33,016 bases of DNA from Bdellovibrionales bacterium. GTDB taxonomy: Bacteria > Bdellovibrionota > Bdellovibrionia > Bdellovibrionales > DASUEL01. Every line of letters starts with the position of its first letter. The stretch's first letter is position 1. Under the pieces are notes generated by a model. The model did no database searches, was not told the origin of the DNA, and saw only the letters and a list, made by a program, of their open reading frames with translations. Made by a program: the position numbers and the translations under genes. Location: contig JBFWOZ010000033.1 in the NCBI GenBank assembly GCA_050250255.1, positions 1-33,016 of the forward strand, written 5' to 3'. Positions 1 through 33,016 of this stretch are shown one piece after another.

Positions 1-120
1 AGTGACTTCCGTCTGAAGGGGTTCGAACCTGTCCCTGTGATTCCGGCAGGTTAGTGTGTTCGTAATTTCGCTGACTTAGCTTTTGCTACTTCTAAGATCC
101 GATTAGTAGCACTCGGAATT

Positions 121-210
121 TGGCGGAAAGGGTGGGATTCGAACCCACGGAACCCGCGAAGGTTCTCCGGTTTTCAAGACCGGCGCGTTCAACCGCTCTG
201 CCACCTTTCC
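121..210 (-). tRNA. tRNA-Ser (anticodon UGA), 90 nt, long variable arm, encoded CCA
   Basis: Reverse complement reads GGAAAGGTGGCAGAGCGGTTGAACGCG CCGGT-CT-TGA-AA-ACCGG, a long variable arm, then GTGGG-TTCGAAT-CCCAC CCTTTCC GCCA. All stems pair. Confidence 0.98.
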
Positions 211-217
211 GGGGTCA

Positions 218-246
218 GTTCTATGGATTCTGACTCCTCTTGGCAA
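218..246 (-). promoter_or_regulatory. Putative sigma70 promoter of tRNA-Ser
   Basis: Minus strand TTGCCA-N17-TAGAAC followed by a GC-rich discriminator (GACCCC) immediately before the tRNA 5' end. Confidence 0.55.
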
Positions 247-336
247 TCACTATTTCCCTCTTGAAGTGTCGTTTTGGGCTTATATGATGAACACCATGGG
301 CGGTGGCGCTTTGGCACGTTGCGCGGTATGAAAAAC

Positions 337-352
337 CGGCAAGGCTTTTGCT
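337..352 (+). promoter_or_regulatory. Putative sigma54 (-24/-12) promoter for the Cys-rich repeat gene
   Basis: CGGCAAG-GCTT-TTGCT keeps the GG-N10-GC spacing and resembles TGGCACG-N4-TTGCW; 44 nt upstream of the likely ATG. Confidence 0.45.
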
Positions 353-396
353 CCACCCTCGTAAAAGGTCGCAACAGACTTCAAATTGGGGGAATT

Positions 397-987
397 ATGA
401 AACTACTTATCGTTATCGCTCTGGTGTTTTCGAGCTCGTGGGCATGGTCTGCAGACCAATCAGCCTTAATCTTAAGAGATGCGGCTCAGGATCAAGCTAT
501 CAAAGAAAAGCTTGCTAAAAAAGATCAAGAATTGATTCAAAAACGACAGGCCCTGGCTCGCGTTCTTGGAGGATCAAGCGTCACTCAAAACGACAACACC
601 TGCATGGAAAAATGTATGGATTTGTGTAATGGCCAAGGCACGGGCGGAAGCGCCGCCTGTTGGAATAAATGTGTTCAAGAGGGTTACTCAAGTGCCACTT
701 GCGCTGGTCGATGTGGCGTCAGCACAGGCCCTGGAAGCCGTGCCTGCTGGAACAAATGCACCCAAGAGGGTTACTCGAGCGCCACCTGTGCAGAACGCTG
801 CCGAGTGGATTCTAGTGAAGGAAGCGAAGCTTGTTGGAATAAGTGTCTCAATGAAGGCTACAATAGCGCAACTTGTGCTCCTCGCTGCGGTACAAGCACT
901 CCTGGTGGGAGCCAGGCTTGTTGGAACAAATGCACCAACGAAGGTTACAACAGCGATACGTGTTCACGGCGCTGTGGAACTAATTAA
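397..987 (+). CDS. Secreted cysteine-rich repeat protein (196 aa): signal peptide, predicted coiled coil, 4 x CX3C-X9-CX3C repeats
   Basis: Start moved from 274 to ATG 397 because GGGGGA precedes it and MKLLIVIALVFSSSWAWSA looks like a Sec signal peptide. The repeats conserve amino acids while third codon positions vary, which supports real coding. Confidence 0.85.
   Translation: MKLLIVIALVFSSSWAWSADQSALILRDAAQDQAIKEKLAKKDQELIQKRQALARVLGGSSVTQNDNTCMEKCMDLCNGQGTGGSAACWNKCVQEGYSSATCAGRCGVSTGPGSRACWNKCTQEGYSSATCAERCRVDSSEGSEACWNKCLNEGYNSATCAPRCGTSTPGGSQACWNKCTNEGYNSDTCSRRCGTN
646..984 (+). repeat. Intragenic tandem repeat, 87-bp period, about 3.9 copies
   Basis: Units begin at 646, 733, 820 and 907; each encodes GSxACWNKCxxEGYxSxTCxxRC. 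Confidence 0.95.
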
Positions 988-1039
988 TATTCAGGGATCC
1001 ATGTATTCAGGGTAACCAGAATACTTGGATCCCTGAATA
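988..1039. terminator. Long hairpin between convergent stops (probable bidirectional terminator or 3' stabiliser)
   Basis: TATTCAGGGATCCA-T-GTATTC / 10-nt loop / GAATAC-T-TGGATCCCTGAATA gives 14+6 bp with one T-T mismatch. No strong U-tract. Confidence 0.65.
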
Positions 1040-1053
1040 AACAAAAAGTCTGT

Positions 1054-2328
1054 TTATTTAATGAAAGTCTTGCCATCAAAATAGGGGACGAGCGCTTCAG
1101 GAATTTTGATGGTGCCGTCCTCTTGCTGATAGTTTTCTAAGATCGCAATCAGCGTTCTTCCGACCGCCAAGCCAGAGCCATTAATCGTATGCACGAACTG
1201 TGGTTTGCCACCTTTTTCCTTAAAACGAATGTTCGCACGACGAGCTTGGAAGTCTTCAAAGTTAGAGCAAGAGCTGATCTCGCGATAGGCATTTTGGCTT
1301 GGAAGCCAAACCTCAAGATCATAGCATTTTGCTGCCGCAAAACTGATATCGCCGGTGCTTAAACACATCGTGCGGTAAGGAAGCTCTAATTTTTTAAGAA
1401 TGGTTTCGGCGTTGGCTACCAACTTCTCATGTTCTTCGTAAGAAGTTTCAGGACGAGTAAACTTCACGAGTTCCACTTTATCAAACTGGTGCTGGCGAAT
1501 GAGGCCCTTTGTATCTTTTCCGTAATTACCGGCTTCAGAACGAAAACAAGGTGTGTAAGCGGCATAACAAACCGGCAACTGCTCGGCTTCTAAAATCTCG
1601 TCACGGAAATAGTTCGTCACCGGGACTTCGGCTGTGGGAATTAAAAAATAATCCGTGTCTTCCAAATGGAAAACATCCTGGCGGAACTTTGGGAGTGTAC
1701 CAGTTCCAAACAGACTTGCACTATTCACAATGAACGGCGGAAGGGTTTCGATGTAGCCGTGCTCTTTCGTATGAGTGTCGAGCATGAATTGGATCAATGC
1801 ACGTTCAAGGCGGGCCGCCGCACCCGTTAAAATTGCAAAACGAGCACCGGCGATTTTTCCGGCTCTTTCGAAGTTTAGAATTCCTAAATTTTCTCCAAGC
1901 TCTGTGTGATCCTTTGGTTTAAAAGAAAGAAGAGTGGGTGTTCCCACCGTACGAATGACCGTATTATCGTCCGCAGACTTACCAATGGGAACGGACTCAT
2001 GACAGCGGTTAGGGAAATGTGCAGCTTCGTGAGTCACTCGTGCGTCGATCTCTGCAACTTTCGCCTCCAGTTCTTTTACCGCCGCGCTTAAGTTCTTCAT
2101 GGATTCGAGAGCCGCAGTGGCGTCTTTTTTTTCACGTTTTAATTGGGCGATGTCTTGCGTGATTTTGTTTTGTTCCGCACGCTTGGTTTCAAATTCGGTG
2201 ATCGCTTTTTTACGCTCGGAATTGAGAGTTAAAAGTTGATCGAGTTGATCAGGATTTCCGCCGCGGTTGAAAAAATCTTTTTTATAGGCGTCGAGGCCGC
2301 CTTTTTCGAGGGCTTTAATATCGATCAT
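1054..2328 (-). CDS. serS: Serine--tRNA ligase
   Basis: N-terminal coiled-coil arm and class II motifs [45 protein letters not shown]. Confidence 0.98.
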
Positions 2329-2368
2329 AAAAAGAACCTTTGGGTACGGTTATGACGGGCGAAAAACC

Positions 2369-2662
2369 TTATTCGCCCGGACTGATGAGTATATACATCC
2401 TGAGGAGCATGCCGACAAGTAGGCAGACGAGATTAAAAATAACCACGCCCCAAGCACCCCATGGCTTGGAAATTCTCAAAAAAACGGCCATTGTCAGCAC
2501 GATGACGAACCAATAGGCCATAGAGCCATAGTTCATCAGTTCATGACCGATAATGGCAAAAACTGTCCCTAAAAAAAGCCCACTAAAAAATTTGAGCGAA
2601 AAAACGAAGAGATTGGAGGAGCTACTTTTGATTTTATATTGCATGTCTTGAATAATGCTCAT
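2369..2662 (-). CDS. Small hypothetical membrane protein (about 3 TM helices, 97 aa)
   Basis: Three hydrophobic segments; ATGA overlap with the upstream TPR gene stop implies translational coupling. Confidence 0.8.
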   Translation of the reverse strand: MSIIQDMQYKIKSSSSNLFVFSLKFFSGLFLGTVFAIIGHELMNYGSMAYWFVIVLTMAVFLRISKPWGAWGVVIFNLVCLLVGMLLRMYILISPGE

Positions 2663-5493
2663 TCGACAGAACCTCCTATGTTTTTTATTCGATCCGCAAT
2701 GGCTGATCGATCCATGGCATTCGGTAAAATTTGTAAGTACCGATTGTAAAACCGAACTGCACTCATATTATCGCCCTTCATTTCGTAGAGCGCACCATAT
2801 TCCTTAAAAATTTCCGCATTTCCAGACTCTTTTGCTTCAGCAATGCGGAGCATAGAAAGTGCGACATCGTATTGGCCCGAAAGTCGGTAAGCTTGTGCGA
2901 GTTTTACGTAAACTTCTGAACCTTGAGAGCGAAGCTTAAGAGCCGCCTGATATTCCATTGTGGCTTTTGAGTACTGCTTCTCGGCCATTTGAATATCACC
3001 CGCTAAAAGATAAGCATCGGCAACATTAGGGTTGAGTCTTTTCTCTGCCTGAGCTTCGGCCATGGCCTTGCTCGTATTTCTTAAAATCAAGTGTGCTTTA
3101 CCGAGAGAATAATGAGCTCTTGGAAAGCGCGGGTTGATGGAAAGCACTCTTTCAAACTGAGAAACGGCGGGTAGAGGCTTATTGAATTGTAAATAGAGAT
3201 TGCCCGCAGAAAACAGAGGCGCGGCATCTGAAGGATCGAGCGCGGCCGCAGCTAAAAAGCTAGCAAGGGCTTCGTCGAGGCGATTCAATTGCTGATTGTA
3301 TTCACCCTGTAAAATGAAAGCGCGTTTATTTTTGCCCTCCACATTCGTTACGGATTTAAGAATTTCGGCGGCCTCAGCAACTTTGCCTTCTTTCTTTAAA
3401 ATTCTTGCGAGATTAATTTTGTATTCGGAAATACTAGGATAAGCCTCAACGAGTTTACGAATATAGTTAATACCTGCGGCAGATCCTTGAACATCCGTAA
3501 GGACCTCTGCGTAAAAGGATTGAGCTTCGGGATTTCCTTTGTCGAGTTCAATAGCATGTGAAATCCAACTGTAAGCTTCACGCGCATCACCGGTATTTTT
3601 GTAAGCTTGTGCGAGAAGAATCATCGTCGGAATATTTGTATCATAAAGCGCGAGTGCTCGTTTTGCGCTGGTAATCGCACCCTTGTAGTTGTTGCGTCGA
3701 TATTCCACCAATGCATAGCCATGAAAAATTTCGTAGCGCTTTGGAGAAATTTTTTGCGCCTTTTGGAGAATGGCGGCCGCGGCTATAAAATCAAATTTTT
3801 GAGAGTAGTAATCCGCAAGTGTGACGTAGGCTTCAATCAAATTAGGATTTGTCTGAATTGCTTTATTTACCCATGCAATAGCATCTTGGCTTTGATTGAG
3901 TTGCCATAAACTTTGAGCTGTTTTAAAAGCGGCAGTGGCATTTTTAGGATTGGCTTCAAAAGCGGCCTTATACTGTGCTTGAGCGGCTAAATAATTTTGA
4001 CCGAGCACGTACTGATCGCCGAGAGCCATCAGATCACGATCAGTTTTTGAGATACGATTAAGAATTTTTTCTCCACCAAGAGTTTGAATAAAGGCCGAAA
4101 GACCGGGTAAGGCTGCATCTAAAGCATAAGCGCGCTTGGCCCATTCGAGAGCTTCGGAAGTATTCTTTTTAGAGCCATAAACTTGAGCGAGTGCGTAGCT
4201 CGCTTGTGCTTCCACATTTTGTAAAAGACGGTCCGTTCCTGTGAGCGCAGAAAGCAGTAGCTCTTGAGCTTGATCGGGGTGTTTGAAGGATTGCCACTCA
4301 ATGATACCGAGAAGGGCTTTAGTTTCGTCATGTTTTGGGTTTCGCTTATTCTTCTCTCGCAAAAGATTTGCAGCGGTAGAGGCGTCGCCCAGTCGATACT
4401 GCAAATGAGCCTCTGACACGAAAGGCTTGGCCCATTGTGGCCAAAGCTGTTGAGTTTTTTGAAGATATCCAATGGCCGTTTTAAGATCACCTTGATTCGC
4501 AAGAGTTTCTGCTTTGAATTCATAAAAAATGGCGACCGTGGGATTTGCGGCTAACAGAGAATCAATAAGACCTACGGTTTCTTGAGTCTTTCCATACATT
4601 AGCTGTGTGGCAGATCGACAAGTCGAAGAATGAAGTCCGGTAGGATCGATTTGCCCAACAATTTTCAGGGTTTGCTGAACGCTTAATTTGTCTGTTTCAT
4701 CTTGGTAAGCAAAAGGCCAAAGCTCACGGTAAGTCATGCATAAAAGTGAAAGAGCATCGGCTCGCTTCTGATTATTTTCAAGAATGCGAACCAGTTCGTT
4801 CATAGCCCATACGTAGCCGGTCACTGTGTCGGATTCAAAAACGGCTGTAATTTTTTTATAGGATTTTTCAATTTCTTCAGAGCTGTCATTATTGATATTT
4901 TTCCCGGGAGCAAGAAGACGAATGGGTTCTGCTCTCTGGTGTCCATCATCAGGATACAAAATATAAATCAGAGCACAAAAAGCAATTCCCAAAAGGGCAG
5001 TGGGGACGATTTGTATTTTGGCTTTTTTCTTTTCTTTAAGTTCAATCGTTCTGGGTTTCGCGGGAGCAACCGGAGGCGGTGTCGGTTCAACGGAAGGTTT
5101 AGGCTCCTCAATAGTTTTTTTCTTTGACGTCTTTACTTTCGCGGTACCAAATTGTTTAGGTTCCTCAGGTTTTGTTTGCGGTGGCGGCGTCTGAGCTTTT
5201 AAATTTTTGGTTTCCGAAAGAGTGGCCGAAACAGACTTTTGGAGCTCTTCTACTTTTTCTTCATGTTCAACTTGAGAGTTTGTTTTTTCTAATGAATCTA
5301 CGAATCGATCGTAAAAGGGTGTGTGGGTGAGTGCGACCCAGAATCGATGAGGTTCTTCGCCAAGCAGATCGGCTTCGTTTAAAATTCCTTTGTCGATAAG
5401 ACGGAAGAGGGCGTCGGCATTGAGAGGACCAAACTCCTCACCGCTAGGAATGCGCACATACCAAAACCGATTCTTGAGATCTTCGTTCGACAT
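2659..5493 (-). CDS. Bitopic membrane protein: N-terminal GYF_2 (DUF4339)-like domain, Pro/Lys-rich linker, TM helix, long TPR array
   Basis: WYVRIPSGEEFGPL...LIDKGIL...W matches the GYF_2 pattern. TM segment IVPTALLGIAFCALIYILY is followed by many 34-aa A..LG..Y...A...Y..AL..NP repeats. Confidence 0.88.
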   Translation of the reverse strand: MSNEDLKNRFWYVRIPSGEEFGPLNADALFRLIDKGILNEADLLGEEPHRFWVALTHTPFYDRFVDSLEKTNSQVEHEEKVEELQKSVSATLSETKNLKAQTPPPQTKPEEPKQFGTAKVKTSKKKTIEEPKPSVEPTPPPVAPAKPRTIELKEKKKAKIQIVPTALLGIAFCALIYILYPDDGHQRAEPIRLLAPGKNINNDSSEEIEKSYKKITAVFESDTVTGYVWAMNELVRILENNQKRADALSLLCMTYRELWPFAYQDETDKLSVQQTLKIVGQIDPTGLHSSTCRSATQLMYGKTQETVGLIDSLLAANPTVAIFYEFKAETLANQGDLKTAIGYLQKTQQLWPQWAKPFVSEAHLQYRLGDASTAANLLREKNKRNPKHDETKALLGIIEWQSFKHPDQAQELLLSALTGTDRLLQNVEAQASYALAQVYGSKKNTSEALEWAKRAYALDAALPGLSAFIQTLGGEKILNRISKTDRDLMALGDQYVLGQNYLAAQAQYKAAFEANPKNATAAFKTAQSLWQLNQSQDAIAWVNKAIQTNPNLIEAYVTLADYYSQKFDFIAAAAILQKAQKISPKRYEIFHGYALVEYRRNNYKGAITSAKRALALYDTNIPTMILLAQAYKNTGDAREAYSWISHAIELDKGNPEAQSFYAEVLTDVQGSAAGINYIRKLVEAYPSISEYKINLARILKKEGKVAEAAEILKSVTNVEGKNKRAFILQGEYNQQLNRLDEALASFLAAAALDPSDAAPLFSAGNLYLQFNKPLPAVSQFERVLSINPRFPRAHYSLGKAHLILRNTSKAMAEAQAEKRLNPNVADAYLLAGDIQMAEKQYSKATMEYQAALKLRSQGSEVYVKLAQAYRLSGQYDVALSMLRIAEAKESGNAEIFKEYGALYEMKGDNMSAVRFYNRYLQILPNAMDRSAIADRIKNIGGSVE

Positions 5494-5516
5494 GTTTTTA
5501 TATTCTCATTGAACGC

Positions 5517-5861
5517 TTAGTTGATGCGAGCAGAAAGTTGCCGTCCGCCGAGAAGATGGAGGTGCATGTGAAATACGGTTTGGCCACCCTCCGTTCCAGT
5601 GTTGATGACGACGCGATATCCACGTTCGGAAAGCTGTTCTTGAGCAGCGACCTGGACCAAAGCCTTGTGCATTTTCGAAAGAATAGTAAAGTCAGTCACT
5701 TCAGCGAGCGAGTCGACATGGAATTTCGGCACAAAAAGATAATGGATCGGAGTGATGGGGGAGATATCTTTAAACCCTAAAACCTCCTCATCCTCGTAAA
5801 CTTTTTGAGCAGGAATTTTACCCTGAATGATTTTACAAAAGATGCAGTCTTCTTTAAACAC
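5517..5861 (-). CDS. hinT: HIT family (histidine triad) nucleotide-binding protein
   Basis: CIFCKII N-terminus and GQTVFHMHLHLLGGR triad motif. Confidence 0.93.
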   Translation of the reverse strand: MFKEDCIFCKIIQGKIPAQKVYEDEEVLGFKDISPITPIHYLFVPKFHVDSLAEVTDFTILSKMHKALVQVAAQEQLSERGYRVVINTGTEGGQTVFHMHLHLLGGRQLSARIN

Positions 5862-5862
5862 G

Positions 5863-7116
5863 TTATTCCTTCATCCTCCTGATGTTGGCACCCACGGATT
5901 TTAATTTTTCTTCAAGTGCTTCGTATCCGCGATCCAAATGATATATGCGATTCACATGTGTTTCGCCTTCGGCAACAAGCCCGGCAAGAACGAGACTCGC
6001 GCTGGCGCGAAGATCTGTCGCCATAACGGGGGCTCCTTTTAAATTTTGGGTGCCGGTCACAATAGCAATTTGGCCTTTTTGAAAAATCTGAGCTCCCAGT
6101 CGCACAAGTTCTTGTACGTGCATAAAGCGATTTTCAAAAATAGTCTCCGTGACTGTGCTGGTGCCTTCGCACCTGCACATCAAAGCCATAAACTGAGCTT
6201 GAATGTCGGTGGCAAAGCCTGGATAAGGATCCGTTTTAATATCCACGCCTCGAAAGGATTTTGTAGGGTGCACATGCACCGAATTTTTCTCAACATCAAT
6301 TTTAATTCCACTCTCACGCATGGCTTCTGTTAGAGAATGAAAATGTTCCGGGATGCATTTGTTCACAGTGAGCGCTCCGCCGGTGATAGCCCCCGCAATC
6401 AAAAGTGTTGCAGCTTCAATACGATCGGGGATCACGTCATGTTCCGCGGGCTTGAGGCTTTCAACCCCTTCGACGGTGATGGTGGATTCACCCGCATTTT
6501 TAATTCGTGCACCCATTTTGTTAAGGTAATTTGCAAGATCAACAATTTCAGGTTCCTGAGCGGCGTTGTGAATTGTGGTTTTTCCCTCTGCCAGAACGGC
6601 GGCCATTAAAATATTTTCGGTTCCGCCAACCGTTACAAAAGGAAACTCAACGTCAGCCCCTTTAAGTCTTTTTGCTTTAGCATGTACGTAACCGTGATCC
6701 AAATTGATGGTCGCTCCGAGAGCCTGCATTCCATTTAAGTGAAGATCAATGGGCCGAGTTCCAATCGCACAGCCACCAGGTAAGCTCACAACCGCTTCGC
6801 CGTAGCGGGTGAGGAGTGGGCCCAAACATAGAATGCTCGCACGCATTTTTCTTACGAGATCGTAATGAGCTTCGGTGGAGCTGGCTTTTTGAACCGTCAC
6901 TCTCAAAGTATTTTTCTCAAAACTGGTTTTACATCCAAGCGATTCTAAAAGCTGACAAGTGGATTCAATGTCTTTGAGGCGAGGAACGTTATGAAATACA
7001 TGTTCGCCATCTGCGAGAAGTGTTGCGAACAGAAGTGGTAAAGAAGAATTTTTAGCTCCCCCAACGATGACAGTGCCGTTGAGAGCTTTACCACCTTGAA
7101 TAACAAATTTGTCCAT
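5863..7116 (-). CDS. murA: UDP-N-acetylglucosamine 1-carboxyvinyltransferase
   Basis: GAKNS, MRASI, LPGGCAIGTRPIDLH (catalytic Cys present), ATDLRASA, HLDRGYE. Confidence 0.98.
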   Translation of the reverse strand: MDKFVIQGGKALNGTVIVGGAKNSSLPLLFATLLADGEHVFHNVPRLKDIESTCQLLESLGCKTSFEKNTLRVTVQKASSTEAHYDLVRKMRASILCLGPLLTRYGEAVVSLPGGCAIGTRPIDLHLNGMQALGATINLDHGYVHAKAKRLKGADVEFPFVTVGGTENILMAAVLAEGKTTIHNAAQEPEIVDLANYLNKMGARIKNAGESTITVEGVESLKPAEHDVIPDRIEAATLLIAGAITGGALTVNKCIPEHFHSLTEAMRESGIKIDVEKNSVHVHPTKSFRGVDIKTDPYPGFATDIQAQFMALMCRCEGTSTVTETIFENRFMHVQELVRLGAQIFQKGQIAIVTGTQNLKGAPVMATDLRASASLVLAGLVAEGETHVNRIYHLDRGYEALEEKLKSVGANIRRMKE

Positions 7117-7131
7117 GGAGTTCCTTAAGGT

Positions 7132-8022
7132 CTAGTTGTATCCTACAACGAAGCGATCAAAGCCCGCTAAGTCTTGCATCACTCTTATTTTATGAAAAAT
7201 CTTAGAGGATTGAAAGATTTCTTTTACTCTCTGGCTTTGGCCCATGCCGATCTCGAATACACAAATTCCCGGATGATGGATGACTTGTCCCGCAGACCGC
7301 AGCCACGCTTCAATCTTCTCGTAACCTGACGGTCCTGCATAAAGGGCCAGTGCGGGTTCAAACTTATGTACATGGGCTTCAACCGCAGGATCATTATTAG
7401 CAATGTAGGGTGGGTTAGAAACAATAATGCGAAACTTATTATCGTGTATTTTTTGAAGGTGTTTAGCTTCGACAGCACTCAAATCACATTCCACAAAAAA
7501 AGTACGGCTCGCAAGTTTTAAATTTTGGGCATTGGCTTGTGAAACTTCAATAGCGCCTCGAGAAATGTCCACGCCCACCAGAAGAGACTTTGGGATTTCT
7601 TCAAGTAAACTGAGGCCAATGCAACCACTCCCACAGCCAAGATCCAAAATAGAAATACGATCTTTTGGAAAAGTTTGTTCCTTAAGCCATTCTAAAACAA
7701 TGTCCATGAAGAGTTCTGTTTCAGGTCTTGGAATCAACACTTGAGAGTTCACAAAAAAACTATTTTTATAAAACTCTTTCTTCTGGGTGATGTACGCGAT
7801 GGGTTCACCTGTCAGCCGTCTTTGCACAAGGCCTTCCCATGTCTTCAACTCTTCTTCGTAAAGTGTAAGGTGATTTTGGGTTAAGAGTTGCGTCTCGCTC
7901 AAGTTTTTTAAAAAACGCATGAGCAAATCGGCATCGAGTTTTGCGCTTTCAAAGCCTTTGGCTTGAAAAGCAAGAGTCGCTTCTTGAAGAAGTTGTTTTA
8001 AACTTCTCGAAGCGGTCGACAT
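7132..8022 (-). CDS. prmC: Release factor glutamine methyltransferase (HemK)
   Basis: GEPIAYI, VLIPRPETE, LDLGCGSG and SNPPY motifs; directly follows prfA. Confidence 0.96.
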   Translation of the reverse strand: MSTASRSLKQLLQEATLAFQAKGFESAKLDADLLMRFLKNLSETQLLTQNHLTLYEEELKTWEGLVQRRLTGEPIAYITQKKEFYKNSFFVNSQVLIPRPETELFMDIVLEWLKEQTFPKDRISILDLGCGSGCIGLSLLEEIPKSLLVGVDISRGAIEVSQANAQNLKLASRTFFVECDLSAVEAKHLQKIHDNKFRIIVSNPPYIANNDPAVEAHVHKFEPALALYAGPSGYEKIEAWLRSAGQVIHHPGICVFEIGMGQSQRVKEIFQSSKIFHKIRVMQDLAGFDRFVVGYN

Positions 8023-9089
8023 TAAACTTGAGCCTTCAAGGCTTCCGCTTGAAAGTGAGCAATGAGAGGTTCCACCACGATGCCCATATCACCATTCATG
8101 ATTTGGTTGAGCTGATGAACGGTAAGGCCAATGCGATGATCCGTCAGTCGAGACTGAGGAAAATTATAAGTACGAATACGCTCAGAGCGATCACCCGTAC
8201 CAATTTGTGCGAGTCGCTCAACCGACGCTTCTTTAATCGCCTTCTCCTCAGAAAACGCAAGCATCCTGGCGTAAAGAATCTTCATCGCTTTGGATCTGTT
8301 TTTAATTTGTGATCGCTCATCTTGGCAAGCCACCACGATTCCGCTGGGAATGTGAGTAATACGTACGGCCGAATCTGTTTTATTCACGTGCTGTCCGCCA
8401 GCTCCGCTTGCGCGATAAACATCAATTCTCAAATCAGCGGGATTGATTTCAATATCCACTTCGTCGGCTTCTGGAAGAACAGCTACGGTCACCGTTGAAG
8501 TGTGCACGCGACCTTGAGTTTCGGTCTGGGGTACGCGTTGAACACGATGCACTCCGCTTTCGTATTTCAAAAAACTATAAACACGATCTCCGCTAATAGA
8601 AACCACAACCTCTTTGTAGCCGCCGGCGTTTCCGCTTGAGGCCGACATCAGCTCAGTGTTCCAGCCTTTTTGTGCGGCAAACAAACTGTAGGCACGACAG
8701 AGCTCTTCCGCAAAGAGACTGGCTTCGTCGCCTCCGGCTCCGGCACGGATTTCGAGAATGATATTTTTATCGTCGTTAGGATCTTTTGGTATCAGCAGAA
8801 TTTTGAGTTCTTCCGCGAGACGCGCTTGTTCGGCTTCGAGCCCATTCATTTCTTCTTTGGCGAGCGTGCGAAACTCTTCGTCTTTTTCGTTTTGAATGAT
8901 GTCTTTGTTGGAAGAGATATCTGCTGAGACTTTTCTGTATTGTCGATAAACGTTCACGATCTTTTGAAGGGTGTTGTAGTCCTTCATCAGTTGTCGGTAT
9001 TTTTTTTGATCGTTGGTTACGCTGGGATCTTGTAGCTGGCGTCCTATGTCCTCAAAACGAGTTTCAACATCATCTAGTTTGGTGAACAT
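8022..9089 (-). CDS. prfA: Peptide chain release factor 1
   Basis: [14 protein letters not shown] (PxT) specificity motif, [17 protein letters not shown]. Confidence 0.98.
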
Positions 9090-9116
9090 AGAACGTTAAG
9101 CTTTACTGGAAAGTGT

Positions 9117-9338
9117 TTAGGCTTTAGTGGCAGGAGTGTTTTTTGCGTATCGTTTACGGAAACGCTCAATACGGCCTTCTGTATCGATTAACTTTTGTTT
9201 TCCTGTGTAGAAAGGATGACATTCGCTACAAATATCCACGCTGAGTTCTTTTTTTGTAGAACCCGTTGCGATGACACTTCCACAAACGCAAGCGATCTTG
9301 GCTTCAGAGTAAAAACTAGGATGAATCTTTTCTTTCAT
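9117..9338 (-). CDS. rpmE: 50S ribosomal protein L31, Zn-binding type
   Basis: [33 protein letters not shown]. Confidence 0.97.
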
Positions 9339-9455
9339 GAGTAAATCCTTGTAAATGGAAGGGAATGAATTAACACATTCCGCGGGTCCTTGTCGAGAGC
9401 TGTATGGCTAAAACAAAAACCCTGTATTTTCAACAACTTAAGGCTCGGACAGACC

Positions 9456-11138
9456 TTAGCTACCCATATTTGCAAGGAAATCGGCGTTTGTCTTGGCCGA
9501 TTCCATCTTTCCGATCAGGAATTCCATGCTGTCCACAACGTTCATTGGGGCCAGAACTTTACGTAAAATCCAGATACGGTTGAGATCGTTTTTCGCCACA
9601 AGGAGATCCTCTTTACGAGTTCCCGACTTGTTGATGTCCATACATGGGAAAATACGTTTTTCCATGAGCTTACGATCCAAATGAATCTCACTATTCCCAG
9701 TACCTTTAAATTCCTCGAAGATGACTTCATCCATACGCGAGCCGGTATCGATAAGGGCTGTTGCAATGATCGTGAGACTTCCACCTTCTTCGATGTTACG
9801 AGCTGCTCCGAAAAAGCGTTTTGGTTTGTGAAGAGCGTTGGAGTCCACACCGCCTGAAAGAATTTTTCCTGATGGCGGAACCACCGTATTGTAAGCACGT
9901 GCAAGACGAGTGATGGAGTCGAGAAGAATCACCACGTCATGTTTGTGTTCCACAAGACGCTTGGCTTTTTCGATCACCATCTCGGCAACTTGAACGTGAC
10001 GAGCCGGTGGCTCATCGAAAGTCGAAGAAACAACTTCGCCTTTTACGTTGCGAGACATATCCGTGACTTCCTCAGGCCGTTCATCGATCAGAAGAACGAT
10101 GAGTTTCACTTCAGGATGATTTTTTGTAATGGCATTCGCGATGTCTTGGAGAAGAACGGTTTTACCCGTTCGTGGAGGTGCCACGATCAGAGCGCGCTGC
10201 CCTTTTCCGAGGGGAGACATCATATCCACAACGCGAGTTGTGTAATTTGTAGGACTCCACTCGAGCTTGAGGCGTTCTTCTGGATACAGAGGAGTTAAGT
10301 TATCGAAAAGAATTTTTTCTTTCGACTGATTGGAAACTTCATAGTTGAGAGACTCTACTTTTAAGAGAGCAAAGTAGCGTTCGCCTTCTTTTGGAGGACG
10401 AATCGTTCCGCTCACCGTATCACCGGTTCTTAAACCGAATCGACGAATCTGCGAGGGACTTACGTAAATATCATCTGGACCTGGGAGATAGTTATAATCA
10501 GGAGATCTTAAAAATCCGTAGCCGTCTGGGAGAATTTCTAAAACACCGTTACCGTAAATGTCTCCGTAGCGTGCCGCTTTTTTAAGAACTTCGAAAATCA
10601 ATTCTTGGCGACGAAGACCTGCGGGATGTTCAATTCCAAGCTTGATAGCAAGGGCTGTCATCTCGCCGATATTTTTTGATTTTAAATCTTTAGAGTTGAG
10701 GGCGCGTCTTTCTTCTTCAGTCAAATTCGCCATGAACTCTTCGCTCTCATGAGCTTGGTTCTTTTCGGCTTCGGTATCTACCGGCAAACCTTGTGGATGT
10801 TCTGCAGGGGCTGGATTTGGAGAAGCATTCATATGTTCTTCGGGTGACATATCGTCATAGTGATCGTTGTTTGGTGGCATGTCGTGACGGTCATAGCGAT
10901 CGTTAGTGTAACGTCTGCGGTTATCATTGTTTTGGTGTCTGTTTCTTCCGCCACCACCACCGCTTTGGTGTCGACTTCTTCCACCCCCGCTGTTGTTGTT
11001 GCGGTCAGGTCTACGGCCGCCTCGCATTTGATGGCGCGGACGTTCTGCTCTTTCGCTGCCAGAATCCGTAGATTCGCCTTCTGTGGGTTTTTTAGAACCT
11101 TCTTCTTGAGACGCTGGTTTATTTGGATTCTCAGCCAC
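9456..11138 (-). CDS. rho: Transcription termination factor Rho with a ~145-aa low-complexity N-terminal extension
   Basis: [58 protein letters not shown] start preceded by AAGGAG. Confidence 0.98.
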
Positions 11139-11316
11139 GCAGAAAAAACTCCTTATTGATTGATTTCTTTAGATGGGACAATTTGTTTCGATTTTTTAAT
11201 AATTATTTTTTATGGTTATTTAAACTTTTTAGGTTTGTGTTTTGACTTCAGCTTGAATTGTGTCGGTAAGGTCAATTTCCAGGAGGCTCTCCGGAATGTC
11301 AACCATTTTAATAGCT

Positions 11317-11697
11317 TCACTCTTTATTACCCGAAAGAACCCCATTAGATTTTATATGGCGATACTCAACATCTATTACGTTTTCATTTGTGGCAGGGCT
11401 TGAAGAAGGTGGAGGAGTGGGCACGCCTTTAAAGTGGTGCATACGGAACTGTACTGAGGGAACTGGATTCACCATAATTTTGTAAACATAAGCCACGGCA
11501 AAAAAGCCACCCACCCAAACTCCTTGTGGACCAAACACCTCTTGTCCAAACCAGGACATAATGAAAAACCATGTCATATTCCACGCAAGGGAAAACAAGC
11601 TCCGCGAGGCCAAGAGGACGGAAAGCGTGGCTGGAAAAATCATTACAAAAAGAACGACGGAGCAAAAGAAAATCCACATGCGAAATGTACTATCCAA
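11317..11697 (-). CDS. Hypothetical membrane protein with a C-terminal VIDVEY motif (start uncertain)
   Basis: Three hydrophobic segments, a Pro/Ser tail and VIDVEYR; fills the gap between two same-strand genes. Confidence 0.65.
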   Translation of the reverse strand: MDSTFRMWIFFCSVVLFVMIFPATLSVLLASRSLFSLAWNMTWFFIMSWFGQEVFGPQGVWVGGFFAVAYVYKIMVNPVPSVQFRMHHFKGVPTPPPSSSPATNENVIDVEYRHIKSNGVLSGNKE

Positions 11698-11732
11698 AAA
11701 TCAAAAAAAGTTCACGTCTAATTATAAGAAAC

Positions 11733-12764
11733 TTATTTAATTGTTGTAGGATCAAACGTGATAGCAACAGAAGAGCCTTGAACCGGAATCGCCGTGCCGT
11801 GAAAAATCACGCTGTTCGAACTTGCCTCATAAGTCCAACCGTTCGCGGCATCTTGTGGAACCGCGCTGCCGTTAACAGAAACAGCGATTGATGTAACCAC
11901 TGGCGTACGGTTAAGAAAAAACTGTGTAGAAAGTTCTGCGATTTTGTTCTGAATTTGGTTGAGAACAGTGGCAAAGTTATCGCAAATACTTCCCTTCACG
12001 CCACCTGTTGCATCGACGAGAGCGGCATAACGAGTCGCGATACTTGCAGCTGCGTGGCTCGCATTTTTACAAGCCTGATCCCAAACCGCGATTCCCGAAA
12101 CGGAATATTTTCGAGTCGCACCTGAAGATTGAGTCAGAGTATCTAAATAAGTCACGTAGCTTTGAACAGTGTGAAGAGCGGCGCTCGCATAATTTTTATT
12201 AAGACTGAAAGAACCGTTGTGAGAAAAATCATCTTCGTCGCTCACAATAATCACTGAGAGATAGGCATCTGATCTTCTAAAGTCACTATTGAGTGTGCTA
12301 CTAAGAGCTGTCTTGAAACTTTGAAAAGCTCTTTCATCTCCAATGCCATTAATACCTTGAGTGATATTTGTCGCAAAAGTCGGGAAGAGATTGGGAGTAT
12401 TAGGTTTAATAACAAATACGCCCGTGTGACTTGTGGCATCTGTTCCATCTTTTAAGCGTGCTAAATTGGCGTTTCCAAAAAGAGCTGCCCACGAATCTGT
12501 TGTTGTCACGCCCATGCGGTAGTCATAGCCCTTTGCAGAAAAGCTTTGGATAAAAGAATTAAAGTTATTAGCAAGATTGGTCTGCGCAGGTTGCATAGAA
12601 CCTGAGTTATCAATCACCCAAAGAATATCCATTTTATTATTCAAAACCGTCCCCTGATTAAAGACGTTGGTATCTGAAAGTAATGAAAAACTAGGAGTGT
12701 CGTTCGCACACCCCATGAGACTTGTGCTAAGAGCTGTAAGAGAGAGCACTTTATTGAGTTTCAT
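11733..12764 (-). CDS. Lipoprotein with a VWA/MIDAS-like domain
   Basis: Lipobox LMG-C, DILWVIDNSGSM (DxSxS MIDAS), VIIVSDEDD, beta-rich C-terminal domain. Confidence 0.85.
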   Translation of the reverse strand: MKLNKVLSLTALSTSLMGCANDTPSFSLLSDTNVFNQGTVLNNKMDILWVIDNSGSMQPAQTNLANNFNSFIQSFSAKGYDYRMGVTTTDSWAALFGNANLARLKDGTDATSHTGVFVIKPNTPNLFPTFATNITQGINGIGDERAFQSFKTALSSTLNSDFRRSDAYLSVIIVSDEDDFSHNGSFSLNKNYASAALHTVQSYVTYLDTLTQSSGATRKYSVSGIAVWDQACKNASHAAASIATRYAALVDATGGVKGSICDNFATVLNQIQNKIAELSTQFFLNRTPVVTSIAVSVNGSAVPQDAANGWTYEASSNSVIFHGTAIPVQGSSVAITFDPTTIK

Positions 12765-12985
12765 TATCCAACCCCTTAATGCAACGCAGCAATGCGTTAC
12801 ATGAATCCATTCTAGCCCACTTCCCCCGGTCTACAAACTTTGTGAATATTTCGTGAAAATTCATGGATTTAGTAACATTTGTCTCAAGATAAGACGGCCT
12901 AAATACTGGATTCTACAGAGCTCTTGGATGGTTGGAAAAGTAAGGGGTAAGAGGCTGATCAAAGACTCGACGAAATTTGGGAGAT

Positions 12986-13013
12986 TAAATTCCTTATTCT
13001 ATCCTGACGATAG
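12986..13013 (+). promoter_or_regulatory. Putative sigma28 (FliA)-type promoter
   Basis: TAAA-N16-GACGATAG versus consensus TAAA-N15-GCCGATAA; upstream of the cNMP-binding gene. Confidence 0.4.
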
Positions 13014-13015
13014 TC

Positions 13016-13053
13016 TTAGGGTGTGGTCTCACTTCGCGGAGGCCACACCCTAA
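13016..13053 (+). promoter_or_regulatory. Strong 5'-UTR hairpin
   Basis: TTAGGGTGTGGTCTC-ACTTCGCG-GAGGCCACACCCTAA: 15-bp stem with one G-U pair, upstream of AAGGA and ATG 13077. Confidence 0.6.
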
Positions 13054-13076
13054 CATATCTGTAAGGAAACCTCACT

Positions 13077-14240
13077 ATGACGAATGCAAATGGCGGCAAC
13101 ACGAAGGTTTTTAAGAAGGGTGAATACCTTTTTAAAATGGGCGATAAGGCCAACTGTCTCTATGTGATACAGTCGGGCTCCGTGAGCGTTCATACTCCTC
13201 GTGCAAAACAAAATATCGAAATTTATTTAGCCGGTAATTCCCAGATGGTAGGGGAACAGTCGCTGACTGGTGCTACAAATCATCTGTATTCTGCGGTGGC
13301 TTTAACGGAAACAAAAGTTTTTGAGATTCCTGCGGACGTTTTAAGGGCGCAGATTGAAGCCAGTTCACAAATGGTGAAGGTTCTCAGCAAAAGTCTTACA
13401 GAGCGAATGAAGAATATTTCTGCCGAATTGAAGTCTTTTAAATTAGAGCGCGACAACAGCCCGTGCCCGCAAGAATTTGTACCAAAACTTTTCGGCACTT
13501 TTTATCACATCTCCAAACATCTTGGAAAACCAGGCAAAGATAATAAGTGGACTGTGGATTGGCGTGCCCTTAAAAGTTACGCCCAAAAAGTGTTTCTTGA
13601 GCAGCCTAAAAAAATAGAACAAGTACTGAACATTTTTGTAAAGTTGAAGCTCATTGAGCTCCAGATGGTAAAAAATGAAGATGATCCTAAGGCAGTTGAA
13701 GAGTTGGGTTATATCCATATTTCTGAACTCATTCTTATTGAACAGTTTTTTGAATACTTTCAATATTACTTTTATAAGAGCGGTAAGGCCGACTTGTTAA
13801 AAGTAGATGAAACGTGTTTTGAATTAGTGAGCGCTATTCTTAAGGAAGCAGCTGGAGAGAAGCCAGATCGTCATGGCGCTTGCCGATTTGATTATTCAAA
13901 GTTCATGGATAACGTGAAAAAGAATGTTGGTTTAAATCTTAACAACACTCACTTTGAACGCCTCGAACAAAAGGGTCTTTACGTAAAACGTGCGACCCAG
14001 GACGGTGGCGGAGTTATGCTTTCTTTTGATTTCAATGAATTCCATCGCACTTTTTTTAGCTGGCGTGTGCTTCGTGAAATCGATCGTTGGAACGAAAAAG
14101 GTTTTGTTGATCCTAATGAGGAAGAACAAAGGAAAATTGTCTCCCTTAATCGTGATGGACCCGAGTGTCCTTCTTGCCGTGAAGTCCTTCAGGATAAGCA
14201 GAAGTTTTGTGGCAATTGCGGGATGAAGCTCGTCGCTTAA
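13077..14240 (+). CDS. Cyclic-nucleotide-binding (Crp/Fnr-like) domain protein with a C-terminal zinc ribbon
   Basis: FKKGEYLFKMGD..LYVIQSGSV..VGEQSL..SAVALTE is a cNMP domain; C-terminus CPSC-x8-FCGNCG. Confidence 0.88.
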   Translation: MTNANGGNTKVFKKGEYLFKMGDKANCLYVIQSGSVSVHTPRAKQNIEIYLAGNSQMVGEQSLTGATNHLYSAVALTETKVFEIPADVLRAQIEASSQMVKVLSKSLTERMKNISAELKSFKLERDNSPCPQEFVPKLFGTFYHISKHLGKPGKDNKWTVDWRALKSYAQKVFLEQPKKIEQVLNIFVKLKLIELQMVKNEDDPKAVEELGYIHISELILIEQFFEYFQYYFYKSGKADLLKVDETCFELVSAILKEAAGEKPDRHGACRFDYSKFMDNVKKNVGLNLNNTHFERLEQKGLYVKRATQDGGGVMLSFDFNEFHRTFFSWRVLREIDRWNEKGFVDPNEEEQRKIVSLNRDGPECPSCREVLQDKQKFCGNCGMKLVA

Positions 14241-14252
14241 TTATTTCAATTA

Positions 14253-14546
14253 TTATAATTTGGTAATGAACTGAAGGCCACAGTCTACGGGTGTGGTCCA
14301 TACCACTTTGGCCATGATTTGGTGTTGTCGAACTGTGGGATCGGGCGAAAGAACGAGGACTTCCACTACGGTACCGATGTCATAGTTAATCGAGGTGATA
14401 ATTTTTGCACCTCCACGACTGAGATTTACGATCTCGCAGGTGTTCCAATCAGGAAGCCCAATTTGCCTGACTTGAGCCTTTGTGGCGGTGTCAAAGCGAG
14501 GGAACTTCCTCATTTTTATAAATTTGTCGTCGTCGTTTTCTGCCAT
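14253..14546 (-). CDS. Stand-alone PilZ domain protein
   Basis: RKFPR (RxxxR) and NLSRGG ([D/N]xSxxG) c-di-GMP motifs, plus KVVW...GLQF. Confidence 0.9.
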   Translation of the reverse strand: MAENDDDKFIKMRKFPRFDTATKAQVRQIGLPDWNTCEIVNLSRGGAKIITSINYDIGTVVEVLVLSPDPTVRQHQIMAKVVWTTPVDCGLQFITKL

Positions 14547-14613
14547 TTCAAGCTGTCCAAACTCTACACTACCTATCGAATGTACAGTGTGCTAAACACA
14601 CTCCATTGTTAAC

Positions 14614-14641
14614 CTATCGGATTTATGAGTCGCTTGCTTGA
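14614..14641 (-). promoter_or_regulatory. Putative sigma28 (FliA)-type promoter of the PilZ gene
   Basis: Minus strand TCAAG-N15-TCCGATAG; the -35 lies inside the first codons of dusB. Confidence 0.5.
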
Positions 14642-15641
14642 TACTTTAAAACTGAATCCCTTCGTCTTAGCACCAATGGCTGGGATCACGGACTGCGCCT
14701 TTCGTTCTTTCATGAAGGAAATGGGCACGTCTATCGTCGTGTCGGAACTCGTCTCGGCGAATGGACTAGAGTATGATAGCCCAAAGACCAAACAGTTAAT
14801 GCGCTTTGAAGAAATACAAAGACCAATCGGAATACAACTTTTTGGTGAAACTCCAGAGATTATTGCACGTGGAGCACAAGCGGTTGAACAGATGGGTGCA
14901 GATTTTGTAGATCTCAACTTTGGCTGTCCTGTTCCGAAGGTTGTCAAAAAAGGGGCAGGGGCTGCAACATTAAGAGATCTCTCGCGTCTTCAGGAAATTC
15001 TTTCTTGCGTGAAAAAAGCGATCAACATTCCACTCACTATAAAAATCAGAACCGGTTGGGACGAGGATTCTCGCAATGCCCATGAGGTTGTTCACGTCGC
15101 TTACAACGAAGGCATCGAGTGGGTTGCGATTCATGGCCGCACGCGCGCGCAACAGTATGAAGGCAAAGCCGACTGGGAATACATTGCTGAAGTAAAAGCA
15201 AAAAGCAAAATTCCAATTCTTGGAAATGGTGACATCGCGAATGCCGAAATGGCCGTTAGACGTTTAGAAGAAACGGGCTGCGATGGCGTGTTGATTGGCC
15301 GCGGTTGCTTAAAAAATCCATGGATTTTTACCGAAGCACTCACAAAATGGCGCAAGGAAGACGCGGCTCCGATTCAAAAAGACTTTCACACTTTATTTTT
15401 GCGACTGCGTGGACACTTAGAAAAACATGTCGATGAGCGCGTGCTTCTCATACAAATGAAAAAATTCTCTTCCTGGTTCAGCGCAGGTTACCCAGGTGCT
15501 TCCCAATTCCGCCGAGACCTTTTCACTTCTAAAAGCCTCGAAGAAGTCTACGGCACCGTCGACGGTTACTTCGCTAAGCTTTCTACGCTTCCTCAGCAAG
15601 ACACCAGTAGCGAAGCCTTCCTCATGGGCGGCCACGGCTAA
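14625..15641 (+). CDS. dusB: tRNA-dihydrouridine synthase
   Basis: LAPMAGITD, DLNFGCPVPKV, KIRTGWD, IHGRTR, GNGDI, IGRG..NPW. Confidence 0.95.
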   Translation: MSRLLDTLKLNPFVLAPMAGITDCAFRSFMKEMGTSIVVSELVSANGLEYDSPKTKQLMRFEEIQRPIGIQLFGETPEIIARGAQAVEQMGADFVDLNFGCPVPKVVKKGAGAATLRDLSRLQEILSCVKKAINIPLTIKIRTGWDEDSRNAHEVVHVAYNEGIEWVAIHGRTRAQQYEGKADWEYIAEVKAKSKIPILGNGDIANAEMAVRRLEETGCDGVLIGRGCLKNPWIFTEALTKWRKEDAAPIQKDFHTLFLRLRGHLEKHVDERVLLIQMKKFSSWFSAGYPGASQFRRDLFTSKSLEEVYGTVDGYFAKLSTLPQQDTSSEAFLMGGHG

Positions 15642-15665
15642 TTTTTTTATTGCTTTAGGTGGAGG

Positions 15666-15789
15666 GGGAGCGGATGGGATTTAGATTGTGTCTCTCCCGA
15701 CACGGCCATCCTTGGCCTCGCCGACCGGCAAGCGCGCCATCCATGGGTCGGAGGTCGTGAGAGACACAATCTAAATCCCATCCGCTCCC
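15666..15789 (+). repeat. Structured palindromic element copy A (perfect 31-bp arms around a 62-nt core)
   Basis: Arm 15666-15696 GGGAGCGGATGGGATTTAGATTGTGTCTCTC is the exact reverse complement of 15759-15789; core is 15697-15758. Confidence 0.93.
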
Positions 15790-15903
15790 ACAAACTCCGA
15801 GAACAATAAAAAAATTATCCTTATTGTCCGCTTGCCTCCTGAATTTTCAGATGCTGAATTTCCGAAGACACGCTGGGAGTTTTTTAAATATGTGTAACGT
15901 TTT

Positions 15904-16029
15904 TGTAATGGCGGAGATTTGTTTTGGGTCTTGGACGACCTCCGACCCATGGACGGCTGGCTTGTCTGTCGGCGAGGCCCATGGATGGGCCGTGTCGGCC
16001 AAGACCCAAAACAAATCTCCGCCATTACA
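15904..16029 (-). repeat. Structured palindromic element copy B (perfect 31-bp arms around a 64-nt core), inverted relative to copy A
   Basis: Arm 15904-15934 TGTAATGGCGGAGATTTGTTTTGGGTCTTGG is the exact reverse complement of 15999-16029. The reverse complement of core 15935-15998 matches core A at 56 of 64 aligned positions. Confidence 0.93.
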
Positions 16030-16049
16030 CGATGAAGTACTTTAAAAAA

Positions 16050-16931
16050 TTAAATGTAGTCGTCGGAGTATTCGGCTTCGTCTTCGGGGGTGAAGCTTTC
16101 GTCAGGGGTTTCGTCTTCGATTTCAGGTTGGGTGAGTTCGCCGGAGTCGTCGACGGGTGCTGCTGGCATGTTTTGGACGAGTTCGCCGTCCCACGGGAAT
16201 GATCCCATGTTTAACTTTGCTAGGGTGTAGGATTCAAAGTCGATGCGGCCTAATAGAAACATTCTCTCGACTGTCTGGCGGATGCGTTGGCGGGCGTAAG
16301 GCGTGAGTACGCGTTTGCGAAAGCTCGCGCTGTTCTTTTTTGGGTTAGGAAGAAGAAGTGCCAGGAATGAAGACTCAAGCACACTGAGTTGATCCGGAGT
16401 TTTTTTGAAATAAAATTGCGAAGCGGCCTTTATGCCATAAAGATTTTCGCCGAACTCCACAAGATTAAGATAGCGCTCGATAATTTCGTTTTTTGAAAGT
16501 GTGCTCTCAATTTTTATGGTGATAAGAGCTTCCTTGAGTTTTCTAATGATCGTTTTCTCTGATGAGAGAAACATATTCTTTGCAAGCTGCTGAGTGATTG
16601 TGGAGCCGCCGCGTTTAAAAGTTTTTTTCAATAAGTTTTCTTTGAAGCTTTCTTTCATTTCTTCGAAATCAAAGCCATTATGAGAGTAAAAGTTTCCGTC
16701 TTCGGAAATAATAATGGCATTTCTCACATTGGAGGAAATGGATTTAAGGGACGTGTAGTTTTTGGACTGAGGACACAAATTGACTTTGTGCATTTTTGTT
16801 GTGAGACAGCCCTTGATCATTTCGCTTGTGGGTATAGAGGCGTAAATATGAAATGCGAGAATTACAAAAATAAAAAAAGCGGCGGTCCACCAGCCAAGTA
16901 TCACTGCTCCAATGGGGAAAAACTTTTTCAT
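16050..16931 (-). CDS. mtgA: Monofunctional peptidoglycan transglycosylase with an acidic C-terminal tail
   Basis: GT51 motifs SEDGNFYSHNG, RGGSTITQQLAKN, RKLKE, YLNLVEFG, LPNP. Start set at MKKFF (16931), giving an ATGA overlap with the upstream gene. Confidence 0.92.
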   Translation of the reverse strand: MKKFFPIGAVILGWWTAAFFIFVILAFHIYASIPTSEMIKGCLTTKMHKVNLCPQSKNYTSLKSISSNVRNAIIISEDGNFYSHNGFDFEEMKESFKENLLKKTFKRGGSTITQQLAKNMFLSSEKTIIRKLKEALITIKIESTLSKNEIIERYLNLVEFGENLYGIKAASQFYFKKTPDQLSVLESSFLALLLPNPKKNSASFRKRVLTPYARQRIRQTVERMFLLGRIDFESYTLAKLNMGSFPWDGELVQNMPAAPVDDSGELTQPEIEDETPDESFTPEDEAEYSDDYI

Positions 16932-17914
16932 GGGTTTAAAAGTCCCTCTTGCTTCATCCACTGTACGGAAGCTTTTATGGATTCTTTTGCGGACTGACTT
17001 TTAAAAGAAAGTTCTTGTGCGGCCTTGGTAGAATCAAACCAATGATAAAGTGTCGACATATAGGCGGATTCAGAATTGACCGGGCCTTTTTTCCCGCGCT
17101 TCTCTAAAAAATCTCCAAGTTGTCCTAAGCTTCGCACAATGGTGTTTGGAAGGAAAAAGCGTGGAGGTTTTACTCCAGCTTCATGTGCGATCATCTGAAA
17201 TAGCTGCTGAATGGTCACATTCTCTCCTGATAAGATGTAGCGTTCTCCAGTTTTTCCACGAGTACACGCTTGAATGCACGCATCAACAATCGCTTCCACA
17301 TTCACCACACTCACTCCTCCTCGAGTATAGAATGGAAATCGTCCTCTGGCGACTTTGAGCTGTGTGTTACGACTTCCTTTCAATGCATCTCCGGCACCAT
17401 AAATGGTCGAGGGATTGAGAATGATAGAATCTAGACCCTTACTCTGAACGGCTTGTACAACGAGTTGTTCTGCAGCCCTTTTAGTTTCAGGATAGCCGAA
17501 GTTGTAAGGTGCTAAATTATATGTGGAGTTTTCGTTTAACACTTCAGGAGTGGGCGAAGCCCCCACGGTCACAACGGAGCTCATGTGAATAAAGCGGCGG
17601 ACACCTGCTTTTAAGGCTCCGTGAACAGCGTTTTCAGTTCCAAGAACGTTCACTTGTTCCATCTGTTGGCGTTCCGAGGATGTATAACCGATATAACCCG
17701 CCAAATGAAAAACCACTTCGCATCCAAGAGAAGCCTTTTCTAGATCTTGCTTCTCGACGATGTCACCACAAATGACATGTACTTGTTTTTGAAGTTCAGC
17801 AGAGAGTTTACTGGGATTACGACATAAAACCTGTACGTGATGGCCCTCTTTTACTAGACGTTCTGCTAGCCATTCTCCTAAAAATCCTGTGGCACCGGTT
17901 ACAAGTACTTTCAT
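16928..17914 (-). CDS. NAD-dependent epimerase/dehydratase (extended SDR, HpnA/dihydroflavonol-reductase-like)
   Basis: VLVTGATGFLG, VFHLAG, YPETK (YxxxK), GERYILSG. Confidence 0.92.
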   Translation of the reverse strand: MKVLVTGATGFLGEWLAERLVKEGHHVQVLCRNPSKLSAELQKQVHVICGDIVEKQDLEKASLGCEVVFHLAGYIGYTSSERQQMEQVNVLGTENAVHGALKAGVRRFIHMSSVVTVGASPTPEVLNENSTYNLAPYNFGYPETKRAAEQLVVQAVQSKGLDSIILNPSTIYGAGDALKGSRNTQLKVARGRFPFYTRGGVSVVNVEAIVDACIQACTRGKTGERYILSGENVTIQQLFQMIAHEAGVKPPRFFLPNTIVRSLGQLGDFLEKRGKKGPVNSESAYMSTLYHWFDSTKAAQELSFKSQSAKESIKASVQWMKQEGLLNP

Positions 17915-17953
17915 AGATGAGCCTTATATAATTATAAAATTAGCTTTTCAATT

Positions 17954-18550
17954 TTAAGATTTTGCAAACCAAGGGACTTCGTACTTCCATCGTCGCGGAG
18001 TAAAATACCTGATAACCTTTAACACCAACCAACCAGAGAGGCTTCCGATAAATGCTCCGCCAATGACATCGGCTGGAAAATGAACACCGACATAAATACG
18101 ACTGTATGCAACGAGAATAGCAAAGAAAAAAACAAAATAGCTAGCGCGAGGGAAAATGGCAGAAATTATGGTGGCGGCAGCGAACATGTTGGCGGCGTGG
18201 AGAGAGGGAAAGCTGTGACCACTGTGAGAGTGAGTTTTAAGTTGCACTTGAGAAAGAACAATTTCGGGTCGATCGCGCTGAATATTATTTTTTATCAAAC
18301 GGTAGGCGATGAGATCGACAAGCAGGAGCGATAAAGTAATTCCGAAGGCTACAAAAAAAGTTTTTCGTGTTCTCATGATGAAACCTAAAATCAGGAGCGC
18401 GGGGATCACGTATTGTATCACCCAAGGCACTCGGTGAAGGTCGGTAATAACAGGCATGATGGAGTCTAGGATTGGGTGAACCCACTCCGAATTTATTAAT
18501 TGGAAAATATTTTGATCAAGTTTGGCATAAGACTTTAAGGACGCTTCCAT
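17954..18550 (-). CDS. PAP2-family membrane phosphatase (possible undecaprenyl-diphosphate phosphatase)
   Basis: K-x5-RP-like motif (IKNNIQRDRP), SFPSLHA and SRIYVGVHFPAD. Confidence 0.92.
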   Translation of the reverse strand: MEASLKSYAKLDQNIFQLINSEWVHPILDSIMPVITDLHRVPWVIQYVIPALLILGFIMRTRKTFFVAFGITLSLLLVDLIAYRLIKNNIQRDRPEIVLSQVQLKTHSHSGHSFPSLHAANMFAAATIISAIFPRASYFVFFFAILVAYSRIYVGVHFPADVIGGAFIGSLSGWLVLKVIRYFTPRRWKYEVPWFAKS

Positions 18551-18663
18551 TCCATTGAGAATACTCTGCTAATGTCTTATAGGACAAACTTTTTTTGCAG
18601 GACAATGGCCTAGAGTGTGAGGAGAAGCATGTCTTTTGATCACGCGGCTTTTATAATGTAGAG

Positions 18664-18873
18664 ATGATTTCTCTCCGCCGACTTAACAGCTCAGAAGTTT
18701 TTGTGAATCCTGATCTCATTCGTTTTGTAGAAGCAACGCCCGATACAGTTGTGACTTTAACGGATGGAATGCAATTACTTGTGAAGGATTCTCCTGAAGA
18801 GATTATCAATAAAGTAAAAGATTTTAGAAGAAGCTATCTATCAACGCGCGATGAACATCTTGTAAAGAGGTAG
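18664..18873 (+). CDS. flbD: Flagellar FlbD family protein
   Basis: LRRLN...VNPDLIRFVEATPDTVVTL...VKDSPEEI; directly upstream of motA. Confidence 0.92.
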   Translation: MISLRRLNSSEVFVNPDLIRFVEATPDTVVTLTDGMQLLVKDSPEEIINKVKDFRRSYLSTRDEHLVKR

Positions 18874-18876
18874 AAC

Positions 18877-19644
18877 ATGGACATAACAACCATTCTTGGG
18901 TTTGTTATCGGTATTGGCGGAATTCTGTTGGGACAGGTGCTGGAGGGCGGTCACGTCAGCTCCATCATGCAATTCACGGCCGCGATCATCGTGGTCGGTG
19001 GAACAGCGGGTGCCGTTCTTGTGGGAAGCCCAATGGAGGATATCAAAACGGCGATGAAACTTCTGAAGCTTGTATTTTTTAATCCTGCCGGAAGTTCCAA
19101 AGAAAAAATCATCGCGGACATTCTTGATGCGGCCCAAACAGCGAGAAAAGAGTCCATTCTAGCTCTCGAAAAAAAGCTTGGGGGATTCAACAACGAGTAC
19201 ATGCAGACAATCTTTCGCTTTGTGATCGACGGAATTGATTCCAAGACACTTGAAGATGTTTTCGAAACAGAAATTTACTTAGAAGAAGAATCAAACAACG
19301 CCGGGGCAAAGGTTTTTATGGATGCGGGTGGTTTTTCTCCCACCATCGGAATTATCGGGGCGGTTTTGGGTCTGATTCACGTGATGGAAAACCTTTCGGA
19401 TACCTCCAAACTAGGTTCGGGTATCGCGGTGGCATTCGTAGCGACAGTTTACGGGGTAGGACTTGCGAACCTTATGCTGATTCCTATGGCCAACAAATTA
19501 AAAAGAAAAATTAAATTACAGTCTGAGCTCAAGGAGATGATCCTCATTGGGGCGCTTGGAATTGTGGGTGGTCAAAATCCATTCATTATCGAACAAAAGT
19601 TACGTGCCTACACACATGGTTCGCGTAAAAAAGAAGGCGTTTAG
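18877..19644 (+). CDS. motA: Flagellar stator protein MotA
   Basis: IVVGGTAGA, ARKESILALE, SPTIGIIGAVLGLI, AFVATVYGV. Confidence 0.95.
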   Translation: MDITTILGFVIGIGGILLGQVLEGGHVSSIMQFTAAIIVVGGTAGAVLVGSPMEDIKTAMKLLKLVFFNPAGSSKEKIIADILDAAQTARKESILALEKKLGGFNNEYMQTIFRFVIDGIDSKTLEDVFETEIYLEEESNNAGAKVFMDAGGFSPTIGIIGAVLGLIHVMENLSDTSKLGSGIAVAFVATVYGVGLANLMLIPMANKLKRKIKLQSELKEMILIGALGIVGGQNPFIIEQKLRAYTHGSRKKEGV

Positions 19645-20387
19645 TGGCTAAAAAACACAGACACGAAGAACATGAAAACCATGAGCGCTGGTTAGTGTCC
19701 TACGCTGACTTTATTACGCTTCTTTTTGCGTTCTTCACGGTTCTCTATGCAACCTCTCAGAAAGATATATCGAAAGCGCGTGAGTTTGAGCAGTCGATTC
19801 GGAAATCATTCCGTTCCTTTTTGGATTTTGGTGGCATGCAAGGTGGTCATACGGCGTTTGATGAAGCGGCACGACCTATCCCTCCACCGATTGATCTTTA
19901 TCCCACCATGGGAAATAGTGCAGAGGTAGAGGCAAAGGTTCAAGAAATGATCGATAAATCTATGAGCGAAGCTGAGAAACAAGAAGTTATTGCGAGCATT
20001 CGTCATGATGCTGCTGGAGTGGAGATCACCCTTGCTTCCGCAGCACTTTTCCCTTCGGGCTCAGATCAGTTCTCTGATACAGGTTTGAAGGCTATTAATA
20101 AAATTGGCGCGGTTCTTAAAGCGAGCGGAAAGAAGATCATTGTTCAGGGTCATACCGATAATCAGCCGATTAGTACTTCACGCTACGCCAGTAACTGGGA
20201 GCTCTCGGCCGCACGTGCGACAAAAATTGTAAGGTATTTAGCAAGCCGGTTTAGTATTCCTGGAGAGCGACTTGTCGTTGTGGCTTATGCTGATAAAAAG
20301 CCCATTGCTTCGAACGACACTGAGGAAGGGCGGTCGAAAAACCGCCGCATCGAAATTATGATGGCAATGGGCGAAGGCCAATTCTAA
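19644..20387 (+). CDS. motB: Flagellar stator protein MotB
   Basis: ERWLVSYADFITLLFAFFTVLYA plus OmpA-like domain (GHTDN, SNWELSAARA, NRRIEI). Confidence 0.95.
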   Translation: MAKKHRHEEHENHERWLVSYADFITLLFAFFTVLYATSQKDISKAREFEQSIRKSFRSFLDFGGMQGGHTAFDEAARPIPPPIDLYPTMGNSAEVEAKVQEMIDKSMSEAEKQEVIASIRHDAAGVEITLASAALFPSGSDQFSDTGLKAINKIGAVLKASGKKIIVQGHTDNQPISTSRYASNWELSAARATKIVRYLASRFSIPGERLVVVAYADKKPIASNDTEEGRSKNRRIEIMMAMGEGQF

Positions 20388-20388
20388 T

Positions 20389-21108
20389 TTACTTCCGAAC
20401 AATCTTTACGTGTTTCATCACGATATCTGGATTTGGTTTGTCATTAGCACCAGTGGGGGCTTTTGAAATTTTCATTACCACATCCATGCCTTCAACCACT
20501 TTTCCAAAAATTGAGTGACGGTTGTTAAGGTGTGGAGTTGCGGAAACAGTGATGAAAAACTGACTACCATTTGTGTTAGGGCCTGCATTCGCCATAGAAA
20601 GAACTCCAGGACCATCATGCGTAAGACTTTTGTGAAACTCATCCGCAAATTTATACCCTGGCCCACCGATACCTTGACCGAGTGGATCTCCGCCTTGAAT
20701 CATAAAGCCTTCGATCACACGGTGAAAAATAAGACCATCATAAAAAGGGCGTTTTTCTTTTGTACCAGTTTTAGGATTCGTAAACTCTTTTGTACCCTCT
20801 GCAAGATCCGCGAAGTTAGCAACTGTGTTGGGAGCTTTGTCTGGATATAGTTCAACTTTAAAATTACCTAAGCTTGTTTCAAAAAGAGCAAATTTAGCGT
20901 CCATTTTTTTTCCTTTTTTTGCGTTATCTTTTTTGTTTTTAGATTTCTTATCTGTTTTTTTTTTAACATTTTTTTTATCAGTGGCCTGCTCTGCTTTTGC
21001 TTCAGGTGATGTCTCAATAGGAAGGGTTTTCGACTCTTCCGCGTGAGCAATTGACATAATAAACCAAGCCCCAACATACACGAGCAAAACGCGGATCATA
21101 ATCAACAT
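20389..21108 (-). CDS. Cyclophilin-type peptidyl-prolyl isomerase with signal peptide and Lys-rich linker
   Basis: FYDGLIFHRVIEGFMIQGGDP and LSMANAGPNTNGSQFFIT; AHA-EE cleavage site; AAGGAG RBS. Confidence 0.95.
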   Translation of the reverse strand: MLIMIRVLLVYVGAWFIMSIAHAEESKTLPIETSPEAKAEQATDKKNVKKKTDKKSKNKKDNAKKGKKMDAKFALFETSLGNFKVELYPDKAPNTVANFADLAEGTKEFTNPKTGTKEKRPFYDGLIFHRVIEGFMIQGGDPLGQGIGGPGYKFADEFHKSLTHDGPGVLSMANAGPNTNGSQFFITVSATPHLNNRHSIFGKVVEGMDVVMKISKAPTGANDKPNPDIVMKHVKIVRK

Positions 21109-21328
21109 AGATGTCTCCTTCTATCGAAGCGGCAGAAACTATTCCGCTCGAAGAGGAGGGTCAATCAAAAGGTCTCAGGGCCTTTTTTCTGGCTACACCG
21201 CTCCAAGCGCCTAAGTATCCTAAAACAGAGTTAAAACCTTAAAAAAAATTCAAAAAAGAGATTGGCATTTCCTTTTAAAAGCCAGTCTCTCTATGTTGAG
21301 TCACAAACAGCTGACCTAAGGGACCGTT

Positions 21329-21745
21329 ATGAAACAAGGCCTATTTTTATGTATTCTTTTTTCAATGATTTCTATACCGGCCATGAGCGCTCGATATTTT
21401 AAATGTATGGATGTTGAAGACACTGAATTTGGTGTGCTGATTAAAGACTTGGACGAGCCCATTGGTGGTCAGCGCTATACAGCAAGTACTTTTCCATTTA
21501 GTTTTTGCCAAGTGAGTGCTGATCCCCAGTATTGTTATGTCAGGACTGAGCCTAGTGTTTTATTAAATGTGGTATGTAATCAAGGGCGCGAGAGCCTTCA
21601 AATTTTTAACGACTACACAGGACAAAAAAGTCGTCGAGGCCCTCCTAGACGAGTCCCTTCAGATTTAGCTTGTGTGAAATTAACTGCAGCTTCGTTTACA
21701 GCTGAAAGAGCCAAACTTAGTCATTGTCGTTCGGCGGGCTATTGA
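21329..21745 (+). CDS. Hypothetical secreted protein (six Cys in the mature region)
   Basis: AAGGGA RBS and signal peptide MKQGLFLCILFSMISIPAMSA; sole ORF in the gap; no family recognised. Confidence 0.7.
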   Translation: MKQGLFLCILFSMISIPAMSARYFKCMDVEDTEFGVLIKDLDEPIGGQRYTASTFPFSFCQVSADPQYCYVRTEPSVLLNVVCNQGRESLQIFNDYTGQKSRRGPPRRVPSDLACVKLTAASFTAERAKLSHCRSAGY

Positions 21746-21783
21746 ACACCGAATCATAAAAGAAGATGATTTAGACTGTCTTT

Positions 21784-23178
21784 TTATTCGAGAAATCCTG
21801 ACCATTTTGGACGGAAATAATTGGCGCGATCTACGGTCACCCGACGCTCGTTTGTCCCATCGATGTTCATGATATAAATCTGATGTGTGCCTGTACGATT
21901 GCTGGTGAACATAATGTGACGCCCATCGGGAGAAAAGGTGGGGTCTTCATTATCGGCCATTTTACCGTTAGCTTTTTTTGCGCTGGTGAGTCGTTCAAGG
22001 TTCAAGCCGTTCACGTCCATCACAAAAATATCAAAATGAGTTTTGTCGTAGCCTGCAAACGCAATCTTTGTGCCGTCGGGAGACCAAGACGGACTTGCAT
22101 TATAGCGGCCTGCAAAAGTCACACGCTTGACGTTGGTGCCGTCAGAATTCATCACGTAAATCATCGGTTGGCCGCTGCGGTCTGAAGAGAAAGCGATGCG
22201 ATCACCTTTTGGACTTGGTGAAGGCTCCACGTTCATAGCAGAGCCAGGACCACGCGCCAGTGGAGTGAGCTGGGTACCATCTAGGCTCATGCGATAAATA
22301 TCAGGTGTGCCGGATTGTGAAACAGTGAGGAGAAGGGATTTCCCATCTGGAGTGAAGGTCGCGCCCGAGTTGATCCCTTTACGAGAAGAAAGAAGAAATC
22401 TTTTTTTCGTATCGAGTTCATAGGAGAAAAGGTCAACGTTTCTTGCTTTAGATTTTGTATGAAATGCGAAAGCTGTGTAGACGATGGTTTTATAATCTGG
22501 AGCCCATGACGGAGAAAGAGCGATCGATTTGTGGGCTGTGATTTTTTGCGGATTGTAACCATCCCAATCCATGACGTAAATTTCTTTAAATTTTCCTCCG
22601 CCCATATCGCTGGCGACGGTGAGCTTTGAAAGAAACATTCCTTTTTTTCCAGTGAGTTTTTCTAAAACGTCATTAGAAAATATGTGAGCCATTTTTCTCG
22701 CAGACGAAACGGAGCCAGTGTACTTCTTGCCAAATACAAGTTTTTGACTCGGAACAAAATAAACATATGTTTCAAGTTCAATTTGATTTCCGATAAGGTT
22801 GAAGCCTGAGCGAATAAGAAATTCAGCGCCGATTTGTTTCCAACTATCAAACTTAAAACCGTTAGTTTCAACTGGGGTAGGGCGCAGACTAGTTTTACTG
22901 GTGTCTTCCAGGAAGGCGTCTTGTTTTATGAATTGAAAATAAGAGCTAAACTCTAGGTCGTTCGTTATGGTATTAAAAATTTCATTTCCTACTGTCTTTT
23001 GTCGAGCTCCTCCAGCAGAACCATTAAACTGAATCGGTGGAAACGCGAGCAGGCTCTTTTTGAGTTTGGCCTCGCCGATTTTAATATAAACCGAAGGGGC
23101 GGAACCCGCTTCTTGGGCGAATAACGTTGGAGAGAAAATAAAAAATAAAAGAATGATGAAAATATTTTTTCGGCTCAT
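21784..23178 (-). CDS. tolB: Tol-Pal system beta-propeller protein TolB
   Basis: Signal peptide, TolB_N region and repeated PD40 (PSWSPDG..IAF) units; follows tolQRA. Confidence 0.93.
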   Translation of the reverse strand: MSRKNIFIILLFFIFSPTLFAQEAGSAPSVYIKIGEAKLKKSLLAFPPIQFNGSAGGARQKTVGNEIFNTITNDLEFSSYFQFIKQDAFLEDTSKTSLRPTPVETNGFKFDSWKQIGAEFLIRSGFNLIGNQIELETYVYFVPSQKLVFGKKYTGSVSSARKMAHIFSNDVLEKLTGKKGMFLSKLTVASDMGGGKFKEIYVMDWDGYNPQKITAHKSIALSPSWAPDYKTIVYTAFAFHTKSKARNVDLFSYELDTKKRFLLSSRKGINSGATFTPDGKSLLLTVSQSGTPDIYRMSLDGTQLTPLARGPGSAMNVEPSPSPKGDRIAFSSDRSGQPMIYVMNSDGTNVKRVTFAGRYNASPSWSPDGTKIAFAGYDKTHFDIFVMDVNGLNLERLTSAKKANGKMADNEDPTFSPDGRHIMFTSNRTGTHQIYIMNIDGTNERRVTVDRANYFRPKWSGFLE

Positions 23179-23249
23179 ACGAATCCCTTCGATAAGATCA
23201 TATTATTACATTCTATTTTTTAACGAGTATCAAGTCGGTTTGCGGTGTT

Positions 23250-23990
23250 CTAGTCGGGAAACCCAAGGACGAAGCCTTTTGTTGAAAAGAGATCCGCAAA
23301 TACTGCAGGAGGAGCGGGAAAAGGTGAGGACTTGTCAATTGCGTTGAGTACAAGTTCGTCGTAAGTGGTGTTACCGGAACTCGCAACGATCATTCTTTTA
23401 GTGACAATGCCTCGTTTATCAATAAACACATGAGCTCTAGCTTTGAGTTGAGCTTCTGACATCCACTGAGGAAGATCCCAATTCTGTTTCACATGTCTTT
23501 CGACGTTAGAAATATATCCGGCAATTTGATTTTGCTGAATTCCCTTTAGGGCGCTTCCTTGAGAAATAGTGTTCCCGGCAATAGCTGACTGTTTGCCGCG
23601 TTGAGATTGTTCAGTGACTTCGTCTTGGATGTTATTAAGAGCTTCGAGGGCTTTTAATTTTTCGAGGGCTTTTTTCTGCGCCTTTTTTAAATCCTCTTTT
23701 GCGGGGGCTTTCTCTTGCGCTTTTGGTTTGATCACCACTTTTTTCTCTTCAACGGGTGCGGGAGTGGATTTGGAAGGAGCGGGAGGCGCACTCACTTTAT
23801 CTTCAATGATGACCTGCTTTTTATCGGGAAGTCCTACGATATCAACGCGAATAGCATTTTCAAAAACAATGGGTTCAGTAGGAAAAAGATAAGCTTTTAC
23901 TGTAAAGACCAAAACCAATGCGACATGCAAAGCGATAGATTTAGAGATAAAACGCGATTGAATAACAGAAGCTTCTCGCTGCGCAATCAT
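23250..23990 (-). CDS. tolA: TolA/TonB-family energy transducer
   Basis: TM anchor with SxxxH (SIALH), Lys/Ala-rich linker, TonB_C-like domain (SSGNTTYD...PFPAPP); between tolR and tolB. Confidence 0.85.
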   Translation of the reverse strand: MIAQREASVIQSRFISKSIALHVALVLVFTVKAYLFPTEPIVFENAIRVDIVGLPDKKQVIIEDKVSAPPAPSKSTPAPVEEKKVVIKPKAQEKAPAKEDLKKAQKKALEKLKALEALNNIQDEVTEQSQRGKQSAIAGNTISQGSALKGIQQNQIAGYISNVERHVKQNWDLPQWMSEAQLKARAHVFIDKRGIVTKRMIVASSGNTTYDELVLNAIDKSSPFPAPPAVFADLFSTKGFVLGFPD

Positions 23991-24409
23991 TTACCTGACT
24001 TTGGAAGTGTGACAAGACCAATGTTGGAAATTCCTGCGGAACGAATTTCTCCCATCGCCTCTGCCACAAAACCGTAATCGACCTGTTTGTCGGCTTGAAG
24101 ATAGAGTTGTTTATTTTTTCGTGTTTCAAAAATGGCTCGGAGTTTTGTCTGTAACTGGTTCATGGGAATGGTGTTGGACCCTGCTTGTATCGTTCGATCC
24201 TTTTTGATCACAACCGTAAAGGGCTCTTCACTGGTTTCCACACCGGCACTGGCTGTCTCGGGAAGGTCGACATCAATCCCTTGTTGCATCATGGGAGCGG
24301 TCACCATGAAAATGATCAACAGAACGAGCATCACATCAACAAACGGCGTAACATTGATTTCGTTCAGTGCGGATCTTCGGTTAGAGCCTTGTTTTATGGC
24401 CGCGCCCAT
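23987..24409 (-). CDS. tolR: TolR
   Basis: EINVTPFVDVMLVLLIIFMVTAP, LQADKQVDYG. Confidence 0.95.
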   Translation of the reverse strand: MGAAIKQGSNRRSALNEINVTPFVDVMLVLLIIFMVTAPMMQQGIDVDLPETASAGVETSEEPFTVVIKKDRTIQAGSNTIPMNQLQTKLRAIFETRKNKQLYLQADKQVDYGFVAEAMGEIRSAGISNIGLVTLPKSGK

Positions 24410-24411
24410 GA

Positions 24412-25188
24412 TTACTCACCTTTAAAGAAATTGCGTTTTGCGATATTCAAAAAGTCAGCGCAGAAATTACTCAGTTCCAATTCTTCTCGTTTAATTTTAG
24501 TCAGATAAAAATTGTAAGCGGCACCTGCAGGAATTGCCGTTGCAAGACCAATTGCCGTTGCAATAAGTGCTTCAGAAATTCCGGGAGCGACCACTGCTAA
24601 GTTCGCGGATCCAGTTGCTCCGATTTGGTGGAAGGAGGTCATGATTCCCCAAACTGTTCCAAAAAGACCTACGAAAGGAGCGTTGCTACTGGTTGTAGCT
24701 AAAAAATTAAGGCTTCCTTCAAGGTGGATGATTTCATTATCCATCGATTTTCTTAATGCTCGATCGAGATTATCAAGTCCTTCCAATCGAGGGGCCGCGG
24801 CATTCTCTGTGGGAGTTGGATTTTTTTGTGCGGATTCTGCGAGTCGCTGGAGTTCCGCATAACCAGCAGAAAAAATTTCGGCAATTGGGCTTCCGCGATG
24901 GTCTTCTCCTTTTTCATGAATGGCATCGAGTGATGGAGATTTCCAAAAGACTTCAAGAAATGCTTCGTTTTCCCGTCGTACCAAAGAGAATTGTTTTCTT
25001 TTGGCTAAAATGATGGCCCAGCTCATAACCGAAAGTCCTACGAGAAGGAGAAGGGTGAGTTGAACGACCGGGCTTGCGGTTAAAATCGCGTCAAACGCAT
25101 TGGTATTGACGCCCACTTTTACGGATGGGGGGGCAGCATAAGCAAAATTCATAGAAAAAATGGTAACGCTGCTGATGGGGGAAGGCAA
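24412..25188 (-). CDS. tolQ: TolQ (true start may be ATG 25152)
   Basis: APFVGLFGTVWGIM and VVAPGISEALIATAIGL. Confidence 0.94.
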   Translation of the reverse strand: MPSPISSVTIFSMNFAYAAPPSVKVGVNTNAFDAILTASPVVQLTLLLLVGLSVMSWAIILAKRKQFSLVRRENEAFLEVFWKSPSLDAIHEKGEDHRGSPIAEIFSAGYAELQRLAESAQKNPTPTENAAAPRLEGLDNLDRALRKSMDNEIIHLEGSLNFLATTSSNAPFVGLFGTVWGIMTSFHQIGATGSANLAVVAPGISEALIATAIGLATAIPAGAAYNFYLTKIKREELELSNFCADFLNIAKRNFFKGE

Positions 25189-25210
25189 GAGCGCATCTCA
25201 TGAACGGATT

Positions 25211-26089
25211 CTACAACGACGAACGCACTCTCCAGAGAAAAGGAAAGCACTGCTTTGATGTCGTAGAGCGTAAATACTGATTTCCTGATGATCCACCGGT
25301 GCCCATTTTCATTCCAATGATTCTTTCAACCACGCGAACGTGGTGATCGCGCCAGAGCCCTAAGTATTGATCAAAGTCGACCAGCGATTCCGTCAAAATA
25401 TAGAGTTCGAGATTATCGTAAGGCTGTTTATAGATAGGTCGGAGCGCCTGAATCACCTTTTCCATATCGGCGTCGTTATCTATAAGGTGAGCACGGGTGA
25501 CATTGTCTGGAAGCTTGAAGCCCATGCCCTTGAGCATTTCTAAATAAACTGTAGGGAGATCGGGTTCGTTGAGACGTTTTCTGAGGCGCGTTTCGGCGTC
25601 TTCAATATTTTTTAAAAATTGGAAATAGCGTTCATCTTTTAGGCCTGACACGAATTCGATCTCGCGAAACTGGAGAGATTGAAAGCCGCTTGCAGGGCCG
25701 AGACGGGTTCGGAACTCAAGGAAATCCTGGGGAGTCATCGTCTCAAGAATGTGAATTTGCGGCACGAGAAGGCGGAAAATCTCCACCACACGTTTCATAA
25801 AGTGGTTGGCGCTGAGAAGATTTTTGTTCTGTAAAAGTTCTTTCGCTTTATCTAATTCATGAAGCACTAATTTGAACCAGAGTTCATAAGTTTGGTGGAT
25901 AACGATGAAAAGCAATTCATCATGATGCTCTGGAGAGGACTGATGAACCTGCATTCCAAGAATGTCTCGAATCTTCAGGTAAGTCTCATAAGTGAGATCG
26001 GAGGTACCGTAAGGTTTGAGCGACTCGAGATGATCTGTGCGACGGTCTTTCATAGGCTCTTTCTCGAGGGTAATGCCGGGTTTGTCCAC
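25211..26089 (-). CDS. kynA: Tryptophan 2,3-dioxygenase (start may be ATG 26053)
   Basis: YETYL, LLFIVIHQTYELWFK, ASGFQSLQFR, WRDHH, IIG-x-K-x-GTGGSSG. Confidence 0.95.
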   Translation of the reverse strand: MDKPGITLEKEPMKDRRTDHLESLKPYGTSDLTYETYLKIRDILGMQVHQSSPEHHDELLFIVIHQTYELWFKLVLHELDKAKELLQNKNLLSANHFMKRVVEIFRLLVPQIHILETMTPQDFLEFRTRLGPASGFQSLQFREIEFVSGLKDERYFQFLKNIEDAETRLRKRLNEPDLPTVYLEMLKGMGFKLPDNVTRAHLIDNDADMEKVIQALRPIYKQPYDNLELYILTESLVDFDQYLGLWRDHHVRVVERIIGMKMGTGGSSGNQYLRSTTSKQCFPFLWRVRSSL

Positions 26090-26121
26090 TCAAGAATGAT
26101 GCGCTTCTTCAGGAGCCTATT

Positions 26122-26177
26122 TTAATCGGACTTTTATTGCCGTATATATTGACGGAACTGTCATTATCGTTTAGTGT
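26122..26177 (+). promoter_or_regulatory. Putative sigma70 promoter of the suf operon, overlapped by candidate Rrf2 operator(s)
   Basis: TTGACG(26149)-N17-TAGTGT(26172). Inverted repeat TGAC-N6-GTCA overlaps the -35; a weaker CGGAC-N7-GCCG site lies just upstream. Confidence 0.5.
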
Positions 26178-26223
26178 TCAGTTGGCTTTTTAGGCTTCTA
26201 AAAGGTCCTTAAGGAATTCATAA

Positions 26224-26673
26224 ATGCTTAAAATAACTCGTAAAATTGAATATTCCCTAGTGGCTTTACAGCACCTGGCAACTCGGCACCAAGGGGAGCT
26301 AACTACGGCAAAAGAGATCTCAGATCTCTACGGCGTCCCTTTTGATGTGGTCGCAAAGGTCATGCAGACCCTGGCTCATAGCAGCGTTTTGAAATCAGAG
26401 CAGGGGCCGTCTGGTGGTTACTTAGTTCAAAAAGATCTTACCAAAATTTCGTTTTTGGATCTTGTGGAAATTGTGGAGGGACCCATGGGCTTAGCACGAT
26501 GTCTCCATCAGGATAAAGCCACCAATTGCGAGATCTACAATAAATGTAATATCGTTTCGCCGATTTCTTATTTGAACGAAAAACTAACGGATTTCTATCG
26601 GCAGATTTCTGTTTCTGAACTTTTAAAACAAGGTCGAGGTACATGGCAGACAACTACAAATACGGCTTTGTAA
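26224..26673 (+). CDS. Rrf2-family transcriptional regulator (IscR/SufR-like, three Cys)
   Basis: Winged helix with SEQGPSGGY and Cys cluster C-x8-C-x5-C; heads the suf operon. Confidence 0.93.
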
Positions 26674-28058
26674 CCGATATTGAAACAGAAGAAGCTCCGA
26701 AAGGTCTCAATGAAGACATCGTGCGCTTTATTTGGGAGAAAAAGAAAGAGCCTCAGTTCATGCTTGATTATCGTCTCAAAGCGTTTCGCCATTGGCTTAC
26801 GATGGAAGAGCCTCATTGGGCCCTCGCGCAGTATCCAAAAATTGATTATCAAGATGCGAGATATTATTCGGCCCCTAAGCAAAACAAAGACGGTCCTAAA
26901 AGTTTAGATGAAGTAGATCCGGAACTTTTAAAAACATTTGAACGTTTGGGCGTTCCGCTCTCAGAGCGAAAACGTTTGGCGGGAGTGGCGATCGATGCGG
27001 TGTTTGATTCCGTTTCGGTAGGCACCACTCACCAAGATGTGCTTGGAAAACATGGAATTATTTTTTGCTCTTTCTCCGAGGCACTTCAGAAACATCCTGA
27101 GTTGATCGAAAAATATATTGGCACCGTTGTGCCTTACACAGATAATTTTTTTGCCGCCCTCAACGCGGCGGTCTTTAGTGACGGCTCTTTTTGTTACATT
27201 CCAAAAGGGGTGCATTGTCCTCTTGATCTCTCGACTTACTTCCGAATCAATTCGGCCGAGACGGGTCAGTTTGAAAGAACATTGATCATTGCGGATGAAG
27301 GTTCGTATGTGAATTATTTAGAAGGTTGCACGGCACCTTCACGCTCTGACAGCCAGCTACATGCTGCGGTTGTCGAACTTGTGGCATTGGAAAATGCCAA
27401 CATTAAATACTCAACAGTTCAAAACTGGTATGCTGGAGATGCTCAAGGTCGCGGCGGTATTTACAACTTCGTTACAAAGCGTGGAAAATGTGCGGGAAGA
27501 AATTCTCAAATTTCTTGGACACAGGTTGAAGCAGGCGCTTCTATCACTTGGAAATATCCAAGCGTGATTCTTCAGGGCGATAATTCGATTGGTAAATTCT
27601 ATTCCGTCGCACTCACGAATCAAAAAATGCAGGCCGATACTGGTACGAAGATGATTCACATCGGTAAAAACACAAAGAGTACCATCATTTCGAAAGGAAT
27701 TTCGGCGGATGAGTCGATGAACACCTATCGAGGCCTTGTTAAAATTTTGCCATCTGCTGACGGTGCAAGAAACTATACACAGTGTGACTCTCTTTTGGTG
27801 AAAGACCAATGTGTGGCAAACACATTACCGTACATCGAAGTGAAAAATGATACGGCGACGGTCGAGCACGAAGCTTCTACTAGTAAGATCAGTGCGGACC
27901 AGCTTTTTTATTTGCAGTCACGCGGCGTTGATACAGAGGGCGCGATTTCACTTTTAATTAATGGTTTTTGCAAAGAAGTATTTAAAGAACTTCCACTGGA
28001 GTTTTCCGTGGAAGCGGTGAAGCTCCTCGAAATGAAACTCGAAGGCAGCGTCGGCTAA
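26643..28058 (+). CDS. sufB: Fe-S cluster assembly protein SufB
   Basis: [42 protein letters not shown]. Confidence 0.98.
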
Positions 28059-28083
28059 AGATGAGACCAGCTAAGGAGAGAAA

Positions 28084-28836
28084 ATGATTTCAATTAAAAA
28101 CCTTCATGCGAAAACGGAAGATCGAGATATTCTGAAAGGAATTAATCTTGAAATCCGCGCAGGCGAGATTCATGCGATCATGGGACCAAACGGTTCTGGA
28201 AAAAGCACTTTGGCAAAAATTATTGCGGGCCATCCAGATTACGAAGTCACAAGCGGTGAAATCATTTACGAAGTGAACGGGAAATCAAAAAATCTTTTAG
28301 ATCTTGAGCCCTACGAGCGAGCTCGGGAAGGCATCTTTCTGGCCTTCCAATACCCCGTCGAAGTTCCTGGAGTGACGAACGCCATCTTTTTAAGAACCGC
28401 ATTTAACGAAATCTGTAAGCATCAAGGTGTTGATGAGATGGATCCGCTGGAATTTAACGACTTTCTCAAAGAAAAAATGAAAGTGGTCGAGATGGATTCG
28501 TCCTTTATCGATCGTCCAGTGAATGAGGGCTTTTCGGGTGGTGAAAAAAAACGTAACGAAATTTTGCAGATGGCGATTTTAAATCCGAAGCTCGCGTTTT
28601 TAGATGAAACGGATTCAGGCCTTGATATCGATGCTTTACGTATTGTTTCTCAAGGGGTGAATAAGCTTCGCACAAAGAAGAATGCGATTGTTCTCGTCAC
28701 TCACTATCAAAGATTGTTGGATTATATTGTACCTGATTACGTGCATGTCTTATTTAACGGAAAAATCGTAGAGACTGGCGATAAAAACTTAGCGTTGAAG
28801 CTAGAGGAAAAAGGCTATGACTGGCTCATTAAATAA
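28084..28836 (+). CDS. sufC: Fe-S cluster assembly ATPase SufC
   Basis: [41 protein letters not shown]. Confidence 0.98.
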
Positions 28837-30058
28837 TAGGATGGATTCTCATTCTGTTGAGCCCATTCAAAATTTTCATACTCTTTCTCAAGAGGGCCAG
28901 AAGAACATTTCTGGTTGGTGGAAAGATTTGAAAAACGAAAGCGCCATTCGCTTTTCTACTCAAGGTCTTCCCAAAAGAAAACAAGAGGAGTGGCGCTACA
29001 CGGATCTGTCGGTGCTTGGAAAGCGTTCGTGGATGTTGGCGGATTCTATTACAGCTTTAGAATCAAAAAGTGCACCTTCTCACAATCTCACGCAGTTAAA
29101 GTCTCAGGAAGAAAACATTTATTTGCACTGGAAGAAAAGACTGGATGAGCGCTTTGCGGGCGAAACACTCGTAGATCTTAATACCCTTCTCACTCATTCA
29201 GGACAAACTCACTTTATTCCAGAGGGACAATCCGCAGAGCTTTATCTTTCTCACTCGTCTAAAGAGTCAGAAAAGATCTTTTCTCCCTACCATTTTGTTC
29301 ATGTTGGGAAAAACGCAAGCCTTGAGCTGGGCGAAGAATTTTTATTTCAAAAAACGGCTGAAAATTGGATCAATCCTTGTATCGACATCGTTCTCGAAGA
29401 GGGAGCGAAGCTCGACTTCTATCAGCTACAGGAAAATTCATTAACGACACGACAAACTTCTACGGTTCGTTTAATTCAATCTCGAGGAAGTGTTGTCCAT
29501 GCATGGGCCATCCAAACGGGTTCCAAAATGGCTCGCAATAGTTTCTTTGCGGCTTTTGCGGGAGAAGAAGCGCAATTTCATTATCGTGCTCTATCTATGG
29601 TTCAGCCGGATCAACATTTGGATCAATACATCTATCTTGATCACGCTGTTCCAAACTGTCTAAGTCGACAGTTGTTTAAAGGGATTGTTTCTGAGAGAGG
29701 TCGTTCGATTTTTAATGGTCGCGTGATGGTGCGAAAATACGCACAAAAAACAGATGCGGGCCAGCAGAGCAAAAATTTGCTCCTTGGGAAATTGGCCGAA
29801 GCCAATGCGCGTCCTCAGTTAGAAATCTATGCAGATGATGTTAAGTGTACGCACGGTTCTACGATTGGGCGTTTAAACAAAGAAGAACTTTTTTACTTAC
29901 AAAGCCGTGCGCTTTCGACCCAGCAGGCGACAACGCTTTTGTGTCATGGGTTTGCCGAAGATGTGATTCAAGATATTCCCAACTTAAAACAAAAAGCGAA
30001 GCTGTCAGCCGCTCTTACAAGAGCTTTTGAGGCCTTGCATATAGGGGATCAAGAGTGA
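28817..30058 (+). CDS. sufD: Fe-S cluster assembly protein SufD
   Basis: [37 protein letters not shown]. Confidence 0.95.
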
Positions 30059-31275
30059 GTATTCCAGTAGAGCAAATAAAAAAAGACTTCCCCATTTTAG
30101 ATCAAAAAATCCATGGGAAAAGATTCGCTTATCTTGATAACGCAGCAACAACGCTGAAGCCAAGAGCGGTTGTGAAATCGCTTGCTGATCACTTTGAAAT
30201 GGGTACTTCGAACATTCATCGGGGAGTTTACTTTTTAAGCGAAAAAGCGACGTTTGAGTTTGAAGCAGTTCGTGATCAAGTTCAAAAATTTCTCGGAGCG
30301 AAGAGTCGACAAGAAATCATTTTCACAAAGGGTACTACGGAAAGCATTAACTTAGTGGCCCAAACTTTTGGACGACAAACACTAAAAAAAGGTGATGAAG
30401 TTCTTATTACGGAAATGGAACATCATTCGAACATCGTTCCGTGGCAGATGCTTTCTGAACAAGTGGGTTGTGTGTTAAAAGTCATACCCATGAATGATCG
30501 CGGAGAAATCATCTTTGAAGAATTTAAAAAACTACTTTCTTCAAAAACAAAACTTCTTTCAGTTGTTTATGTTTCTAATTCGCTAGGAACCGTAAACCCC
30601 ATTGAGGAAATGATTCCGATGGCGCGTGCAGTGGGAGCGAAAACTCTCATTGATGCGGCTCAGGCGACGACTTGCAAAAAGATCAACGTTCAAGAGTTGG
30701 ATTGTGATTTCTTGACCCTGTCTGCGCATAAAATGTTTGGCCCGACGGGTGTTGGCGTTCTTTACGGAAAACAAGAGCTTCTACAATCCATGCCGCCATA
30801 TCAGGGGGGCGGAGATATGATTGCCAGCGTGACGTTTGAAAAAACGATTTATAATGAGTTGCCCTATAAATTTGAAGCCGGCACTCCAAACATTGGCGGA
30901 GTCATCGCCTTTGGCGTAGCTCTTCGCTACATTGAAAATATTGGTTTAGAAAATATTTGGAAATATGAATCTGAGCTTCTCGCATATGCCCAGCAGGAAC
31001 TGGCCAAAATTCCTGAAGTACAATTTATCGGTACAGCAAAACAAAAAGGCCCGGTGATTAGCTTTGTGATGGGCGATATTCACCCTCACGATATTGGTAC
31101 GCTTCTGGATCAAGAGGGCGTGGCTGTCCGCACGGGCCATCATTGTACTCAGCCTGTCATGAAAAAATTTGGAGTGCCGGCAACTGTACGTGCCTCTTTC
31201 TCCATTTATAATACAAAAGAAGACGTGGATCAGCTGGTGGAAGCATTGAAAAAAGTTGTAAAGGTGTTTCAATGA
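30055..31275 (+). CDS. sufS: Cysteine desulfurase, group II
   Basis: YLDNAATT, MEHHSNIVPW, SAHKMFGPTG, RTGHHCTQP. Confidence 0.97.
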   Translation: MSIPVEQIKKDFPILDQKIHGKRFAYLDNAATTLKPRAVVKSLADHFEMGTSNIHRGVYFLSEKATFEFEAVRDQVQKFLGAKSRQEIIFTKGTTESINLVAQTFGRQTLKKGDEVLITEMEHHSNIVPWQMLSEQVGCVLKVIPMNDRGEIIFEEFKKLLSSKTKLLSVVYVSNSLGTVNPIEEMIPMARAVGAKTLIDAAQATTCKKINVQELDCDFLTLSAHKMFGPTGVGVLYGKQELLQSMPPYQGGGDMIASVTFEKTIYNELPYKFEAGTPNIGGVIAFGVALRYIENIGLENIWKYESELLAYAQQELAKIPEVQFIGTAKQKGPVISFVMGDIHPHDIGTLLDQEGVAVRTGHHCTQPVMKKFGVPATVRASFSIYNTKEDVDQLVEALKKVVKVFQ

Positions 31276-31718
31276 ACTCAGAGGCAATGGCCGAGCTCTA
31301 TCAGCAAATGATTTTGGAGCATAATAAGAAGCCAAAGAATTTTCATAAAATGGCTGACGCCACCCATTTCGCAGAAGGGTTTAATCCTCTCTGCGGTGAT
31401 CACTACACGGTTTACATGAAAATGAATGGTGATCAGGTCGAAGAAGTGAGTTTTGAAGGATCCGGTTGCGCTATTTCAAAGGCTTCGGGTTCGATGATGA
31501 CGGCACATCTTAAGGGAAAAAACAAAGAAGAAGCTTTGAAAAATTTCGAAGCTTTTCATCAATTGCTTTTAGGACAAAGTGAGGCTGGAGAAATTTTGGG
31601 AAAATTAAAAATTTTTTCTGGAATATGGAAGTATCCATCAAGAGTCAAGTGCGCCAGTCTCTCCTGGCATGCGATGAAAAGTGCGATTTTAGGAATAGAT
31701 CGCGCAACGACTGAATAA
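31272..31718 (+). CDS. sufU: SUF system NifU-family sulfur-transfer protein SufU
   Basis: NPLCGD, GSGCAISKAS, RVKCA; follows sufS. Confidence 0.94.
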   Translation: MNSEAMAELYQQMILEHNKKPKNFHKMADATHFAEGFNPLCGDHYTVYMKMNGDQVEEVSFEGSGCAISKASGSMMTAHLKGKNKEEALKNFEAFHQLLLGQSEAGEILGKLKIFSGIWKYPSRVKCASLSWHAMKSAILGIDRATTE

Positions 31719-31753
31719 TAACATTAAGTATAACGAATAAAAGGAATTGTACT

Positions 31754-32308
31754 GTGGACATCTCAATAGAAATTGAAGAAACACCGAATCCGAAGGCTTT
31801 AAAATTCATTTTGAATCATCCTGTGAAAAAGGACGGTAAGGTCACATTTCAAAACGCCGAAGAATGTGTACAGCCGATGGAAAAAGATCTATTCGCAATT
31901 CCAGGTGTGGCGCAAATTCACTATTTTGATAACGTGATTACTGTCAGTCAAAGTGGAGAGCGAGATTGGGCGGATTTAGTTCATGAGGTCAAGGCCGTGA
32001 TCGACACACGTCTTCCAATTCATGATCCAAACCTTGTGACGGAAGTGACTGCAGTCAGAAACAGATCTCACTTATCTCCAGAGATGCTTCGGATTGATGA
32101 AATTTTAGATCGTACCGTTCGTTCAGGCTTGCAAGCAGATGGTGGAGATCTTGAGCTTATTAGTTATGAAGATTCTGTTCTGACTGTGCGTTTTCAAGGT
32201 GCTTGTGGCAGCTGTCCAAGCTCCACTATGGGCACGCTTTATGCGATTGAAGGGATTTTGCAGCAGGAGTTTGACCCGGCTATTCAAGTGCGACCGCAGG
32301 CGATGTAA
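31754..32308 (+). CDS. Nfu/NifU-family Fe-S carrier (Nfu_N plus NifU C-terminal CxxC)
   Basis: ETPNPKALKF and VRSGLQADGGD...FQGACGSCPSS. Confidence 0.93.
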   Translation: MDISIEIEETPNPKALKFILNHPVKKDGKVTFQNAEECVQPMEKDLFAIPGVAQIHYFDNVITVSQSGERDWADLVHEVKAVIDTRLPIHDPNLVTEVTAVRNRSHLSPEMLRIDEILDRTVRSGLQADGGDLELISYEDSVLTVRFQGACGSCPSSTMGTLYAIEGILQQEFDPAIQVRPQAM

Positions 32309-32327
32309 GAGATTTTCGGGGGATTTT

Positions 32328-32585
32328 TTGGAAGTTGGACTTAATAACGACATCACGGTGAACGGTTTGACCTATCATATTCAGACCGAAGACTGGGGAA
32401 GGCAAAATCCCTACCTCGTCACCCAAGTGTTCTCTAATGGTGCCGTTTTGAAAAGTTGGAAGATCTCCTACTGGCAGGTTCTTCCTCAGGGACCAATTTC
32501 TGATTCTCAGGCCATACGTCTGGCACTCCGACAGCAGCATCAAAAAATTCTAGACCGCATCCTTTCTGGTCAATTCGACTGGTGA
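32328..32585 (+). CDS. romY: RomY-like protein (conserved N-terminal domain only, 85 aa)
   Basis: Start reset to TTG 32328 after GGGGGA. GLNNDI...YHIQTEDWG..NPYLVTQVF..G...KISY...QHQKIL..I.SG.FD resembles, from memory, the myxobacterial RomY N-domain; lies directly upstream of ftsE. Confidence 0.6.
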   Translation: MEVGLNNDITVNGLTYHIQTEDWGRQNPYLVTQVFSNGAVLKSWKISYWQVLPQGPISDSQAIRLALRQQHQKILDRILSGQFDW

Positions 32586-32601
32586 AATATAAAATTTAAG
32601 C

Positions 32602-33016
32602 ATGATCAGACTTTCTCATGTTTATAAGACCTATCCAGGTCCGATTCATGCTTTGCGTGACGTGGAACTCGAGATAGAAAAAGGTGAACTCGCTTTTATC
32701 ACGGGCCCTAGCGGCTCGGGAAAATCCACACTCTTTCGCTTGATCTGCGCATTCGATAAGCCAACATCGGGATCTATTGAGGTTTTGAATACGAACCTCA
32801 ACGAGATTTCTCAAAGAGACATCCCATTTTTACGTAGAAAAATTGGAGTGGTTTTTCAAGATTTTAAACTTTTAAAAGGACGAAGTCTTTTTGACAATAT
32901 TGCGCTGCCTTTAGAAATCCAACAAGAAAGACCGGCGTTAATTCAAAAACGTGTCAGCGAAGTTTTGGATATGGTGGGCTTAAAGTTTCGCCCCACCTCT
33001 TTTCCTGAACAACTTT
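32602..33016 (+). CDS. ftsE: Cell division ATP-binding protein FtsE (truncated by window end)
   Basis: Manual translation: MIRLSHVYKTYPG...FITGPSGSGKSTL...IPFLRRKIGVVFQDFKLL...; open to the window end. Confidence 0.92.
   Translation, partial: MIRLSHVYKTYPGPIHALRDVELEIEKGELAFITGPSGSGKSTLFRLICAFDKPTSGSIEVLNTNLNEISQRDIPFLRRKIGVVFQDFKLLKGRSLFDNIALPLEIQQERPALIQKRVSEVLDMVGLKFRPTSFPEQL

Follow-up and report, generated by a model that had tools for sequence, protein, structure and literature searches.

A divergent pair of TwoAYGGAY-like folded repeats with locus-specific stems between dusB and mtgA in a Bdellovibrionales genome

The dusB-mtgA intergenic pair

The window, i.e. the whole analyzed stretch of 33,016 nucleotides from a Bdellovibrionales bacterium, harbors dusB (14625..15641, + strand), encoding a tRNA dihydrouridine synthase (TIGR00737, 329 bits, above cut-off), and mtgA (16050..16961, - strand), encoding a monofunctional peptidoglycan transglycosylase (TIGR02070, 184.7 bits, above cut-off). 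The region between them holds two folded elements, copy A (15666..15789), starting 24 nt after the dusB stop codon, and copy B (15904..16029), located 20 nt from the mtgA stop codon; a spacer of 114 nt (15790..15903) separates them. Each element is a three-way junction closed by arms that pair perfectly over 31 bp (A, 15666-15696/15759-15789; B, 15904-15934/15999-16029). The arms of A and B are identical at 17 of 31 positions, the cores align at 56 of 64, and the two indels of the core alignment are compensatory, adding a C-G pair. Arm positions, identities, indels and distances to the stop codons had been described in the first-pass annotation and are confirmed here, as is the lack of a U-tract: the intrinsic-terminator pattern (U-tract after a short GC stem) is absent from both copies. 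The length of "exactly 31 bp" holds for the perfect pairs only, whereas a single A-G mismatch sets this limit and both stems run on beyond it with four further pairs, giving a basal stem of 36 bp down to the junction. Copy A additionally possesses a second, outer stem (15636-15659/15797-15820), an inverted repeat (83% over 24 nt) also seen on folding; its left arm takes in the last dusB codon and the stop codon, and its right arm lies in the spacer. Folding yields z values of about -12 for both copies, and by chance only about 1e-9 arm pairs of this kind would be expected in the source genome. A sigma-70 consensus was not found near the pair, including the 114-nt spacer. Elsewhere in the window, an open reading frame (11733-12764, - strand) shows a below-cut-off match to Bdellovibrio MIDAS-family adhesins.

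Contigs frequently break at stems of this kind, and perfect inverted arms could in principle be created by assembly, a refuting case that had been raised at the outset. Two further samples of the study, however, yielded contigs that cover B (15905-16028) and most of A with its flank (15687-15907) with zero differing letters, and the same architecture occurs in complete genomes. The arms of both copies are therefore regarded as real, and an artefact as their source can practically be dismissed; these pieces vouch for the arms and not for the direction of the copy B core, which none of the listed ones spans. Among 29 relatives (L346-L374), no empty dusB-mtgA site is present, and none carries the element after dusB. 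In most of them the gene next to the dusB end codes for a GTPase and has a typA-like start; in a single relative mtgA lies near dusB, with another open reading frame in between. Judged by this gene order, the dusB-mtgA junction of the source genome is a lineage-specific arrangement.

A dispersed family with a conserved core

The two elements belong to a multi-copy family. A covariance model (R1) built from seven copies detects eight long-stem copies in the source genome; together with one on contig C29 this gives at least nine, and a further candidate resides on contig C80. Their stems measure 33-39 bp, which does not agree with a fixed arm of 31 bp, and their arms match only their own locus (mean pairwise arm identity 41%). 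R1 matches are found in 49 of 151 genomes of the order, with copy counts that are lower bounds since at most 27 candidates were scored per genome: one genome (G056) gave 23 matches in this screen and 73 when scanned alone. In a 151-genome sample of the phylum, 10 genomes match, one of them outside the order. A BLAST search with the core over 61 genomes returned only the source genome and one weak match, the method being too insensitive. An exact-pattern scan of a collection of genome contigs yielded 39 matches, none element-like in the flanks printed and read as chance hits in GC-rich genomes, and one pattern scan of viral contigs gave no match.

The analyses below concern the 154 copies at fetched loci; 63 further matches of the order-wide screen lie outside this set. 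The median ungapped stem is near 40 bp and the maximum 96 bp, and 47 of the 154 stems count as fully perfect, two of these being register failures of length 0. When 69 copies are fitted to the model, 95.9% of the cells pair, compared to 37-47% in slid controls, in an alignment that was itself fitted to the structure. All five pairs of the inner stem around one of the loops (CCGAC/GTCGG in copy A), predicted from the two copies at the start, change on both sides within these 69 copies. The basal stem is common to the copies and poorly conserved in sequence. Close pairs are divergent in 9 of 10 cases, at loci that were partly hand-picked, and G056 also has tandem and convergent pairs. A conserved core within locus-specific, near-perfect stems just downstream of stop codons, as proposed from A and B, is thus a property of the family.

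Both copies have their best Rfam match in RF01731 (TwoAYGGAY), A on the - strand (38.7 bits, E 3.9e-5) and B on the + strand (32.7 bits). In this comparison with Rfam, suggested at the outset, both scores remain below the cut-off of 43. No tested copy reaches this gathering cut-off; the best score among five relatives is 39 bits, and locus L067 gives 37 bits. The alignment covers both loops plus the AG and CG junction bases. On the strand opposite to each host mRNA, both cores display two loops of the type ANGGAY. In copy A (AYGGAY strand -) these are ATGGAT in the 5' hairpin loop (15739..15744), enclosed by the covarying CCGAC/GTCGG stem (15721-15725 with 15747-15751), and AAGGAT in the 3' hairpin loop (15708..15713), which aligns to the Rfam loop. 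In copy B (AYGGAY strand +) they are ATGGAC (5' loop, 15949..15954) and ATGGAT (3' loop, 15981..15986), the latter again within the Rfam alignment. Both copies hence carry two AYGGAY-type loops, the first of which is looser family-wide: GGA is present in the 3' loop of 149 of 153 copies, a count biased by the model used to find them, and in the 5' loop of 102 of 153, which otherwise mostly reads ACGA (30) or GTGA (19). A and B face outward when read on the AYGGAY strand and form a divergent doublet.

Wobble pairs give a similar indication. Among 147 distinct copies, whose orthologues are not independent, G-U exceeds A-C on the AYGGAY strand by 64 to 16 in the modelled 22 bp and by 41 to 16 beyond. 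This excess singles out a strand and does not discriminate RNA from DNA, because G-T wobble and strand-biased deamination give the same sign. The host-mRNA strand had been taken as the working strand in the first-pass annotation; this was probably wrong, since the conservation of the GGA loops, the match to Rfam and the excess of G-U each favor the strand opposite to the host mRNA. By crude calling of open reading frames, 115 of 154 copies are situated at most 120 nt from a stop codon; in 87 of these the AYGGAY strand is antisense to the gene concerned, and in the other 28 it is sense; in 49 of the 154 copies neither neighboring gene reads the AYGGAY strand. The orientation seen at A and B is therefore a tendency of about 3:1, a bias that stands, and not a fixed rule as supposed.

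Origin and turnover of the stems

A and B are paralogues, and the 14 differences between their arms, each mirrored on the partner arm, are present as described but provide no substitution history, for which orthologous pairs in relatives are required. In 20 such pairs, aligned with gaps and not independent of one another, 806 arm positions are unchanged, 97 changed in a mirrored manner, 25 on one side and one otherwise. An earlier ungapped count over 23 pairs (219 mirrored to 29) was dropped in favor of these figures, which leave out three of those pairs. Arms diverge by about 0.11, four-fold degenerate sites by 0.31 and cores mostly by less than 0.1. Since the arms evolve at about one third of the four-fold rate, purely neutral arm conversion is rejected and constraint is needed in addition. 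Orthologous copies persist between species whose neutral sites have diverged by 30-40%, and their arms change more slowly than such sites, a pattern more in keeping with a retained function than with active transposition; judging from these rates, the elements are old residents under constraint.

The stems can reach into genes. At L167, a perfect stem of 83 bp takes in the final 26 nt of the gene for an ABC permease; at L170 and L173, the stems mirror 19 nt of greA, and 17 nt of fur are mirrored at L092. An additional outer stem of at least 9 bp accompanies 30 of 152 copies, compared to 1.2% for mismatched flanks. Stems that hold inverted copies of the last codons of the adjacent gene point to templated copying. 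In bacteria, template switching between the arms of inverted repeats is described to perfect them in the available part of PMC5941160, to which the accessible text of PMC8604942 adds inversion of the spacer. The homogenization of arms with mirrored changes is the same here as in this quasi-palindrome correction, which, as far as the available text of PMC5941160 goes, is known for short repeats, whereas the arms described here, which surround a conserved core and run into coding DNA, comprise 30-96 bp. It is supposed that a template switch writes the mirror arm and that selection subsequently keeps it. The first-pass proposal of arms preserved by selection together with template-switch-like copying thereby finds support in the mirrored changes between orthologues, the slow arms and the mirrored coding ends. 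In two orthologous comparisons (L138/L150 and L121/L125), one core is reversed relative to the other, in fragmented assemblies that could be mis-assembled; none is flipped among the complete or few-contig genomes of genus g31 that were compared.

Gain, loss and replacement are observed at one orthologous site, downstream of the rplL terminator in the Bdellovibrio-like genus g31. The element is present there in 13 of 30 genomes, in several as a divergent doublet; 5 of 30 carry a different conserved core, in L415 within the same outer stem ends, and the rest carry neither. By eye, comparisons of this site revealed neither a direct target duplication nor a clean empty site, the sequences being too diverged. 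At a second g31 site (30 loci), the downstream genes are rearranged and a clean empty site is likewise absent.

Several further modules were encountered alongside the family. In 2 of the 9 long-stem copies of the source genome, a GGA loop is swapped for another hairpin module. A hairpin module of 35 nt replaces a GGA loop in long-stem as well as in compact copies, at different hairpins (source genome G000, sites C11:76334, C29:21376, C1:8553, C8:86089, C34:29301 and 30663, and C14); for the module in L065, Rfam gave no match at E 0.05. A second repeat family of the source genome (contigs C4, C20, C53, C60 and others; seven motif matches), with a core containing GGACAGTCCTCG, likewise has its core conserved and flanked by perfect arms of 21-36 bp that are specific to each locus. 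This family occurs also at L372, L415 and L425-L428 and fills the rplL site in the five g31 genomes; at L372 it directly follows the dusB stop codon, which its arm mirrors. A third family (contigs C1, C9, C13, C15, C19, C28 and C41; 12 motif matches) has a GAGGCGCGAC-type core and locus-specific arms of 10-22 bp, which suggests that mirroring of flanks may be general in the source genome.

Candidate partners, known systems and interpretation

Genes coding for HNH nucleases are the most conspicuous neighbors. In G056, a copy lies within 650 nt at 24 of 33 HNH loci, and 42 of 73 copies adjoin an HNH gene (about 2 expected under a crude null); at L096, outward-pointing copies stand on both sides of an HNH gene of 348 aa. 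At 14 of the 21 HNH loci examined in the source genome, a compact variant built on the same junction follows the gene in sense, at a distance of 4-121 nt. These loci span two HNH subgroups with about 25% identity, and all 15 compact copies adjoin an HNH gene. By contrast, none of the nine long-stem copies of the source genome, the A/B pair included, adjoins an HNH or Y1 gene, and no long-stem copy was found at HNH loci elsewhere (0/28 in other genomes, 0/30 in family f2), so that a role of HNH as general mobilizer fails in these 58 loci. Compact-variant loci in other genomes have an HNH match at only 2 of 24; G142 carries at least 16 copies with one HNH match, and copies also occur in G025, G034 and G002, three genomes devoid of HNH matches at E 1e-20. 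As far as gene neighborhoods tell, the link is real but lineage-limited, and it may reflect mobilization or insertion sites shared by HNH cassettes and the repeat.

The HNH family shows a weak match to DUF222, below cut-off, in 2 of 16 members, and resembles in this respect the REP13E12/DUF222-HNH repeat genes, which are likewise multi-copy. It differs in that the AYGGAY element is attached to the HNH 3' end in two genomes, with most members elsewhere lacking it. We know of no established function of REP13E12. A speculative extension, considered rather doubtful, assigns the mobilization of TwoAYGGAY-type repeats to DUF222-like HNH nucleases: an element-HNH-element unit as in L096 would be autonomous, divergent doublets such as A and B would be what is left of it after loss of the gene, and nicking of the folded junction would prime fold-back synthesis that writes the stems from target DNA and lets cores flip or swap. 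Among the HNH loci L196-L224 and L227-L255, many genes show by eye a common upstream arrangement, in which a promoter-like box rich in A and T is combined with a TTGAC motif some 200-250 nt ahead of the start; this shared layout possibly marks a left cassette boundary. The contig ends of C34 and C82 in G000 carry identical sequence beside the compact element with different HNH genes and arrangement, possibly due to strain variants or rearrangement.

It is considered, with a probability of roughly 0.55, that A and B represent, as a divergent pair, a dispersed folded repeat of TwoAYGGAY-like type, the GGA-looped junction of which lies opposite to the nearest host mRNA and is likely recognized in trans as a folded single strand, and the stem of which is likely written and refreshed by template-switch copying of flanking DNA. 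A putative protein would bind the junction on the AYGGAY strand; the trans recognition of the core suggested in the first-pass annotation is plausible. A polymerase switching templates would copy flanking DNA into the mirror arm of the locus-specific stem, selection would afterwards maintain pairing, and copies would spread as non-autonomous elements. The least certain step is the spreading enzyme, for which the multi-copy HNH (DUF222-like) family is the best candidate.

Next in rank, and possible at distinctly less than even odds, is transcription of the AYGGAY strand into an RNA that serves mainly as a decoy for CsrA, with the long stem just positioning the GGA loops and kept by compensatory selection; this does not exclude a folded-strand repeat. 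The pairing of features sought in a Csr/Rsm sponge is found, i.e. the GGA-bearing hairpin loops, nearly invariant at the 3' loop, and a csrA gene in the source genome, placed beside a gene that resembles fliW by sequence, and the G-U bias is compatible with RNA. CsrA binding is proposed for TwoAYGGAY in the accessible parts of PMC4333381 and bioRxiv 10.64898/2026.09.22.753630, and Bdellovibrio bacteriovorus CsrA represses a GGA-bearing reporter according to the available text of PMC13443453. A decoy does not easily account for the one third of 5' loops devoid of GGA, the copies with an AYGGAY strand read by neither neighboring gene, the missing sigma-70 consensus near A and B or the replaced GGA loops, and selection alone leaves the perfect mirror of 26 coding bases at L167 unexplained. 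Ranked third and unlikely is the original proposal of a 3'-UTR structure acting on the host-mRNA strand, e.g. as an RNase III site, a 3' stabilizer or a factor-dependent terminator. The proximity to stop codons, the prevalent orientation (87/115) and the tight stem lengths in the source genome would fit, and YPAL repeats, according to the available text of PMC2229807, are expressed together with the genes upstream of them and may influence the stability of transcripts. Against it stand the 28 of 115 copies in the other orientation, two of them in tandem-gene contexts of the source genome, the wobble pairs favoring the opposite strand, and a loop motif that matches the known one on that strand only; moreover, a long stem affects mRNA in either direction, and any such effect may be a by-product.

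That a Y1 (RAYT) transposase, one of the partners first suspected, moves the copies as REP/REPIN- or MITE-type elements is very improbable. The source genome has eight Y1_Tnp matches, and a conserved palindrome, found by itself in the source genome, encloses many of the genus g27 copies in its loop. Yet a clear copy is found at only 1 of 38 Y1 loci (1/30 in four other genomes, 0/8 in the source genome, bar one weak match at E 0.008), G142 with its at least 16 copies has no Y1 match, and the ends are not conserved. On these flanking counts, RAYT was rejected as mobilizer. Rfam matches to miRNA families were likewise discarded, as they reflect the long stem only.

The shared features place the family close to TwoAYGGAY (RF01731, clan CL00106): two AYGGAY-type loops on a junction, a long and poorly conserved basal stem, AG and CG junction bases, and multi-copy, intergenic occurrence in variable copy number with divergent doublets about 100-400 nt apart. 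The present elements differ in scoring 26-39 bits, in a first loop that sits on a hairpin of 2-4 bp within a CTCC/GGCGAG stem, in the frequent presence of a third hairpin, and in stems that comprise up to 96 perfect bp and can mirror coding ends. Because they appear to work in a TwoAYGGAY-like manner and fail the Rfam score test, they are filed as a variant apart from TwoAYGGAY and not as a member. To our knowledge, neither a tested function nor a mobility mechanism has been reported for TwoAYGGAY since 2010. For Pseudomonas TwoAYGGAY, divergent doublets make up 68.4%, the gap is 249 bp in the median and no mobilizer is reported, as stated in the accessible text of bioRxiv 10.64898/2026.09.22.753630, which leaves the link between mobility and regulation open; its main text, as far as available, makes no mention of Bdellovibrio, HNH or RAYT, and its supplements may list Bdellovibrionota matches. 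The external stem of the family is described as poorly conserved in the available part of PMC4333381, and TwoAYGGAY is listed as probably RNA and probably not cis-regulatory in that of PMC2864571. In view of such descriptions, a conserved core with a variable stem, also in divergent doublets, is an already known layout, and the full novelty first ascribed to it does not hold. In the literature searched, which covers few subscription papers, neither the Bdellovibrio-type branch nor stems that mirror coding ends nor a link to HNH genes was found to be described.

Other repeats show partial resemblance, judged from the accessible parts of the respective papers. REP/REPIN sequences with RAYT (PMC3184786) are also intergenic, follow stop codons, form inverted doublets and have a candidate enzyme gene flanked by copies; here, the variable part is the stem and not the spacer, Y1 genes are unflanked, and the flanked gene, if any, codes for an HNH nuclease. 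YPAL/RU-2 of Yersinia (PMC2229807) shares an internal conserved structure, the lack of TA ends and a location at or near dyad symmetry, but produces direct target duplications of 3-26 bp, whereas the flanking copy here is inverted and no direct duplication was seen. Compared with MITEs, conserved terminal inverted repeats are absent, the arms matching their own locus only.

The Bdellovibrio-type branch adds three testable handles, namely stems holding an inverted copy of host coding DNA, an orthologous site at which gain, doubling, loss and exchange of cores can be followed, and a candidate enzyme that can be named. Since complete genomes of genus g31 carry the copies after rplL, tests are possible in cultured predators that have CsrA. 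Genome-wide, G000 harbors in addition three palindrome families with conserved arms of the REP or MITE type, with 44, 29 and 17 motif matches (two per element).
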